The position numbers and the translations under genes were made by a program. Below, piece by piece: positions 1 to 64,000 of a stretch of DNA of 64,000 nucleotides (positions within the stretch are counted from its first letter, which is position 1; each line of letters starts with the position of its first letter). This stretch comes from Thermodesulfobacteriota bacterium (GTDB lineage Bacteria > Desulfobacterota_D > UBA1144 > Nemesobacterales > Nemesobacteraceae): NCBI GenBank assembly GCA_965207685.1, contig OZ242294.1:1027896-1091895 (forward strand), given 5' to 3'. The notes under the pieces are model-generated. The model worked only from the letters and a program-made list of their open reading frames with translations. It was not told where the DNA came from and did no database searches.

Positions 1-1
1 A

Positions 2-442
2 CTTGGCTCTGGAACCGGGGTTTTTACCGAGAAGATTCTTGAGAAGAAGAGCCCGGAAGCGCTGTTTTTCGCAATAGAGATCAATCCCGAGTTCTGCGAA
101 GCGACCAAATCGCGATGTCCTTCCGCGACGGTCTACCGGGATTCCGCGGAGAACATGAGAAAATATCTCGAGCAGCACGGAAAAGATTCCTGTGACTGCA
201 TTATTTCTAGTCTTCCTTGGGCCGTATTCGACCACGGGACCCAGGAAAGACTGCTTAACGTCATCTGGGATGTACTTAAGCCTGGAGGCAAGATGATCAC
301 CTTCAGCTATTCAATCAGCATGATGGTTCCAAACGCCAGAAGATTCCGCTCAATGCTGCGAAACAAGTTTACAAACGTCGTCAAGTCGAAAACTGTCTGG
401 TCCAATTTCCCTCCGGCGTTTGTTTACAGCGCGAAGAAATAA
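2..442 (+). CDS. Class I SAM-dependent methyltransferase, 5' end truncated by the window edge
   Basis: Frame 2 is open from position 2 and reads LGSGTGVFTEKILEKK...AIEINPEF...GGKMITFSYS, a GxGxG SAM-binding motif followed by a methyltransferase-like C-terminus. The ORF-track Met at 155 is internal. Stop at 440-442. Confidence 0.55.
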   Translation, partial: LGSGTGVFTEKILEKKSPEALFFAIEINPEFCEATKSRCPSATVYRDSAENMRKYLEQHGKDSCDCIISSLPWAVFDHGTQERLLNVIWDVLKPGGKMITFSYSISMMVPNARRFRSMLRNKFTNVVKSKTVWSNFPPAFVYSAKK

Positions 443-542
443 CCCCGTCTCCGGCGCCAGCCAAAACCACACCAGCAAACTGGTTCTCCCCCGCAAGGAC
501 GGTTGGGTATACTTAAGGAATAACGCGTAAGCGGTTTCTTTC

Positions 543-3227
543 ATGTCCCAGCACCCGCTCTATCTCATTGACGGCAGCTCATATATATTCAGGGCATATT
601 ACGGCGTAAGGGCCGATCTTTCCACCTCCGACGGCTTTCCAACCAACGCCGTCTACGGATTTGTGAACATGCTTCTTAAGTTTCTCAGGGAATATGAACC
701 TAGGTACCTGGGGATGGTGTTCGATTCCAAGGGAGAAGTGTTCAGAAACGAAATATACCCTGAGTACAAAGCCAACAGGGACGAGGCTCCAGAAAGCCTC
801 CAGCTCCAGTTCTCTAAGATTTTCGAACTGGTGCGGGCATTCTCGATACCGATGCTTGCAATGGAGGGATACGAGGCCGACGACATCATAGGGACCATAG
901 CCAAGGCACAGGGGGCATCGAAGGTGGTTCTGGTCACCGGGGACAAGGATTTCTGCCAGCTGGTGTCTGAGAACGTGACTCTGGTTGACACAATGAGGGA
1001 ACGCGTAACCGGAGTGCAGGAAGTGCGCCAGAAGTACGGGATCGAGCCCGGACAGATGATTGATTTCTTCGCTCTTGTGGGAGACAAGGTTGACAACATT
1101 CCGGGAGTGGCGGGCGTAGGGGAGAAGACCGCTTCGGCCCTTATATCCAAGTACGGGGACCTCGACGGGGTATACGGCAACCTGGAGGAACTTGGCCCCG
1201 GTGTCGCGAAGAGGCTAAGGGAGCACAAAGATGACGCGTACCTTAGCCGCGAGCTGGTTACCATAAAAACTGACGTTGAAGTAGGAACCGGAATCGAGGA
1301 CTTCAGGTACGGTGGATACGCGGCCGAAGATCTTCAGGAAATATTCTCAGAACTTGAGTTTGAAAAGCTCCTTGACGAAATCGGTGCGTCCCGCGCGCCA
1401 GACGAAAGCGAAGCGGTAAAATACGATTCATACGAAACTGTTTTCGATGAGATATCCCTCGGCCGGGTGATAACCATGGTAGAGGAGGCAGGAGAACTCT
1501 CAATAGATCTCGAAACGGATTCCAAACTGCCGATGAACGCAGGGATAGTCGGCTTTTCGCTGTGCACAGCCCCGGAACGGGCTTTTTACGTTCCCGTGGG
1601 ACACACAGGAACCATTGAAGCCGAAAGACAAATGAAACCTGAGGCCGCACTTTCTCTGCTGAAACCGCTCCTTGAATCCGAGGACATAAAGAAAATAGGA
1701 CAGAACATAAAATACGATATGCTCGTACTTAAAAATCACGGCGTCACTCTCAGGGGAATCTACTTTGACACGATGCTGGCCGCGCACCTCCTCGACGCTT
1801 CCAGGGGAAGCTACAAGCTTGATGAACTCTCAAGAACCGAGCTTGGCCACAAGATGATCTCCTACGATGACGTCACGGGAAAAGGGAAATCAAAGAAGAA
1901 TTTCGCCGAAGTTGATATCAAGACGGCAACAAGGTACTCGTGCGAAGATTCGGACGTGACGCTTATTCTTTCAAGAAAATTTCTTGAGACTCTGAAGAAA
2001 GAAGGGCTCTGGGATCTTTACAGGGAAAATGTTCTGGGCCTTGTTCCGGTTCTCTGCGACATGGAGTTCACGGGAGTGAGCGTCGACACCTCTATCCTCG
2101 GGGAAATGTCTGAAGAGTTTGAAAATGACCTCGATTCCATCGAGGGCGAAATATATGAAAAAACCGGAGGAGAGTTCAACATAAACTCGACAAAGCAGCT
2201 CTCCGAAGTACTTTTCGAGAAGCTGCAACTTCCCGCCAGGAAAAAGACTGCAAAGGGCGCCTTTTCCACCGACTCCGAAGTTCTCAGGGACCTGTCGACA
2301 ATCCACGAGGTGCCGCGTCTCATACTCAGACACAGGTTTCTCTCCAAGCTCAAATCCACTTACATCGATCAGCTTCCGAGGCTCATAAACCCGGTTACCG
2401 GAAGGATCCATACCTCTTTTAATCCTGCCGGCACCTCAACCGGAAGACTAAGCTCAAGGGACCCTAATCTTCAGAACATCCCCATAAAAACCGAGGACGG
2501 AAAAAGAATACGGAAATCGTTCGTGGCAAAAGACGACTGCGTTGTACTTTCGGCTGATTATTCCCAGATAGAACTTCGCCTGCTCGCCCATTTCTCCGGG
2601 GATCCGACCCTGCTCGAAGCTCTTCGAAACGATAAGGATGTGCACGTCGCAACGGCCTGCGAAATCTTTAACGCAACCGAAGACCAGATTACCTCCGAGA
2701 TGCGGAATCTCGCCAAGACCATAAACTTCGGGATAATATATGGTATAAGCGCTTTCGGGCTCTCAAAACAACTCGGTACCACGGTCTCGGTATCAAGAAA
2801 TTATATAAACAGATATTTTGACAGATATTCCGAGGTGAAAACCTATATGCGGTCATCGGTTGAAGAAGCCAGAAGCAGGGGCTACACAGAGACGCTTGTC
2901 GGGAGAAGAAGGCCGATACCGGAACTTGTTTCGGGAAACAGGGTAGAGAGGGGAAGAGGAGAGCGTGAGGCTATAAATACTCCGATACAGGGGTCTGCAG
3001 CGGATATAATAAATCTGGCCATGATCCGCATATTCAGAAGGCTTGAAGAAGAATTTCGCTCGAAGATGATCCTCCAAGTTCACGACGAGCTTCTCTTTGA
3101 GGCTCATGAAACAGAACTTGAAGAACTGCAAGCCCATATAAAAAATGACATGGAAAACGCCTGGGAACTCAGAGTACCGCTTAGAGTGGAAATACGCGCC
3201 GCAGAGAACTGGGCCGAAGCTCACTAA
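543..3227 (+). CDS. polA: DNA polymerase I (5'-3' exonuclease, 3'-5' exonuclease and polymerase domains)
   Basis: 894 aa. N-terminal 5'-nuclease region (LYLIDGSSYIFRAYYG), the 3'-5' exonuclease region, and family A polymerase motifs (RRRPIPEL, QVHDELLFE, DYSQIELR). Confidence 0.95.
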   Translation: MSQHPLYLIDGSSYIFRAYYGVRADLSTSDGFPTNAVYGFVNMLLKFLREYEPRYLGMVFDSKGEVFRNEIYPEYKANRDEAPESLQLQFSKIFELVRAFSIPMLAMEGYEADDIIGTIAKAQGASKVVLVTGDKDFCQLVSENVTLVDTMRERVTGVQEVRQKYGIEPGQMIDFFALVGDKVDNIPGVAGVGEKTASALISKYGDLDGVYGNLEELGPGVAKRLREHKDDAYLSRELVTIKTDVEVGTGIEDFRYGGYAAEDLQEIFSELEFEKLLDEIGASRAPDESEAVKYDSYETVFDEISLGRVITMVEEAGELSIDLETDSKLPMNAGIVGFSLCTAPERAFYVPVGHTGTIEAERQMKPEAALSLLKPLLESEDIKKIGQNIKYDMLVLKNHGVTLRGIYFDTMLAAHLLDASRGSYKLDELSRTELGHKMISYDDVTGKGKSKKNFAEVDIKTATRYSCEDSDVTLILSRKFLETLKKEGLWDLYRENVLGLVPVLCDMEFTGVSVDTSILGEMSEEFENDLDSIEGEIYEKTGGEFNINSTKQLSEVLFEKLQLPARKKTAKGAFSTDSEVLRDLSTIHEVPRLILRHRFLSKLKSTYIDQLPRLINPVTGRIHTSFNPAGTSTGRLSSRDPNLQNIPIKTEDGKRIRKSFVAKDDCVVLSADYSQIELRLLAHFSGDPTLLEALRNDKDVHVATACEIFNATEDQITSEMRNLAKTINFGIIYGISAFGLSKQLGTTVSVSRNYINRYFDRYSEVKTYMRSSVEEARSRGYTETLVGRRRPIPELVSGNRVERGRGEREAINTPIQGSAADIINLAMIRIFRRLEEEFRSKMILQVHDELLFEAHETELEELQAHIKNDMENAWELRVPLRVEIRAAENWAEAH

Positions 3228-3240
3228 GAATACAGTAACG

Positions 3241-4641
3241 ATGAATTCCAGAATAAAGACCCTGATTCTGCACACGCTCGTTTTACTCTTTGTGTTTCTG
3301 CCGGCGGCATCTTCTCACGCTGAAGTAAACCAGAAAAAGATACTCTCCTTTATTTCGAAAAATACCTCGTCGCGAAAGAAAATCGGAATCATGGTACGCT
3401 CCGCCGATACCGGCAAGACGGTTTTCCGCTACAACAGCAAAGAGAAATTCATTCCCGCCTCCAATAACAAAATACTTTCCTCCATAGCGGCGCTTTCCCT
3501 GCTCGGAAAGGATTTCCGGTTCAAAACGGAGTTCTACCTAGGCGGAGGAATACACTCGGGAGTCGGCCACGGCGGTCTTTACGTAAAAGGGTTCGGAGAC
3601 CCCACTATAGACATCGAGAAGCTAAGGGAGATTGCAGGGAAGATTAAAGCCCTAGGGATAACCGGAATCGAGGGCGGGATTCACCTAGACGGTTCGTATT
3701 TTGACGACGTCCTTTACGGAGAAGGCTGGGATCCCGAGTGGCGCGGCAAAAGCTTCTGCCCTCCCGTAACGGCGATTTCGTTCAATTACAACTCGGCCAA
3801 GATAAGAATTTCCGCATCCAGAGTACAGGGAGTCCCCGCAACGGTGAAAACAGAACCCGCCGAGTTTCCCTTCCCGATCAAAAACAGGGTTTCCACCAGG
3901 CTGAAAAGATCGGGGGTGAGAGCACAGTACAACGAACGGAACGAGCTCAGACTCTCCGGACACGTTTCCTCCCGCAAAAAAGCAGAAACCCTGGAACTTT
4001 CGGTGCCAGACCCGTTTTTTTACTTCGGGGCAACGCTCAAGAAAGTTCTTGAGCGGGAAGGAATCGAGGTAAGCGGACCCATAGAGCGCAGGAGAGTGCC
4101 TCGGTGGACCGGCAAAATATTCACCCATTACTCAGAACCTCTGGGGACCATTATCCATGAGTACAACAAAGAAAGCGTCAATATAATCGGAGAAAGCATA
4201 GTCAAGGTGATCGGGGCCAAATATCTCAATACCCAGGGATCATGGAAATCCGGCACATACGTAATTGAAAATCATCTGAGGAGAATTGGTCTTAATGGAA
4301 ACTTCTCCGTCGCCGACGGTTCCGGTCTTTCAAGGCTAAACAAGGTATCCCCCGAGGACATAACCGAAGCACTCCACATAGCCTACGAAGATCCGGACAT
4401 TTCCGAGGAGTTTGTTGCGTCCCTTCCGATCGCCGGAGTTGACGGAACCCTCAAGAAAAGATTTCGTAACCTCAAGGGCAAAGTCTATGCGAAAACCGGA
4501 TATCTTGAAGGAGCCAGATCCCTATCCGGCTACGCGTTCGCAAAAAACGGGCGGGTTTATGTTTTTTCCATCATATCAAACGGCATGGGAACAAGGGTGA
4601 AGAAACTTCAGAACCTGCTTCTTCGGGAGCTTGTCTACTGA
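3241..4641 (+). CDS. dacB: D-alanyl-D-alanine carboxypeptidase/endopeptidase (PBP4-like, peptidase S13)
   Basis: The ORF track starts at 3145 inside polA. The likely start is the ATG at 3241, giving MNSRIKTLILHTLVLLFVFLPAASSHA, a signal peptide. SxxK-like ASNNK, SGLSRLN and KTGYLEG motifs are typical of the PBP4/DacB family. Confidence 0.75.
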   Translation: MNSRIKTLILHTLVLLFVFLPAASSHAEVNQKKILSFISKNTSSRKKIGIMVRSADTGKTVFRYNSKEKFIPASNNKILSSIAALSLLGKDFRFKTEFYLGGGIHSGVGHGGLYVKGFGDPTIDIEKLREIAGKIKALGITGIEGGIHLDGSYFDDVLYGEGWDPEWRGKSFCPPVTAISFNYNSAKIRISASRVQGVPATVKTEPAEFPFPIKNRVSTRLKRSGVRAQYNERNELRLSGHVSSRKKAETLELSVPDPFFYFGATLKKVLEREGIEVSGPIERRRVPRWTGKIFTHYSEPLGTIIHEYNKESVNIIGESIVKVIGAKYLNTQGSWKSGTYVIENHLRRIGLNGNFSVADGSGLSRLNKVSPEDITEALHIAYEDPDISEEFVASLPIAGVDGTLKKRFRNLKGKVYAKTGYLEGARSLSGYAFAKNGRVYVFSIISNGMGTRVKKLQNLLLRELVY

Positions 4642-5453
4642 TTTATTGCGTGGAAGCTGTCGGCCAATCTCGCGAATTCCTCGACCGAGAGGGATTCCGC
4701 CCTTCTTCGCTGATCGATACTCGAGTCTGAAAGTGCCCGTTCAACGGTCCCCCTCTCAAAGAAGTTGCTGAGCGAATTCCTTATAGTCTTTCTCCGCGAT
4801 GAAAACGCATGCCTGGTAACGGTCCTGAAGGTCTTCTCGCTCGATACAGAAAACACGGGTTCCTTAAGCGGGTCGAGCACCACCGCCGCCGAGTCCACCT
4901 CGGGAACCGGATAGAACGCGCGCCGGGAAACCTTGAAGGCAAGCTCTACGCTGAAACAGCTCTGGAGAAGTACCGAGAGGGAGCCGTAGCTCTTCCGCCC
5001 CTTTGCAGAGGATATCCTCTGTGCCACTTCCTTTTGCAGCATCACTACTATCCTCGAGAAAAGTTCCCTTTCATCGAGAAGCTTAAGCAGAATCTGGGTG
5101 GATATGTTATAGGGAAGATTGGATACTAGCTTCGTTTTTTTCCCGTCGGAAAAGCGGCTGAAATCGACTTTAAGAACATCTTCGTAAACAAATTCGACAT
5201 TTGCAGACTCCCCGAATTTCTCGTCGAGAAAGGTTCTCAGTCTCTTATCTTTCTCAATTGCCGTGACTCTGCCGGCACCGTGTGCGAGATGCTCCGTGAG
5301 GCTGCCCTTGCCGGGCCCGACTTCAATCACATGATCTTCTTTTTGGAGCTTTGCGGTAGCGCAGATCTTACGGAGTATGTTGGGGTCGTTCAGAAAATGC
5401 TGTCCGAGCCTTTTAGTCTGATGAAATGCCTCTTCCTGTTTTCTTCCAAGCAA
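4635..5453 (-). CDS. rsmA: 16S rRNA (adenine1518/1519-N6)-dimethyltransferase
   Basis: KRLGQHFLNDPNILRKI...VIEVGPGKGSLTEHL... is the KsgA/RsmA signature with a SAM-binding GxGxG. Its 3' end is convergent with and overlaps the PBP4 gene. Confidence 0.9.
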   Translation of the reverse strand: MLGRKQEEAFHQTKRLGQHFLNDPNILRKICATAKLQKEDHVIEVGPGKGSLTEHLAHGAGRVTAIEKDKRLRTFLDEKFGESANVEFVYEDVLKVDFSRFSDGKKTKLVSNLPYNISTQILLKLLDERELFSRIVVMLQKEVAQRISSAKGRKSYGSLSVLLQSCFSVELAFKVSRRAFYPVPEVDSAAVVLDPLKEPVFSVSSEKTFRTVTRHAFSSRRKTIRNSLSNFFERGTVERALSDSSIDQRRRAESLSVEEFARLADSFHAINQ

Positions 5454-5488
5454 GAATATATCCTATGCTGTAGAAAAAACTTCTCGGG

Positions 5489-7465
5489 TTAAGAATCTAA
5501 TTCTGGTTCATCTATTGCTTCTAACAACCTGCTAATACGACCTTTCTCTTTAGATTTTTCGATATAGTTTTGGTAACTGATCTCCGCATCGTTGATTAGC
5601 TGCTGATAGGTAATCACACGGATATTTTTAGCTTCAAGCGTCTTTTCGGATTCTTCTTTACCTTTTTCACTATCCCAATCTTTCAATTTAGTTCCCACCA
5701 AGCAAATAGTTTCAATGGGACCATCTTCCCCCGCATCTTCAGCCTGTTTTTTAAGGGCTCTTCTGTACTTGTCTACTTGTCCGAGCAAAGAACTTGTCTC
5801 TGTTGATACACGAGCCCTTTTGAGCTCAATAATAATATGCTTTCCAGAGGACTTCTTGTATCGAATATCAATTCGACCCTTCTTTTCTTCTTCTTTTGCC
5901 TCTTCAGATATCTTATCAAAGGCAATTCTTACGTTTTCTTCCATGCTTGGAGTTTCTGTTGCCCTATCCCACGAAGGATCAAGTAACCATAGATGTGAAT
6001 AAATGTGTTTTTGGATAACTTTCTCTAAAGCATTTTTATCAGTATGTTCCTTGAGTTTACGGATAACATCCAATCTGCCCTTAGTAATTTCATAGTACCA
6101 AGATGCTTCAATGTCATCTAGTTCCGAAAACAACTGTACCGCAATCTCAAGGTTCTCAATATCAAGTTGATCCAATTGATTAAGTTTTTCTTTATGATGA
6201 AGATGTTCAAAAGCTAGAATACCATGCTTTAGAAGCGTCCTTCTGTGCTGCCCATCTGTTGCAATAGCATTGATCCTGCCGAACAACTTTCTTGCGGCAC
6301 TGCGTGCGTCACTTTTTAATCCTTGCAACCATTCATTAATTGCAGGAATCTCCTTTGCCTTTTCCTCACCTTCCTCTTCTTTATAACGAGCACGGTCTAC
6401 TCTTAAAAATTTCAATTCTTCTTTTACAAACTCTGATAAGCTAGAAAATCTTTCTTCATTTCGTATAAAATCCTGTCTGCTAGAAGTTGCTATATCTTCT
6501 CTTTCCGTTAAATCCAAAAAGTCCGCTTCTAGTTCACCTATCAAATATTTGGTATGCAAACCACCTTCCCTAAAGGTATCAAGAATGTTTTCCAAAGCGA
6601 CTTTACCTCGTGTCAGAACAGCCAGTTTGTTAAGATTGTCATCTCCATCTTGCAGGGACCCGGATTCCGTGACAAGACCTATCCATCCTTTTATATCATA
6701 ACCCTGCTCACTATTTATAATGCTTTTACGCTCTTTTATCCGTTCATCAGGAAGATGCTTAAAATGCGTCTTCTCGTAATCGCCATAAACTAATGCATAC
6801 TCAAGTTTATGGAAATAGTCTCTGTCACCAATGGTTACCTGCCTACCTCCTATAAATACGTTGAAATTGTCTGATAATATGCTGAAACGTCGGGAAATTC
6901 GTTTTCGCAAGTTATCATCAATTGACGATTGAATCCGTTTTTTTAGTTGTGATAAAACAATAATTGTCCCCGTTTCCGTTGATATCTCGTATTCAGAAGG
7001 AATATCAGATATGGGTTTCGGATAATGACGGTTGCCCTTTGTTATATCATTGCGAATATCTTCAACAACAAGTTCTAGACCTAAAGTTTGATCATCTTTT
7101 TTTGTGTAGATTTGGACATTGTCAGCAATAGAGAAGACAGACAGTTTGCCTATACCTTTTCTCCCCATAACCCTGCGACGTTTTTTGGGGGTAAGGTCAT
7201 CCTGCATATCTTTTCTGCGTTTATAGCCAACCGTCAGGAACTTTTTTCTTAGGTCCTGTTTGTTCATCCCGCAACCGTCATCCCTGACACTGATTATTTT
7301 CTCATCTTCTATCAAGGTAATATCAAGATACACTTCTCCCGCATCGGCATCCCAAGCATTGGCGATTAGTTCCGATAAAACGGCGGGAACGTTGCTGTAC
7401 AAGTTGAGCCCCAAATGCTCTAACGCATTTAAATCAATCTTCAGTTCATAATCTGGCATCAACAC
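5489..7465 (-). CDS. GHKL-superfamily (Bergerat-fold, MORC/Hsp90-like) ATPase fused to a C-terminal PD-(D/E)xK-like nuclease domain
   Basis: N-box LSELIANAWDA, G1 box VRDDGCGM, G2 box GRKGIGKLSVFS. C-terminus WLLDPSWDR...GRIDIRYKKSSGKHIIIELKRAR...QVDKYRR carries a D-(x)n-ExK restriction-endonuclease-like motif. The start overlaps the stop of the upstream C5-methyltransferase by 20 nt. The gene is AT-rich. Confidence 0.6.
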   Translation of the reverse strand: MLMPDYELKIDLNALEHLGLNLYSNVPAVLSELIANAWDADAGEVYLDITLIEDEKIISVRDDGCGMNKQDLRKKFLTVGYKRRKDMQDDLTPKKRRRVMGRKGIGKLSVFSIADNVQIYTKKDDQTLGLELVVEDIRNDITKGNRHYPKPISDIPSEYEISTETGTIIVLSQLKKRIQSSIDDNLRKRISRRFSILSDNFNVFIGGRQVTIGDRDYFHKLEYALVYGDYEKTHFKHLPDERIKERKSIINSEQGYDIKGWIGLVTESGSLQDGDDNLNKLAVLTRGKVALENILDTFREGGLHTKYLIGELEADFLDLTEREDIATSSRQDFIRNEERFSSLSEFVKEELKFLRVDRARYKEEEGEEKAKEIPAINEWLQGLKSDARSAARKLFGRINAIATDGQHRRTLLKHGILAFEHLHHKEKLNQLDQLDIENLEIAVQLFSELDDIEASWYYEITKGRLDVIRKLKEHTDKNALEKVIQKHIYSHLWLLDPSWDRATETPSMEENVRIAFDKISEEAKEEEKKGRIDIRYKKSSGKHIIIELKRARVSTETSSLLGQVDKYRRALKKQAEDAGEDGPIETICLVGTKLKDWDSEKGKEESEKTLEAKNIRVITYQQLINDAEISYQNYIEKSKEKGRISRLLEAIDEPELDS

Positions 7466-8603
7466 TCTCCAGATGATTTATTATGGAACTACCGATAGCG
7501 GTGGCTAAAAGGGGTGGTACAGCATTACCTATGTGCTTTCCGATAACAGAAAATGTGGGTTTTTCGCCGAGAGGACAAAACTTATAGTCTTCTGGAAAAG
7601 TTTGTAGTATTGCCCCTTCTCTGAGACTCAAAGCACGGTCTTGCTCAGGATGACCAAAACGCCCTGTCCCATAACCATGGAACTGAGTAGTAAGTGTCGG
7701 CGCAGGTTTATCCCAATTCATTCGCCCATAGACATTGTGGTAGGTTCCGCCACTACTTTTCCTGTAACAGGCAGGAAGCAACTCTCTTGGCCAATCTCTC
7801 CAGCTTCCTCCTGGTACCGAAGCTTGGATTCTTCTAAAATTGATAGGAGATAAAGACCTGCAGACATGCATTGGGTCTGTTGAGCTTGCTTCCCCATGGG
7901 CTAGATTTTCCAAGTGCCCGATAGCTCTTCTCACTGTAATGGGATCTTCAACCCTTTTTCCGGGTAGACAGATGTCTTCTAACAAAGAAGCAAGCAAGAC
8001 CAAACGACGTCGACTTTGGGGCACGCCGAAGTGTGCACATGGAATGATTCCATCAGCAATCTGGTAACCGTGCCTTCGCAGGGTACTTTTGAATTTACGA
8101 TAAACTTCCTTGCTCTTGAGTGCCGGTACATTTTCCATGGAAACAACTTCGGGCATTCCCTCGGTTACTAATCTCAAAAATTCATTAATTAGGTTCCATC
8201 GGAAATCCTCATTGTTCTTTCTATGTTTACTCGTGTGTGTAGAAAAGGGTTGACAAGGTGCACACCCAACCAGAATTCTATATTTTGCACCGTCAAAACA
8301 AGAGGAAATATCTGTGTAACTAACGTTCCTGATATCCGAATGAATAAACTCTGCCTGACAATTTTCCTCATAGGCATAGCGACAGGTTGCGTCAATGTCC
8401 AATCCTGCTACCACAGTGATTCCAGACTTCTGCAGTCCGTAGGACAACCCACCTATGCTGCAGAACACATCAAATGCCTTAGCAGAGACTGTAGACATCA
8501 TAGCTGGGGGATTGTTAATAACTGACTGACTCAAGGCTATGTCCTCTCTATTACAATAATAAGCATTGCAGAGCTTAGTAGCAATTTCCGCTTTATGCTT
8601 CAA
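7446..8603 (-). CDS. DNA (cytosine-5)-methyltransferase
   Basis: Motif I FCSIGGLSYGL, motif IV GCAPCQPFS (PCQ catalytic Cys), motif VI ENVPAL, motif VIII QSRRRLVLL, motifs IX/X LSLREGAILQTFP...IGNAVPP. Confidence 0.9.
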   Translation of the reverse strand: MKHKAEIATKLCNAYYCNREDIALSQSVINNPPAMMSTVSAKAFDVFCSIGGLSYGLQKSGITVVAGLDIDATCRYAYEENCQAEFIHSDIRNVSYTDISSCFDGAKYRILVGCAPCQPFSTHTSKHRKNNEDFRWNLINEFLRLVTEGMPEVVSMENVPALKSKEVYRKFKSTLRRHGYQIADGIIPCAHFGVPQSRRRLVLLASLLEDICLPGKRVEDPITVRRAIGHLENLAHGEASSTDPMHVCRSLSPINFRRIQASVPGGSWRDWPRELLPACYRKSSGGTYHNVYGRMNWDKPAPTLTTQFHGYGTGRFGHPEQDRALSLREGAILQTFPEDYKFCPLGEKPTFSVIGKHIGNAVPPLLATAIGSSIINHLESVDARL

Positions 8604-8615
8604 CGCAGTACAGTT

Positions 8616-9863
8616 TCAGGAATGATTACCGCCGAGCCTCTGACGCTCCTTGACCAACTCAACAAAGTCCTTGACGTTCATCAACCATTTCTGTTGTGCA
8701 GGACTATAGGAACTGAATATTACACTTGGCACAACAAGCTGTAGCCTCTCTGCCTGCATTTCGTCAGTCTGTCCCTCCGAAATTCCCGGTTGCAGCGTGA
8801 GTAGGTGCTTCTCCTCAATCTTGTTTGCCTCGGTAAGTACCTGCCGCCAACGGTCCTTGCAACTAGTCTTTACACCTAGCATTGTCAAGAGACCTGTATC
8901 AAAGTCAGGATCATGATACTGCTTTTCTCCAAGAAAGAGAAAATCGGGACCTCTACGCTTCTCAGTAGTAGCCTCGCGCGTGTATAAAACACCCTGTGCT
9001 TTCAGTATTGCCTCAACATGATGCCCAAAAGCCCATCCGGCTCGTGACTTTCGGCGATTCTGGATACTCAGTGAGAAACGCAGGAAGTCATCTACATCGG
9101 GAATGTCTACAAAGTTTTTTCTAATCTGATCGGCGATTATATAGCGTTCCAAGTGCCTAAACAATACTTCCTCGTGATCCATCCAAGTCGCCAGCGTCTC
9201 ATCGGGTGCTCCAACCGGATCAGCATCAGCAAGTGTGTCACGGGCAAAACCAGAGAATTCCGCAGTTCCCGGAAATCCATCTCCATATCTGGCAATTAGT
9301 TCTTCCAATGCATCGGACGGCTGTGGTGCCTCCAATTCAATGCCAAAACCATCAAGAATTGCCCTAGCACTATAACCCAGATGAATGCCTTCATCGGTCC
9401 CAAGAATTTTTGCTTCAACCCTCCGCCCCATTAGATCAAGTCCGAAGAGCCAAAGTAGCTGACGGGCAATTGTTGTATTCGCAGGACAAAGTATTACATG
9501 CAGGCTTTGTTCCCTAGTCTTCGCAATAACGAGAAGATCGCCCGCCTTCGCTCTGTGGACAATTGCTTCGGATTCAGCACTATAGTAAAGATGATATTCT
9601 GCCGAACGGGCAGGGTTGTTCCTTCGAACATCACTCCAAGTGCAAAAGGAATTTGAGACTGCTGGTTCCTCGTCTTCCTCATCATCTAGCCAGTGAAAAG
9701 TGGAAGAAAATCTGATTTTCTCGGCCGATTTTCCGAGGAACTTGCGAAAGCTGCTGACCCCTTGGAATTCATGTTGGTTCGAACGCAGCTTGTTGACTTC
9801 TACTTCGGTAAGGTATTTCGCCCCCACACCCTCGAAAAAATCAGAAAGAATGCCAAATTTCAC
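8616..9863 (-). CDS. EcoRII-family (Type IIE) restriction endonuclease. The catalytic C-domain is conserved and the N-terminal domain is divergent.
   Basis: The C-terminal half aligns closely with the EcoRII catalytic domain as I recall it: SIQNRRKSRAG, GPDFLFL, LGVKTSCKDRWRQVLTEANKIEEKHLLTLQPG, LQLVVPS. The N-terminal 170 aa shows no obvious resemblance to the EcoRII B3-like effector domain. A 4-nt ATGA overlap with vsr. Confidence 0.75.
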   Translation of the reverse strand: MKFGILSDFFEGVGAKYLTEVEVNKLRSNQHEFQGVSSFRKFLGKSAEKIRFSSTFHWLDDEEDEEPAVSNSFCTWSDVRRNNPARSAEYHLYYSAESEAIVHRAKAGDLLVIAKTREQSLHVILCPANTTIARQLLWLFGLDLMGRRVEAKILGTDEGIHLGYSARAILDGFGIELEAPQPSDALEELIARYGDGFPGTAEFSGFARDTLADADPVGAPDETLATWMDHEEVLFRHLERYIIADQIRKNFVDIPDVDDFLRFSLSIQNRRKSRAGWAFGHHVEAILKAQGVLYTREATTEKRRGPDFLFLGEKQYHDPDFDTGLLTMLGVKTSCKDRWRQVLTEANKIEEKHLLTLQPGISEGQTDEMQAERLQLVVPSVIFSSYSPAQQKWLMNVKDFVELVKERQRLGGNHS

Positions 9864-10321
9864 GGGCTTCTCTCTCCTATGATCTGATCTTCAGGATCAT
9901 TGCCCACTATCCAAGTGCTAATGCGATCCATAAGAGTTTCAAAGTCAAGGCGTTTTTTGCCCTTAAGTGCACACTCCCATACTATAAGATATCTCCAGCC
10001 GTTTTCTAAAACAGAAGTCCGAACTTCTGCATCGCGCTGGCGGTTTCGATCAATCTTGGTTTGCCAAAATTCCGATCGTGTTGAGGGCATTCTAAAAAGA
10101 TGGCAGTCATGTCCGTGCCAAAAACAACCATGCACAAAAATCGCAGCACGGTAGCGTGACAAGGCTAGATCAGGTTTCCCACAGATTCTAGTAGAATGAA
10201 GCCTGTAGCGAAAACCGCGCGCATGCAAAGCCTTCCGGATCACCATTTCTGGCTTGGTATTTTTTCCTCTGACGCTGGACATTATCCGGCTGCGCGTTAA
10301 CGCATCCACTGTGTCAGCCAT
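9860..10321 (-). CDS. vsr: Very-short-patch-repair endonuclease
   Basis: 153 aa. SRIMSSVRGKNTKPE...RGFRYRLH...PDLALSRYRAAIFVHGCFWHGHDC...W.KI.RN..RD is the full Vsr signature. The start overlaps the stop of the upstream C5-methyltransferase by 1 nt. Confidence 0.9.
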   Translation of the reverse strand: MADTVDALTRSRIMSSVRGKNTKPEMVIRKALHARGFRYRLHSTRICGKPDLALSRYRAAIFVHGCFWHGHDCHLFRMPSTRSEFWQTKIDRNRQRDAEVRTSVLENGWRYLIVWECALKGKKRLDFETLMDRISTWIVGNDPEDQIIGERSP

Positions 10322-11424
10322 CAGGTCGCCACAACTTCCTCAGAAGCATAGTTCAAAGCTTTTTCACTGTTCAACAGATATGGAACCATGTAACGGGCTA
10401 TACATTCCACAACGGGTACGGCAACCGCGTTTCCAAACTGTCTGTATGCTTGGTTGTCACTGACCGGAATCAGAAAATCCGATTGGCCCGGTCCGTCGAA
10501 ACCCATGAGGCGCGAACATTCTCTAGGTGTCAACCTTCGCGGGTTGCCTTGCTTGCGCCTTACAAGAATCTCCGAACCATCCTTGTAGTAGCGTGCGGAA
10601 AGAGTACGAGCTACATCCTCAGATCCTACAAGCCCAAAGCCAAATCCGTTTCCACGTCTGCGATGTTTCATTGCATAATCCTGAAGGTATCGCCACAATC
10701 TATCAGATAGAGTGTACTTGCTGTTCACGCGGCCTTCGTAGTCGGTATAGTGCTTGTCCTTCCCTTCGGTTCCATCTTCAGGGTGAAGAACTGTCCCCAG
10801 TCGTGGCCCCTTAAGGGGATCAGGAATGTAAACATCTTCAAGGGAAAAATCCGTCCGCTCACGAAAACCTACAATGAAAATGCGTTCGCGGTGTTGAGGA
10901 ACAAATCCTTTGGCATCAATCACCCGACAGCTTATATGATAGCCCAAGTCATCCACAAGAGTTTTGCGAATAATCCGAAAAGTATTTCCCTTATTGTGAT
11001 TGACAAGGTTTTTTACATTTTCAAGCAAAAATGCCTTTGGCCTGTGATGTTCAATGATCCGTGCCAAATCAAAGAACAGAGTGCCTTGGGTTTCGCAACG
11101 AAATCCGTGTGCATGTCCAAGGGCATTTTTCTTGCTTACTCCTGCAATCGAGAAAGGCTGGCAGGGGAAACCCGCCAGAAGAAGATCATGCTTCGGGATA
11201 TCAGTGACATCCACATACCTGATGTCACCTGCCATAATATGATCCTCACAGTCACGGTAATTGGCCAGATAGGTTTGCTGGGCATATTTATCCCATTCGC
11301 ATGTAAAGGCACAATACCCTCCTAAGCTATCAAAACCCTGACGCAATCCCCCGATCCCCGCAAAAAGATCAATGAAGCGGAAAGAATTTGTTGTATAAAG
11401 AGAATTTCCCTTGTTCCCCTTCAT
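10321..11424 (-). CDS. DNA (cytosine-5)-methyltransferase (dcm-like partner of vsr)
   Basis: Motif [11 protein letters not shown], motif [10 protein letters not shown], motif VI ENVKNL, motif [14 protein letters not shown], motif [15 protein letters not shown], motif [14 protein letters not shown]. Translationally coupled to vsr, as in the canonical dcm-vsr arrangement. Confidence 0.9.
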
Positions 11425-11794
11425 GCGCTGCCCTAGTAAGGTTTTCTAAGTATCGTTATTGCTGACTTGTGCGGTTTGGAATTTCCTTCCCCCGTTCCAA
11501 AAGAACCTGTTCCGAATAACCAAGCAAGTCGGACAGTTGCGACAATGCTATGACAACAAGACAGCATAGCACTGAAAACTCGGGTTGCCTGTTCATATCA
11601 GAAAATGTTTCTGTATAGCACAGAACTAACGCTAATATTATGGCGTACCAGCCATGGATTGCAAGGTGATACTGGCCATTAGGATAATTAGTCTTAAGAT
11701 TCTCCTACCAAGTCAGTTAAGCCAATAGAAAAGACCTTTCCTTGGAAAGTTTTCGTCGTGCAAATCGGGGGTTTCAAACATAGGGGTCAATCTA

Positions 11795-12520
11795 TTATCG
11801 CCGGATGTATTTTCTGATTTCTCCCATTGACAAGCAGACATCTTTTCGTCTGTGTACCATGCGGTGGCAGTTCGCGCATAGGACGACAAGATCAGTTGCA
11901 GGATTTGTTTTTCTCTTACCAGCGTTGTTTGCCAATGGCAGAACGTGATGAACTTCAATGAAGCCCTTACCTATCTCTCCATAGCACTCTTCAAAGTTAA
12001 AACCACAGGCCATGCAGTCGTAACCGTGTATGTCCAGCGCATTTTTTCTAAGCGCAGAATTGCGTTCGCGCCCGACTGAGATGTAGACTCGCTCACCGCC
12101 TTCCGTTCTCACATTCTGTGAAGCAGCATGAGTGGGTTCAGGCATGTTGTTTAGCAGGTCAAGCACAAATATTTCCAACTCTTCGTCAGAACAATCCCCC
12201 CATTCCTCGACTACGTCCTTGAATCTATTGCTCAGAGAGCGCTGCCGACCGTCTCTGTCTTTCCATCCAATACGGCCATTAGGGAACAAGGGATCGAAGG
12301 TGTCACGAGTATTCTTCATGCTGTTACGGAACTGCGAAGGTGTGCGACCATCACCTAAGGCATCGTAGAAAACGTCATACGCCGCATTCCAAGTTGTGGC
12401 ACGTAGTGCGACTGGTGGTCCGGCTGGCCCGTTGGACCTATGCTCTCCGCATCGGGCCAAATAGTAACTCGCAGTTATCATCTCCAATGACCGCTCGACG
12501 GGATTCGACGATTTTTTCAT
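11795..12520 (-). CDS. HNH-family endonuclease with an uncharacterised N-terminal domain (candidate restriction enzyme)
   Basis: The C-terminal beta-beta-alpha-Me zinc-finger nuclease motif is CMACGFNFE...EVHHVLPLANNAGKRKTNPATDLVVLCANCHRMVH. The roughly 150-aa N-terminal region has no recognisable motifs. It lies 370 nt upstream of the dcm-like methyltransferase on the same strand. Confidence 0.65.
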   Translation of the reverse strand: MKKSSNPVERSLEMITASYYLARCGEHRSNGPAGPPVALRATTWNAAYDVFYDALGDGRTPSQFRNSMKNTRDTFDPLFPNGRIGWKDRDGRQRSLSNRFKDVVEEWGDCSDEELEIFVLDLLNNMPEPTHAASQNVRTEGGERVYISVGRERNSALRKNALDIHGYDCMACGFNFEECYGEIGKGFIEVHHVLPLANNAGKRKTNPATDLVVLCANCHRMVHRRKDVCLSMGEIRKYIRR

Positions 12521-12674
12521 AGTAATCCTATATCATAGATTTTACACAGCATCAAAGGATGGTGTACAAGGGGAAAGAAACGAGGGATGAAAAAACCGTA
12601 TGAATAAAAACAGGCGCTTATACTATATAACCGCAGCCAGTTGCACCATTAGCGAAGCAATGGATTTTCAACCC

Positions 12675-12687
12675 TTTTGCAACCACA
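12675..12687. repeat. Copy A of a 13-bp direct repeat TTTTGCAACCACA (16/18 over the extended match) that brackets the GHKL four-gene module
   Basis: It lies in the intergenic region between the last module gene (stop 12707) and the HNH gene (start 12520). Confidence 0.5.
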
Positions 12688-12706
12688 ATAATATCCCAAA
12701 ATAAAA

Positions 12707-13462
12707 CTAGGCTGTTTTCAGTCTGTCCACAGCTTGACCTGCACATTCTTGAACAAACGCATCGGCTTCTGACTCGCTCAGTGCTTCAAAGACGATTCCA
12801 CCGCCTTGACGGTTGAGTACTTTCATGAACTCGCGAAAGTTCTGTTCGGCATCGGTAATCCATTCCCGTGTATCCATTGCCCGCAGAACAGCACCTGCGA
12901 TGTTTCTGCGGCTGCTCATCCAAATTCGCTCGACAAAGTTACTTCTGATGTCAGCGGTTTTCAGGATAAGCTCTAAAGCCTTATCTGTATTGTCTGGCAT
13001 GCAGGTTCGTGCAATGTGATAGTTCCACCATAGTCGCGACAGTGCATGGTCGTCACGAATGATTGTTTGAGTGGGCGCAAAGAAATGCCTTTCTATGGCG
13101 GAAACAAGATCCTCACCTTCTTTTCCTGTAAGCCAGCGTATTTTACTGTATTCAAATGCTTCCAGATGAGAAAGACGGACCCAGATACGCTCTTCATTCG
13201 CCAGTGATGGTGTCAGATTTTCCAGTGCCTTGCCGACAATTCTTGAATTTGCAAGATCAATCTCGATAATTCTGCGTTGCCGTGTCGTATGAAGCGTAGC
13301 AAGGAGATTCCCGTCGAAGTTGACTTTCGCAGAGATATCCCATGACGCTAGAGAAGCATATTCCTCAAAACCATTACCGGTATACCGCTCAATATTTTTT
13401 TGGATAGAGTTTTTAAGTTCGGACAACGCACTGTCTGAGAGATATTTAAGAGGTTCATTCAT
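12707..13462 (-). CDS. Hypothetical protein (last gene of the GHKL-ATPase module)
   Basis: A 251-aa ORF with coding-like composition. Its start overlaps the stop of the upstream ORF (ATGA, 13459-13462). I recognise no motifs. Confidence 0.45.
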   Translation of the reverse strand: MNEPLKYLSDSALSELKNSIQKNIERYTGNGFEEYASLASWDISAKVNFDGNLLATLHTTRQRRIIEIDLANSRIVGKALENLTPSLANEERIWVRLSHLEAFEYSKIRWLTGKEGEDLVSAIERHFFAPTQTIIRDDHALSRLWWNYHIARTCMPDNTDKALELILKTADIRSNFVERIWMSSRRNIAGAVLRAMDTREWITDAEQNFREFMKVLNRQGGGIVFEALSESEADAFVQECAGQAVDRLKTA

Positions 13463-14292
13463 CCGATGGACTCCTTTATGACTTTTATAGTTGCCCCTAG
13501 CGGTTCTCTTAGGAGTTTCTGTGCAACCTCAAGAGGCGATAAAGTATCATCTGACGGATCGATGCCCATATCGTCACATTTCGCCCCGAAAACTCTGTAC
13601 CAGCGTTTTCCCTGCAAGCTCTTGTCTATCTGAAGTCTTGAGACAATGTCCATGACGGCTGGCATGTAGACAGTGTTAAGAAGAATTGTGCGTCCCTCAA
13701 GGATGTTTCGCATGTTGGCGATGGACTTATAGGTTTCCGGTTCTGCCAGAATTGTAATCTTGTCCCCGTCAGGATCAACATTGATCATTCCCGGGTTAAT
13801 ATCTTCCCTCTGAGCCAAGTCGAATATAGTTTCAAATGGTTTGAATTTCTGCTGATCAATCGAAAATCGGAATTCCGGCCCCATAGCTATAACTGAACCT
13901 TTCGTTATGACGATGTCTTTGCCGAATTCATTGTCAATTAGAGGGCTTGAATAATTTCCGACATCTTCAAGAGTCCATATGACGGGACGCAGAGAAACCG
14001 CTCCATAAAGTCGACTTAATTCAAAAAATTTTTCCGATTCTCCGAGTGAAGCAGGCTGAAGGTAATTGAAGTATGTGCGTCTGCATATAGCAAAATATCC
14101 CGCGGAAGCCTTCTGATTTTCGATAAGAACTCTCAATTCATCACAGTTAATGGAGAAGTTTGAAACGATTTTCAACTGGTCCTCGTCAGTAACCTGATGA
14201 GAGAAAGACGCAGAAAACTCGCCAGTCGTATAATCGGAGGAAAATTCACTTAGAACAGGGTGCGGATAACGCATTCTCTCATTCAGCTTCAT
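13459..14292 (-). CDS. Hypothetical protein (third gene of the GHKL-ATPase module)
   Basis: A 277-aa ORF whose start overlaps the GHKL gene stop (ATGA, 14289-14292). I recognise no motifs. Confidence 0.45.
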   Translation of the reverse strand: MKLNERMRYPHPVLSEFSSDYTTGEFSASFSHQVTDEDQLKIVSNFSINCDELRVLIENQKASAGYFAICRRTYFNYLQPASLGESEKFFELSRLYGAVSLRPVIWTLEDVGNYSSPLIDNEFGKDIVITKGSVIAMGPEFRFSIDQQKFKPFETIFDLAQREDINPGMINVDPDGDKITILAEPETYKSIANMRNILEGRTILLNTVYMPAVMDIVSRLQIDKSLQGKRWYRVFGAKCDDMGIDPSDDTLSPLEVAQKLLREPLGATIKVIKESIG

Positions 14293-16184
14293 GCTGCTTC
14301 TCCTGTTTGCTGTTCTTCCTCAACACGGGAAGCTAAGATCTCTACGGGGCCAGTATAAGGGGCATCAAAGACCACATCAATGCTGGTACGCCGACCCGCT
14401 GTACAGGCTACTACAACAGCATTATTCTTGATTCGGCCTTCTGATGTGCTTACCGGGTTCAAACGTTCAGAAGCTGTCAAGCCGGTTGCATCAGCATAGA
14501 GCACAATATCTGCAGAGACGGGTGAAGTGAATTTGATCTGCTTTTTACTTGGGTTCGACCTGTCCGGTATCAGGACGCGTTCTGATATCAGTTTAACCGG
14601 TTTCATGATCTTCTTTGGACGCGGTGTTGGTTCGGGGTCCGGCGGTGGTGGGTCTGGATCCGGAGAGGGTTCGGGACCGGGTTCGGGACCAGGGTCGGGG
14701 CCGAGGGTCGGTGGCTGGGATCTCACAGGCTTGACGGGCGTGAGCTTTTTTGATTGGGGATTTGTTTCCATCCCAGCATCATCTTCGATTCTTTCTTCAT
14801 CCGAGGCAAAAAATTCATTCAGTTCATCAAGTTCCAGCGTATTCGATGGCTGTGACATGGCCAACTCTCGAATTCTGCCGCGTATTCTTTTTGCAAGTTT
14901 TTCAAAAACTTTCTGCCCTCTGGCTCTGAGTTCAGGGTCGGTTATCTGCTCTGCAGACAGACTGTCATGGCGGGGGTTTTCAAGTCGTTTGAACCACTCA
15001 CCTTCGTTTTTACCGGCAGGCTCTATAATTACAGCGAAATTGCGGTGGAGAGGGAAGCGTTTGAAGGGTTCATCAAAATAGGAAAGATTGTCGGTGATAT
15101 ACATGCCGTTACGAATGATGCCTATTGTATATCCAAGGCCGTCACGCATCAGCATGTGCATGCGAACCGTTCCCAAGCCTTCAATCTCAAGAAAGCTTTT
15201 CGTGGCGTTCTGTTTGTCAATCAGGCAGGCGTGGAGGATTTTCGCTGCGTTGAACGCAACACGTTCATTAAGCTCATCCACAGCCTTGTTGACCTTGCTG
15301 TCGTTGAAAAGTTCCTGAAGTGTTCCGCGATTAATTTTGATCAACCCGTTACCAATTTCAAATTCCATTTCTCGGCGCTCTATGGCACAGAAAAAATTCA
15401 TCAGGATTGCGGCCGCCATTTCGTAGCGCCAGTCCGTCCGGTTATTACGCATACAAATACAGAAAATTGAGGTTCCCTGTTTATCACGCAGAAGCCATTC
15501 CGGAATTTCACGGGGACTGTCTAACGGCATATACCCTTTCGGTTTGCCCCAGTATCCCTTCCGTCTTTTTTTCTTTCCGTCTTTTCCCGTATGAGAAATA
15601 AATTGTGTTTTTCCCATGCAGAGAACCTGTCTGTCTCCGCTCTCATCTGTGTAGAGAGTTGAAATGAAGACAGTATGGATATCTGAAAGGGCAAAAGTCG
15701 CATTCTTACCTATGCCGAAAGAACCACCAGAGTCTACGTCATCCTTTACGCTGATGCCGTCAGTTTTAGCAAGCGTATGGAAGGGCGTGCCCTCTTCACA
15801 TGGTCCACGAACGCCTTTCGTATTGAAATCTGAGATTCTGAGAACCTTGATTTTTTCTGCATTAAGGGTTTTCAAAGCGTTTTTGAAGAAGCCTTTTCCC
15901 TTCTCATTATTTGCTGCAACCGATTTATTCAAGCAGAGTTTTGCGGCTTCTCTATACTGCTTGATAGACGGAAATTTCTCTGACTCTACCCTCATAACAT
16001 CGAAAGTAACTTTTACGGGTTTATTAGCATCGTCGCAGGCGTCGCGGCTGTTCTGGCCTGTCTCACGAGCAGCTGTGGCGAATGGATTCTCCTGAAAAGT
16101 TGATATACCTCCTTCATTGAGGCCTTCAGCTTCTCCCCCTACATTGGGTAAAAATTCAAGTCGTATTTCACTCATCAATTGCAC
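14289..16184 (-). CDS. GHKL-superfamily ATPase (Hsp90/MutL/MORC-like Bergerat fold) with a Pro/Glu/Asp-rich linker and a small C-terminal domain
   Basis: N-box AARETGQNSRDA (E-x3-N-x2-D-A), G1-like LRISDFNTKGV, G2 box DSGGSFGIGKNATFA. This is followed by about 300 aa of unknown fold, then the linker GPDPGPEPGPEPSPDPDPPPPDPEPTPRP, then a roughly 100-aa beta-rich tail. It is not a paralog of the 5489-7465 GHKL protein. Confidence 0.6.
   Translation of the reverse strand: MQLMSEIRLEFLPNVGGEAEGLNEGGISTFQENPFATAARETGQNSRDACDDANKPVKVTFDVMRVESEKFPSIKQYREAAKLCLNKSVAANNEKGKGFFKNALKTLNAEKIKVLRISDFNTKGVRGPCEEGTPFHTLAKTDGISVKDDVDSGGSFGIGKNATFALSDIHTVFISTLYTDESGDRQVLCMGKTQFISHTGKDGKKKRRKGYWGKPKGYMPLDSPREIPEWLLRDKQGTSIFCICMRNNRTDWRYEMAAAILMNFFCAIERREMEFEIGNGLIKINRGTLQELFNDSKVNKAVDELNERVAFNAAKILHACLIDKQNATKSFLEIEGLGTVRMHMLMRDGLGYTIGIIRNGMYITDNLSYFDEPFKRFPLHRNFAVIIEPAGKNEGEWFKRLENPRHDSLSAEQITDPELRARGQKVFEKLAKRIRGRIRELAMSQPSNTLELDELNEFFASDEERIEDDAGMETNPQSKKLTPVKPVRSQPPTLGPDPGPEPGPEPSPDPDPPPPDPEPTPRPKKIMKPVKLISERVLIPDRSNPSKKQIKFTSPVSADIVLYADATGLTASERLNPVSTSEGRIKNNAVVVACTAGRRTSIDVVFDAPYTGPVEILASRVEEEQQTGEAA
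14628..14713 (-). repeat. Imperfect 12-nt tandem repeat inside the GHKL gene, encoding a Pro-Glu/Asp-Gly linker
   Basis: GGGTTCGGGACC occurs twice exactly, with degenerate copies on both sides. On the minus strand this translates to GPDPGPEPGPEPSPDPDPPPPDPEPTP. Confidence 0.7.
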
Positions 16185-16225
16185 CTCACATAAACTAATG
16201 TTCTTTGTTGTCTGCGTTTCAAATA

Positions 16226-16456
16226 TCAGCGACTGCTCAGCCGAAATGAATCGACTCCACCTTCACCATTTTCAGAGAACCTGCTTTTTGCAGCATCAAG
16301 TTCCTTTTGGAGCGCCTTGAAAATTTCACGCGCATCTTTCTCCGAATATTCATAAGAACCTCGGTTGGAGAGATTGCCAATAAGTCGGATATCTTTAACT
16401 GCACGGTTCACTCTGGCTTCCGCCAGCTCAACAAATTTTTTACGTTTATCACGCAT
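16226..16456 (-). CDS. Small hypothetical protein (76 aa), first gene of the GHKL-ATPase module
   Basis: The ATG at 16454-16456 (minus strand) is preceded by AGGAG with 8-nt spacing. The product is MRDKRKKFVELAEARVNRAVKDIRLIGNLSNR..., helical and charged. It ends 40 nt upstream of the GHKL gene. The longer ORF-track start at 16507 lacks an RBS. Confidence 0.4.
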   Translation of the reverse strand: MRDKRKKFVELAEARVNRAVKDIRLIGNLSNRGSYEYSEKDAREIFKALQKELDAAKSRFSENGEGGVDSFRLSSR

Positions 16457-16952
16457 CGTAAATCTCCTGTTTGAATGTAAGGTTACACTAAAATAGAATA
16501 TTGTCAATATATTTCACATATAAATACTAAATATATTGTTTAATTAAGCACTATATATGCCGAAAAACGGGGAATATATAAAGGCGAATTGCTAAGATAT
16601 GCGATTAGAAGGCGTTTAAATTTCAGATTTTTTCAGAGAGATGTTCAATAATGGAGCAGATATTCTTGTTTTTTCAATCCTCCGTTCCACCCCCTTATAC
16701 CCTTCTTGTTACAGGGTATAAGCAAAAAAACTTTAGGAAAAAAGAATAAAAATGCTCAGAAAGGAAATTTGAGGTGTCACCTAGTCATTTCTGGAGTATG
16801 CGAGGAGGGCTGCTCCCACCTCCTACGGAATTTTTTGGATCCAAGATTCTCCTCAGATTCTAGCAGATTTTGCCGCATAATTAACAGGAATCAATAGAAA
16901 TTATGCTAGCTCCTGTTTGCCGCTCTTAGTATAAAAAAAGTGATCAAACCAT

Positions 16953-16965
16953 TTTTGCAACCACA
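16953..16965. repeat. Copy B of the 13-bp direct repeat TTTTGCAACCACA
   Basis: It lies in the 635-bp AT-rich intergenic region between the small first gene of the module (start 16456) and ftsB (17142). Confidence 0.5.
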
Positions 16966-17141
16966 GCAATCTTCGGTTGCATCATTGGGCAACCATAATT
17001 GACCAGCAGCTTGGTCAGTGAAAAGTGAATAGGTTCGCACTCAGTGACGGTGACGAAACAAATTCCAATGAAATTCTAATCAGGGCTCCCATTTGCGATA
17101 TATTGTAAAAACCCACTACCCAACTACCAAGAACTGCAAGG

Positions 17142-17417
17142 TTATTCTTCTTTGAACCTGAATATCTTTTCTTTGTCTTTTATCATCCCCAGTTCTTCTC
17201 TCAGTATTTTCTCAATGTATCTTTCGTCTTGCTTCAGGGCCTTTATCTCTTCCCTGTACGCACTGTTCTGCTCTTCCAAGTCCCCTATCCTCTTCTCTAT
17301 CCTCTTGTTTTCGTTCTTGAGAAAATAGACCTTGGAAATCTCGTTGAAAAACATCAAGGCCACCGCCAAGGCAATCACCGAGTACACAGCCAACCTGATG
17401 AATCTTTGCGGTCTCAT
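17142..17417 (-). CDS. ftsB: Septum-formation initiator family protein (FtsB/DivIC-like)
   Basis: MRPQRFIRLAVYSVIALAVALMFFNEISKVY is a single TM segment, followed by a coiled-coil LKNENKRIEKRIGDLEEQNSAYREEIKALKQDERYIEKILREELG. This is the typical FtsB architecture. Start chosen at the internal Met (17415-17417). Confidence 0.65.
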   Translation of the reverse strand: MRPQRFIRLAVYSVIALAVALMFFNEISKVYFLKNENKRIEKRIGDLEEQNSAYREEIKALKQDERYIEKILREELGMIKDKEKIFRFKEE

Positions 17418-17424
17418 ATGTCCC

Positions 17425-19844
<2,420 letters not shown>

Positions 19845-19877
19845 GAGTCGTTCGGCAACCTGAATGATTCCTTGTTT

Positions 19878-21308
19878 TCAACCACTATCAACAATATTCG
19901 TTCGGATGGCTGAGGATTTTTTCGAAGCCCGAAACCTCAACCATTCCCAAACAAGAAGAACCCACACGGGCGCAAACTCTATCCATATCACTGCATCTCC
20001 GAATATTCCACCTTGCTCGGGGTGAGAAAGGAAATAGTACTGAAGGTAATAAAGCGGGAGCAGAGCGGTCAGCGCAAGGAAACCCGGGCTTGGAGCTATG
20101 CAGAGAAACGGAAGAAGCCAAGTGTAGTACCAAGGAAACTGTGCTGGGGCAAGCAGAAACACACCTCCGATTATGAGAAGCGCTTTTCTGTGGAGACCTA
20201 AAGATTTGCATACAAACGCCACGTAAAACTTCCAGAGAAGAAAAATCGCGACAAGACCGATTCTTGAATGTTTCTGCGCATGTCCGGGGTGAATATCAAA
20301 CGCCTCCAGAATAAACTCCCACCCCGAAAGAACCGCCGTGAAAAACGGGCTGTTGTTCTGCCAGCTTTTTCCGTACGCCACGATGCCGGAAGTCGAATCC
20401 AGCTTAAATACAACCATGGGGAGGAATATGATTAAGACCGCGATGGCGAAAATAAAGACTTGCAGAAGCGTTCGCCGTTTTTCCTTAAGGGGGTTTAAAA
20501 ATATTCCGAAGAGAAGCACCGGCCAAAGCTTGACTCCCACCGCGAACGAAAGGACGAGCGTCCAGAGTCTTTTTCTTTCGCAGAGAAAAAGCAGGATCGC
20601 TCCCAGTACGAACGGAAACGCCAGGACGTCCATGTGCAGGGAGTTGAATATTTCCTTTACCAGAAGTGGGTTCCACCAGTAGATAATGGAATATTGACGA
20701 GGGATGTCGAGCTTCTTAAGACTGGCAAACAGAAGCACTAGCGTAACCAGATCAAACACCATGAGCAGAATCCTCCACGCCGTGATGCCCATGGGAGATA
20801 TTTTGTAGGATATGGCGAAGAAGAGTTCCGCGATAGGCGGATAGATGGTTTTTACGTGAGGGTGGTTCACTTTCTCAAGCGTATCGCCGTAGAGGTGCTT
20901 GAGTTCCTTAAGTTTTTCGTTTCCCCCGCCTTCCGCCACTTCTTCCGGGGAGTGCTCGTAGGGATTCATTCCGTTTGCAACAACGGCGCCGTCCCAGAAG
21001 TAGCGGTGATAGTCGTTTTCAAGTATCGGGGTTGAGAAAAGAAACAGAGCGCGGAACCCGAGACCGAAAAGAACTATGAGAAGAAGCGAGCACGCGCGGT
21101 TTTTTCTGAAACCTCCCACCGCCACGAAGTAAACAGCCGAGGCGGCAACCAGAAGCGATATGAAAACCGGTATCAGGTCTTTCTCAAAAGCCCCGGAGGA
21201 GAGCCCGGGGGAGATCTTGGCAATAGCTCCAAGCAGGAGAAAAACGGCTGTTCCGCACAGAAGAAGGAGCCGGTCCGGTTTATTGATTTTCCGCATCAAT
21301 AGGTACAA
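19878..21308 (-). CDS. Polytopic membrane protein, GT-C-type glycosyltransferase-like (ArnT/PMT/DUF2029-like)
   Basis: 476 aa with at least 10 predicted TM helices. An acidic/aromatic motif (ILENDYHRYFWDG) sits in the first periplasmic loop, as in GT-C glycosyltransferases. The family assignment is tentative. Confidence 0.4.
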   Translation of the reverse strand: MYLLMRKINKPDRLLLLCGTAVFLLLGAIAKISPGLSSGAFEKDLIPVFISLLVAASAVYFVAVGGFRKNRACSLLLIVLFGLGFRALFLFSTPILENDYHRYFWDGAVVANGMNPYEHSPEEVAEGGGNEKLKELKHLYGDTLEKVNHPHVKTIYPPIAELFFAISYKISPMGITAWRILLMVFDLVTLVLLFASLKKLDIPRQYSIIYWWNPLLVKEIFNSLHMDVLAFPFVLGAILLFLCERKRLWTLVLSFAVGVKLWPVLLFGIFLNPLKEKRRTLLQVFIFAIAVLIIFLPMVVFKLDSTSGIVAYGKSWQNNSPFFTAVLSGWEFILEAFDIHPGHAQKHSRIGLVAIFLLWKFYVAFVCKSLGLHRKALLIIGGVFLLAPAQFPWYYTWLLPFLCIAPSPGFLALTALLPLYYLQYYFLSHPEQGGIFGDAVIWIEFAPVWVLLVWEWLRFRASKKSSAIRTNIVDSG

Positions 21309-21348
21309 TTACAAAAATAACATTCCATTCGGTTCGGAATCCCGGAAG

Positions 21349-21891
21349 ATGAACAAGAGCAGAGAAAAATTAAAACTAATTCTAAAAAGCAAATCAATCC
21401 TGCTCGGAAATTTCACTCTGGCGTCGGGAAAACAGAGTTCCTACTACATTGACGCCAGGCACACGACACTCGACCCTGAAGGCGCCCACCTGATATCGGA
21501 GATATTTCTGGACGAAATCGCCGCTCGGGGAGACGTAACGGCCGTCGGAGGACCGTCCTCGGGCGCCGATCCGATGGTGGGAGCCATCATCTCCAGAAGC
21601 TATCAGCGAGGCATGCCGCTTCGCGGATTCATAGTAAGAAAGAAGGAAAAGGAACACGGGACCGGAAACATGATAGAGGGCGGACTTACCCAGGGAGACA
21701 GCGTAGCCATAGTTGAGGACGTGATTACGACCGGCGGTTCCGTTCTAAGAGCCATCGATCTTGTCGAATCCGCCGGAGCCGAGGTCCGCGGGGTTCTCTG
21801 CGTCGTCGACAGGGGAGAAGAGACAGAAAAAGCCTTCCTTGAACGGGGCTGTAGCTTTTTCTCCATATTCAGGGTTTCGGAACTTCTCTAG
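21349..21891 (+). CDS. pyrE: Orotate phosphoribosyltransferase
   Basis: MNKSREKLKLILKSKSILLGNFTLASGKQSSYYID... and the PRPP-binding VAIVEDVITTGGS. Start at ATG 21349, not the upstream ORF-track extension. Confidence 0.9.
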   Translation: MNKSREKLKLILKSKSILLGNFTLASGKQSSYYIDARHTTLDPEGAHLISEIFLDEIAARGDVTAVGGPSSGADPMVGAIISRSYQRGMPLRGFIVRKKEKEHGTGNMIEGGLTQGDSVAIVEDVITTGGSVLRAIDLVESAGAEVRGVLCVVDRGEETEKAFLERGCSFFSIFRVSELL

Positions 21892-21991
21892 AAAACTCCA
21901 CGCAAAACTCTTTTGTTTTTCACACAAACCGGAATGATATTTGGTTTTTACGTAATTACTGTCGCCTATATTTAGGCGGGGAGAGGATTTA

Positions 21992-22999
21992 TTGAGCGTT
22001 TTACTTGTTGTAACACTTGTGCTTTCGGCATTTCTGGCCCTTAACATAGGAGCCAACAATTCCGCAGCGTCCATGGCGACATCGTACGGTGCCGGCGTAA
22101 GGTCGAAAAGACAGGCCGTATGGCTTATAGCTATCTTTGCTCTCCTCGGAGCGCTTACGGCCGGAGCTCCCGTGGTGGAGACCGTAGGCAAGGGAATAGT
22201 GCCGGCCGAGACCCTCTCTTCCGATATAGGCTTCATATTTATAATTCTGCTTCTCGGGATAGGTTTCATCGTCTGGGCGAATATAGTCCGCACGCCTATA
22301 GCCACCACCCACGCCATAGTGTGCGCCATAGTGGGAATCGGTCTTTATACTCAGACACTTAATTCCGACAGCTTCATCCGGGTGCTCAAATGGTGGATTC
22401 TGGCGCCGATAGTCGCCTGGTTAATAAATTTCGCCGTGGCAAAGTTTTTCTATTTCAAGATAGTCCATTACCTCGCAAGTAATTTCTCGGAGAAGAGAGT
22501 CAACGTCATCCTGACCGTGCTGATTACCATATCCGGAACTTTTATCGCCTTTTCGGGAGGCGCCAATAATTCCGCAAACGCCATAGGGCCGATAGTAAGC
22601 CTGGGGCTGATAGACTCCTATCCGGGCGCAATTCTTGCCGGTGTCGCAATGGGGGTGGGAGCAATTCTGCTGGGAGGCAGAGTTCTTGAGACCCTAGGGA
22701 AAAAAATAACGGAGATATGCATAATAAGGGCTATCTCGGTCGAGTTTACGGCTGCGGTAATAATACTGCTCGCCTCTTTATACGGAATTCCGGTTTCGAT
22801 CGCCGAGATAGTAACAGCCGGAGTTGTGGGTTTTTCGTGCGCGCAGCACGGATTTGTCCAGACTTCCAAAAACAGCCATGTTGTAAAAATCGGTTTTTTC
22901 TGGTTTGTTGTTCCTGTGATAACCGTAGGGGTAAGTTATTACATATCCCTCGTATATATAAAATACGGCTTGTCGTCGTATCTGAGTTTTCTGGGTTAA
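21992..22999 (+). CDS. Inorganic phosphate transporter, PiT family
   Basis: The PiT signature GANNSAASMATSYGAG appears twice (LNIGANNSA... and SGGANNSANAIGP), in a multi-TM protein. Confidence 0.85.
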   Translation: MSVLLVVTLVLSAFLALNIGANNSAASMATSYGAGVRSKRQAVWLIAIFALLGALTAGAPVVETVGKGIVPAETLSSDIGFIFIILLLGIGFIVWANIVRTPIATTHAIVCAIVGIGLYTQTLNSDSFIRVLKWWILAPIVAWLINFAVAKFFYFKIVHYLASNFSEKRVNVILTVLITISGTFIAFSGGANNSANAIGPIVSLGLIDSYPGAILAGVAMGVGAILLGGRVLETLGKKITEICIIRAISVEFTAAVIILLASLYGIPVSIAEIVTAGVVGFSCAQHGFVQTSKNSHVVKIGFFWFVVPVITVGVSYYISLVYIKYGLSSYLSFLG

Positions 23000-23728
23000 A
23001 TGAAATTTTCTGAAAAAGACGTAAAGAATCTCAATCACGAGTTTGAGCGAAGTTCTCCTGAGGATATCCTCGCCTGGGCTTCTGCGAACCTCGACCGCTC
23101 GGTGGCGCTCGCGACCAGCTTTCAGGTCCAGGGCATGGTGCTTGTCGACATGTTCGCAAAGGCAGACCCCGGGGCGAGAATCTTCACTCTTGATACCGGG
23201 AGGCTTCATTCCCATACGTATGACATCATGGACAGGACAAGAGAAAAGTACAATATCAGCATCGAGGTGCTTTTCCCCGATACGGCTGAAGTGGAGGAAA
23301 TGGTGACCAGCCGCGGGATAAATCTTTTTTACAAAAGCGTCGAGAACAGAAGGCTCTGCTGCCAAGTGCGAAAGACCAACCCGCTGAACGGATACTTAAA
23401 GACACTCGACGCCTGGATTACTTCCATAAGGGCGGACCAGACGGAGCAGCGGGCAGACTCAAGCAAGTTTGAAATTGACTACCTGCACGGAAAGATGCTC
23501 AAGATAAACCCTATTCTCGATTGGACCACCGACCAGGTATGGGACTACGTAAGGAAAAACGACGTTCCCTATAACAAGCTTCACGACATGGGATATCCAA
23601 GCATAGGGTGCGCCCCCTGCACGAGAGCCGTAGAGGAGGGAGAAGACCCGAGGGCCGGCAGGTGGTGGTGGGAACAGGGCTCGGACAAAGAATGCGGAAT
23701 TCACTTCAGTCACGAACCGCAGTCCTAA
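23000..23728 (+). CDS. cysH: Phosphoadenosine-phosphosulfate / adenylyl-sulfate reductase (thioredoxin-dependent, Fe-S type)
   Basis: PP-loop ATP-pyrophosphatase-like fold, a C-terminal ECGIH motif, and Cys pairs CC...CxxC (LCCQVRK, SIGCAPCT) typical of APS-type reductases. Confidence 0.85.
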   Translation: MKFSEKDVKNLNHEFERSSPEDILAWASANLDRSVALATSFQVQGMVLVDMFAKADPGARIFTLDTGRLHSHTYDIMDRTREKYNISIEVLFPDTAEVEEMVTSRGINLFYKSVENRRLCCQVRKTNPLNGYLKTLDAWITSIRADQTEQRADSSKFEIDYLHGKMLKINPILDWTTDQVWDYVRKNDVPYNKLHDMGYPSIGCAPCTRAVEEGEDPRAGRWWWEQGSDKECGIHFSHEPQS

Positions 23729-23744
23729 AGAGCCGCATGCGCTC

Positions 23745-24842
23745 TCAGGTTCTCTGTCGCAGATTCTTTTTCACAATCGGAAGAACTTCTTCTTTGAGCA
23801 GCCTCATTGATTTCTGCCATTTTTCCTTCGGGTTCCACTCGTGCCCCATGGCCAAGAGCACCCCGAATCCCCCGACGAATTCATGAAGCTCGATTATTTG
23901 CCGGGCGACATCCTCGGGACTTCCCACAAGCCACAGGTTTTCGATCATGTAATCTATGGTCACCTCCCGGTCCGACATTGACTTGTCAACCTTAAACAGA
24001 TTCAGGTTGTTTCTTATCATGGGAACCAGGGTGAAAAAATAATCCCGGAAATCTCTTGCGAGCGTGCCCTCTATTACCTCTTTTCTAGCCTCTTCGGTTG
24101 TCTCCGCGACGTAGACATCCCTTGCGATTCTCCATTTCACCCTCTCCGGCGTTCTGCCGGCGGTCTCTGCGCCCTGCTGATACCCTGCCCAGTGAGATTT
24201 AAGCACGTCTGGGATAACGAAGTTTATGCTCATAGGTATCCAGTCACGTTCCCCGGCTGTCCTGAGGCTCGCAGAGTTCTCCGAGATTCCCGCAACCGCT
24301 ATAGGAGGATGAGGTTCCTGGTAGGGTTTCGCATGCACTCCGAGACCGACCCTTTCCACGGGGTCGGGAACGGTGAACTTCCACCGGGAGTTAGCATATA
24401 CACCCGGGTGCGGATCGTTCCAGATATTAAGTATCATCTCAAGGGACTCGTTCATAAGCTGTCTCTGCTCCCCTGTTTTCGGGTTTATGCCGAACGCTTC
24501 AAAATCTCCAAGGAAACTTCCGGCACCAACTCCCCAGTAGAATCTTCCCTTAAGAAGATGGTCGAGAACCGCAATTCTGTGCGCAAGCATAAAAGGGTCA
24601 TGCTGAGGCAGGCATGAAACTCCCGTACCGAAGATTATCTGCTTAGTCAGAGCGGCAGCTTTGGCTATGAAAAGATCGGGGGCCGGTATGTTCTCCCAGC
24701 CCGCCGTGAAGTGCTCCCCTATCCAGGCTTCCTTGAAGCCGATTTCATCAAGAAAAACCATCTGCTCCATGTCCGTTTCGAGGGTATCGGAAAGGGAAGA
24801 GCCGAATGGATGAAGAGGCATAGTGAAATATCCAAGTTCCAT
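23745..24842 (-). CDS. LLM-class (luciferase-like) flavin-dependent oxidoreductase
   Basis: MELGYFTMPLHP...MVFLDEIGFKEAWIGEHF...AVLDHLLKGRFYWGVGAG matches the luciferase-like monooxygenase family. Start chosen at ATG 24840-24842. Confidence 0.8.
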   Translation of the reverse strand: MELGYFTMPLHPFGSSLSDTLETDMEQMVFLDEIGFKEAWIGEHFTAGWENIPAPDLFIAKAAALTKQIIFGTGVSCLPQHDPFMLAHRIAVLDHLLKGRFYWGVGAGSFLGDFEAFGINPKTGEQRQLMNESLEMILNIWNDPHPGVYANSRWKFTVPDPVERVGLGVHAKPYQEPHPPIAVAGISENSASLRTAGERDWIPMSINFVIPDVLKSHWAGYQQGAETAGRTPERVKWRIARDVYVAETTEEARKEVIEGTLARDFRDYFFTLVPMIRNNLNLFKVDKSMSDREVTIDYMIENLWLVGSPEDVARQIIELHEFVGGFGVLLAMGHEWNPKEKWQKSMRLLKEEVLPIVKKNLRQRT

Positions 24843-24997
24843 TTCCGAAACATTATACTTCCTTTGAACATAAAAAGAGAATAATTTGCGAGCGACCCAG
24901 GTCCGTAAAGTTTGGCAATTATGAGTGGTATGTAGTAATATGATACGGATTTTTAACATTAGAGAGCACTAAGTTTAAGTAAGGAGGAAGCATTACA

Positions 24998-26209
24998 ATG
25001 TCTAAGAACCTTCCGGGCATACAGGAGACCCGAGAACTTCTGAAGAAGAAAAAAGTTGTTATCGCCGGGGTGGGCGAAACCGAACAGGGCAAGATCCCGG
25101 ATAAAAGCTCCTTTCACTTCCTGAGCGAAGCCTCGAAGCTTGCGATTGAGGACGCGGGGATTAAAAAAGACGACGTGGACGGCCTGGTAACGGCCTTCTC
25201 CCTCGTTGAGCACACGTTCATGCACTGCACAACCTTTGCAGATTACTTCGGCATGAACCCGAGGTTTTTCTCCTCGGTAGCCGTGGGGGGAGCAACGGCG
25301 GTGTGGATGGTTGCCGAGGCGGCCATGGCCATAGCCTCTGGGCAGGCTGAAGTGGTACTCTGCGTAAGGGGGGATAACACCCTCTCGGGGATATCCTCTT
25401 CGGGGATGCTCGCGCTTATAAGGGAGATGTGTCACGCGGAGTTTGAATTCCCCTACGGACTCACGACTCCGGGGGGATACGCGCTTGCGGCGCAGAGATA
25501 CCTGCATGACTGGGGCGCCAGAAGAGAACACCTTGCGGCGGTGGCAGTAACGATGAGAAAGCACGCCGCGGATAAAGAGAACGCAATGAACAAGGACCCA
25601 CTGTCAATAGAGGACGTCCTTACCTCAAGGGTAATAGCCGAGCCCCTTACAAAGTATGACTGCTCGATTATCTCTGACGGAGGAGCCGCTTTCATAGTCA
25701 CAACGGAGGACAAGGCAAAGGAGCTTGGGATAGAGAACGACCTTGCGTACCTGTGGGGAATGGGACAGGGATACTCCCACCAGTACCTGACAACCCTTGA
25801 GAACCTCGACCAGATATACAACGCTGTTGAAAGGTCGGGGGAGAAAGCGTTCAGCACGGCGGGGATAGAACCCAGGGATGTTGACATAGCGTTTCTATAT
25901 GACTGCTTCACCATAACGGTGCTGCTTGAACTTGAGGGACTTGGGTTTGTTCCCAAGGGAGATGGAGGAGCGTTTGCGCTTGAGGGAAGAATGGAGATAG
26001 GGAAGGACCTTCCGGTGAACACTCACGGGGGACTGCTCTCCCAGGCTCACCTGGGAGCCATGCATCATGTGGTTGAGGCCACATTGCAGTTAAGGGGAGA
26101 CGCGGGGTCAAGGCAGGTAGAGGATCCCGAGGTAGCGGTTGTGCATGGAAACGGCGGGATAGTGTCTGCTCACAGCACGGTGGTACTTGGGAACCAGCCT
26201 ATTAACTAA
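24998..26209 (+). CDS. Thiolase-family protein (SCP-x-type thiolase)
   Basis: The thiolase-fold catalytic Cys region is VVIAGVGETEQGKIP...C. The C-terminal half carries catalytic His residues (VNTHGGLL...H). It is paired with a downstream DUF35 OB-fold gene. Confidence 0.75.
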   Translation: MSKNLPGIQETRELLKKKKVVIAGVGETEQGKIPDKSSFHFLSEASKLAIEDAGIKKDDVDGLVTAFSLVEHTFMHCTTFADYFGMNPRFFSSVAVGGATAVWMVAEAAMAIASGQAEVVLCVRGDNTLSGISSSGMLALIREMCHAEFEFPYGLTTPGGYALAAQRYLHDWGARREHLAAVAVTMRKHAADKENAMNKDPLSIEDVLTSRVIAEPLTKYDCSIISDGGAAFIVTTEDKAKELGIENDLAYLWGMGQGYSHQYLTTLENLDQIYNAVERSGEKAFSTAGIEPRDVDIAFLYDCFTITVLLELEGLGFVPKGDGGAFALEGRMEIGKDLPVNTHGGLLSQAHLGAMHHVVEATLQLRGDAGSRQVEDPEVAVVHGNGGIVSAHSTVVLGNQPIN

Positions 26210-26232
26210 CAAACAACAAGGAGAACGATAAG

Positions 26233-26658
26233 ATGTCAGAAGAGAAAAAAGAGTATAACAAGCCCTTGCCAGAGTTTCGGCCCGAGACGAAGCCGTTTTG
26301 GGAGGCTGCGAAGGAGCACAGGCTGGTTATCCCGAGATCAAGGGAGACAGGGGAGTTTTTCTTTTACCCCAGGGCTCTTTCCCCCGGAGGGGACATGAGT
26401 GAGGACATAGAGTGGGTTGAGAGCGAGGGTCGGGGGAAGGTGTGGACTTTTTCCATACACCACATGGGACCTTCCAAGGCCTACAAGGGTGAGCCTCCCT
26501 ATGTAGTGGCCCTCATAGAGATGGACGAGGGAGTCAAGATGATGTCCAACGTGGTTGACGTAGACCCCAACGAGGTGTCCATAGGGATGGAAGTGCAGGT
26601 CTGCTTCGATGACGTTACTGATGAGGTCACACTGCCCAAATTCAAACCTGCCGGTTAA
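26233..26658 (+). CDS. DUF35 / Zn-ribbon OB-fold protein (thiolase partner)
   Basis: 141 aa with a rubredoxin-like ribbon plus OB-fold pattern (CxxC region, GKVWTFSIHH). It sits immediately downstream of the thiolase gene. Confidence 0.65.
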   Translation: MSEEKKEYNKPLPEFRPETKPFWEAAKEHRLVIPRSRETGEFFFYPRALSPGGDMSEDIEWVESEGRGKVWTFSIHHMGPSKAYKGEPPYVVALIEMDEGVKMMSNVVDVDPNEVSIGMEVQVCFDDVTDEVTLPKFKPAG

Positions 26659-26672
26659 AAGAGCGGGGACGT

Positions 26673-26987
26673 TCAGTCGTCAAGCTTTATAAGTATGTCG
26701 TCCCCGTCAATCTTTACCGGGTAGGTCTCCAGGGGTTCGACTGCGGGAAGGCAGAGAGCCTCGCCAGTTCTGACGTTGAATTCAGCCCCATGATAACAGC
26801 AGGTGATGCGTTCTCCCTCAAGGTCGCCGTCTGAAAGAGTAAAACACTGGTGGGTGCATTCATCCCGAAAGGCGTAGAAATTCCCCTCTACCCTGCATAC
26901 GGCAACCACATCTCCATCGATGAAAAAAGACTCCACTTCTCCTTCAGCTATGTCTGAGACCTTTGCCGCTTTCTTGTAATCGGACAT
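26673..26987 (-). CDS. Rieske [2Fe-2S] domain protein
   Basis: Rieske boxes CTHQC (CxH) and CCYHGAEF (CxxH). The Met at 26985-26987 has a strong purine-rich RBS and avoids overlap with sufD. It lies downstream of sufBCD in the same operon. Confidence 0.7.
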   Translation of the reverse strand: MSDYKKAAKVSDIAEGEVESFFIDGDVVAVCRVEGNFYAFRDECTHQCFTLSDGDLEGERITCCYHGAEFNVRTGEALCLPAVEPLETYPVKIDGDDILIKLDD

Positions 26988-26991
26988 AAGC

Positions 26992-28338
26992 CTACCCCCC
27001 TTTGCCGTTTTGGAGCCTTTGTTCAAACCATTTCATGACCACACTCTCAAGAGCTTCTCTCACAGAGTCAATTGACATATGCTCTAGGGTCTCACCAGTA
27101 AAAGCCTGAAGCATTATTATTTTTGCCTGTCTCATTGAGACTCCCCTTGAACGCAGGTAAAAAAGGGCTTCTTCATCCATTTGCCCGATCGTAGCGCCAT
27201 GGGTGCATTTTACGTCGTCGTTGTATATTTCAAGCTGGGGCTTAGTGTCTATCTGGGCCGTGTCGGAGAGAAGAAGGTTCCTGTTGGTCTGCTTCGCGTC
27301 TGTCTTCTCGGCACCTTCGTGAACCAGTATCCTTCCGTGAAAAACTCCCTTTGAGCGACCATCAAGTACGCCGTTATAGAACTGGCGGCTGTCGCAATGA
27401 GGACTCGCGTGCTCAACCCGCATGAAGTTATCCATGTGCTGGCGCCCCTCGGATATGAAAAGGCCGTAAATGTCGGAGTTGCACCCTTCCCCAGCCAAGA
27501 CGGGATGAACATTGTTCCTCACTATGGCCCCTCCGCAGAGAACCGAGTGAGAGGCGATGTTGCTGTTTTTCTGCTGATTTACCCTAAGTGTGGAGAAATT
27601 AAACGCCTTCTGGCTTTCAAACTCAAGCCTGTAGTGCTCAAGATTCGCGTTTTCTCCGCAGACAACTTCCGTGACCACGTTTGAGAAATAGACGCTCTGG
27701 GACGCCGACACGTAATGTTCTATTACCTTGGCGGCTGAGCTTTGCCCGACTACGATGAGGTTCCTCGGATTTATGAATAAAGGATGGCCTTCATCTGTCG
27801 ATACGTGAAGGACATGTACGGGTTTTTCGAAGACGGTCCCGTCGGGAACGTAAACAAACGCTCCGTCTTCAAAATAGGATGTATTAAGGGAAATAAACGC
27901 GTCTTTTTCATAATCTGCGTATCTTGCCAAGTGGTCCTTCACAAGATCGCCTTCCTCAGAAATCGCCTCCGACAGGCTTTTTACCAGTATCCCTTTCCCA
28001 ACATCTACAGTGTCTGAAAGGGAAGAGGCGAAACGACCGTTTACAAAGACAAGTCTCAGGCAATCAAGCCCGGGAAACCCGTAGGAATCTAAGGATTTCT
28101 TAGAAACCCCGGAGATTCCATTCTCGGCGATTGAAAAGGAACCTCTTCGAAGTGCCTCAAGATTGGTGAATCTCCACTCTTCGTCAGAAAGCGTCGGAAA
28201 TCCAAGTTCAGCGAATCCTGAAATCGCCTCACGGCGAAGGGTGGTTACCCACTCGGGGGCATCTTTTTGCCCGTCATCGAGAAACTCGGAGAGTCTCTCG
28301 ATGTAACTTTCTCGCGTACCGTCAAAAACAATAGCCAT
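26992..28338 (-). CDS. sufD: Fe-S cluster assembly protein SufD
   Basis: 448 aa of SufB/SufD-family beta-helix, downstream of sufC. Confidence 0.85.
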   Translation of the reverse strand: MAIVFDGTRESYIERLSEFLDDGQKDAPEWVTTLRREAISGFAELGFPTLSDEEWRFTNLEALRRGSFSIAENGISGVSKKSLDSYGFPGLDCLRLVFVNGRFASSLSDTVDVGKGILVKSLSEAISEEGDLVKDHLARYADYEKDAFISLNTSYFEDGAFVYVPDGTVFEKPVHVLHVSTDEGHPLFINPRNLIVVGQSSAAKVIEHYVSASQSVYFSNVVTEVVCGENANLEHYRLEFESQKAFNFSTLRVNQQKNSNIASHSVLCGGAIVRNNVHPVLAGEGCNSDIYGLFISEGRQHMDNFMRVEHASPHCDSRQFYNGVLDGRSKGVFHGRILVHEGAEKTDAKQTNRNLLLSDTAQIDTKPQLEIYNDDVKCTHGATIGQMDEEALFYLRSRGVSMRQAKIIMLQAFTGETLEHMSIDSVREALESVVMKWFEQRLQNGKGG

Positions 28339-28370
28339 AGTATTATGCTCCTTGCAGGCTGCCCCAAGCC

Positions 28371-29105
28371 TTAAAACCCAGCGTAACCTTTTTCCTCAAG
28401 CTCGTGGGCAAGTTCCTTTCCTCCCGATCTTACGATCTTTCCATCAACCATCACGTGGACAAAATCGGGAACTATATAGTTAAGAAGCCGCTGGTAATGG
28501 GTTATCACTATAAAGGAACGTCCAGAGTCCCTCATCGAATTCACCCCGTTTGCCACTATCTTGAGCGCATCTATGTCAAGACCGGAATCCGTCTCGTCAA
28601 GTACCGCCAGTGTCGGTTCGAGTATCTGCATCTGGAATATCTCGTTCCTTTTCTTCTCTCCGCCCGAGAACCCGGCGTTCACGGACCTTTTAAGAAGGTC
28701 TTCGTCAATGCCGAGCGCTTTCATTTTCTCCCTGGCAAGCTTGCCGAACTCAACGTGCTTAAGCGGTTCTTCGTTTCGGTATTTCCTTTTTGCGTTAAGG
28801 GCCTCGCGAAGAAGATAGGTGTTCGCAACCCCCGGGATCTCGACAGGGTACTGGAAAGCCAGAAATATCCCCTCGCACGCCCTCTCCTCAGGCTCAAGAT
28901 CGAGAAGATCCTTGCCCTGAAAAGTTACTTCCCCTTCGGTAACTTCGTAAGCTTCCTTACCCGCAAGAACTTGGGCAAGGGTGCTCTTCCCCGAACCGTT
29001 CGGGCCCATTATGGAGTGAACCTCCCCGGGCGCTACGGTAATATCCATCCCTTTCAGTATTTCCTTGTCATCTACCTGCACATGCAGGTTTTTCACCTCG
29101 AGCAT
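28371..29105 (-). CDS. sufC: Fe-S cluster assembly ATPase SufC
   Basis: Walker A GPNGSGKST, ABC signature LSGGEKKR, Walker B ILDETDSGLD. Confidence 0.95.
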   Translation of the reverse strand: MLEVKNLHVQVDDKEILKGMDITVAPGEVHSIMGPNGSGKSTLAQVLAGKEAYEVTEGEVTFQGKDLLDLEPEERACEGIFLAFQYPVEIPGVANTYLLREALNAKRKYRNEEPLKHVEFGKLAREKMKALGIDEDLLKRSVNAGFSGGEKKRNEIFQMQILEPTLAVLDETDSGLDIDALKIVANGVNSMRDSGRSFIVITHYQRLLNYIVPDFVHVMVDGKIVRSGGKELAHELEEKGYAGF

Positions 29106-29154
29106 GTCTTGCTCCTCCTAAGAATCTTTTTTCAGAATTACGGCGGAACCCTTA

Positions 29155-30591
29155 TTAACCCACGCTTCCCTCAAGACTTACGCTCAGCAGTTTTTCAGCT
29201 TCAACCGCGAACTCAAACGGCAACTCCTTGAAAACTTCCTTGCAGAAACCGTTCACTATGAGCGAAACCGCGTCTTCGGCGGAAAGCCCTCTCTGGCGAC
29301 AGTAAAACATCTGGTCCTCGCCTATTTTAGAGGTAGAAGCCTCGTGCTCCATGTGGGCCGTGGAGTTTCCGACCTCTATATATGGAAAAGTGTGTGCTCC
29401 GCAGCGGTCCCCTATAAGCATCGAGTCGCACTGCGTGTAATTTCTTGCCTTCTCGGCATTTTTACCAATTTTAACAAGTCCCCTGTATATGTTCTGCCCC
29501 TCGCCCGCGGAAATGCCCTTGGAAATAATCGTACTGCTGGTGTTTTTTCCCACGTGAATCATCTTGGTTCCGGTGTCGGCCTGCTGGCGCCTGTTGGTAA
29601 GGGCAACGGAGTAAAACTCCCCGACCGAGTCATCCCCTTCAAGAACGCAGCTCGGGTACTTCCAGGTGATAGCGGAACCGGTCTCGACCTGCGTCCAGGA
29701 GATCCTTGAGTTTCTGCCGATGCATCTTCCCCGCTTTGTTACGAAATTGTATATCCCGCCCTTGCCCTGCTTGTCTCCAGGGTACCAGTTCTGTATCGTC
29801 GAATACTTTATGGTGGCATCATTATGGGCTATGAGTTCAACCACCGCGGCATGGAGCTGGTTCTCATCCCTCTGCGGGGCCGTACAGCCCTCAAGATAGC
29901 TTACGTAGCTGCCCTCATCGGCGATTATAAGAGTTCTTTCGAACTGTCCGGTGTTCTCCGCGTTTATGCGGAAATAGGTAGAAAGTTCCATGGGGCATCT
30001 TACTCCCTTGGGAACATAGACGAAGGAACCGTCCGTAAAGACCGCGGAATTCAAACCCGCATAGAAGTTATCCCCGCGCGGCACGACCGAACCCAAATAC
30101 TTGCGCACAAGATCGGGATATTCCTCCACCGCCTCGGATATGGAGCAGAAAATAACCCCTTCCTCGGCGAGTTTTTCCTTGAAAGTGGTAAAAACCGAAA
30201 CGCTGTCGAAAACCGCGTCAACGGCGACTCCCGCAAGCATCTTCTGCTCCTCGAGCGGAATGCCGAGCTTGTCGTAGGTCTCCTTTATCTCTGGATCTAT
30301 CTCGTCAAGGCTCTTCGGCCTGGGGTTGCTTTTCGGCGCGGCGTAATAGCTTATGCCGTTAAAATCTATTTTCGGATACCTTAGAAAAGCCCACCTAGGC
30401 TCCTTCATCTTCTTCCAGCGCTCATAAGCCCCGAGGCGCCATTCAAGAAGCCATTCAGGTTCGTTCTTCTTCGAGGAGATCATCCTGATTATATCTTCGT
30501 TAAGCCCCCTGGGTGCAATCTCCTGCTCTACATCGGTTACGAACCCGTACTTGTATTCCTCCTGCGCAAGTTTTTCAAGATCAACGCTCAT
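29155..30591 (-). CDS. sufB: Fe-S cluster assembly protein SufB
   Basis: 478-aa SufB with conserved SufB-specific regions ([24 protein letters not shown]). First structural gene after the Rrf2 regulator. Confidence 0.95.
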
Positions 30592-30609
30592 TGAGAAAAT
30601 GTCCTCCTG

Positions 30610-31029
30610 TTAATGACTTCTGCCGCCTCGAGTTTCGTTCACCATATCCTCGATAGTAGTATCTTCAAGAATCCTTATCATGGAAACCTTGAGTTTATCC
30701 CAGAGAGGAAGCTGTCCACAGTTTTCATAAAGGGCGCAGGGACCGTCTTCGTCCATGCAGTCGACTATCCTTATCTCTCCCTCTATGGCTTCGTATACCT
30801 CTCTCAGGCTGAGCTCGTGCGGGAGCTTGCGGAGCATGTATCCGCCCTCGGGCCCCACCTTCGACCTGAGTATTCCGCGATTGACAAGTCTTCTCATCAC
30901 TTTGGCGAGGTAGTTCTGCGGAATATGCTGGGTTTCGGATATCTGCTTCATACTGAATTTAAACCCCGGATTGCCTCCCATATGGATAAGGCATCTGACG
31001 GCATAATCAAGTGTTCTGCTTACCTGCAT
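30610..31029 (-). CDS. Rrf2-family transcriptional regulator (IscR/SufR-like, probably Fe-S sensing)
   Basis: The N-terminal wHTH is MQVSRTLDYAVRCLIHM. Three Cys (CMDEDGPCALYENC) are spaced as in cluster-ligating Rrf2 proteins. It heads the suf operon. Confidence 0.85.
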   Translation of the reverse strand: MQVSRTLDYAVRCLIHMGGNPGFKFSMKQISETQHIPQNYLAKVMRRLVNRGILRSKVGPEGGYMLRKLPHELSLREVYEAIEGEIRIVDCMDEDGPCALYENCGQLPLWDKLKVSMIRILEDTTIEDMVNETRGGRSH

Positions 31030-31072
31030 AACGTTATTGTATACTTTATATATCCATAAAATAGCTATCTAG

Positions 31073-31089
31073 ATGGTAATCTTTACCAT
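31073..31089. promoter_or_regulatory. Perfect 7-3-7 palindrome ATGGTAA-TCT-TTACCAT, a candidate Rrf2 operator
   Basis: Seen in sequence 44-60 nt upstream of the Rrf2 start. It overlaps AT-rich promoter-like hexamers on the minus strand. Confidence 0.35.
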
Positions 31090-31227
31090 TATTCAAACAA
31101 AGTCAACCTCAGCAGAAAAGAAACTGTTTCCAGACGACTTCAAGCCCCCTAAATATGTTTTCTCTGTTGCGGTCAAGGGGCAAAGACGGTCAGCACAAAG
31201 AGGGGTCGCCCGCTCAAACTGGCGCCG

Positions 31228-31758
31228 CTAACGGTGCGTATTCAAATACTTATCCCTGAGCTTTTTATATTCCGCTTCGGATAAATTTCTCGACCTGTCA
31301 AGAAATATGGCAACCGCCCAGATCGTCTCGTCTTTGTGGGTGGGTCCGTAAGCGGGCATTCCCGTCATCTTAACCCCGTGTTTAGTAACCCAGAAAATAT
31401 CCTTAAGGGAATATTCATAAAGTTCTTCTTCGGGAAACTTCGGCGGTTCGGGAAAAAGACCTTTGCCGGTCGGCGAAGCTTCGACGCCGGGTGCTCCATG
31501 GCACTGAACGCACATGTGCTCATATTCCTTAAAACCCATCACGTAAATGTCCCTGTCATTGATGTCGTAGGGAACCGTGAGATTCGCGGAGTTTCTTTGT
31601 ATCGATCTCTCGGTAATGCTGTGGAAGGCCATGCTTACAACGGTCGGATGCGGCCTTGTAGCTGAGACATCGTAACGCCCGAGAAAAAAATAAAGTGCGG
31701 AGGCTATAATCAAAACCACTATCAGTAATTTTTTTCTTCTAAACACTTTTTCAATCAT
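31228..31758 (-). CDS. Class I c-type cytochrome (monohaem)
   Basis: N-terminal TM/signal anchor, haem-binding CVQCHG (CxxCH), and a distal Met region GMPAYG. Confidence 0.75.
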   Translation of the reverse strand: MIEKVFRRKKLLIVVLIIASALYFFLGRYDVSATRPHPTVVSMAFHSITERSIQRNSANLTVPYDINDRDIYVMGFKEYEHMCVQCHGAPGVEASPTGKGLFPEPPKFPEEELYEYSLKDIFWVTKHGVKMTGMPAYGPTHKDETIWAVAIFLDRSRNLSEAEYKKLRDKYLNTHR

Positions 31759-32038
31759 CGCTTACGCCTCTACAGGCAAATCCATCCACCCACTCCGGTT
31801 CGCAGCTGCCCGCATGAACAGTCAGGCTTTATGAAAGCAGGACCATTCATAAATTAGCAAAACAGGCAGGTTGTTAAAGGTAAGACAGGCAGGATATACC
31901 GGATATTGTGGACAATCAATATCCATATTAGGATTCATTTGTCAAGCGGACCAGGAAAAATATTTTGCCCCAAACGATACCCTTATTTCGGGAAAACAAA
32001 TTACTGAACGGGGAGCGGAGCGGAAAAAAGTTCGTTCG

Positions 32039-34024
32039 TCAGGAAGCTGTGGAACCGTAGATGAAAAGAAGCACTATTATTACAGCGACTCCGCCTACCA
32101 TGGCCGCCACGTAATACCTGAGCAGACCTGTTTGCAGTGCACTCAGGCGTCCTGACAAGTTCCTCACAAAATCGCTCAGTCCGTCAAGCGAGCTGTCTAT
32201 AAAGGAAAGGTCAAAGTCAGAGCAAAGTCCCGAAATATAGTTAAACGGAGAGACAAAAACCGCCTCGTAGATCTCATCGACGTACCACTTGTTAAAGGAC
32301 CCGCTTTTAAGCGCGGCAGCCGTTTTGCCCCCCGCCACAGCAGTTTCTCCACGCCTGCGGTAGTAGATCAAAACACCGACCGCTATTCCCACAAACGCTG
32401 CCAGTACCGAAAACCCTACAAGGGTCCAGTGGCCAAAATAGTGGGAGTAGGCATGTTCCGCGCCATAGTGTACTACCACCGAAGAGGAAAGGAACTTCTT
32501 AATAAGATCCGTGTAATGAAAACCCACGACCTCGCCCATGAATTCTGGCACGCCAAGAAGACCCCCGAAAACGGAGAGAACCGCAAGAATCACGAGAGGT
32601 ACGGTCATTACGGCCGGGGATTCGTGGACGCGGCTTTTCGTCTTGTAGTCCATCCTTGCTGTTCCCTCGAAGGTAAGCACGTAGAGTCTCGTCATGTAGA
32701 AAGCGGTCAGTACAGCCGTAAGAAGCCCCGCGGCCCAGAAAAACGTATGGCCACCGTTATAAACCGAAGCCAGGATTTCATCCTTACTGAAAAATCCCGA
32801 GAGAAGAGGAAAGCCGGAAATCGCAAGTGTCGCCACCAGAAAAGTTACGGCCGTTACGGGAATCATCCCGCGAAGTCCCCCCATCTTCCTTATGTCCTGC
32901 TCTCCGGCCATGGCATGTATAACGCTTCCCGCCCCGAGGAATAGAAGCGCCTTGAAAAAGGCGTGGGTAACCAGATGAAATATCGAAAACACATAGGCCC
33001 CCGCACCGGCAGCCATCATCATGTAGCCCAGCTGACTTACGGTCGAGTACGCAAGCACCTTCTTTATGTCGTTCTGGGTGATCGCTATCGTGGCGGCGAA
33101 AAACGCGGTGAACGCTGCCACGATCAAAACGACGTTCAGAGCCACCGGACTCAGGTCAAAAAGCGGCGAGCAGCGGCTCAGCATGTAAACCCCGGCGGTA
33201 ACCATTGTTGCGGCATGAATAAGGGCGCTCACCGCAGTCGGACCCGCCATCGCGTCCGGAAGCCAGACGTGAAGTGGGAACTGGGCCGATTTCCCGACGG
33301 CGCCGACAAACAGAAGAAGCGCCATCGCGGTTATAAGCGACTGTGAAAGCCCGGAAACAAAAACCGGGTCGCCAAGCTGGGAAAAAACGTCTTGGTAATT
33401 AAGCGATCCGAAAACGGTGAAAATGAGAAAGATGCCGAGTATAAACCCGAAATCCCCTATTCTGTTCACCACAAAAGCCTTTCTTCCCGCATAGACCCTA
33501 AACGAGTCTTCGTACCAGAACCCTATAAGCAGATAGGATGCAAGGCCTACCCCCTCCCATCCGACAAACATCATGGGAAAGTTGTTGCCCAGAACCAGAA
33601 CGAGCATGAAGAAAACGAAAATGTTCAGATAAGTGAAGTACCGGGCGTAACAGCGGTCGTGGTGCATGTAGCCGATCGAATAGACATGTATAAGAAATCC
33701 CACCCACGTCACGACAAGGGCCATTACGGCGGAGAGGGAATCAAAGAGGAACTCGAAGCTGACGTTAAGGGTGCCCGAGAGCATCCAGGTGAAAAGTTCG
33801 GTCGTAATCGGCTCGACTCCCGCGGGGTTCTGCGAGAGAAGGTCGAGGAAAAGACACGTGGACAAAAGAGCGGAGACCAGAACGGCCGCGCACGCCACCG
33901 TCCCGACGATTCTGTCACTTGTGTGTCTTCCGGCCCCGGTAAGCTTAGTGCAGAGTCCAGTGGCGAAGAAAAGCCCGTTGAAAATCGCCCCCGCAAGCGG
34001 CGCAAGAACTATGAGAGCAAGCAC
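32039..34024 (-). CDS. nuoL: NADH-quinone oxidoreductase subunit L (antiporter-like)
   Basis: 661 aa with NuoL/ND5 signatures (HVYSIGYMHHD, GWEGVGLASYLLIGFWY) and a long C-terminal extension typical of NuoL. Confidence 0.85.
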   Translation of the reverse strand: MLALIVLAPLAGAIFNGLFFATGLCTKLTGAGRHTSDRIVGTVACAAVLVSALLSTCLFLDLLSQNPAGVEPITTELFTWMLSGTLNVSFEFLFDSLSAVMALVVTWVGFLIHVYSIGYMHHDRCYARYFTYLNIFVFFMLVLVLGNNFPMMFVGWEGVGLASYLLIGFWYEDSFRVYAGRKAFVVNRIGDFGFILGIFLIFTVFGSLNYQDVFSQLGDPVFVSGLSQSLITAMALLLFVGAVGKSAQFPLHVWLPDAMAGPTAVSALIHAATMVTAGVYMLSRCSPLFDLSPVALNVVLIVAAFTAFFAATIAITQNDIKKVLAYSTVSQLGYMMMAAGAGAYVFSIFHLVTHAFFKALLFLGAGSVIHAMAGEQDIRKMGGLRGMIPVTAVTFLVATLAISGFPLLSGFFSKDEILASVYNGGHTFFWAAGLLTAVLTAFYMTRLYVLTFEGTARMDYKTKSRVHESPAVMTVPLVILAVLSVFGGLLGVPEFMGEVVGFHYTDLIKKFLSSSVVVHYGAEHAYSHYFGHWTLVGFSVLAAFVGIAVGVLIYYRRRGETAVAGGKTAAALKSGSFNKWYVDEIYEAVFVSPFNYISGLCSDFDLSFIDSSLDGLSDFVRNLSGRLSALQTGLLRYYVAAMVGGVAVIIVLLFIYGSTAS

Positions 34025-34047
34025 TCAGGTAAACCTCCGAAAATAAA

Positions 34048-34353
34048 TTAACCCCTAAGCAGTTTCAGCAGATCGATGTCAAGACTCTCTTTCTGCCTGT
34101 AAATCGAAACGACAAACGCAAGGCCGACCGCGACCTCGGCCGCCGCCACCGTTATTGACATCAAAACGAACACATGTCCCGTGGCGCCCTCGTAGAGCCT
34201 TGAGAAAACAACGAAAAGCAGGTTGCAGGAATTAAGCATGAGCTCAAGGCACATAAGCACGATCAGTATGTTTTTTCTGGTAATTATCCCGTAAACCCCG
34301 ATCGCGAAGAGCACGCAAGCCAAGACTACGTAGTGAGTGACCGCAATTTCCAT
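34048..34353 (-). CDS. nuoK: NADH-quinone oxidoreductase subunit K
   Basis: 101 aa, three TM helices, LMCLELMLNS...VAAAEVAVGLA signature. Confidence 0.9.
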   Translation of the reverse strand: MEIAVTHYVVLACVLFAIGVYGIITRKNILIVLMCLELMLNSCNLLFVVFSRLYEGATGHVFVLMSITVAAAEVAVGLAFVVSIYRQKESLDIDLLKLLRG

Positions 34354-34354
34354 C

Positions 34355-34891
34355 TTACGACTCCTTACCCTTGGCTATTACCAAGACACCCACCATGGCT
34401 ATCACCACAAGAACCGAGGTAAGCTCAAACGCGAGCAGGTAATCACTGAAAAGGGATCTTCCCACTTCGGCCACGGTGCCGAAATTCTCGGGATCCCCAA
34501 GTTTCGGAAAAGCAACCGGAGAAGACGAGAAAAGCTTTGAAGCGAAGAATCCGACAACAACGATAAAGAGGAAAAGAAACGTCATCCTCTTCGGTATGTT
34601 CATACTGTCAAACCTGAGCTCGCTGTCCCTTATATTGAGGAACATGACGGTAAAGAGAAAGAGGACCATTATCGCTCCCGCGTAAATCAGTATCTGTATC
34701 GCCGCGATGAAATGGGCGTGGAGAAGAACGAAAAGCACCGCGGTGGAAAAAAGAGTGAGAACGAGCGAAACAGCGCTTGAAACGGGGTTTTTATGGCTCA
34801 CGACCATAATGGCCCCGAGTACCGCAAGCGTAGAAAAAATATAAAAAAGGACAGTATGAGACAACGGGTTTTCCGGAAAAAGATTTGGCAA
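34355..34891 (-). CDS. nuoJ: NADH-quinone oxidoreductase subunit J
   Basis: 178 aa NuoJ/ND6-like (NPVSSAVSLVLTLFSTAVLFVLL...ILIYAGAIMVLFLF). The exact start is uncertain. Confidence 0.8.
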   Translation of the reverse strand: MPNLFPENPLSHTVLFYIFSTLAVLGAIMVVSHKNPVSSAVSLVLTLFSTAVLFVLLHAHFIAAIQILIYAGAIMVLFLFTVMFLNIRDSELRFDSMNIPKRMTFLFLFIVVVGFFASKLFSSSPVAFPKLGDPENFGTVAEVGRSLFSDYLLAFELTSVLVVIAMVGVLVIAKGKES

Positions 34892-34937
34892 TCAATTATA
34901 GTTACAATGCGGGCAGAGTCAAACCGGTCGAGGGGCT

Positions 34938-35606
34938 CTACCTGCTTCTGGAAACTCCCCTCTTCGCACAGTAACCACTCACGGGACAACGGCTGCAAAA
35001 AGGAGATAAGGGCCTGCATATCTGCTGACCGAGGGCGACTAGAAGAGAATTATACTCTATCCAGTATCTGCGGGGCAGTTTTTCCCGAAGAGCCATTTCG
35101 GTTTCATAAGGACTCTTGGTATTCACGTAACCCCACCTGTTTGAAATCCTGTGCACGTGAATATCGACGCAGATAGCGGGTTTTCCATACCCAAGAGAAA
35201 GAACCAGATTGGCGGTTTTTCTCCCGACTCCGCGGAATTCTAAAAGCTCATCGATGCTGTCGGGAACCCGACCGTCATATTCGTCTATCAGCTTTTCACA
35301 TATCCCAATGATGTTCTGCGCTTTTACCCTGTAGAAACCGACGGGATATATAAGGTCTCTTACCTTTTTTTCCCCAAGCTCCAGCATCGCATGAGGAGTT
35401 CGGGCTTCGCGGAAAAGTCTCGCGGAAGCCTCGGCCGTGGTCTCGTCCTTGGTTCTCAGGCTGAGTACGGTGGAAATAAGAACCCTAAAAGGACTTTTTG
35501 AGGAAACAGCCGTAAGCGTAACCACGGGAACGTTCCATCCGGCAGCCTCCTTTCTAAGTGCTCCCATCATCCTTCCGATGTTCTTACTCTCGAGTTTTTC
35601 GGTCAT
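34938..35606 (-). CDS. nth: Endonuclease III
   Basis: HhH-GPD motif LLEFRGVGRKTANLVL, catalytic Lys/Asp region, and a C-terminal [4Fe-4S] loop CRPLSPFCSRCPVSGYC. Confidence 0.9.
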   Translation of the reverse strand: MTEKLESKNIGRMMGALRKEAAGWNVPVVTLTAVSSKSPFRVLISTVLSLRTKDETTAEASARLFREARTPHAMLELGEKKVRDLIYPVGFYRVKAQNIIGICEKLIDEYDGRVPDSIDELLEFRGVGRKTANLVLSLGYGKPAICVDIHVHRISNRWGYVNTKSPYETEMALREKLPRRYWIEYNSLLVALGQQICRPLSPFCSRCPVSGYCAKRGVSRSR

Positions 35607-35625
35607 ATCAGTCGGAAGCGGGTCC

Positions 35626-36375
35626 TTACTGGATTCGGGAGCCTTCAGTGCCGCCGGCGCATTTGTCTGCTATATCCTCCCATTTCTGGAAAAACACCTT
35701 AAGCGCAAGCTCCGCCTCGCTGAAGTCGGACAGTGAGATAAGTTCCAGAATTCTCGCGACTTCCGGCACGCTGTTTTCATTTTTCAGCGTGTAGGGATGT
35801 ATGTAATTGCAGATATCGCCGTAATTAAGCACCAGATAGCTCTGGGAATCGAACTGGACAAGCCATTTTCTAAGGTCTTCCAGACTTCGGTCAAGATTGC
35901 GCAGAAAAATCCTAAGAGGATTGGCAGATTCTCCAGACATCGTCTTTGCGATTTTTTCCCGCGAGGAAACCAGTCTCCTTTTTGACTGCTCGAGAGTTGA
36001 GTTGTAATGAATTGAGTTGAAGCCCCAGTGGGTATAAAAATTTTTCCTCCCCTCCTCGGAGAAAAGAAGAAACCACTCAAACGGAACAACGTTTTCAGAC
36101 GAGAAACAACTAAGGGAATCAGAAGTGGGTGCAACAAAATAGTTGCCGGCTTCATCCTTCATGAAAAGACAGTCGGGAAGATCTTCGTGGGGCAGATCAA
36201 GATGGTCTGAGAGGGCTTGGCGAAACGCGCTGTACTCATTGCCGAACCATATTCCGAAAGGAGAGGTAGGACCGCCCCAGTAACGCTCATAAAATTTAAG
36301 ATACTTGCTCCAGTATTCAGATTTTTCCCTGAAAGAATCCAAAGGCTCGTACACTATAAGGGTACTGGAAGGCAT
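35626..36375 (-). CDS. Hypothetical protein
   Basis: A 249-aa ORF with no recognisable motifs and its own promoter region downstream of a strong terminator. Confidence 0.4.
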   Translation of the reverse strand: MPSSTLIVYEPLDSFREKSEYWSKYLKFYERYWGGPTSPFGIWFGNEYSAFRQALSDHLDLPHEDLPDCLFMKDEAGNYFVAPTSDSLSCFSSENVVPFEWFLLFSEEGRKNFYTHWGFNSIHYNSTLEQSKRRLVSSREKIAKTMSGESANPLRIFLRNLDRSLEDLRKWLVQFDSQSYLVLNYGDICNYIHPYTLKNENSVPEVARILELISLSDFSEAELALKVFFQKWEDIADKCAGGTEGSRIQ

Positions 36376-36426
36376 CGTTTTATATTAAAAAACATGTTTA
36401 CGGAAAAATCAATTCAGGCAAAAAAA

Positions 36427-36463
36427 AGAGGAGGGGTAACCGTTACGGTCTCCCTCCTCTTTT
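36427..36463 (-). terminator. Rho-independent terminator for the upstream acetoacetate-decarboxylase-family paralog (hairpin also usable bidirectionally)
   Basis: The 9-bp GC-rich stem AGAGGAGGG/CCCTCCTCT encloses a smaller palindrome GTAAC-C-GTTAC. It is flanked by A7 at 36421-36427 on the forward strand, which gives U7 after the hairpin on the minus-strand RNA. Confidence 0.7.
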
Positions 36464-36507
36464 CACTCATCAAGAACCGAGTGTCTTCCGACACCGGTCC
36501 TTCGCCA

Positions 36508-37479
36508 TTATCCCTGGCTATACTGCGGCAGCAGGAACCTGTGACGCATCGTGTACTCAAACGGAGTCGAGTATACCACATGACCCATGTCATCGGCTCC
36601 CCTCTCTACCGTCCTCGTCCATATCGTCAACGCCGGCGGTATGATCAGGTTGAACGTGAAGCTTATCAACCCTACTACCTCCGTCGCAGGTATCTGACCA
36701 CCCATGTAGTCAAACGGCGTTCCTGACAGATACCACGAACGTACATCCTCAGTAACAGCCGTCCTCACGCTCTCAGGATTCAGCTGGAACCTGTGCCCCG
36801 TCCCGAATCCCGGCGGAAGATCCGACGGCAGATACGTTACTTCATGGATACTGTTCGATACATCCGGCCTGGTTGTTATCCTGTAGTTCATTCTTCCCCA
36901 GTCGGTCTTGCCATAAAATGTAGGCCTCGCCGATAGAGGACGGTCAGAATAACGTCCGTTCGCAGTGTGCAGTATATAGCCTCTGCGCTCCATCAAGTGG
37001 TTGAAATAGTTGTTGTTGGTACCATGCTCGAACCCGGCTATGTAAGCAGCTTTCTTCGGGAATCCGAATGGCTCCTTACCGGCAAATATCGGCGAGTCGT
37101 TCGAGAGATACATGTACGGATAGTATCCCGCCTTGTATATATGACCACTCCCGTCATCCACCGTCGCCGAGAACGTTACGCCCATCTCCATGTATGGACC
37201 TAACATCGTGTTCTTGTGTATTACGTACCAAAACTCTATTACATCATCCTGAACCTCGATCGGCTCAGGTACTACCGCTTTCATGGCTCCCAGGTCGGCC
37301 CTTATAACATAGGCCATCCACCTGCTCTCCGTGTACGTAAGCGGTATGATGTCGTAGTCGAACACTGGGTCCGCTACACCCTGACTGATTATGTGGATCC
37401 TGTCCCTGTCCAACGGTAATGGTGGAACTTCTCCCTCATCCAGCCAAGGATAACTGTACTCATTTGCATGTAATCCCAT
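36508..37479 (-). CDS. Acetoacetate decarboxylase (ADC)-family protein, paralog 2
   Basis: The recalled ADC N-terminal signature (KVVPEPLEI) matches KAVVPEPIEV here. The conserved FGFPKK catalytic-Lys region matches the ADC YPKK region. Confidence 0.55.
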   Translation of the reverse strand: MGLHANEYSYPWLDEGEVPPLPLDRDRIHIISQGVADPVFDYDIIPLTYTESRWMAYVIRADLGAMKAVVPEPIEVQDDVIEFWYVIHKNTMLGPYMEMGVTFSATVDDGSGHIYKAGYYPYMYLSNDSPIFAGKEPFGFPKKAAYIAGFEHGTNNNYFNHLMERRGYILHTANGRYSDRPLSARPTFYGKTDWGRMNYRITTRPDVSNSIHEVTYLPSDLPPGFGTGHRFQLNPESVRTAVTEDVRSWYLSGTPFDYMGGQIPATEVVGLISFTFNLIIPPALTIWTRTVERGADDMGHVVYSTPFEYTMRHRFLLPQYSQG

Positions 37480-37510
37480 TATGGTTTTACCTCCTTAAAT
37501 CTTTTTTGTC

Positions 37511-38662
37511 TTATGAACCCTGACTGATCGGGAACTGCTGCCTCAATCCATACTTGTATGGCGTGGCATATCCACGATAACTCGCCGGCCTCTCATATGT
37601 CTCCGTCCATAGTACTACCGCTGGCGGTATTACAAGATCGAACACAAACGAAATCAATCCAGTTACTTCCTGAATCTTCAGCTCCGCTCCCATGTTGTCA
37701 AACGGAGTGGCCTGCATGAACCAGTTGATAGCGTCTCCGCTTGCTGTCCTGGTGTGCTCCGGCTTTATCTTGAACCTGTGTCCCGTTATCATGCTGTCAA
37801 ACGGAGGCGGCAACGCCGATGGCAGATATGTCAGCTGCCACTCCGAACTCGATACGTCCGGACGCGTTATTACCTTCATGTTGAACTTACCCCAGTCCGT
37901 CTTCCCATAGAAATACGGAGGTGTTACCTGCTTGTCGTCAAACTGTCCCGTCGCGCTGTGCATCAGGTAACCGTTACGACTCATCGCAAATCCAAAGAAG
38001 TCAGTGCCCTTCTCTCCACCATGTACCGTACATCTGATGTAGGACATCTTCTTTGGAAATCCAAGCACACGACCAGCGTCCACAGGCGCATCTCCCGTTA
38101 GATACATATACGGATAGTATCCGGCTCTCCACACGTTCCCGTCAGGGTCCGAGTAAGTAGCCGATACCGTTACGCCAAACTCAAGGTATGGACCTAACAT
38201 CGTGTTCTTGTGATCCACATACCAAAACTCTACCAGGTCCGCATTCTCGCCATCCCATACCTGCAGAGGGGGATTAGGGCACAGACGACTACGAGTTGCC
38301 TCGTCAACCCTTACCACGAATGCTGACCACCTGCTGTCCGTGTATGTCAGCGGCAGCACGTCTATGTCCCACAGCGGATCCGACGGATTCGCTATGATCC
38401 ATGACTTGATATCCCGCTCTATCGGAGGGGGCGGGACCTCTTTCGTCAACTCCCAGTACTTCGTTGGGACGTTTAAATGACTATGGCTCATATTATAAGC
38501 CTCCTTCATTTTAGATTTGGGCCAAAACTTACCACCCATTCCATACCTCTCCATCTCCCGCACTCCCCTGTTGATAAAATGTTGGTAGTCCTGTTGGATG
38601 CGAATAGACGCAACCTCACCCGATTTACATTCAATCAAATCTATACCCCTTTTGTCAAGCAC
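37511..38662 (-). CDS. Acetoacetate decarboxylase (ADC)-family protein, paralog 1
   Basis: Clearly paralogous to 36508-37479. Shared blocks are EFWYVxHKNTMLGPY, RAGYYPYMYL, GFPKK, FYGKTDWG, ITRPDVS, EVTGLISF. Confidence 0.55.
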   Translation of the reverse strand: MLDKRGIDLIECKSGEVASIRIQQDYQHFINRGVREMERYGMGGKFWPKSKMKEAYNMSHSHLNVPTKYWELTKEVPPPPIERDIKSWIIANPSDPLWDIDVLPLTYTDSRWSAFVVRVDEATRSRLCPNPPLQVWDGENADLVEFWYVDHKNTMLGPYLEFGVTVSATYSDPDGNVWRAGYYPYMYLTGDAPVDAGRVLGFPKKMSYIRCTVHGGEKGTDFFGFAMSRNGYLMHSATGQFDDKQVTPPYFYGKTDWGKFNMKVITRPDVSSSEWQLTYLPSALPPPFDSMITGHRFKIKPEHTRTASGDAINWFMQATPFDNMGAELKIQEVTGLISFVFDLVIPPAVVLWTETYERPASYRGYATPYKYGLRQQFPISQGS

Positions 38663-38764
38663 TTTTTTTTATACCTAAAGCAGAGTTTTCGGTTTCTTCA
38701 GTAACAACCGGTAAACTCACGAATTTTTAAAAATATCGGGAGCTAAAAATATGAAGCGAAAAGG

Positions 38765-39145
38765 TTAAAACACCCAAGGAGGCAGGTCTTTTAGGCCTCT
38801 CATCATCCTGATTCGAAGCTCATTTTCGTTTGGAATGTCTTTCCTGTCGAATTCTACGTTCTTAAGACAGGCAAGCATCGCCCGCATAATGCTGTTTTTT
38901 GTTATTCTCTCCTTTTTGTTCTCCTTGGAACGGTTTTTCATTATCTCTCTTTCGAGCTTCTGGAGAAATTCGAAGTCTTCACTGCTTATCCTTAACGTGA
39001 GTACGTCAAAGGTTTTGTATTTCGGTAGCGTCTCAGGCTCCGGACTCCGTGCAGTGCCCGCAATACCGCTCTTGACGCCTTTTCCCTCAGGCTGTCTTAT
39101 CCAGATATTCGGGTTTACTCCTTCATTTGTCTTTTCATCCACCAT
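38765..39145 (-). CDS. Hypothetical protein
   Basis: A 126-aa ORF that is basic/helical in its C-terminal half, with a 480-nt AT-rich upstream region. I recognise no motifs. Confidence 0.35.
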   Translation of the reverse strand: MVDEKTNEGVNPNIWIRQPEGKGVKSGIAGTARSPEPETLPKYKTFDVLTLRISSEDFEFLQKLEREIMKNRSKENKKERITKNSIMRAMLACLKNVEFDRKDIPNENELRIRMMRGLKDLPPWVF

Positions 39146-39624
39146 AGCATTCCTCCTTCTTCGTCAAAGATGGTTTCTTACAAGATAATTATACCATAAA
39201 ACCCTAAGTTAAGAACTTCCTTATTTAAACCTTACTGAAATCCGACAAGAAAAAATTCGCTCCCGGGTTCTACTGATCTTCGCTTGTCAGAAAGCCTGCA
39301 AAGCCAGTTTAAAACAATCTCGAATTGGGCGGAATGCCCTGTCAATAGGAGCTAATCGCATCATGGTAAAATAAGATAACCTGTCAGTTTTTAAGGCACA
39401 AGAATGATTCTGGAAAAATAAACCGTCTCTGATGACCCTAAAACAGCAAAAAATCGGGATAACTTATGATGATAAGAAGTTATTTACTTCATAAGTTTGT
39501 ACAAGGTGCTGGAACTTCTCTCGGTCGAAATTATGCTTGACATTGAGTGCCGATCTGTGATAGAAAATGTAATATGCCCCCGATTGTAGAGGGCCAGGAA
39601 CGGTTATGATCTCATACAGGAGGT

Positions 39625-40158
39625 ATGGTTAGTATGGTTCCAATAGAAGCTTTGTTAGGTTACGTGTTGCTGCTCGTAGGGTTTGTGTTCTTCGCGAACG
39701 GAATGACCCTTCTGGGTAAAACCGGAGCGAAAGAAGTGGGAGTGCTCAATCTGGGAGTCGGCGTGCTTATAGCGATCGCCGCCTGGAAACTGCACACCCT
39801 TGGTCTTACGGCGGCTACCGCGCTGGTGTCGGTATTTGCATTGATATACCTGATAGTCTACGCGGTATTCGTACACGGACATGACGCGAAAGGGCTAGGA
39901 GTGTACTGTCTTTTCGCAACGGTAGTGTTTATATGGTACGGGGCTCATTTCCAGGCACTTGGGCTGGCGTACTTTGCGTACTTCTGCTGGGCATGGGCTT
40001 TGCTGGTGCTTCTTTGCTTCTTTGCGTTCTCGCAGGGCAAGGATCTTGGCAAACCGATAGCCTATCTGTTCATAATAGAGTCGATAGTGACTCTGTTGAT
40101 ACCGGGAATGCTTCTGCTTACAGAGAAGTGGAATCCTCTCGGTGGAGTACCAGGCTAA
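39625..40158 (+). CDS. Small 6-TM membrane protein, AmiS/UreI-family-like putative channel
   Basis: About 177 aa with six hydrophobic segments, the size and topology of AmiS/UreI urea/amide channels. The assignment is tentative. A strong terminator follows. Confidence 0.45.
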   Translation: MVSMVPIEALLGYVLLLVGFVFFANGMTLLGKTGAKEVGVLNLGVGVLIAIAAWKLHTLGLTAATALVSVFALIYLIVYAVFVHGHDAKGLGVYCLFATVVFIWYGAHFQALGLAYFAYFCWAWALLVLLCFFAFSQGKDLGKPIAYLFIIESIVTLLIPGMLLLTEKWNPLGGVPG

Positions 40159-40188
40159 GATTCGTATTTTTTAGCTGATTTACAATAA

Positions 40189-40240
40189 CGGGCAGAGGGA
40201 ATCATAACGAATTCTCTCTGCCCGTATTTTTTGTTTTTCT
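40189..40240 (+). terminator. Rho-independent terminator
   Basis: The stem CGGGCAGAGgGAAT...ATTCtCTCTGCCCG is followed by TATTTTTTGTTTTT, immediately 3' of the AmiS/UreI-like gene. Confidence 0.7.
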
Positions 40241-40330
40241 TTATTCTTCCCCCCGCCATCCCCTTAACAAAGCGGTTTGATATAATCCGCTTTATAATTG
40301 ATAATACAGTTTCCGGGACGGTGATCTGAA

Positions 40331-43273
40331 TTGTCTGAAAAAATCCCTAGCTTTCTCAAGAACGGGTACTTGGCACTTGCCTTGGGAATTATTATCGTCC
40401 TCTCCTTTTTTCTTGTCGCCGAACCGGTCAGCCTTGACCGCAAATACAACAGTCAGAGCATAAAAATCGCCGAAGACACCCTTAAGCACGTAAACAAGTT
40501 TTATCTGGATCAGAGCAAGATCGACTATGCGGAAATGCTTGAAAAGGCGGTCTCCAGCCTTGAAACCTTTCTTGACGACGTGCTGGTGGAGTTTCCGCAA
40601 GACCAGGACAATGTCTTCGCCGTTCACGTAAAGGAAAAAGCAAAGAGATTCAAAGAAAAAGAGTCACCATCCCCAAACGACGTCACAAGCACTCTGGGCC
40701 AAGTCGTGTCTTTTGTCCTTTCTAACACAGGAACCGAAGACCGTACCGTAAAAAACATAGAATATTCGATATCGGACAGCATGCTGAAGGTCCTTGATCC
40801 CCACTCCGCGATGATTCCGCCGGATATCTACAAGGAGTTTCTCATAGACACCGAAGGAAGCTTCGGAGGGCTAGGAATAGTAGTCGGCATAAGAGATGGC
40901 CAGCTGACCGTCATATCTCCAATAGAAGGCACGCCAGCTTACAGGTCAGGGATAAAAACCAAAGATCGGATCGTACAGATAGAAAACGAGTCGACCATAA
41001 ACATGCCTCTTCTCGAAGCTGTAGGGAAACTAAGAGGCAAGAAGGGGACTAGGGTAAACCTTCTTATCTCGAGAAAAAACTTCTCCAAGCCCCGGGAATT
41101 TTCGATAGTAAGGGACACGATAAAGATAGAAAGCGTCGAAGGGTTTGACCTTGAAAACGGCATTCTTTACCTGAGAATAAGAAATTTCCAGAAAAACACG
41201 TCCTCAGATCTAAACAAAGAGATAAGCAGCCGCTCCTACCCAATTAACGGAATAATCCTCGATCTCAGAGCAAACCCCGGGGGTCTTCTCTCGGAGGCAG
41301 AAAAAGTAGCCGACCTCTTCCTCTCCTCGGGAACGATAATGACAACTAAAGCAAGGGACTATGCTAAAACCTACAGAGCGACGGCAAAACAGCCTGAGTA
41401 CAAGGGAAAAGTGATAGTGCTTGTGGACCAAGGAAGCGCAAGTGCGTCGGAAATAGTGGCCGGAGCGCTCAAAAACAACAAAAGAGCACTTGTGATAGGA
41501 AAAAGGTCCTTCGGCAAGGGATCGGTCCAGAAGGTTTTCGAGTTCGAAGACGGCGCAGCACTGAAACTCACAATAGCAAAGTATCTCACCCCGGGCAACA
41601 TCTCCATCCAAGACAGCGGCATAACCCCCGACATTCTTCTTCAGGGATCAGTGATAACCGAAGATAAAGTCGTCTATAACCCTTTGCCCGAAAAAAGAGA
41701 AAACGATGGGGAAGAGGCATATCTGCCAACCCCTGAATTCACGATCAAGTACATTGACGAGAGCCTGGCACCCCTAGAAGAAGACGAGGATGAGATCCAG
41801 CCGGACGAATCGCTTACAAAAGCTCAAAAACTTGAGAAGCTGAAGAACGATTTTTACGTAAAACTTTCAAGCAGGATGCTTATGGCAGAAACCAAGAAAC
41901 AGATGTATGCAACGGCTGCCGATTTTTCCAACGCCCAACTTGAAGAAATCAGAACACGGATTGAAAATACCGGAATCGACTGGTCTGCCGGTGAGACAAA
42001 AAATCCCTCCGCATCGGTCCAAACAGTTCCCTCGAAAACAGTTTTCCGGGCCGGGGAAGAAAGTTTCCTTGAGATAAAGGTGACAAATTCCGGCTCTGAC
42101 CCGATATACAGGCTCAGTGCTGTCACCGATTGTGAGAACCGCATTTACAGCGATGGAGAGCTTCTGTTCGGAAAACTGCTCCCCGGGCAGAGCAAGAACT
42201 CAAGAGTCAAATTCTCCGTTCCCAGGTGGGCCACAACCAGAGAGGATAGCATCAAGCTCATTTTTACGAGTTCTGGGAGCAAAACCTTTACGGAAGAAAG
42301 CTTGCTCGTGAAAACCATGGCGGACAAGCGTCCTGTCTACTCACATAACCACGAAGTAGTGGACGATGGGAGATTCGAAAGCAAGGGTAACGGAAACGGC
42401 CATCCGGAACTTGAAGAAACGATAGTACTCAACATAAAACTGAAAAACATCGGGGACGGAACATCCGAAAAGACGGTCGCAACTCTTAAGAATCTTTCTG
42501 GTAACAACGTGTTTCTTGAAAAAGGGAGAGTTGAGATTGAGAACTTCCGCCCAGGAGAAACCAGACTCGCGCCTTTTCGCTTCAGGCAGAGCGGCGAAGG
42601 CGGTGAAACCGAATTTGAACTTCTCGTAATGGATGAGGACTTCCGGGAAATAAAAACACAGAGAATAATACTGCCTGTCTCCCCGCAGGAAAGACCGTTC
42701 TTCCCCGCTTCTTCAAAGAAAACCGCCCTGTTCAAGGACTCAGGTTCCATACTTGGGGGAACTTTCCCCGCAGCCCCCGCGGTGGCTGTGGCGCAGAAGA
42801 ATTCCATGGTAAAAATTCTCGGCACTTCAGGGCGATGGATACGGGTTGAGGGAAAAAATTCTCTAACAGGCTGGGTTGAAGAAAAAGCCGTAAGTGTTGC
42901 TCGGGCAAGTTACGACGGTCCATCCGGTGAAGCGTCGGATGAAAACGGAACCGACGGCGCCTGGCAGGAGATTTCAGTTCTTGAAGAGATCTTTGAAGAA
43001 CCCCCTTTCATCATGATTTCGGATTTCCCCATGTCCACGGAAGCCTCCAAGATAACAGTGGAAGGATCGGTCAGAGACACCGACCGCATAGAGAGCGTCT
43101 CGGTTTGGAAAAAAGACGACAAGGTAAAGCTTTTTACACCGGGGGAAAACAATGTTTCCCTGCTTTTTCCCTTGACTCTCGAGGAAGGAATGAATCTTTT
43201 CACCATAGTGGCCAAGGACGAAAAGGGTATGACATCCAAAAGAACCCTAGCCATAAGAAAGGATATTTCCTGA
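40331..43273 (+). CDS. S41-family C-terminal processing peptidase with PDZ domain and an approximately 500-aa C-terminal extension (Ig-like/CARDB-like repeats and an SH3b-like segment)
   Basis: PDZ region GGLGIVVGIRDGQLTVISPIEGTPAYRSGIKTKDRIV. The S41 catalytic Ser is in LDLRANPGGLL and the catalytic Lys is in FGKGSVQ. The C-terminal region (aa 470-980) is repetitive and beta-rich, with WIRVEGKNSLTGWVEE (SH3b-like). Confidence 0.8.
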   Translation: MSEKIPSFLKNGYLALALGIIIVLSFFLVAEPVSLDRKYNSQSIKIAEDTLKHVNKFYLDQSKIDYAEMLEKAVSSLETFLDDVLVEFPQDQDNVFAVHVKEKAKRFKEKESPSPNDVTSTLGQVVSFVLSNTGTEDRTVKNIEYSISDSMLKVLDPHSAMIPPDIYKEFLIDTEGSFGGLGIVVGIRDGQLTVISPIEGTPAYRSGIKTKDRIVQIENESTINMPLLEAVGKLRGKKGTRVNLLISRKNFSKPREFSIVRDTIKIESVEGFDLENGILYLRIRNFQKNTSSDLNKEISSRSYPINGIILDLRANPGGLLSEAEKVADLFLSSGTIMTTKARDYAKTYRATAKQPEYKGKVIVLVDQGSASASEIVAGALKNNKRALVIGKRSFGKGSVQKVFEFEDGAALKLTIAKYLTPGNISIQDSGITPDILLQGSVITEDKVVYNPLPEKRENDGEEAYLPTPEFTIKYIDESLAPLEEDEDEIQPDESLTKAQKLEKLKNDFYVKLSSRMLMAETKKQMYATAADFSNAQLEEIRTRIENTGIDWSAGETKNPSASVQTVPSKTVFRAGEESFLEIKVTNSGSDPIYRLSAVTDCENRIYSDGELLFGKLLPGQSKNSRVKFSVPRWATTREDSIKLIFTSSGSKTFTEESLLVKTMADKRPVYSHNHEVVDDGRFESKGNGNGHPELEETIVLNIKLKNIGDGTSEKTVATLKNLSGNNVFLEKGRVEIENFRPGETRLAPFRFRQSGEGGETEFELLVMDEDFREIKTQRIILPVSPQERPFFPASSKKTALFKDSGSILGGTFPAAPAVAVAQKNSMVKILGTSGRWIRVEGKNSLTGWVEEKAVSVARASYDGPSGEASDENGTDGAWQEISVLEEIFEEPPFIMISDFPMSTEASKITVEGSVRDTDRIESVSVWKKDDKVKLFTPGENNVSLLFPLTLEEGMNLFTIVAKDEKGMTSKRTLAIRKDIS

Positions 43274-43333
43274 GTTTAGGATATTTATCGCTCACGCACC
43301 CAAGACTGCGGATGAAGTCCAGAGGACGGAGTA

Positions 43334-44269
43334 ATGCTTAAGTTTCTCTCTTTTCGAATACTGACCGGAGCAGTCGTAATCCTCGTGGTCGCGAGCATAA
43401 CCTTCTTTCTGCTCAGGGTGCTTCCCGGGGGTCCTTTCGACGCCGAGAAAAGTATTCCCCCGCACATACTCGAGAACATTGAAAAGAAATATCACATGGA
43501 TAAGCCGCTACATAAGCAATATCTCATCTACATGGGAAATCTGGCCCGCGGCGATTTCGGACCTTCCTACAAATACGACGACAGACCGGTTACCGACATA
43601 ATAAGGGAAACCCTGCCGGTCTCAATGGGACTCGGGTTGGTGTCCCTGGTGCTAGCGTTTTTCATGGGAACAGTGGTCGGAATGATTTCCTCACTGTTTC
43701 CAAGAAGCATCCACGACATTGCCTCCGTGCTGATTTCCACATCGCTGGTATCGGTCCCGAGCTTCGTCGTCGGGGCGGCACTTATATATTTTTTCTCCGT
43801 TAAATGGGGGATTCTGCCGGCTGCCCTATGGGGAGAGCCAAAGCATATAGTCCTTCCGGCACTGACCCTGAGCCTGGCTCCGTTCGCCTATATCTCAAGG
43901 CTTGTACGCTCCAACATGCTTGACGTGTCGGGCCAGTTCTTCGTAAGAACCGCCAGGGCAAAGGGACTTGGAAGAACGAAGATATTCACAAAGCACATAC
44001 TCAGAAACGCACTTATACCGGTCGTAACGGTGCTAGGTCCCCTGACCGCCTACCTGGTGACAGGATCCTTTGTCGTCGAACACATATTCGCGATACCGGG
44101 AATGGGAAGGTTTTTCGTTTTTGCCGTGGCAAACAGGGACTACTCCGTTGTACTCGGAATAACGATCGTCTACGCGCTTCTGCTCGTAATAGCAAACCTT
44201 ATCGTCGACCTTCTCTACGCCATACTTGATCCGAGGATAGAGCTTAGGAAACAGGAACCGATCGCCTGA
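43334..44269 (+). CDS. ABC transporter permease, OppB/DppB family
   Basis: N-terminal FLLRVLPGGPFD and the EAA-like loop region ARAKGLGRTKIFTKHILRNAL. No cognate oppC/D/F/A genes are nearby. Confidence 0.8.
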   Translation: MLKFLSFRILTGAVVILVVASITFFLLRVLPGGPFDAEKSIPPHILENIEKKYHMDKPLHKQYLIYMGNLARGDFGPSYKYDDRPVTDIIRETLPVSMGLGLVSLVLAFFMGTVVGMISSLFPRSIHDIASVLISTSLVSVPSFVVGAALIYFFSVKWGILPAALWGEPKHIVLPALTLSLAPFAYISRLVRSNMLDVSGQFFVRTARAKGLGRTKIFTKHILRNALIPVVTVLGPLTAYLVTGSFVVEHIFAIPGMGRFFVFAVANRDYSVVLGITIVYALLLVIANLIVDLLYAILDPRIELRKQEPIA

Positions 44270-44291
44270 TAGCAGGCAAAAGCAGCCAGAA

Positions 44292-45029
44292 ATGAAAAAC
44301 GTAAAAATAATTATTGAGTATGACGGCACGGACTACCATGGCTGGCAGTGTCAGGCGGATCTTCCCACGGTACAGAAGACAATAGAGGACGCCATCCGGC
44401 AAATCACCAGAAAAGATGTAAAAATAACGGGTTCGGGAAGAACGGACGCGGGGGTGCACGCCATTGGCCAGGTGGCGAATTTCTTCACCGAAGCGCAGAT
44501 GGATCCCGAGACCTTGCGGAAAGCGCTTAATTCCACACTTCCCCGGGACATATCGATCATCAAGGCCCAAGAGGTCCCGGACGGCTTTCACGCGCAGTTC
44601 AGCTCCCGGAGCAAGGTATACGAATACAGGATTTTCAACAGGCCGTATCCCCCCGCCCTTCAGAGAAACAGAGTGTGGCACATCCAGGAGAAGCTCGATA
44701 CAAAAAAAATGAGAGAAGCCGCCGCATATCTTGAGGGAACACATGATTTTTCCGTTTTCGCCACGGCCGACATAACGGTGAAAACCACGGCACGCACAGT
44801 AAAACGGGTTCACGTCAGGAAAACCCGTGAAGGAATAATAGTGATTGAAATAGAGGCGGACGGGTTTCTGAAAAGAATGGTGAGAATGATAACGGGAACC
44901 CTAGTGGAAACGGGAAGGGGCAAACTCACCCCTGAGGGATTCGGCCAGATACTCGCAGGAGGGCAAAAAACAAAAAACGTTTTCACCGCTCCCCCTGGTG
45001 GACTATTTCTCAAAAAAGTCATCTACTGA
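44292..45029 (+). CDS. truA: tRNA pseudouridine(38-40) synthase
   Basis: The IEYDGTDYHGWQCQ and GSGRTDAGVHAIGQVANF motifs include the catalytic Asp. Confidence 0.9.
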   Translation: MKNVKIIIEYDGTDYHGWQCQADLPTVQKTIEDAIRQITRKDVKITGSGRTDAGVHAIGQVANFFTEAQMDPETLRKALNSTLPRDISIIKAQEVPDGFHAQFSSRSKVYEYRIFNRPYPPALQRNRVWHIQEKLDTKKMREAAAYLEGTHDFSVFATADITVKTTARTVKRVHVRKTREGIIVIEIEADGFLKRMVRMITGTLVETGRGKLTPEGFGQILAGGQKTKNVFTAPPGGLFLKKVIY

Positions 45030-45159
45030 TTCCACGGTCAGGCAAATCTTGCCGATAAAAGAAAACACAGAGTTTTAATACTGGATTATGTCCTGTTTTT
45101 AGAAATAAAAACTTGAATATTTGAAAAAATGAGGTAACTTTACCGCCAAGGAGATATAC

Positions 45160-45885
45160 ATGAGCATTGCTAGAGCAGTACGGAAAAGTGTCGAGAAAAT
45201 ACCCGCTGGCCGCATATTCAACTACCGGGAACTGCCGGACTATTTAAAATTTCCGGAAGCAGTTATCAAAGCGGTAAGCAGGATGGTTTTAGACGGAGAG
45301 CTTGAACGTTTTTCCAAGGGACGTTTCTATGTACCTAAAAAAGGGCTTTTAGGCCCTATGAAACCTTCAGACGGAGAAATTATTCGTTCAATACTATATA
45401 AAGATGGCCGCTTGTGCGGCTATGTAACCGGTCCATATCTCTATAACTGGTTAGGACTTACGACCCAGATGTCCCGCGTAGTCACCGTTGCCTGTAAAGG
45501 CGGCAGCCAGAAGAAGGAATTTGGCACGATCCGAATCGATACGGTGGTGAGCCGTATCCCTATAAAAGAAAAGGATGTACCACTTCTGCAATATCTGGAC
45601 GCCCTGAAAGACATAAGGAAGATACAGGATTCGGACATAGATATCTCTCTGGAGATCATACGCCGCCGCATATCAGAATTATCTAGTCTCGAGCGATTGC
45701 GGCTCGCGTCTTTAGCGGAAGATTACTATCCTCCCAGAGTCAAGGCGCTAGTTTGTCTGCTTTTTTCAAATTTGCAACTATCTGTGCCGGACAGTCTAGC
45801 TCTATCCCTAAACCCCTTAACAACTTATAAGCTGAAACTGGACCGGTCTCGGTGGCCGGGGGCCCGAAAGTGGAACATTAGATAA
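45160..45885 (+). CDS. AbiEi-like antitoxin/transcriptional regulator (Type IV TA / abortive infection)
   Basis: 241 aa with an N-terminal wHTH-like region. Its stop overlaps the start of a downstream AbiEii-family nucleotidyltransferase (ATGA). AT-rich. Confidence 0.55.
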   Translation: MSIARAVRKSVEKIPAGRIFNYRELPDYLKFPEAVIKAVSRMVLDGELERFSKGRFYVPKKGLLGPMKPSDGEIIRSILYKDGRLCGYVTGPYLYNWLGLTTQMSRVVTVACKGGSQKKEFGTIRIDTVVSRIPIKEKDVPLLQYLDALKDIRKIQDSDIDISLEIIRRRISELSSLERLRLASLAEDYYPPRVKALVCLLFSNLQLSVPDSLALSLNPLTTYKLKLDRSRWPGARKWNIR

Positions 45886-46841
45886 TGAATCTGCACAAAA
45901 ACGATGAAATCTTCAATGAACTGATAAAGGCCACCGGAGAATCCGCTGGAATACCGGATGCTTATATCGAAAAAGATTACTGGATAACAATGTCCCTTAA
46001 ACTTCTATCTGAATCTCCGTACAGAGAAAATGTGGTCTTTAAAGGAGGGACATCTCTATCCAAAGCATATAGATTAATAGACCGCTTTTCCGAAGATATT
46101 GACTTAGCTGTGTCCTGCAGCAGCAAAGAAGGAGACAATCAAAGAAAAAAGTTGCTTAAAAATGTGGAAAATGTGGTTACCCAGAACCTCATTTCTCTTA
46201 AGGATGACGAACGGGAATCCAAGGGTTCAAAATTCCGCAGGACGGTCTACAAATATCCTTGCAAGGTTGGTAACGATAGTTTTGAACAGATCCCCCGGGA
46301 ACTGCTAATTGAAATCAATGCATTTGCCAACCCCGAACCATCTGAAATACGGAAAATACGAACTCTTATCGCGGAACACCTGATTAAGAAAAAGAGGGCT
46401 GATTTAATCGCTCAGTTCGGGCTTGAGGATTTCCCGATCAGAGTACTGTCCCCAAAACGTACACTGATTGAAAAAATGCTTGGAGTTATCAAAGATAGTT
46501 ACAGCAATGATCCCATTGCTAGATTATCGAACCGTATTCGCCATCTTTATGATATATGCCTGGTCTTACGGCATGACGAATATCAGGATTTTATCGCGAG
46601 CAACGAGTTCAAATTGTTATGTGACAAGTGTATTGAGGATGAAAAAGCAGGGGAATTCGAACATTCCGATTGCTTTGAAGAACCGCTAATAAAAGCGCCT
46701 TTATTTTTTAATTTTGAGACTTGGCGCAATTCTTTGAATGTCACGTATACAAACGTGTTTTCTAATCTGGTCCATGGCGATTTACCGGATATGAGTGAGA
46801 TTTCGGATGCGCTTGACCTTCTGCAAAAACATCTCAAATAG
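45885..46841 (+). CDS. AbiEii/AbiGii-family nucleotidyltransferase toxin (DUF1814)
   Basis: The FKGGTSLSKAY....RFSEDIDL motif is typical of AbiEii NTase toxins. Confidence 0.75.
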   Translation: MNLHKNDEIFNELIKATGESAGIPDAYIEKDYWITMSLKLLSESPYRENVVFKGGTSLSKAYRLIDRFSEDIDLAVSCSSKEGDNQRKKLLKNVENVVTQNLISLKDDERESKGSKFRRTVYKYPCKVGNDSFEQIPRELLIEINAFANPEPSEIRKIRTLIAEHLIKKKRADLIAQFGLEDFPIRVLSPKRTLIEKMLGVIKDSYSNDPIARLSNRIRHLYDICLVLRHDEYQDFIASNEFKLLCDKCIEDEKAGEFEHSDCFEEPLIKAPLFFNFETWRNSLNVTYTNVFSNLVHGDLPDMSEISDALDLLQKHLK

Positions 46842-47024
46842 ATAGTACCTCGTATTCATTCCACGCATGGCAACTCAAGATGCGGTTTACAGTCTTCTAA
46901 CTTTATTCTTCAGTTGATTTTAGTTTCCACGCCATTTGTGTATTCTGCTTGGCAATTAGTATTCCAACATGAGATGAAGGCTCGTCAGGTTTTTACATAA
47001 GTCTGGATTTAAGCGAAGCATGCG

Positions 47025-47786
47025 ATGAAATTCCTCAGGTTCAATAACGCTGAAGAAAAACCGGTATTCGGAAAATACTTAGATGGATCGGTTTTTGAGA
47101 TAGAAGGAAACATCTTCGGGAAACACTCCGTAACGGATAGGAAATATGATTGCGCGGACATAACGCCGCTTGCTCCCTGCCTCCCGACCAAAATCATAGC
47201 CGTCGGGCTAAACTACGAGGATCACGCAAGGGAGATGAACAGAACTCCTCCCGAAGATCCCATGCTGTTTATGAAACCCTCAACGACAGTCATCGCGCAC
47301 CAGGAAGAGATAAAATACCCGACGCACATGTCGGGCAGGGTCGATTACGAAGGAGAGCTCGGGGTCGTGATAGGAAAAAGAGCCCACATGGTGGAGAGGG
47401 AACAGGCCCTGGAATATGTCTTCGGATATACCTGCATAAACGACGTGACCGCAAGGGACCTTCAGGCGAAGGACATACAGTTCACAAGGGGCAAGGGTTT
47501 TGACACTTTCGCCCCGATAGGACCTTTTATAGAAACGGAAGTCGATCCCGCGGATCTCCGTATACGGACTTTTCTAAACGGAGAAGTAAAGCAGAACTCA
47601 AGCACGAAAAACCTGATATTCAGTGTCCCTGAGCTTGTAAGCTTCATATCGAAGGTGATGACACTTCTTCCAGGAGACATAATAGCGACCGGAACCCCCT
47701 CCGGGATAAGCCCCATGAGCCCGGGAGACGTAGTGGAAGTGGAAATCGAGGGGATTGGAAGGCTCGTAAACCGTGTCGCCCGGTAG
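47025..47786 (+). CDS. Fumarylacetoacetate hydrolase (FAH)-family protein
   Basis: YEGELGVVIGKRAHMVEREQALEYVFGYTCINDVTARDLQ and FTRGKGFDTFAPIGP are FAH-fold metal-binding signatures. Confidence 0.85.
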   Translation: MKFLRFNNAEEKPVFGKYLDGSVFEIEGNIFGKHSVTDRKYDCADITPLAPCLPTKIIAVGLNYEDHAREMNRTPPEDPMLFMKPSTTVIAHQEEIKYPTHMSGRVDYEGELGVVIGKRAHMVEREQALEYVFGYTCINDVTARDLQAKDIQFTRGKGFDTFAPIGPFIETEVDPADLRIRTFLNGEVKQNSSTKNLIFSVPELVSFISKVMTLLPGDIIATGTPSGISPMSPGDVVEVEIEGIGRLVNRVAR

Positions 47787-47896
47787 CCGATCCGGATTGC
47801 CTTGCGCCTAGCGGCGGCCCGCAGAGCTTCTGAGTTAGCAATGGTTCAGGTAGGTTAATGCCCTGAAAAAATCACAAACACAGAGGAAAACAAAAA

Positions 47897-48967
47897 TTGC
47901 CTAAGATACTAGTAGTCCCGGGAGACGGGATAGGAGTCGAAGTAACCGAAATCAGCGTGTCAATACTCAAGGCCGTCGGCGAGAGAAACGGAATCGAATT
48001 CACGCTTGAAAACGATCTTCTCGGAGGATGCGCCATAGACGCGCACGGCGTCCCGGTAACAGAAGAAACCATAGAAAAAGCAAAGAAAAGCGACGCGGTG
48101 CTTCTCGGAGCCGTGGGAGGCCCGAAATGGGAGAACCTTGAGCACCACCTCAAGCCCGAAAGAGGACTCCTTGAGCTCAGAAAGCAGCTCGACACCTTCG
48201 CGAACCTGAGACCCGCGATCGTCTATGCGGCCCTTGCCGACGCGTCCACGCTTAAAAGAGAGGTCGTTGAAGGGGTTGATATAATGGTCGTAAGGGAACT
48301 AACAAGCGGAATATACTTTGGACAGCCGAGAGGGGCGGAACAGCTCGACGAAAAAGAGAGCAAGGCGTTTAACACCCTTAGCTACACAACCTCCGAGATA
48401 GAACGGGTGGCGAAAATGGCTTTTGAAATCGCCAGAAAAAGAAAAAACAAAGTCACTTCCATAGACAAATCCAATGTTCTCGAATCAATGGTGCTCTGGA
48501 AAGACACGGTGACGGAACTCCACGAACGCCATTTCTCCGATGTTACGCTTGAGCATCTGTACGTGGACAACGCGGCAATGCAGCTTATAAGAAGACCCGC
48601 CGATTTCGACGTAATGCTGGCGGGGAACATGTTCGGCGACATAATAAGCGACGAAGCGGCTCAGCTCACCGGCTCTCTCGGCATGCTACCCTCGGCAAGC
48701 GTCGGCAACCAAGGGGCAATATACGAGCCGGTTCACGGAAGCGCCCCCGACATCGCCGGCCAAGGGATAGCAAATCCCATAGCCTCGATTCTCTCGATGG
48801 CTATGATGCTGCGCTACTCCTTTGACATGGACGCTGCCGCCACACAGGTCGAAGAAGCCGTAAGAAAGATCCTTGACAATGGCTACCGCACATCCGACAT
48901 ATACGAGGAAGGGAAAACAAGGGTAGGAACAGAGGAAATGGGATCTCTCATACTCGGCGAGCTGTGA
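47897..48967 (+). CDS. leuB: 3-isopropylmalate dehydrogenase
   Basis: ILVVPGDGIGVEVT and NMFGDIISDEAAQLTGSLGMLPSAS are isocitrate/isopropylmalate dehydrogenase signatures. 356 aa. Confidence 0.9.
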   Translation: MPKILVVPGDGIGVEVTEISVSILKAVGERNGIEFTLENDLLGGCAIDAHGVPVTEETIEKAKKSDAVLLGAVGGPKWENLEHHLKPERGLLELRKQLDTFANLRPAIVYAALADASTLKREVVEGVDIMVVRELTSGIYFGQPRGAEQLDEKESKAFNTLSYTTSEIERVAKMAFEIARKRKNKVTSIDKSNVLESMVLWKDTVTELHERHFSDVTLEHLYVDNAAMQLIRRPADFDVMLAGNMFGDIISDEAAQLTGSLGMLPSASVGNQGAIYEPVHGSAPDIAGQGIANPIASILSMAMMLRYSFDMDAAATQVEEAVRKILDNGYRTSDIYEEGKTRVGTEEMGSLILGEL

Positions 48968-48992
48968 GAGAAAATGGCTCAGGTGCCAGAAA

Positions 48993-51900
48993 GTGAACGG
49001 TAACAAGCCCACGCTCGAACTTTCATCCCACCTTGAAAACCCCATGGTGGAGAAGTTTCTTGCGCACCCGCCCGGAAAACCGGCCGATCTTGCGGGTCTT
49101 TACGGAAACTCGCCCTACTTTGTTCTAGCGCTTCTCTCCGAGGCGCCGGGCAAAAAGGTGCTTCATGTCTGCGAGCAAAGAGAGCAGTGCGTCCACGCGG
49201 CGCGGAGCATCTCTTCTTTAAAAGGAACGGAAATCCCTGTTCTTCTCTCAAGAGGAATGGAGAAAACCCGCTCCCTTTTCGAGAAAACGGAAATCACAGA
49301 GCCTGAAAAGCTTCACTCTATTTTCAGATGGAAGCAAACCGGGGTGCTCTGCGCGGACGCGGCAGCACTTGCCGAGGTTCTGGCTCCGCCCCACACCCTC
49401 GAGGCCGAGAGCTTCACTATAGAGGAGGGAGCACGGGTCGATCGGGAGGAACTTGCACAAAGGCTCCTTGGAATCGGGTACAGCGAGGTGGATTTCACGG
49501 AAAAAAGGGGAGACATGAGCATCCGGGGCTCTATAGTGGACCTTTTCTCCCCGGGGTCGCGGAATCCCCTCAGGGTGGAACTTTTCGCAGACAGGGTGAA
49601 TTCGCTTCGGGAGTTTTCTCCCGCAACTCAGAAATCCATCAGGAAAACGCAGAAAGCCGTGATCAATCCGGCTTCCTTCGCCGTTTACCGCCAAACAAGC
49701 AAGGACTATCTGGTCGGGCAGATTCTCGCCCGAGCCGACGAGAAGGGGCTTACCTCAAGCGAGGTGGAACCTATTCTGGAAGCGTTTGAGAGCGGTTCGT
49801 ACTTCAGGGGGATCGAATGGTTCACGCCATTTTTCTGGAACTCGCGGCAATGCGTGCTCGATTACCCGCAAGAGGATCTAATAGTGAGCCTCCCAATCGG
49901 GTTTGACGAGGAAGCACTGCTATTAAGACTTGAGGAAAAGTTCGAAGCGAGAAGAAAATCTCTGGGAAAACTTGAAAAATCACTTCCCCCGTTTGAAAAA
50001 CTATACCTTGGAGGAAAAGAACTTGCGGAAAAACTCCGGGAATCAAGGCTCACATACCCGGGGGCGATGGGTATAAGAACCGGAGGAAAAAACAGCCTTA
50101 AGTTCAGCACAGAAGAGATATCGTTTTCGAAACCTTCGCTTAAGGTCTTCATTAACAAGGCAGAAGAACTCACCAAAAACGGTTACAAGGTGTTCATTTT
50201 TTTCACTTCACAGGCGGAAAGAGAGAAATTCCTCAAGCTTACAGAGAGCCCTCCTGACAAGGGGATGGTGCATATAGTCGGAGAGCTTTTCGAAAGCACG
50301 GTTCTTCACGACTTCAAAATCGCCCTTCTCACGGAAAAAATCCTTGTCGAGAAAGCCAAAAGCCGAGGCGCGGCCTTCGGAGGAAGTGATATACCCTCCG
50401 CTTTTCTCACTTCGTTCAGCCAGCTCAAACCCGGGGACTACATAGTTCACAAGGAATTCGGAATAGGGGTTTTCAGGGGGCTAAGAAGGCTTTCCTTTGA
50501 GAACAGCCAGGGCGATTTTCTCGAGTGCGAATACAAAGACGGGGACAAGATATTCGTTCCGGTCGAGAAGTTAGCGCTGGTTCAGAAATACATGGGAGCT
50601 GGAAGGGAGCCTAAGATTGAAAAGCTGGGAAGCGCGAACTGGAAAAAAACCGTCGGCAGGGTTAAAAGGGCCGTTGAGGAGATCGCGACCGAACTTGTGG
50701 AACTCTGCGCAGAGAGAAAAGTCGGAAAAGGCTTTCAGTTCTCGCCGAGGGACCAGATGTTCAATGAATTCGAGATGGAGTTTCCCTGGAGCGAGACCCC
50801 GGATCAGTCGGCGGCGATAGAGGACGTAATGTCAGACATGGAATCCGAAAAGGCCATGGACAGGCTTATCTGCGGAGACGTCGGGTTCGGAAAGACCGAG
50901 GTGGCCCTGCGGGCCGCTTTCAAGGCATGCCTTGACGGAAAACAGGTCATGGTGATCGCGCCCACCACCCTTCTCGCAAGCCAGCACTACCGGACTGCGC
51001 TTTCCAGGTTCAAAAACTACCCCGTGAGCATCGGTATGCTATCACGATTCACAACAGGCAAGAGAGAAAAAGAGACGCTGAATAGGCTTGAAAATGGTTC
51101 CCTCGACCTCATAATCGGAACGCATAAACTTCTCGGAAAAAGAATAAAACTTAAAAACCTGGGACTCGCTGTGATAGACGAGGAGCAGAAATTCGGAGTA
51201 AATCACAAAAAGTCCATAAGGTCGATGAAAAACGCCGTTGATGTGCTGACGCTCTCGGCAACCCCCATCCCGAGAACCCTGCAGCTTTCCCTCGCCGACG
51301 TAAGAGACATAAGCGTGATAAATACCCCTCCCGAGGGACGACAGCCCGTGGAGGTGTACATTCAGCAGTTCAACACCGCTGCGATAAAGGAAGCTGTGGA
51401 GAAAGAGATTGCAAGAAACGGCACGGTTTTCTTCATACACAACAGGATAGAGGACATATTGGAGAAGGCGAACCTTCTTCAGAAGCTCATGCCGAAACTG
51501 TCAATAGGAGTAACGCACGGTCGAATGAACGAAACGCGGCTCTCAAGAACCATAGAGCAGTTCACCGATGGGGAAATAGACCTGCTCGTAACCACCGCGA
51601 TAGTGGAATCCGGACTCGACATACCAAAAGCCAACACGATAATAGTGAACAACGCCCATACCATGGGTCTGGCGGATCTCTACCAGCTTAAGGGACGTGT
51701 CGGAAGATCAGACAGAAAAGCATATGCATATTTTCTCGTACCATCCATAAGCTCCCTCACTGAGGATGCCAGAAAAAGGCTAGAGGTTCTCTCACGCCTC
51801 ACCGACCTTGGAAGCGGATTCAAGCTCGCCACGGCCGATCTCCAGATAAGGGGGGCCGGCACCCTTTTCGGAGAAAAGCAGTCAGGACACATAGCGGATA

Positions 51901-52370
51901 TAGGGCTTGAGTTCTATCTCGAACTGCTGAGGGATACGATTGAAAGCAAAAGAAGGGGCGAAGACCACACCCGTGAGATCAGACCGGAAATAAAAACGCG
52001 GGATGACGCGTTCATCCCCGAGCATTATATTCAAAGCGGTTCAGAGAGGCTTTTTTACTACAAAAAAATCTCATCGGCGGGGAAACGCGGAGAAGCAAGA
52101 GAAATCGCCGGGGAAATCGAAGACAGGTTCGGCGCAATACCCGATCCGCTGAAACGTCTCGTTCTCATCGCGGAACTGAGAATCGCGCTCGGGGAGAGGC
52201 TCATAAAAAAGGCCGAAATAGGAGAGAACACGGCTACTCTGAGTCTTGTGGACGGAAAAACCCGCGGGCGGGAGAGGAAGCTCAGCATTCCCCTTCCACC
52301 CGAGGACAGGTACGAGGCGCTGATAAGCGCGGTGGAAAAGGTGGAAAAACCGGCCCGGGCCCATGTATAG
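48993..52370 (+). CDS. mfd: Transcription-repair coupling factor
   Basis: 1125 aa. UvrB-homology N-terminus, an SF2 helicase core (DVGFGKTEVALRAAF, DEEQKFGV, TATPIPRTL), and a TRG motif region. Confidence 0.9.
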   Translation: MNGNKPTLELSSHLENPMVEKFLAHPPGKPADLAGLYGNSPYFVLALLSEAPGKKVLHVCEQREQCVHAARSISSLKGTEIPVLLSRGMEKTRSLFEKTEITEPEKLHSIFRWKQTGVLCADAAALAEVLAPPHTLEAESFTIEEGARVDREELAQRLLGIGYSEVDFTEKRGDMSIRGSIVDLFSPGSRNPLRVELFADRVNSLREFSPATQKSIRKTQKAVINPASFAVYRQTSKDYLVGQILARADEKGLTSSEVEPILEAFESGSYFRGIEWFTPFFWNSRQCVLDYPQEDLIVSLPIGFDEEALLLRLEEKFEARRKSLGKLEKSLPPFEKLYLGGKELAEKLRESRLTYPGAMGIRTGGKNSLKFSTEEISFSKPSLKVFINKAEELTKNGYKVFIFFTSQAEREKFLKLTESPPDKGMVHIVGELFESTVLHDFKIALLTEKILVEKAKSRGAAFGGSDIPSAFLTSFSQLKPGDYIVHKEFGIGVFRGLRRLSFENSQGDFLECEYKDGDKIFVPVEKLALVQKYMGAGREPKIEKLGSANWKKTVGRVKRAVEEIATELVELCAERKVGKGFQFSPRDQMFNEFEMEFPWSETPDQSAAIEDVMSDMESEKAMDRLICGDVGFGKTEVALRAAFKACLDGKQVMVIAPTTLLASQHYRTALSRFKNYPVSIGMLSRFTTGKREKETLNRLENGSLDLIIGTHKLLGKRIKLKNLGLAVIDEEQKFGVNHKKSIRSMKNAVDVLTLSATPIPRTLQLSLADVRDISVINTPPEGRQPVEVYIQQFNTAAIKEAVEKEIARNGTVFFIHNRIEDILEKANLLQKLMPKLSIGVTHGRMNETRLSRTIEQFTDGEIDLLVTTAIVESGLDIPKANTIIVNNAHTMGLADLYQLKGRVGRSDRKAYAYFLVPSISSLTEDARKRLEVLSRLTDLGSGFKLATADLQIRGAGTLFGEKQSGHIADIGLEFYLELLRDTIESKRRGEDHTREIRPEIKTRDDAFIPEHYIQSGSERLFYYKKISSAGKRGEAREIAGEIEDRFGAIPDPLKRLVLIAELRIALGERLIKKAEIGENTATLSLVDGKTRGRERKLSIPLPPEDRYEALISAVEKVEKPARAHV

Positions 52371-52424
52371 TATAGTCTCGGGGTTGGTTCGGTAGAGAAA
52401 AAACGGTTTGCAAGGAGACTTCAT

Positions 52425-53348
52425 ATGAAAAAACCATGGTGGTTCGCGGTCGTAGCGCTTTTTGCGGTTTTTACGGCGATACCCGCCCATGCGGCGGTCG
52501 TGGAAAAAGTGGTGGCCGTGGTGAACGACAGGATAATAACCCTCAGCGAACTCAATCAGGAGCTAAAGGAAGTAGTCGTAAATCCTGAGGCGGAAGTAAA
52601 CGTCCGCGAAGTGCTCGACGCCATGATAGATCGTATCCTGCTCGATCAGCAGGCGGCCGCGAGGAAAGTATCAGTAAGCGACGAAGAGGTAAAAGCGATA
52701 GTAAAAAGCCAGCAGGAAGCGCTCAACCTCGATGAAGCAGCCATAGCCGAGGAGCTCAAGAAACAGAATATCACGGAGGAACTCTTCTACCGCCAGTGGA
52801 AATACCAGATACTCTCAAGAAGGCTTCTTGACTTAGTCACGCAGGGAAGCATAGCGGTAACAGACGAAGAGATAGAGAAATACCACAGAGAGCACTACGA
52901 AGTAGAAGGCAGCACTTACGGAAGGCAGACCAAGATCGCTCACATACTGATCAACAAGGAAGCGGAAAACGCCCTCTCCAAAGCACAAGAAGTGCTGGAA
53001 CTCGCAAATTCCGGTGAGCCATTCGGGGAACTCGCCAGAAAGTACTCGATGGATGAATCATCGGCGCAAGGCGGCGGACTGCTGGGATATTTCGTCAAGG
53101 GAGACCTGGTTCCCGAGATTGAAAACGCCGTTGAGCAGACCGAAGTGAACGGCATCGCGGGGCCGGTAGAGAGTTCCCGCGGCTACCACATAGTAAAAGT
53201 TCTCGAAAGAACCGAGGAAGGAGAGTCCTCGGTCTCCCGGTACAGAGACCGCATAAAGCACCAGATCTACATGGAGAAGGTTGAGCGGTTCATAACCTCC
53301 TGGCTTGAGGACATCAAGAAAAACTCATACATAGAGATAAAGATCTGA
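52425..53348 (+). CDS. Periplasmic peptidyl-prolyl isomerase, SurA/PpiC (parvulin) family
   Basis: Signal peptide MKKPWWFAVVALFAVFTAIPAHA, a SurA-N-like chaperone region, and the parvulin domain (AHILI...GGDLGYF...GYHIVKV). Confidence 0.75.
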   Translation: MKKPWWFAVVALFAVFTAIPAHAAVVEKVVAVVNDRIITLSELNQELKEVVVNPEAEVNVREVLDAMIDRILLDQQAAARKVSVSDEEVKAIVKSQQEALNLDEAAIAEELKKQNITEELFYRQWKYQILSRRLLDLVTQGSIAVTDEEIEKYHREHYEVEGSTYGRQTKIAHILINKEAENALSKAQEVLELANSGEPFGELARKYSMDESSAQGGGLLGYFVKGDLVPEIENAVEQTEVNGIAGPVESSRGYHIVKVLERTEEGESSVSRYRDRIKHQIYMEKVERFITSWLEDIKKNSYIEIKI

Positions 53349-53360
53349 GGTTCCCCGTAT

Positions 53361-56279
53361 TTACTCTTCCTCGGCGTAAGCTTCGAGGGGGAGACACGTG
53401 CACACCAGATTCCTGTCACCGTAGGCATTGTCTATTCTTGATACCGGCGGCCAGAACTTGTTAGCCCTCAGGTAAGGTAGCGGGAAGAAAGCCTTTCGGC
53501 GGGAATAGGGATGTTCCCAGTCGGAAGACACAAGATCCAGCACCGTGTGGGGAGAGTTTATAAGCACGTTATCAGAAGGATCCGACCCGCCGTCGATGAT
53601 CTCCTGGACCTCCCCGCGTATCTTTATCATCGCGTCGCAGAACCTGTCCATTTCCTCCAGGGATTCACTCTCCGTGGGCTCCACCATCAGGGTTCCCGCA
53701 ACCGGCCATGACATCGTCGGTGCGTGGAACCCGTAATCCATGAGCCTCTTGGCCACGTCTTCCACGGTTATTCCCGCGCTTTTCCCAAGCTCGCGCAGGT
53801 CGAGTATGAATTCATGGGCGACCCTTCCGTTCTCTCCCTCGTAGAGAATATCGTAGTGCTGCCCGAGCCGGGTCTTAAGGTAATTGGCGTTCAGTATCGC
53901 GTACCGCGATGCCTCGCTCATCCCGTCCCTTCCAAGAAGCCTTATGTATCCGTAGGATATAAGCAATATGCTCGCACTTCCCCAGGGAGCCGCGGATATC
54001 GCCCCGCAGGACTTATCTCCCCCTACCCCTTCCACAACAGCGTGTCCGGGAAGATGTGGGGCAAGGTGGGGTGCAACGCATATGGGGCCCATTCCAGGCC
54101 CCCCGCCTCCATGGGGGATGCTGAAAGTCTTGTGCAGGTTTATGTGGCATACGTCAACACCAATCAGGGAGGGAAAACAGAGTCCTACCTGCGCGTTAAG
54201 ATTCGCCCCGTCCATGTATACCTGCGCGCCATTTGAGTGAATTATGTCGCATATCTCGCTTATTCCGGACTCGAACACCCCGTGGGTCGAAGGATATGTG
54301 ATCATCAGGCAAGCCACTTTCCCTTCGTTTTTACTGCAGCATTTTCGAAGGTCGTCTATGTCCACATCCCCGTTTTTCCGGCACTTTACCACCACGACGT
54401 CCATACCTGCCATGCGGGCGCTTGCGGGATTGGTTCCGTGCGCGGAAGAGGGAATCAGCACCACGCGCCTTTCGGTCTCTCCTTTCTCCTCAAAGTACTT
54501 ACGTATGACCATAAGGCCCGCGTACTCTCCCTGGGCTCCGGAGTTAGGCTGAAGCGAGCAGGCATAAAGCCCGGTTATTTCGCAGAGATACTTTTCGAGT
54601 TCACTAATCACCCGTGCGTATCCCGCCGCCTGATCCCGTGGGGCGAAAGGATGGATTCTCGAGAACTCCTCCCAGCTTATCGGTACCATCTCGGTCGTAC
54701 CGTTTAGCTTCATGGTGCAGGAACCGAGAGGAATCATGGAATGGGCCAGGGAAAGATCCCTGCCCTCGAGGGTTTTTATATACCTGAGCATCAGGGTTTC
54801 CGAATGGTAGCGGTTAAAAACAGCCTGGGCAAGGAAATCACCCTCCCTAAGAAGGTTCTCGGGCACAGACACAATTGTGCGCGCGCGGTCCGCGGTGACA
54901 GATGCCTCCTCGCCAAGTTCAAGGGAATCCGAAAAAAGCGACAGTATCTCAGCCACATCTTCCTCGGTTACCGTTTCGTCAAGCGATATGCAGACTTTGC
55001 GGTCCGGAAGATATCTGAAGTTGATTTTTCTTTTGAGAGCCTCCGCGCGAAGCGTTTCAAAAGATTCCTCCCCGCAGGGGAAAAGATCCACGAGTAGGGT
55101 GTCGAAAAACGCCCCGTTCAGTTGGGCAAGCCCCATTTCCCTGAAGCCCAGATCAAGCATCTTCGCAAGCGTGTTTATCCTCCCGGAAATGCGCCGCAGC
55201 CCGGCCGGACCGTGGTAAACCGCATACATCGAGGACATTATGGCGAGCAGGGACTGCGCGGTGCATATATTGGAAGTAGCCCTCTCTCTTCTTATGTGCT
55301 GTTCTCTGGTCTGAAGCGCCATTCTGTAGGCGGGGTTCTTGTCCCTGTCCAAAGACACCCCGATTATTCTCCCCGGAACCTGCCTTCTGAACTCGTCTCT
55401 CGTGGCGAAATACCCGGCGTGGGGACCGCCGTAGCCGACCGGGACCCCGAATCTCTGCGAAGTTCCCACGACGGCGTCGGCTCCGAAGCGCCCGGGAGGG
55501 GTAAGCAGCACGAGGCTCATCAGATCGGCCGCGACCGCGACCATGATACCGTGGCCGTGAGCGCTTTTTACGAATTCCGAGTAATCCCTGACTTCTCCGA
55601 ATGCATCCGGATACTGCAGCAGCGCTCCGAAAAAACTTCCGTCAAGCGAAACGTTCTCCTCCTCTCCCTCAACAATTCTTATCCCCAGGGGCTCGGCGCG
55701 GGTCTTCAGGAGATCGATGGTCTGGGGAAAACATCTTCGGGAAACGAAAAACCCGTCGGCGTCCGCCCTCTCCCGCTTCGCGCCGCTTAGCCTGTGGAAC
55801 ATGGCCATGGCTTCGGCGGCCGCCGTTGCCTCATCGAGCAGCGAGGCGTTTGAAAGTTCCATTTCCGTAAGTTCCGAAATCACCGTCTGGAAGTTAAGGA
55901 GGGCTTCAAGGCGTCCCTGCGATATTTCCGCCTGGTAAGGAGTGTACTGGGTATACCAGCTTGGATTCTCGAGAATGTTCCTTAGTATGACTGCCGGGAC
56001 CTCGCAGTCGTAGTAACCCAGACCTATGTAGGACCTGAATATGGTGTTCTCGCACGCGATACCTCTTATATGGTCAAGATAGGCGCTTTCGGTCATGGCA
56101 GCGGGAACGGACATTTCGGTCTCTGAAAGCAGGTCAGCCGGTATGGTTTCCCGCACCAGTTCCTCAAGACTTCCGGCTCCGGTGCACGAAAGCATCTCGT
56201 TCGTTTCCTCGGGCGTGGGACCTATATGCCTCGCCGAGAAGAAGTCCTCTTGTTCATAAATGCCGTTTTCGTTTCGCAA
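53361..56279 (-). CDS. gcvP: Glycine dehydrogenase (decarboxylating), single-chain P-protein
   Basis: 972 aa, with the PLP-lysine region NLHKTFSIPHGGGGPG. Confidence 0.95.
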   Translation of the reverse strand: MRNENGIYEQEDFFSARHIGPTPEETNEMLSCTGAGSLEELVRETIPADLLSETEMSVPAAMTESAYLDHIRGIACENTIFRSYIGLGYYDCEVPAVILRNILENPSWYTQYTPYQAEISQGRLEALLNFQTVISELTEMELSNASLLDEATAAAEAMAMFHRLSGAKRERADADGFFVSRRCFPQTIDLLKTRAEPLGIRIVEGEEENVSLDGSFFGALLQYPDAFGEVRDYSEFVKSAHGHGIMVAVAADLMSLVLLTPPGRFGADAVVGTSQRFGVPVGYGGPHAGYFATRDEFRRQVPGRIIGVSLDRDKNPAYRMALQTREQHIRRERATSNICTAQSLLAIMSSMYAVYHGPAGLRRISGRINTLAKMLDLGFREMGLAQLNGAFFDTLLVDLFPCGEESFETLRAEALKRKINFRYLPDRKVCISLDETVTEEDVAEILSLFSDSLELGEEASVTADRARTIVSVPENLLREGDFLAQAVFNRYHSETLMLRYIKTLEGRDLSLAHSMIPLGSCTMKLNGTTEMVPISWEEFSRIHPFAPRDQAAGYARVISELEKYLCEITGLYACSLQPNSGAQGEYAGLMVIRKYFEEKGETERRVVLIPSSAHGTNPASARMAGMDVVVVKCRKNGDVDIDDLRKCCSKNEGKVACLMITYPSTHGVFESGISEICDIIHSNGAQVYMDGANLNAQVGLCFPSLIGVDVCHINLHKTFSIPHGGGGPGMGPICVAPHLAPHLPGHAVVEGVGGDKSCGAISAAPWGSASILLISYGYIRLLGRDGMSEASRYAILNANYLKTRLGQHYDILYEGENGRVAHEFILDLRELGKSAGITVEDVAKRLMDYGFHAPTMSWPVAGTLMVEPTESESLEEMDRFCDAMIKIRGEVQEIIDGGSDPSDNVLINSPHTVLDLVSSDWEHPYSRRKAFFPLPYLRANKFWPPVSRIDNAYGDRNLVCTCLPLEAYAEEE

Positions 56280-56340
56280 TCACAACTCTCCCCGAAGAAC
56301 CGAGTGAAATTCCCTTCCCCATCCATACCACCGAGACATA

Positions 56341-56739
56341 TCAGTCATCTTCCTCATCTTCTATCAGTTCTTCGTAACCGGAAGGATCAAGAAGACTCTC
56401 GACTTCGCTTTCGTCAAGTTCGTCGGTATGTATCTTTACGATCCATCCGTCGCCGTAAGGGTCGGCGTTTACGAGTTCCGGAGAATCCACGAGAAGATCG
56501 TTCACCTCGGCAATTTCCCCTGAGACCGGAGCGAAAAGCTCAGAAACCGCCTTTGTCGACTCCGCCGCGCCGAAGGAATCTCCCTGAACGAGTTCCTCCC
56601 CTTCAACCGGCAGTTCAACAAAAACTATCTCCCCCAAGGCTTCCTGCGCGTAATCCGTTATTCCGATCACGGCCCTGTCCTCTTCAAACCTCACCCACTC
56701 ATGCTCCTCAGTATATTTCAAGTCTTTCGGTACACTCAT
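56341..56739 (-). CDS. gcvH: Glycine cleavage system H protein
   Basis: EHEWV...ESTKAVSELFAPVSGEI carries the lipoyl-lysine motif. Confidence 0.95.
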   Translation of the reverse strand: MSVPKDLKYTEEHEWVRFEEDRAVIGITDYAQEALGEIVFVELPVEGEELVQGDSFGAAESTKAVSELFAPVSGEIAEVNDLLVDSPELVNADPYGDGWIVKIHTDELDESEVESLLDPSGYEELIEDEEDD

Positions 56740-56766
56740 AACCTAAATGCTCCTTTATATTCGTTC

Positions 56767-57861
56767 TTAAGACATACTGTCCTTATGAAGCGGAAATTCA
56801 GAAGAAACCGCCTTTCTCACATCTCCCCGGATCTCAATCCCTATCTCATCTCCGCACTTAACTCCACCCGAGGCTACCGAAGCAATGCCCACGCCAATAT
56901 CAAGAATCGGTGACATGGTGCCGCTTGTAACCTCTCCTATCCTTTTTCCATTCTTCATTACCCCGTAGCCATGCCTGGGAACCCCCCTCTCAAGCATCTT
57001 AAAACCGATGGCTTCTCTGGACGTTCCGCTCTCCACCTGCTCCAAAAGCACGTCTCTGCCGATAAAATCGCCTTTGTCCATCTTCACGTATCTATTAAGG
57101 CCAGCCTCTACCGGAGTTGTTTTCTCATCCAGTTCGTTTCCGTAAAGAGGATATCCGGCTTCTATGCGAAGCGTATCACGCGCTCCCAGACCGCAAAGAG
57201 CAATCCCGAATTCGCTTCCGTTTTCAAAAAGCTTCTCCCAGATCCCAACCGCGTCTCCCGCGGGCACGAACAGTTCAAAGCCGTCTTCACCCGTGTAACC
57301 CGTCCTGGCCGCTATAACTCCTGCCGCATCACCTTCAAGAACCCTGAAAGAGAACCTCGGGAAATCCCGCACGCTCTCCTCGCCAAGCGCCTTTTCCATT
57401 ACTGATACAGAGCAGGGTCCCTGAACGGCTATCTGCGCGTAGGCCGAACTCGCATCGGTTATCTCAACGTCAAGTCCCTCGCAATTATCACCGATCCAGC
57501 GGTAGACTTTCTCAGTGTTGGACGCGTTTACGCACACAAGGAAATGCTCGGCCGAGAACCTGTAGGTTATAAGGTCGTCAATCGCCCCGCCGTCAGGGTA
57601 GCAGAAAAGACCGTACCGGGCCCGACCGTCGCGAAGCTTTGCCATGTCGTTGGTGTTAAGTTTCTGGCAGAGGGCTTCAGCCTGGGGCCCGGTGATCTCT
57701 ATTTCTCCCATGTGGCTTACATCGAAAAGGCCGCAGGCGGTCCTGACAGCCCTGTGTTCCTGCCTTATACCGTCGAACTGAAGAGGAAGCTTCCACCCGG
57801 CAAAATCGATCATCCGCGCCCCGAAACTCTTGTGTGTTTCGTATAAAGGGGTGTAAGTCAT
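56767..57861 (-). CDS. gcvT: Aminomethyltransferase (glycine cleavage T protein)
   Basis: 364 aa with the GcvT fold (LFDVSHMGEIEITGP). Confidence 0.95.
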   Translation of the reverse strand: MTYTPLYETHKSFGARMIDFAGWKLPLQFDGIRQEHRAVRTACGLFDVSHMGEIEITGPQAEALCQKLNTNDMAKLRDGRARYGLFCYPDGGAIDDLITYRFSAEHFLVCVNASNTEKVYRWIGDNCEGLDVEITDASSAYAQIAVQGPCSVSVMEKALGEESVRDFPRFSFRVLEGDAAGVIAARTGYTGEDGFELFVPAGDAVGIWEKLFENGSEFGIALCGLGARDTLRIEAGYPLYGNELDEKTTPVEAGLNRYVKMDKGDFIGRDVLLEQVESGTSREAIGFKMLERGVPRHGYGVMKNGKRIGEVTSGTMSPILDIGVGIASVASGGVKCGDEIGIEIRGDVRKAVSSEFPLHKDSMS

Positions 57862-57868
57862 ATATTAG

Positions 57869-57897
57869 ATTAAACATCCTAAAAAGTGGACTGTCAA
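57869..57897 (-). promoter_or_regulatory. Candidate sigma70-type promoter for gcvT, lying between gcvT and the IS end
   Basis: Minus strand TTGACA-17 nt-TTTAAT. The -10 hexamer ends 7 nt before the annotated gcvT ATG and there is no SD. This implies either a leaderless transcript or a mis-set start. Confidence 0.3.
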
Positions 57898-57920
57898 AAC
57901 AACTGTTAACAGCAAATGGA

Positions 57921-59309
57921 ACTGTCCGCTTTTATAGCACGCGAGTTGTCCGCTTTTGCTTTTTTCACTTCAGCCTCCCAGGGCGTAGCCCGAAGAGGGT
58001 GAAGTGAAACTGCGGGAACCCCTTATCCGGGTTCTCGGTCTGCTTTCGCCTCCTTTGTTTTTTAACCTGCCTTCACTGTCATATCCGCCCAGCCTGCGCT
58101 TCCCATGATACACAGACATGCTCCCGTCCGAATACTCATGCACAACTACCTTAGCCCTCACAAAATGATAACGATCCTTAACCGGCGGGATCTGCAAACT
58201 CATACCCTTGTACCTCACGCAGTTGTCGTTGCCCACTACCCTCCGATGCTTCAAACACAGTATATCGTCAAGGTTGGCATCAAAAAGCGGTACAAACGCT
58301 TCCCCCTTCTCCGCCGCGGCCACCATGAAACGCCTGTTGAAATCCTCTATGAAACTCTCCTCCAAAAACCTGTTCGCCTCTTCCATCTCCACTATACCAC
58401 GCTCACGCAACTCCGCGGGCAACCTTCCCTGCAAGGTCCCGAACATCCTCTCGCTGCGCCCCCTGGCCTCAGGGGAATATCCCGGTATCATCAGAATGCC
58501 CAGCTCACCCATCGCTCGCCCAAACTGCGTTGGATTCTCCTTGTCCACCTTCTCTCCGGCCACCGGAGTGCTCCAGTAGTGAGGCCCCCGGTCACTGTAA
58601 AAACTCAAGAATATCCCTTTACTCTCCAATACATCCCTTACCCCTCTCATGCTGCTCCAGGTCCCTTCCTCCGAAACAAAGAAAGCGCTGTATATCTCCC
58701 CGGTGGCGTCGTCCATGGTCACCACAAGGTCCCACACCTCCCGGGGAACCCACCTGTGAGTGCTTGCGTCCTGGTGTATCATCTCCCCGGCACACTCCCG
58801 CCGCTGCCTGCGCTGGCGGTGCACTCCCCCTCCCCGGGGCCTCCTCGCCACTCCCGCAGAGTAAAGGGTTCTCTTCACCCAGTTGTAGCAGCGACGGCCT
58901 CCGTGGCGCTCTTTATACGCCTCGTAGAAGTGAGCCACGTTGCGTTCGGGGTAGAGGGTCTTGTACAACTCCACCACCTCCGAGATCTCCTCCTGCGGGG
59001 CCCGGTTGTGGGAGAGTGCTCCCAGGCGCTTATCCAAAAGCCCACGCATCCCTTCGTCCCTGTATCGGACCGCGTAACGACGAAACGTTCTCTCCCCTAT
59101 CCCGAGCTGCTCTGCTGCTTCTGCCTGTATAACCTTCTTCTCCTTCCACCTCCGGTATACCCTCTCGAACTGGTTCATCCTGACTCTTTGCAGAAACCTC
59201 GTCTGGTCCATGAATACCTCCTCCTTTGGAGAAGATAAATCCAGACAATCGCCCTTCAGCAAAACCGGACAGACGGCGTGCTATACTTCCGGACAGATGG
59301 CGTGCTATT
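57921..59309 (-). mobile_element. IS element (about 1.39 kb) with a single DDE transposase gene and subterminal repeats, GC-rich relative to its flanks
   Basis: Left end 57934-57960 reads TATAGCACGCgagtTGTCCGcTTTTGCT. The reverse complement of right end 59258-59285 reads TATAGCACGCcgtcTGTCCGgTTTTGCT. An additional partial copy of the TGTCCG-containing unit lies outside each inner repeat (57923-57933 and 59289-59309). GC content rises sharply between these points. Confidence 0.8.
57970..59262 (-). CDS. DDE-type transposase (HTH plus rve/integrase core, ISNCY/IS1202-like)
   Basis: N-terminal HTH QAEAAEQLGIGERTFRRYAVRY. The core carries acidic residues in IHQDASTHRW, VTMDDATGEIY and FYSDRGPHYWS. 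The probable true start is the internal Met (MDQTRF..., 59209-59211). Confidence 0.8.
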   Translation of the reverse strand: MLKGDCLDLSSPKEEVFMDQTRFLQRVRMNQFERVYRRWKEKKVIQAEAAEQLGIGERTFRRYAVRYRDEGMRGLLDKRLGALSHNRAPQEEISEVVELYKTLYPERNVAHFYEAYKERHGGRRCYNWVKRTLYSAGVARRPRGGGVHRQRRQRRECAGEMIHQDASTHRWVPREVWDLVVTMDDATGEIYSAFFVSEEGTWSSMRGVRDVLESKGIFLSFYSDRGPHYWSTPVAGEKVDKENPTQFGRAMGELGILMIPGYSPEARGRSERMFGTLQGRLPAELRERGIVEMEEANRFLEESFIEDFNRRFMVAAAEKGEAFVPLFDANLDDILCLKHRRVVGNDNCVRYKGMSLQIPPVKDRYHFVRAKVVVHEYSDGSMSVYHGKRRLGGYDSEGRLKNKGGESRPRTRIRGSRSFTSPSSGYALGG

Positions 59310-59528
59310 AACAACAACCTCGAGGAACTGCTCTAAATTTCCCTTCCACAGCATTGCGGGTAACGGACAACTGGATATATGACATGAAAATTGTCTTTAT
59401 GATAAACTCCGTACTAAATGATGTAATGGTTGAACGGAGCCGGAATACCAAATCTAGAACAAACCATCGTCAATGCTGTTTTGGCAGACCGTGTGCCGGG
59501 CGGGTGAAAACCAGAAGCTGAACACAAG

Positions 59529-60272
59529 ATGAAATATCCTAGAATAATTATCTACACAATATGCCTCTGTTTGCTTGTCTTGTTATCGTCAGCGCCAGCA
59601 GTAGCGCAGATTTGGAACGCGTTCAATGTCCAGTTGCTCTATGGTACGGACTTCAAACTGGAGCGAGAGAAAGCGGAAACCCTCACCCTGGAATGGATTA
59701 ACGGATGGACCTATGGTGATAATTTTGCCTTTGTGGATATCCGACCATTGAGAGGTAACAGTTCATTCTATGGGGAGTGGTCACCCCGTCTGAGCTTCTC
59801 CAAAATAAGCGGCAAAGCTTTTTCCGCGGGGCCGGTGGAAGATGTACTTCTGTCCGGCACCTTGGAAAAGGGAGAAGGCTTTACCAACTATCTCATTGGC
59901 GCCGCGGTGGATCTTGATGTGCCCGGGTTTAATTTCGTCCAGACAAACGGCTATTTAAGGGAAAATCCGGACCTTCCCGGAACAACTTGGCAGGTAACAG
60001 TGGTTTGGAATGCGACCTTCGAAACGGGGCCGGCGCACTGGATTTTTAATGGCTACTTCGACTGGACCGGCTCAGAGGGTGAGGCTGGAACATCCGCCCA
60101 TGAAAAACAAAACTTTCTTATGCAGCCTCAGCTCCTGCTGGATGTGGGTCGTCTGGTGAAACGGCAGGAGCGGGTATATGTCGGTATTGAGTGGTGGTAT
60201 TGGCACAACAAGTTTGGCATCCCGGGGGTCGAGGAATCAGTTGTTCAGGCAATGATAAGGGTGGATTTATAG
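59529..60272 (+). CDS. Outer-membrane beta-barrel protein, Tsx/OmpK nucleoside-channel-family-like
   Basis: Signal peptide MKYPRIIIYTICLCLLVLLSSAPAVA and alternating amphipathic beta-strands. Recalled Tsx blocks loosely match (WINGWTYGDNFAFVDI, NGYFDWTGSEGE, GIEWWYWHNKFG). Confidence 0.45.
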   Translation: MKYPRIIIYTICLCLLVLLSSAPAVAQIWNAFNVQLLYGTDFKLEREKAETLTLEWINGWTYGDNFAFVDIRPLRGNSSFYGEWSPRLSFSKISGKAFSAGPVEDVLLSGTLEKGEGFTNYLIGAAVDLDVPGFNFVQTNGYLRENPDLPGTTWQVTVVWNATFETGPAHWIFNGYFDWTGSEGEAGTSAHEKQNFLMQPQLLLDVGRLVKRQERVYVGIEWWYWHNKFGIPGVEESVVQAMIRVDL

Positions 60273-60435
60273 CTTATATCCGTTGCCAGGTACAGCAGGA
60301 AGATCGTCGGCTGCGGGCAATCCGCGGGAATCAGGCGCGTGGAGCTTTGCCCGCGGCATCTTTTCCATTATAATCGATAGTTGATCGCAGGTTCGCCGTT
60401 TGGTTCTGCGGTTCCACACAACCCCGGAATAAGGC

Positions 60436-62085
60436 ATGAAAAACCTCTTTTCCCCCGCAGGGGCACAGCCTCTTTTTTCGTTTTCCGACGCAGAGGGCTT
60501 TTTCGGCCTCATGGTGGACAATCTAGTCCAGTACGTTCTGATTATGATACTGCTCACCGGTCTTGTGGGCCTGCAAAGAGAGTTTGTCCTCTCCTCGGTC
60601 CTCCCTGCCATAGCGATATCGCTTATTATCGGCAACCTCTACTACGCCTGGCTCGCGCAGCGACTCTCGGCGGCCACAGGAAGAAAAGACGTAACGGCGC
60701 TTCCCTACGGGGTAAACACGATTTCTCTGTTCGCCTTCATCTTTCTGGTCATGATCCCGGCGAAGCTAGTGGCCGAGAGCCAAGGAGCTTCGCCCCAAGA
60801 AGCCGCCCTTGTGGCTTGGCGCGTCGGGGTAGCGGCATGCTTTCTCTCCGGAGTTATTGAACTCGCGGGATCCCTAGTAGCCGAGAGGATCAGAAAGGCG
60901 ACTCCGCGCGCCGCGCTGCTCACTTCCCTTGCCGGAATAGCCGTAGCGTTTCTCTGTATGGACTTTGCTGCAAGATGCTTCGCCCATCCTCTGGTCGGCC
61001 TGCTCTCTCTGGGAGTGCTGCTGTTCGCTCTGCTCTCAAAAACCAGGCTTCCGCTTGGAATTCCGGGAGTCGGCCTAGCGCTCGCCCTGGGAATATTCGC
61101 CGCGTGGCTTCTCTTCGCGGCGGGATTCGCAGCGGAAACGACGGTGTCGGGACCTGCAGTGAACCGAGCTCTTGGCGACGTGGGACTCTATCTCCCCGTT
61201 CCGGTTCTGGGCGATCTAGTAGCCGGGCTTTCGGATCCCCTCGTGCGCTCGGTGTTGATTCCAGTCGTGCTTCCTATGGGTCTTTACAATATTCTCGGCT
61301 CCCTTCAGAACATAGAGTCCGCCGAGGCCGCGGGAGACCCCTATCCTACTAGGCCGTGTCTTGCGGTTAACGGCGTGGGATCGATAGCCGCGTCACTTTT
61401 CGGGTCGTGCTTTCCAACAACCATATATATAGGACATCCGGGATGGAAGGAGATGGGGGCTAAAGGAGGCTATTCGGTAATAAACGGAATTTTCTTCGCC
61501 GTGGTGTCGCTTGTCGGCCTGGGTTCCCTGGTCTCGGCGCTGGTGCCGATTGAGGCCGCCGGAGTAATACTTGTATGGATAGGCCTCGTGATGACATCCC
61601 AGGCGTTTCAGACCACTCCCCGCTCCCATGCTCCCGCCGTGGCCCTGGGACTGATACCCGCGCTTGCGGCGTGGGGAACGGTGGTGGTTTCCCAGACCGT
61701 CTCGGCGGTGGGAATCGCTATCTCGGACGGTTCGGTGGCCACGCGCGCGTTTGAGAATCTCAATGCGTTTGTCCTCTCGGGTCTTCAACTGCCAGGACTG
61801 GTAGCGCTTTCCCAAGGATTCATGCTTTCGTCGGTGGTCTGGGCCGCAACAGCCGTCTGCCTCGTTGAGCGCAGGCTCAACCAGGCGGCAGCGTGGGTGG
61901 GAGTGGGAGCCGTGATGGCGTTTTTCGGCTTCATACACGCGGGAGATATCTCGGTTGAAGGAAATCTCTATTCTCTTGGTTTCGGAACGGGAGCCAAGTG
62001 GGCAGTAGGATATGCTCTTTCGGCCGCCTTTCTCCTTATTGTCTCCCACGTTAACCGCAAAAGCGACGGAGGCGCGGCAGGTTGA
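60436..62085 (+). CDS. NCS2-family nucleobase permease (AzgA/PurP-like putative adenine/guanine/hypoxanthine transporter)
   Basis: 549 aa with 12-14 TM helices and AzgA-like blocks (TALPYGVNTISLFAFIF, IYIGHPGWKEMGAKGGYS). Confidence 0.5.
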   Translation: MKNLFSPAGAQPLFSFSDAEGFFGLMVDNLVQYVLIMILLTGLVGLQREFVLSSVLPAIAISLIIGNLYYAWLAQRLSAATGRKDVTALPYGVNTISLFAFIFLVMIPAKLVAESQGASPQEAALVAWRVGVAACFLSGVIELAGSLVAERIRKATPRAALLTSLAGIAVAFLCMDFAARCFAHPLVGLLSLGVLLFALLSKTRLPLGIPGVGLALALGIFAAWLLFAAGFAAETTVSGPAVNRALGDVGLYLPVPVLGDLVAGLSDPLVRSVLIPVVLPMGLYNILGSLQNIESAEAAGDPYPTRPCLAVNGVGSIAASLFGSCFPTTIYIGHPGWKEMGAKGGYSVINGIFFAVVSLVGLGSLVSALVPIEAAGVILVWIGLVMTSQAFQTTPRSHAPAVALGLIPALAAWGTVVVSQTVSAVGIAISDGSVATRAFENLNAFVLSGLQLPGLVALSQGFMLSSVVWAATAVCLVERRLNQAAAWVGVGAVMAFFGFIHAGDISVEGNLYSLGFGTGAKWAVGYALSAAFLLIVSHVNRKSDGGAAG

Positions 62086-62759
62086 CCGATAGAGACGACT
62101 CCCGAAGAATACGGAATTTCTACTCCGCCCTTTACGGGAGATACGGCCCGCAGAACTGGTGGCCCGCCCGGACGAGGATTGAGTGCGCGACGGGAGCCAT
62201 ACTCACTCAGAACACCTCCTGGAAAAATGTGGAAAAAGCCATAGAGGCGCTCAGGGAAAATTCCATGCTTTCTGCGGAAAAGTTAAAAGCGGCGTCGCAC
62301 GAGCGCCTCGCCGCCCTGATACGCCCCTGCGGGTATCACAACTTAAAAGCCAAGAGGCTTAAAAATTTCATCGACTTTCTGTTTGCGGGTTACGGAGGAG
62401 AAATGGAGAACATGCTGGCTGAGAACACCGACAGGCTCAGGGAAAAGCTGCTCTCGGTAAACGGCATCGGCGAAGAGACGGCTGACTCAATACTGCTCTA
62501 CGCACTCGGCAAACCCGTCTTCGTGGTTGATAACTACTCCCGGAGAATTCTCCGCCGCCACCGCCTGATCCCCGAGGGAGCAAGTTACTCGGAAATGCAG
62601 AAACTTTTTGTGCGGAGCCTTTCTCTCGACGCGGAAGTTTTCGGAGAATACCACGCGCTCATAGTGAAAACGGGAAAACTTCACTGCCGGAAGAGAGCCC
62701 ACTGCGAAGGCTGCCCGCTTGAGCATGACCCGCACGACTCCGGCATAGATTCGTTCTAG
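62082..62759 (+). CDS. Endonuclease III-domain (HhH-GPD superfamily) DNA glycosylase
   Basis: HhH-GPD segment LLSVNGIGEETADSILLYAL, followed by a Cys cluster CRKRAHCEGC. A 4-nt overlap (ATGA) with the permease gene. Confidence 0.65.
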   Translation: MTDRDDSRRIRNFYSALYGRYGPQNWWPARTRIECATGAILTQNTSWKNVEKAIEALRENSMLSAEKLKAASHERLAALIRPCGYHNLKAKRLKNFIDFLFAGYGGEMENMLAENTDRLREKLLSVNGIGEETADSILLYALGKPVFVVDNYSRRILRRHRLIPEGASYSEMQKLFVRSLSLDAEVFGEYHALIVKTGKLHCRKRAHCEGCPLEHDPHDSGIDSF

Positions 62760-62775
62760 CCAGAAAATGAAAGAT

Positions 62776-62789
62776 GCCCCGGTCGGGGC
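62776..62789. terminator. Short GC hairpin (GCCCCggtcGGGGC) between convergent genes, a possible bidirectional terminator
   Basis: It sits between the EndoIII-like gene (end 62759) and rplT (end 62795). A T6 run follows on the plus strand at 62801-62806. Confidence 0.35.
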
Positions 62790-62794
62790 GAAAA

Positions 62795-63148
62795 TCAGCC
62801 TTTTTTCGAGGTCGCGAACTCCACCACAGCCTTGAAGCTCTCCGGATTTCTTACGGCAAGCTCAGAGAGGCTTTTTCGGTCAAGCTCGACCCCCGATTTC
62901 TTGAGCGCGTCGATGAACCTGCTGTAGGAAAGGCCGAAGGGTCTTACGCCGGCATTTATCCTCATGATCCAAAGAGCCCTGAAATCCCTTTTTCTGCGGC
63001 GCCGGTCCCTGTAGGAATAGGCAAGCGCCCTGAGTATGGTTTCCTTCGCCCTTCTGAAATTGTTCTTTCTTCTACCCCAGTACCCCTTGGCAAGCTTAAG
63101 AACTCTTTTTTTCCGTCTCCTGGAAGTGACTCCTCTTTTTATGCGCAT
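62795..63148 (-). CDS. rplT: 50S ribosomal protein L20
   Basis: [29 protein letters not shown]... is the canonical L20. Confidence 0.95.
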
Positions 63149-63171
63149 CGGTATTCTCCGTCTGTATCAGC

Positions 63172-63369
63172 TCACAGGTAAGGGACGTAGGTCTTGATCT
63201 TCTTGGCGGCGGAACCTTCCATGAAATCCGGTTCCAGCAGTCTCCGCATCCTCTTTGAGCTTTTCTTTACGTTTATGTGGCTTTTGCCACCCTTGTTTCT
63301 TCTTATTTTCCCGCTTCCCGTAACGGAAAATCTCTTGGCCGCGCTGCGGTTCGTTTTCATCTTAGGCAT
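63172..63369 (-). CDS. rpmI: 50S ribosomal protein L35
   Basis: [31 protein letters not shown] is the canonical L35. Confidence 0.95.
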
Positions 63370-63381
63370 CTTGTAAATCCC

Positions 63382-63921
63382 TCACTGTTTTTTTGTCGGC
63401 ACAAGAATCATTATCAGATTCTTGCCCTCTATTTTGGGCTGCATGTCCACCGAGGCCACATCGGACAGTTTTTTGCGAACATCCTCGGCGAGTTCGCGAC
63501 CGAGCTCCGGATGAACTATTTCCCTGCCCCTGAAAAATATCCTCATCCTTGTTTTGTGACCCGACTCAAGAAAACCCCTCATCCGGTTTACCTTGACTTC
63601 AAGGTCGTGTTCCCCTATATTGGGTCGAAATTTTATCTCCTTTACCGTCTGGTCTTTCTGTTTTTTCGCGCTCCGTTGTTTTCTAAGTTCGTACTTGAAC
63701 TTCCCGTAATCCATAAGCCTGCATACGGGCGGGGTGGCGTTTGATGCGACCTCGACCAGATCGACTTCCTTTTCCTCCGAAATCCGCAAGGCGTCTTCAA
63801 TGCTTACGACTCCCAGCTGCTCACCTTCGACATCTATGAGCCTGACCTCCTTTGCGGTAATCCTCCTGTTAACGCGAGTCTCAGGAACGCGGGCCCTGGA
63901 ATTGCTTCTCCTTCTAGCTAT
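63382..63921 (-). CDS. infC: Translation initiation factor IF-3 (non-AUG start)
   Basis: The ORF-track fragment (63382-63789) lacks the N-domain. Extending the frame upstream gives ...ARRRSNSRARVPETRVNRRITAKEVRLIDVEGEQLGVVSIEDAL..., the IF-3 N-terminal signature. An ATA codon at 63919-63921 is preceded by GGAGG with 7-nt spacing. infC typically initiates at AUU/AUA. Confidence 0.8.
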   Translation of the reverse strand: MARRRSNSRARVPETRVNRRITAKEVRLIDVEGEQLGVVSIEDALRISEEKEVDLVEVASNATPPVCRLMDYGKFKYELRKQRSAKKQKDQTVKEIKFRPNIGEHDLEVKVNRMRGFLESGHKTRMRIFFRGREIVHPELGRELAEDVRKKLSDVASVDMQPKIEGKNLIMILVPTKKQ

Positions 63922-64000
63922 GCCTTTACCTCCATCCAGCTGTAGGGATCGTTCTCCTCAGCGACGATTTCGATGAAATCATCCACGGGCAACGCCTCCA

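Follow-up and report, generated by a model that had tools for sequence, protein, structure and literature searches.

The closest described counterparts of the locus analysed here are the restriction enzymes of the HgiDII and BbrUII systems. BbrUII is an isoschizomer or neoschizomer of SalI and, in B. breve UCC2003, one of the three Type II systems that have been characterised. For HgiDII, which was described as a conventional Type II enzyme, an ATP requirement has to our knowledge not been reported. We know of no family member whose structure has been solved or whose need for ATP has been tested, and thus these enzymes offer a tractable system for studying what a MORC-type ATPase contributes to such minimal restriction enzymes. 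R.HgiDII carries a GHKL domain at its N-terminus, and its C-terminal domain was "unassigned to any fold" in 2008 (PMC2441816, 2008). Both M.HgiDII, which acts on GTCGAC, and M.BbrUII are m5C methyltransferases (PMC5867850). The paraMORC3 proteins combine GHKL and S5 domains with a C-terminal restriction-endonuclease-fold domain carrying E-D-ExK residues; they are sporadic and laterally mobile, are encoded beside cytosine methylases and Vsr, and were predicted to loop DNA in complex restriction-modification (R-M) systems (Iyer, Abhiman & Aravind, 2008). In VcSduA, the substitutions E27A (ATPase) and K557A (nuclease) each abolish phage defence (2025; PMC12137116).

The ATPase-nuclease architecture has already been published for R.HgiDII (2008), paraMORC3 (2008), GHKL-Shedu (2023) and VcSduA (2025). 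The statement of an earlier sequence-only reading that such proteins remain experimentally uncharacterised is outdated, since the Type II systems HgiDII and BbrUII have been characterised and mutants of VcSduA, which has a like architecture, have been published. Given that NCBIfam has a curated model of the family, that REBASE lists prototypes (HgiDII and BbrUII) and that three computational or experimental treatments of the architecture are in print, the present locus matters little as a discovery. Within the 64 kb of DNA analysed (the window), the segment 8501-5489 on the reverse strand is, with a probability of about 85%, a self-contained two-gene Type II R-M system of the BbrUII/HgiDII family.

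Restriction gene and domain organisation of its product

The restriction endonuclease gene (5489..7459, reverse strand) begins at ATG 7459, ends with the stop codon TAA at 5491-5489 and encodes 656 amino acids. The longest frame (5489..7465, reverse strand) starts at GTG 7465 and had been read as a protein of 658 amino acids; this open reading frame is real, but the ATG is the better start. A Shine-Dalgarno sequence, GGAGAG, lies at 7470-7465, which is 5 nt upstream of the ATG and overlaps the GTG codon; in addition, a public protein identical to the window protein (P0001) has 656 amino acids, and the alignment to the family model begins at residue 6 of the GTG-started protein. The junction with the preceding methyltransferase gene (7446..7470, reverse strand), as read from the sequence, comprises the GGAGAG motif, the ATG codon (7459-7457) and the methyltransferase stop codon TGA (7448-7446). 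The restriction gene indeed starts inside the end of the methyltransferase gene, as had been noticed earlier, with an overlap of 14 nt and not 20 nt because the ATG is the preferred start.

The restriction protein matched the NCBIfam equivalog NF050001 ("BbrUII/HgiDII family restriction enzyme") with 732.3 bits against a cut-off of 550, and its residues 6-651 aligned end to end with positions 1-659 of the 659 of the model. Seven divergent homologs scored 718-805 bits on this model, and the window protein (732 bits) ranks second lowest of the eight. On the basis of this model, the protein is assigned to the BbrUII/HgiDII family, and it also matched the PADLOC REase_II model PDLC03419 (E 9e-83). 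Homologs in plasmid records were annotated only as "ATP-binding protein".

Domain analyses revealed that the protein is a MORC-like GHKL ATPase with a transducer, connected through a helical linker to a PD-(D/E)xK nuclease at the C-terminus. The GHKL (Bergerat) ATP-binding domain (6920..7459, reverse strand; approximately residues 1-180) carries motif I (E30/N34/D37), motif II (D60-G62-G64), motif III (G99-RKGIGKLS-107) and motif IV (G164-T165), and Pfam HATPase_c_3 matched residues 28-142 (E 9e-19). The transducer (S5-like) middle domain (6470..6919, reverse strand) covers residues 181-330 with approximate boundaries, and the all-helical linker (6050..6469, reverse strand) covers approximately residues 331-470. 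In the full-length AF2 model, which is of moderate confidence (pLDDT 75), the linker is modelled with lower confidence as long helices at residues 336-471, and pLDDT drops below 50 over residues 434-458. The nuclease domain (5492..6049, reverse strand; approximately residues 471-656) contains the conserved residues E479, D531, E545-L-K547 and Q561-x3-Y565 and was matched by Pfam PDDEXK_4 at residues 510-636 (E 5.9e-5; 23.5 bits against a cut-off of 22.3). The motifs ELIANAWDA, DDGCGM and GRKGIGKLS, together with D-x13-E-L-K (DIRYKKSSGKHIIIELK), are all present, and the sequence-only reading of an N-terminal Bergerat ATPase joined to a C-terminal nuclease of the PD-(D/E)xK fold was borne out on both counts. 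Motifs I-IV of the ATPase, and likewise E, D, ExK and QxxxY of the nuclease, were invariant in 79 of 79 sequences, so that the catalytic residues are conserved. Sequence searches of the PDB gave no match to a profile of the C-terminal domain even at E 10, and only Hsp90/HtpG N-terminal domains with the full-length profile.

Judged by its published description, paraMORC3 resembles the window protein closely: both have GHKL and S5 domains, those of the window protein with intact ATP-binding motifs, and the RecB-like nuclease domain of the window protein has E479, D531, E545-x-K547 and Q561-x3-Y565 invariant. Both also occur beside cytosine methylases and Vsr and are sporadically distributed. The two differ in that DNA looping in complex R-M systems was predicted for paraMORC3, whereas the window enzyme belongs to a minimal two-gene system. 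MORC proteins proper share a characteristic sequence motif that is missing from paraMORCs. The ATPase modules of eukaryotic MORC/SMCHD1 and of bacterial MutL are more distant, with only 14-19% sequence identity, and the window protein has no CW domain, coiled-coil/hinge or MutL C-terminal endonuclease, its nuclease being instead of the PD-(D/E)xK type.

Partner methyltransferase, synteny and recognition site

The cognate C5 cytosine DNA methyltransferase gene (7446..8501, reverse strand) probably starts at ATG 8501 (351 amino acids) and not at TTG 8603, to which the open frame extends. Its product matched Pfam DNA_methylase (PF00145; E 5e-49) and TIGR00675 (122 bits), and is 97% identical to a methyltransferase from a Candidatus Dadabacteria metagenome-assembled genome, which makes a member of Candidatus Dadabacteria the probable host.

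The survey of gene neighbourhoods within 4 kb covered 76 related genome loci, which belong to many bacterial phyla and to some archaea. In 62 of these, the gene directly upstream of the restriction gene, in the same orientation, is an ortholog of the window methyltransferase (44-69% identity among those linked), and this very tight M-R synteny across bacteria and archaea is an addition to what was known of the family. No EcoRII-C homolog was present within 4 kb of the restriction gene in any of the 76. Together with the full-length membership in NF050001, these counts indicate that the protein acts as restriction enzyme in an M-R pair of its own, and the link to a C5-methyltransferase, proposed earlier from the overlap of the two genes, is upheld. 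Four of the 76 homologs (L061, L062, L066 and L072) lack a C5-methyltransferase within 4 kb, and the solitary copies of the family include three in tandem in a Cenarchaeum genome. The distribution of the restriction gene is patchy and of the horizontal-transfer type, covering distant phyla and also plasmids. As in R.HgiDII and R.BbrUII, a full-length equivalog match is accompanied by an m5C methyltransferase encoded immediately upstream and, as in R.HgiDII, by an N-terminal GHKL domain; the window gene pair differs in residing in another host.

The recognition site is probably GTCGAC, that of M.HgiDII, by analogy within the family. Among the linked orthologs, the target-recognition region of the methyltransferase is conserved as strongly as the catalytic core, and this accords with a common specificity. 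GTCGAC shows no depletion either in the window, where 10 sites were counted against 12.4 expected, or in 80 pooled loci, where its ratio was 0.75 (rank 13 of 64 palindromes). As no signal of avoidance of GTCGAC or CCWGG was found in the window or in the 80 pooled loci, avoidance gives this specificity no independent support. The M.HgiDII homolog of H. volcanii pHV1 was not among the methyltransferase matches listed.

Relationship to Shedu and predicted mechanism

The nuclease domain has a Shedu-type elaborated PD-(D/E)xK fold, and this fold, with its fully conserved active site, is what the present analysis adds for the C-terminal domain of R.HgiDII, to which no fold had been assigned in 2008. 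The Pfam SduA_C model (SduA, DUF4263; PF14082) gave 22.7 bits on the window domain, below the cut-off of 27, and matched weakly in 20 of 25 homolog nuclease domains; no Shedu model appeared among the PADLOC matches of the window protein at E<0.01. The likeness to VcSduA and Shedu type 1D (GHKL + DUF4263) lies in the three-part architecture and in a nuclease whose nearest fold is Shedu SduA. However, VcSduA is encoded by a single gene without a methyltransferase, and the window system, with its partner methyltransferase, most likely discriminates self from non-self via methylation, unlike VcSduA.

It is improbable that the protein is a stand-alone, VcSduA-like (type 1D) Shedu nuclease that would respond to an infection signal via its GHKL domain independently of methylation, the methyltransferase being separate or orphan. 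This reading draws on the architecture shared with VcSduA and paraMORC3, on the closeness of the nuclease domain to SduA and on the few solitary family members, but the overlap of the genes and the recurrence of the same methyltransferase ortholog are the signature of an R-M pair, the REase_II models match strongly where those of Shedu do not, and the SduA_C score stays below its cut-off.

For the two-gene Type II system, the following mechanism is proposed. The C5 cytosine methyltransferase encoded by the first gene would mark the recognition sites in the DNA of the host itself, and the second gene, with its own ribosome-binding site within the end of the methyltransferase gene, encodes the restriction enzyme. 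Judging from other GHKL ATPases, bound ATP would dimerise the N-terminal GHKL domains into a clamp, which in turn would license two C-terminal nuclease domains (E479, D531, E545, K547, Q561) to cut unmethylated DNA. A bolder and rather doubtful proposal is that the nominally Type II enzymes of this widespread family are mechanistically a methylation-gated Shedu, in which cleavage would need an ATP-driven GHKL clamp cycle as in VcSduA. If this were true, the family would be an evolutionary and mechanistic bridge from single-protein Shedu immunity to classical R-M. It would also serve as a bacterial model of the way in which MORC-type ATPases read cytosine methylation, and the solitary copies lacking a methyltransferase, such as the Cenarchaeum tandem trio, would represent the Shedu-like state.

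Adjoining EcoRII-like genes and the low-GC island

Upstream of the M-R pair, and on the same strand, lie the genes for EcoRII-C (8616-9863), Vsr (9860-10321) and a Dcm-like methyltransferase (10321-11424). The sequence-only reading suggested that the GHKL-nuclease could serve this EcoRII-like system as an accessory or as a second, ATP-dependent nuclease, with Type IIE or Type IV-like character. The position of the gene directly after the Dcm-Vsr-EcoRII-C genes speaks for this, as do the MORC operons with EcoRII-like nucleases described by Iyer et al. Nevertheless, the accessory role is very unlikely and was abandoned: EcoRII-C is absent from all related loci while a specific methyltransferase partner recurs, and the protein itself is a full-length equivalog classed as a Type II restriction enzyme (NF050001) with its own M-R pair. 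Moreover, the two gene sets are separated by a gap of 114 nt (8502..8615, reverse strand) with a promoter-like site, TTGCTA-17-TATTAT, at 8584-8556; this site is weak evidence, because a scan for promoters and terminators found them in the region no more often than expected by chance. Nothing in the analysis pointed to a Type IIE or Type IV enzyme, and a Type IV (methyl-dependent) enzyme was rejected because the overlapping, co-encoded methyltransferase would make it self-toxic. The adjoining Dcm-Vsr-EcoRII-C genes are a separate, independent system.

The M-R pair, the Dcm-Vsr-EcoRII-like system and a PDC-M33 candidate system share a low-GC defence island of about 10.7 kb, bounded by rsmA and an ftsB-like gene; no tRNA gene was found at its border. 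A MutL- or NucS-like repair enzyme that would deal with T:G mismatches jointly with the C5-methyltransferase and Vsr, and not act in defence, is likewise very unlikely, for the weak matches to MutL N-terminal models and to NucS and the Vsr gene found within 700 nt after the restriction gene in 13 of the 76 loci are outweighed by the patchy, horizontally transferred distribution, the location in this island, the family-level match to characterised restriction enzymes and the fact that Vsr commonly accompanies any C5-methyltransferase. The restriction gene of the Type II pair has a GC content of 38.7%, the lowest of any 1971-nt stretch in the window, where such stretches have a mean of 49.4% (sd 3.7%). 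Its composition is AT-rich and atypical for the window, as had been noted, but the earlier wording "very AT-rich" was overstated.

Gene order and defence island

The gene encoding the restriction protein most likely starts at ATG 7459 (5489-7459, -) instead of the GTG of the 658-aa-type open reading frame (5489-7465, -), because a Shine-Dalgarno sequence (GGAGAG), which itself overlaps the GTG codon, lies 5 nt upstream of this ATG, a public protein of identical sequence has 656 aa, and the alignment to the family model begins at residue 6 when counted from the GTG. Residue numbers are those of the 656-aa protein. The overlap with the C5-methyltransferase gene upstream (open frame 8603-7446, probable ATG 8501, -) is therefore 14 nt; the sequence-only reading had rightly described the two genes as overlapping, but with an overlap of 20 nt.

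Downstream of this pair lies rsmA/ksgA (5453-4635, -). On the other side, a gap of 114 nt separates the pair from genes encoding a protein that carries the C-terminal catalytic domain of EcoRII (EcoRII-C; 9863-8616, -; residues 235-401, E 1e-64), a Vsr mismatch endonuclease (10321-9860, -) and a Dcm-like C5-methyltransferase (11424-10321, -). A promoter-like site is located in this gap, between both gene sets (8584-8556), but it is weak evidence because the count of such sites across the region was not above chance. Further upstream, beyond the Dcm gene, lie the gene of a 241-aa HNH-domain protein and, after it, genes C, B and A of PDC-M33, a candidate defence system in PADLOC (together 11795-16184, -; E 1e-30, 3.5e-43 and 1e-93 for C, B and A, respectively), the C component being Pfam DUF6339. 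The region from 5.5 to 16.2 kb (~10.7 kb), with two restriction-modification systems and the HNH/PDC-M33 genes, is a defence island, since these genes sit between housekeeping flanks: polA, a D-Ala-D-Ala carboxypeptidase gene and rsmA at one end, and at the opposite end an ftsB/DivIC-like gene among others. No other stretch of gene size in the window is as low in GC (mean 49.4%, sd 3.7%) as the restriction gene (38.7%), which supports horizontal acquisition of this gene. The nearest relative of the partner methyltransferase (97% identity) was found in a Candidatus Dadabacteria metagenome-assembled genome.

In the EcoRII-like protein, the catalytic C-terminal domain was the only recognisable part; its N-terminal ~230 residues matched no Pfam family, the EcoRII-N effector domain was not detected, and a different sensor domain may be present there.

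Family and active sites of the restriction protein

Pfam analysis of the restriction protein revealed HATPase_c_3 (residues 28-142, E 9e-19) and PDDEXK_4 (residues 510-636, 23.5 bits, narrowly over the 22.3 cut-off), and all motifs quoted in the sequence-only reading were found. Its observation of a GHKL ATPase and nuclease gene overlapping a methyltransferase gene was confirmed. The decisive result for the identity of the protein was its match to the NCBIfam equivalog NF050001, "BbrUII/HgiDII family restriction enzyme", which covers the full model (positions 1-659 of 659) and scores 732 bits where the curated cut-off is 550. An independent PADLOC assignment, to PDLC03419 (E 9e-83), is to a Type II REase model. 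On NF050001, seven divergent homologs, whose sources include Actinomadura, Streptomyces, Maribacter, Cenarchaeum and Methanoregulaceae, scored 718-805 bits, and judged by these scores the restriction protein is an ordinary member of the family that has diverged slightly. It is a new member of an already known, curated family.

Alignment of 79 full-length homologs, archaea included and with identity down to about 40%, revealed that the four GHKL motifs of the MORC-type ATPase were kept in all of them (E30, N34, D37; D60, G62, G64; G99-S107; G164, T165), and the nuclease residues E479, D531, E545, K547, Q561 and Y565 were likewise invariant (79/79). Of the outcomes that the sequence-only reading had named as refuting it, neither a C-terminus that fits no nuclease model nor unconserved catalytic residues was found. 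[quoted passage not shown] A search with this domain alone against 1.84 billion cluster representatives returned 507 relatives at E<=1e-3, of which 111 reached E<=1e-30. In the listed top 150, nearly all long proteins had ~625-710 aa with the domain at ~440-690, and those of 147-598 aa seem to be fragments; the nuclease domain thus appears essentially confined to the GHKL-nuclease architecture.

Known systems and proposed mechanism

For the BbrUII/HgiDII family, Type II restriction is established, as is the partnership with an m5C methyltransferase. BbrUII is reported to be a SalI iso- or neoschizomer, and HgiDII is not known to require ATP. Bifidobacterium breve UCC2003 has three characterised Type II systems, which limit its transformation; M.BbrUII is an m5C methyltransferase of this strain, and the m5C methyltransferase M.HgiDII has been characterised experimentally, with GTCGAC as its site (PMC5867850). 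Iyer, Abhiman and Aravind (2008; PMC2292703) described paraMORC3, which combines GHKL, S5 and a C-terminal RecB-like restriction-endonuclease-fold domain carrying E-D-ExK motifs and occurs together with Vsr and cytosine methylases. GHKL-fused Shedu proteins are listed as type 1D (Gu et al., 2023), and VcSduA, which joins GHKL to DUF4263 and was "previously annotated as paraMORC3", acts in phage defence, a function abolished by E27A (ATPase) or K557A (nuclease) alone (Adams et al., 2025; PMC12137116). The earlier description of such proteins as experimentally uncharacterised is out of date in view of VcSduA and the HgiDII/BbrUII systems.

The analysis shows the gene pair with its overlap, the folds of the domains, intact active sites and a conserved synteny. 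In the proposed mechanism, the methyltransferase would protect host GTCGAC sites; on ATP binding the GHKL domains would dimerise to form a clamp, as they do in GyrB, MutL and MORC, and this clamp would allow the paired PD-(D/E)xK domains to cleave sites that lack methylation. Site counts gave no independent support for the specificity: GTCGAC was avoided neither in the window (10 observed vs 12.4 expected) nor in the pooled loci. One of the ten sites in the window, at 8009, lies inside the methyltransferase gene; the restriction gene has none.

Partner methyltransferase and synteny

Scanning one genome from each species gave at least 550 loci with homologs of the restriction gene; the 80 best were kept, and these span Rhodothermales, Latescibacterota, Poribacteria, Chloroflexota, Actinomycetota, Bacillota, Nitrospinota, Thermoproteota and others. 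Among the 76 of these with enough upstream sequence, an ortholog of the partner methyltransferase (>=38% identity over >=250 residues, same strand, ending <=200 nt from the restriction-gene start) was present upstream in 62, with 44-69% identity for all but one of those listed, whereas an EcoRII-C homolog was found in none (0/76). The linkage to a methyltransferase and the domain composition proposed from sequence alone stand; the proposed role of accessory to the EcoRII-like system is rejected, as the two genes show the pattern of a cognate methyltransferase-restriction (M-R) pair. The Dcm-Vsr-EcoRII-C genes are a second, independent system. Of the loci lacking the ortholog, most had a different C5-methyltransferase or a disrupted one nearby; four had none. 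In the linked methyltransferases, the target-recognition region was conserved as strongly as the catalytic core, in line with one common specificity.

In 13 of the 76 loci, the first 700 nt after the restriction gene hold a directly following Vsr gene, giving an M-R-V module; the sole Vsr in the window belongs to the adjoining Dcm/EcoRII-like system. On several plasmids (hits H32, H44 and H47), methyltransferase orthologs (46-50% identity) adjoin a "MAE_28990/MAE_18760 family HEPN-like nuclease" and not the GHKL-nuclease, which suggests that the partner nuclease has been exchanged around a conserved methyltransferase.

Orphan members at four related loci (L061, L062, L066 and L072) were full-length with intact active sites, scored >760 bits on NF050001 and had no C5-methyltransferase within 4 kb. 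The locus L062, in a Cenarchaeum metagenome-assembled genome (OY282369.1), carries three tandem copies (10-1071, 3983-5959 and 7097-9070), between which lie a DDE transposase gene and unannotated open reading frames of ~356-393 aa.

Follow-up and report, generated by a model that had tools for sequence, protein, structure and literature searches.

A 64,000-nucleotide stretch of contig OZ242294.1 from a Thermodesulfobacteriota bacterium (the window) carries on its minus strand a genuine four-gene operon, S-A-B-C, centred on a MORC/MutL-like ATPase. Its first gene, S (16226..16456), encodes a 76-aa helical protein and is followed by A (14289..16175), encoding a 628-aa MORC/SMCHD1/MutL-like ATPase of the GHKL+S5 type, B (13459..14292), encoding an apparently non-enzymatic subunit of 277 aa, and C (12707..13462), encoding a 251-aa DUF6339 protein. 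An earlier note on this DNA had recognised all four open reading frames and had described an operon of uncharacterised function, built around a GHKL ATPase and set in a restriction-modification (RM) island; each of these points is borne out here. The ATGA overlaps that it reported at A/B and B/C are present, but the gap between S and A measures 50 nt rather than 40, because A begins at ATG 16175, 9 nt downstream of a GAGG, as does the database protein P0001 (628 aa), and not at GTG 16184, which would give 631 aa. Residues of A are numbered according to P0001; numbers in the 631-aa reading frame are higher by 3. The search for recurring cassettes that the note had advised was productive: A, B, and C are contiguous, with overlapping genes, in 61 loci ranging from Alphaproteobacteria to plasmids of Bacillota.

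The operon is part of a composite RM/defence island of 11.7 kb (5432..17135) between rsmA and divIC/ftsB. This island, whose G+C content is low throughout, is missing from the sister Ca. Dadabacteria genomes L094 and L095, in which rsmA and divIC are ~75-82 bp apart and with which homology ends at window position 5431 and restarts at 17136. No tRNA or Rfam family marking the island was found. Beyond C lie, also on the minus strand, an HNH endonuclease of 241 aa (11795..12520; Pfam HNH, E 2.8e-6) and an adjoining RM module of Dcm (10321-11424), Vsr (9860-10321), and an EcoRII-type endonuclease with an EcoRII-C match (8616-9863), a trio that also flanks S-A-B-C in L001, L090, L099, and ~15 further loci and that probably sets this genome's methylation mark. 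They are followed by a second Dcm, a C5-methyltransferase (7446-8603; DNA_methylase), and a GHKL+PD-(D/E)xK restriction enzyme of the BbrUII/HgiDII family (5489-7465; NCBIfam restrict_BbrUII, E 5e-220; Pfam HATPase_c_3 and PDDEXK_4), which together form a second, independent RM module (5489..8603). All of these neighbours except the second Dcm had been named in the earlier note. The HNH gene is 76% identical to the gene at the same position in L086 and is missing in L090, L099, L097, and L098; it is a candidate nuclease partner, an optional fifth gene in this clade. Upstream of S, positions 16623..16666 of the minus strand contain a vsr remnant (3' end of the gene), identified by colinearity with L086: window 16666-11740 aligns with L086 3261-8250 (87% identity), a segment whose first part, 3261-3304, is where the Vsr gene of L086 ends. 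Terminator and promoter scans stayed at chance level, and the spacers after C fold no better than shuffled sequence.

The window contains exactly two copies of the 13-bp repeat TTTTGCAACCACA, one at 12675 and the other at 16953. Across the region, the number of exact 13-mer repeats is about that expected by chance (3 observed versus 2.4 expected); the placement of this repeat in both spacers has a P of ~0.005. The upstream copy is the first 13 nt of a 26-bp boundary element, E, on the minus strand (16940..16965; TGTGGTTGCAAAAATGGTTTGATCAC in cassette orientation), and the downstream copy, also on the minus strand (12675..12687), repeats the 5' half of E in direct orientation 20 nt past the stop codon of C and occurs in L086 as well. 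Homology with L090 and L099 starts exactly at E, despite a different chromosomal site, and homology with L090 stops 2 nt short of the downstream repeat, at whose position the 3' half of E is found inverted in L090 and L099. The 13-bp repeats are parts of a 26-bp element located at homology breaks between related loci. The proposal of the earlier note that they bracket a mobile unit agrees with L090, where homology begins and ends at the repeats, but not with L086, where the homologous block crosses the downstream repeat into the HNH gene, nor with the annotated ORFs of the island, among which there is no recombinase gene. The repeats were rejected as limits of the island, since homology with L094 and L095 breaks elsewhere. 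An 18-mer of E gave 3 exact matches in viral contigs, about the chance expectation and none with the cassette; E was rejected as a dispersed genomic repeat.

In A, the two motifs singled out by the earlier note, ETGQNSRDA and SGGSFGIGKNATF, lie in columns that are invariant across 13 homologs. Invariant among these diverse homologs, down to 41% identity, are E38, N42, D45, D116, N118, G121, and G151-K157, which comprise the three GHKL motifs: motif I (ExxxNxxD) is E38/N42/D45, motif II is D116-F-N-T-K-G121, a variant of DxGxG, and motif III (GxxGxG) is G151-S-F-G-I-G-K157. In the predicted structure, a Bergerat fold leads into an S5/transducer domain, after which come a helical region, a disordered proline-rich linker (aa 442-520), and an Ig-like beta-sandwich (aa 523-619), and the top structural matches are MORC3 and SMCHD1, which score above MutL. 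This fold was recognised by structure prediction only, after sequence methods had missed it: Pfam HATPase_c and HATPase_c_3 did not match the family (13 members) even at E ≤ 10, hhalign against two HATPase_c_3 proteins was insignificant, and NCBIfam and PDB profile searches did not detect it. A is a highly divergent member of the GHKL superfamily. Neither a C-terminal dimerisation domain nor an endonuclease domain like that of MutL was found in A, and A and B gave no sign of a nuclease fold, a methyl-reading domain, or a toxin-like effector domain. A further motif of A, L398-E399-N400-P401-x-H403-D404 (the ENPxHD loop), is invariant and is modelled at low confidence (pLDDT < 50).

B is predicted to have a beta-sandwich in its N-terminal part (aa ~26-183) and a helical bundle in its C-terminal part (aa 185-276). 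C belongs to Pfam DUF6339 (E 3.3e-42), a family of 1,211 representative clusters at 50% identity whose members are nearly all stand-alone proteins of ~250 aa; longer ones (~350 aa) have C-terminal extensions without a Pfam domain. Residues of C conserved across loci include Y27, W94, H99, R109, W110, W145, W146, and N217, the conserved positions being chiefly Trp, Tyr, and Leu. PDB profile searches with the sequences of B and C returned no match, no nuclease match was found for C in Pfam or, by sequence, in the PDB, and none of the four proteins of the operon matched PHROGs. In at least one homolog, P0478, B and C are fused.

S is conserved across phyla and present in 48 loci, in all of which it is the first gene of the operon; a homolog on a Priestia megaterium plasmid was recovered with an HMM E value of 1.3e-29. 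Its invariant residues are F8, L11, R15, L25, N28, L29, N31, Y35, and F60, and by sequence it matched nothing in Pfam, PADLOC, PHROGs, or the PDB, the HTH_XRE signature of Pfam and the PDB included. Upstream of S, on the minus strand, a putative promoter/operator region that is conserved in the close clade can be read (16480..16527), with a -35 element TTGACA (16507-16502), a putative -10 element TAACCT (16485-16480), the palindrome ATATTGACAATAT of the ACATTT/AAATGT motif family (16510-16498), and a variant half-site pair, GTATTT...GAAATAT (16527-16509); the consensus form of the candidate operator is ACATTTCnGAAATGT. Such ACATTT-N-AAATGT palindromes lie upstream of S in 26 of 44 loci, versus 5.2 ± 2.1 in shuffles, with 51 half-sites versus 7.9 ± 2.8, and they are nearly absent from loci lacking S (2 weak cases among 26). 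S has a palindromic candidate operator upstream of its own gene, as RM controllers do. Because S and the palindromes co-occur, and it is from this co-occurrence alone that we infer binding, S is probably the autoregulatory, controller-like DNA-binding protein of the operon.

Searches against PADLOC-DB v2.0.0 matched A to PDC-M33A (E 1.1e-93, aa 7-473 on profile positions 3-441 of 627) and, over their full lengths, B to PDC-M33B (E 3.5e-43) and C to PDC-M33C (E 1.2e-30). The C-terminal third of A, with its linker and Ig-like domain, falls outside the alignment, and S is matched by no PADLOC model. The three matched genes are adjacent, co-directional, and in the order of the PDC-M33 definition, and judged by these profiles the locus is a member of this catalogued candidate defence family. 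The earlier note had proposed a new defence system matching no named one; it is not new, as A, B, and C are already catalogued, but this tells only weakly against the proposal, PDC-M33 being a catalogued candidate only, and a defence role is plausible. A literature search found no paper naming PDC-M33 or DUF6339 and no published experiment or mechanism for PDC-M33, a family that is itself a prediction; on GHKL or MORC proteins in anti-phage defence it returned only the unrelated VcSduA Shedu, SLFN-pAgo, and CapK.

New here is that the family almost always resides beside a DNA methyltransferase and with its own small regulator gene. Over 57 non-redundant loci, C5-methyltransferases number ~0.40 per kb up to 1 kb from the cassette and ~0.01 per kb beyond 3 kb, an enrichment of Dcm of ~35-fold; Dcm is found within 3 kb in 50 of the 61 loci and in 29 of the 33 that have at least 3 kb of flank on each side. 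It may be upstream and co-directional, divergent, convergent, or intra-operon (S-Dcm-A-B-C, Dcm-A-B-C), with a methyltransferase inside the operon in at least 6 loci. The linked C5-methyltransferases are often accompanied by Vsr, which ~1/4 of Dcm-linked loci lack; they belong to at least 4 families, with partner swapping and weak co-evolution (Mantel r 0.19, p 0.002). A divergent, Dcm-less clade has an N6-MTase directly upstream, or a Type I RM system, and no Vsr. About 40% of Dcm-linked loci (21 loci, families 2 and 3) have no restriction enzyme, L098 consisting only of Dcm-Vsr-S-A-B-C flanked by housekeeping genes, and ~40% have a complete classical RM system of the EcoRII or MvaI/BcnI type. 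In four loci (L092, L069, L007, and L034), the 6-10 kb around S-A-B-C contain no methyltransferase. Among the genes found nearby are integrases, relaxases, toxin-antitoxin genes, AbiJ, and GmrSD, and no other defence family recurs beside the cassette. The remark of the earlier note that defence genes cluster in islands understates this context, which is a specific, recurrent adjacency to a DNA methyltransferase and as such points to a functional dependence on methylation.

The reading that we favour, at a probability of roughly 0.45, is that S-A-B-C is a defence module akin to RM systems, with a MORC-like clamp as its motor and methylation as its reference. The neighbouring methyltransferase, here the Dcm at 10321-11424, would provide the 'self' mark; it is usually a C5-methyltransferase, and its companion Vsr or T:G glycosylase would repair deamination damage. 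S would autoregulate the operon via ACATTT-N-AAATGT-type operators, as RM controller proteins do. B and C would be non-enzymatic partners, probably binding each other and A, and A-B-C would load as an ATP-dependent dimeric clamp onto DNA without the methylation of the partner enzyme. Clamped DNA could then be blocked in replication or expression without cutting, in a BREX-like manner, or be passed to a separately encoded nuclease, which in this clade would be the product of the HNH gene or the co-resident EcoRII-type enzyme. This reading draws on the PDC-M33 matches, the conserved A-B-C core, the methyltransferase linkage and the loci free of restriction enzymes, as well as on the fusion P0478, S with its operator, the mobile and defence context, and precedent among RM systems (PMC2292703). 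Against it weighs that A and B contain no recognisable nuclease or methyl-reading domain. Loci without a methyltransferase fit poorly with an obligate restriction-like module, unless the enzyme is encoded elsewhere in the genome, and the partner methyltransferases differ in family and probably in specificity, so that recognition of all their marks by a single conserved A-B-C complex is hard to explain. Where a complete classical RM system is already present, the cassette could equally be an accessory.

We consider it unlikely that A-B-C is a nuclease-free silencing or exclusion machine, in which a MORC/SMCHD1-like clamp compacts or blocks DNA according to its cytosine-methylation state. The view of the earlier note, that S-A-B-C senses and stops infection by itself and that the RM genes are mere co-travellers in the island, is in keeping with the PADLOC definition, which comprises A, B, and C only, with a promoter and regulator of the cassette's own, with the four loci that have no adjoining methyltransferase, and with the swapping of methyltransferase partners among close relatives. 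Generic co-location in islands, however, predicts varied neighbours and not a single enzyme class, whereas Dcm is concentrated ~35-fold around the cassette, methyltransferases enter the operon itself, and no other defence family recurs there; this view, too, has a low probability. The complete RM neighbours are of unrelated types (EcoRII, MvaI/BcnI, Sau3AI, AlwI, and Type I), as would be expected if a MORC-like complex watched over the adjacent RM system or methyltransferase, or its DNA breaks, and, once a phage had inhibited restriction, answered with a second line of defence, for instance abortive infection, in the way that PrrC backs up EcoprrI. A core without its own nuclease would suit such a guard, and the variety of methyltransferase and restriction enzyme families suits a generic sensor better than a sequence-specific reader, but the 21 Dcm-linked loci that have a methyltransferase, with or without Vsr, offer no restriction enzyme to guard, and A and B have no toxin-like effector domain that we could find, which leaves this explanation quite unlikely.

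That a cryptic nuclease resides in C or in the ENPxHD loop of A, which would make A-B-C a new type of ATP-dependent restriction enzyme, complete in itself, appears improbable: the loop is invariant, H99, R109, and N217 of C are conserved, and loci with an orphan methyltransferase and A-B-C resemble complete RM units, but searches revealed no fold or motif of a known nuclease, conservation in C falls mostly on Trp, Tyr, and Leu, and the loop is modelled at pLDDT < 50. Finally, E. coli MutL stimulates Vsr, and a MutL-like A might by analogy aid Vsr or T:G glycosylase in repairing 5-methylcytosine deamination, or mend damage from self-restriction. Such a repair role is very improbable given the clade with N6-MTase or Type I systems and the quarter of Dcm-linked loci that have no Vsr, the missing MutL C-terminal domain, the better scores of MORC3 and SMCHD1, and the patchy distribution of the cassette, which is carried by mobile elements and defence islands.

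This is a large family, DUF6339 alone comprising ~1,200 clusters at 50% identity, and it is spread across phyla and plasmids, with a candidate function only. The methylation-referenced reading turns a catalogue entry into a testable model of a MORC-like motor, two non-enzymatic partners, a regulator with a defined operator, and a near-obligate link to a DNA methyltransferase. If the dependence on methylation is true, the cassette would represent a new, compact form of RM-like immunity and a tractable bacterial model for the coupling of MORC/SMCHD1-type ATPases to DNA methylation; if false, it is one more candidate defence cassette alongside RM systems. Were A-B-C a silencing machine, the link of MORC/SMCHD1 ATPases to DNA methylation that operates in eukaryotic epigenetic silencing would have in it a living counterpart among prokaryotes, and possibly its evolutionary source.

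Compared with known systems, the cassette itself is not a classical Type II RM system, as no nuclease fold was recognised in A or B and none was matched for C; the adjoining EcoRII module is a separate, complete one. S resembles the controller (C) proteins of Type II RM systems in being small, first in the operon, and associated with palindromic operators at or before its own promoter, but differs from them in having no HTH_XRE signature or other family match. The histidine kinase and receiver-domain proteins of Detocs are not part of the cassette. BREX is a multi-gene system that combines a methyltransferase with a complex built around an ATPase, with no obvious core nuclease and located on defence islands, and the cassette is similar to BREX/DISARM-type methylation-based, nuclease-poor exclusion systems in its pairing of methyltransferase and ATPase, its nuclease-poor core, and its carriage on islands. 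Unlike that of BREX, its methyltransferase, a Dcm or N6-MTase, is of an ordinary Type II-like kind and exchangeable, and none of the island proteins matched a BREX component in PADLOC or Pfam, be it PglZ, BrxC, BrxL, PglX, or another. The anti-phage system Mza (MzaABCDE), which occurs in cytosine-methylase neighbourhoods, likewise has a MutL-like GHKL ATPase, MzaB. A computational study of 2008 described GHKL+S5 ATPases encoded in RM operons alongside cytosine methylases, Vsr, and HNH, and predicted them to be RM components; among them, paraMORC1 is extended at its C-terminus and found together with HNH (Iyer, Abhiman & Aravind 2008, PMC2292703). Like A, prokaryotic MORC and paraMORC proteins combine GHKL and S5 domains with intact motifs and are found in cytosine methylase/Vsr/HNH neighbourhoods, the likeness of A to MORC and paraMORC1-5 being one of architecture (C-terminal extension) and neighbourhood (HNH, Dcm, Vsr) only (PMC2292703). 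The BbrUII-like gene of the window, for its part, resembles paraMORC3 (PMC2292703). SF-II helicases and RE-fold nucleases, or a nuclease fused to the ATPase, are typical of the prokaryotic MORC/paraMORC systems (PMC2292703), whereas the cassette has no helicase and joins its ATPase to B, a DUF6339 protein, and S.

The four coupled minus-strand ORFs of the earlier note are all present: S (16226–16456, 76 amino acids, with an AGGAG ribosome-binding site), A (14289–16184 as the longest ORF), B (13459–14292, 277 amino acids) and C (12707–13462, 251 amino acids). The database protein for A, P0001, has 628 residues and begins with the ATG at 16175; counted from this likely start, the S–A gap is 50 nt, and the A/B and B/C junctions are each joined by an ATGA overlap. 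The neighbors named there, an HNH gene, a C5-methyltransferase (Dcm), Vsr, an EcoRII-C endonuclease, a second Dcm and a GHKL plus PD-(D/E)xK enzyme, were likewise all found. The operon is not a new system, as had been proposed: A, B and C match the PDC-M33A, B and C models of PADLOC-DB (E values of 1.1e-93, 3.5e-43 and 1.2e-30, respectively), and the locus is a member of this candidate defence family. The Pfam family of C is DUF6339, whose profile matches 1,211 representative clusters, and the many homologs are annotated throughout as hypothetical or DUF6339. Given these matches, and since a literature search for PDC-M33 or DUF6339 returned no paper naming either, the A-B-C family is an already catalogued candidate with no published experiments.

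Sequence methods did not detect a GHKL domain in A. The motifs from which the ATPase had been recognized nevertheless stand, as E38/N42/D45, D116xNxxG121 and G151SFGIGK157 are invariant in homologs down to 41% identity. In the structural model, A is predicted to consist of a GHKL+S5 module followed by helices, a disordered Pro-rich linker (residues 442–520) and an Ig-like beta-sandwich (residues 523–619). A further motif, L-E-N-P-x-H-D (residues 398–404 in P0001 numbering; window 14966–14992), is invariant over the same range of homologs, is placed in a loop of low model confidence, and could be a catalytic or interaction site. B is confidently modeled (pLDDT 89.5) as a beta-sandwich with a helical bundle, for which only generic structural neighbors were found. 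The residues conserved in C and B among the roughly 60 loci compared are mostly hydrophobic. One database protein, P0478, is a B–C fusion (hhalign probability 98.7%) with DUF6339 as its C-terminal half, which argues that B and C act together.

Loci were gathered from 5 genomes, 80 metagenomes, 3 plasmids and 8 pre-annotated contigs, and were scanned with iterated HMMs. Complete A-B-C is found in 61 of them, with a Dcm at most 3 kb away in 50, and in 29 of the 33 loci whose flanks both extend for at least 3 kb. Besides A, B, C, S, Dcm, Vsr and EcoRII, no family recurs in more than 8 loci. The context of the cassette is a link to methyltransferases, more than a shared island. The arrangements include Dcm-Vsr-S-A-B-C, a divergent one with Vsr and Dcm pointing away from S-A-B-C, a convergent one with Dcm facing C, and Dcm within the operon, as S-Dcm-A-B-C or Dcm-A-B-C. 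A divergent clade devoid of Dcm has an N6-methyltransferase and a protein of about 160 residues directly upstream, or the cassette lies inside a Type I restriction-modification (RM) locus. In five loci (L073, L074, L078, L079 and L080) the N6-adenine methyltransferase and this protein, which is unrelated and gave no family match, replace S and Dcm upstream of A. The RM systems adjoining the plasmid loci are of Sau3AI type and AlwI, and in the L. salivarius plasmid L088 (5105–6757) an 80-residue hydrophobic ORF occupies the position of S.

The EcoRII-associated Dcm of the closest relatives (L090, 10680–11948; L099, 9668–10939) carries an N-terminal HTH_3/HTH_31 domain, which suggests a self-regulating methyltransferase; a Pfam scan reported no HTH domain in the Dcm of the window (10321–11424). 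Two other close relatives (L086, 1292–2891; L097, 382–1923) have their upstream Dcm broken into two ORFs, and L086 also has a split S (3504–3735), either because the genes have decayed or because of metagenome assembly errors. C is often followed by a variable fifth gene, namely DUF5677, DUF2971, an unknown 250-residue family or, in the clade of the window, HNH (L005, L006, L009 and L027, 13485–14375; L001, 13705–14661; L020, 13589–14527; L003, 13648–14394; L004, 13435–14232); such genes may serve as interchangeable effectors or be cargo with no relation to the cassette.

S immediately precedes A in 48 loci and is the better conserved of the two; it occurs also on a Priestia megaterium plasmid (E value of 1.3e-29), and it stays first even when a methyltransferase lies within the operon, as in L053, L055 and L075 (S-Dcm-A-B-C). 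Palindromically arranged ACATTT/AAATGT half-sites are strongly over-represented in the 120 nt upstream of S: 44 non-redundant regions hold 51 exact half-sites, versus 7.9 ± 2.8 in shuffles, and 26 of the 44 contain a palindrome, versus 5.2 ± 2.1, with none in 38 control segments from inside A. As the motif was picked after inspecting the sequences, these statistics lend support without amounting to a blind test. AAATGT is also the commonest 6-mer there in an unbiased count, and A-B-C loci that lack S show 4 half-sites in 8.1 kb and 2 weak palindromes among 26 loci. The window has two variant sites, GTATTT...GAAATAT (16527–16509) and ATATTGACAATAT (16510–16498), the latter overlapping the −35 element TTGACA. 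We infer that this operator is bound by S, which would thereby regulate its own operon.

By exact-sequence look-up, the housekeeping proteins of the window fall into clusters named Candidatus Dadabacteria. The whole RM/defence island (5432–17135) spans 11.7 kb and is inserted between rsmA and divIC/ftsB, genes that are about 75–82 bp apart in the sister Ca. Dadabacteria genomes L094 and L095; no integrase, transposase or tRNA marks the site. It is a composite of a BbrUII-like RM module, an EcoRII RM module and a block (16666–11740) that is 87% identical to L086 and holds the 3′ end of vsr, S-A-B-C and HNH. The last 44 nt or so of vsr, at 16623–16666, are homologous to the vsr preceding S in L086, L097 and L098, and on this comparison appear to be a relic of a lost upstream Dcm-Vsr pair. 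Because the block keeps this remnant, Dcm-Vsr probably stood upstream of S in the ancestor of the locus, an order still seen in L086, L097, L098 and L091; the downstream Dcm-Vsr-EcoRII module is retained, likewise in L090 and L099. The module at 5489–8603 comprises a BbrUII/HgiDII-family enzyme (HATPase_c_3 plus PD-(D/E)xK; NCBIfam E value of 5e-220), resembling paraMORC3 (Iyer et al. 2008), and its own C5-methyltransferase, so that two unrelated GHKL-based systems share the island. In L091 (10834–15274), a second Dcm, a 768-residue HATPase_c_3 protein and a Response_reg-like protein directly downstream of Dcm-Vsr-S-A-B-C make up an RM system of the paraMORC/two-component-like kind that PMC8011034 describes.

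The 13-mer thought to bracket the operon occurs only twice in the 64 kb. Exact 13-mer repeats are at chance level across the 13.7-kb region, and placement in both spacers has P ~0.005. Locus comparison identifies the upstream copy as the 5′ half of a 26-nt element E, TGTGGTTGCAAAAATGGTTTGATCAC, which also precedes S in L090 and L099, though at a different chromosomal site. The stretch homologous to these two loci starts precisely at E and stops 2 nt short of the downstream 13-mer; immediately after C they have the 3′ half of E in inverted orientation, where the window and L086 have its 5′ half in direct orientation. Judging by these edges and half-copies, E marks module junctions and probably recombination breakpoints. 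A repeat check rejected E as a dispersed repeat. In L090 (10515–10550) and L099 (9495–9530) the inverted copy is part of a hairpin, TGATCAAAC-N10-GTTTGATCA, in a region whose overall folding is no better than that of shuffled sequence. Movement of the operon as a unit is thus partly supported, but the block common to L086 continues past the downstream copy into HNH, E is missing upstream in loci of the Dcm-Vsr-S type, and no recombinase gene was found among the annotated ORFs of the island.

The best-supported model, with a probability of about 45%, is that the cassette is an RM-like, methylation-referenced defence module. Of its elements, the fold, the methyltransferase linkage, the B–C fusion and the operator are shown, and we infer the rest: the methyltransferase would mark self DNA, S would time expression, and a MORC-like dimer of A would act with B and C on unmarked DNA, blocking it without cleavage or teaming with a separate nuclease (HNH here, or EcoRII). 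That the cassette is instead an independent defence system merely co-traveling with RM genes seems unlikely. In its favor, partners are clearly swapped, the correlation between A and Dcm similarity being weak (Mantel r 0.19, p 0.002), and L092, L069, L007 and L034 have no methyltransferase near the cassette; against it, normalized Dcm density drops from 0.40 per kb within 1 kb to some 0.01 per kb at distances over 3 kb.

A role as guard or backup of RM systems is slightly more doubtful. EcoRII-type nucleases accompany 17 of the complete loci, and the Dcm partners belong to at least four families: family 1 (22 loci including the window) has an identified EcoRII-type or MvaI/BcnI-type enzyme in at least 19, families 2 and 3 (21 loci) are without a restriction enzyme, and family 4 (3 loci) has an unknown 520-residue protein in each. 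L098 consists only of Dcm-Vsr-S-A-B-C flanked by housekeeping genes. That C or the ENPxHD loop of A is a cryptic nuclease, a reading which would overlap with the methylation-referenced model, is improbable; a nuclease fold was sought in A and B and not found. We give the lowest probability to a MutL-like repair accessory for Vsr, which is present in 39 loci; in L071, L076 and L077 (e.g., L077 3335–3976) the gene beside Dcm is instead an HhH-GPD glycosylase, which may be an alternative T:G mismatch repair partner.

BREX, Mza, Detocs and a classical Type II enzyme were each rejected for the locus because their defining components were tested for and are absent. Features that appear to be undescribed in the searchable material are the methyltransferase linkage with its figures, the role of S as a conserved regulator and its defined operator, the resemblance of the model of A to MORC3/SMCHD1, the fusion of B with C, and the boundary element E. 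The locus also belongs to a wider class predicted in 2008 (PMC2292703), that of GHKL+S5 ATPases in RM operons, and the widespread PDC-M33-type family may be a bacterial parallel to MORC silencing coupled to methylation.
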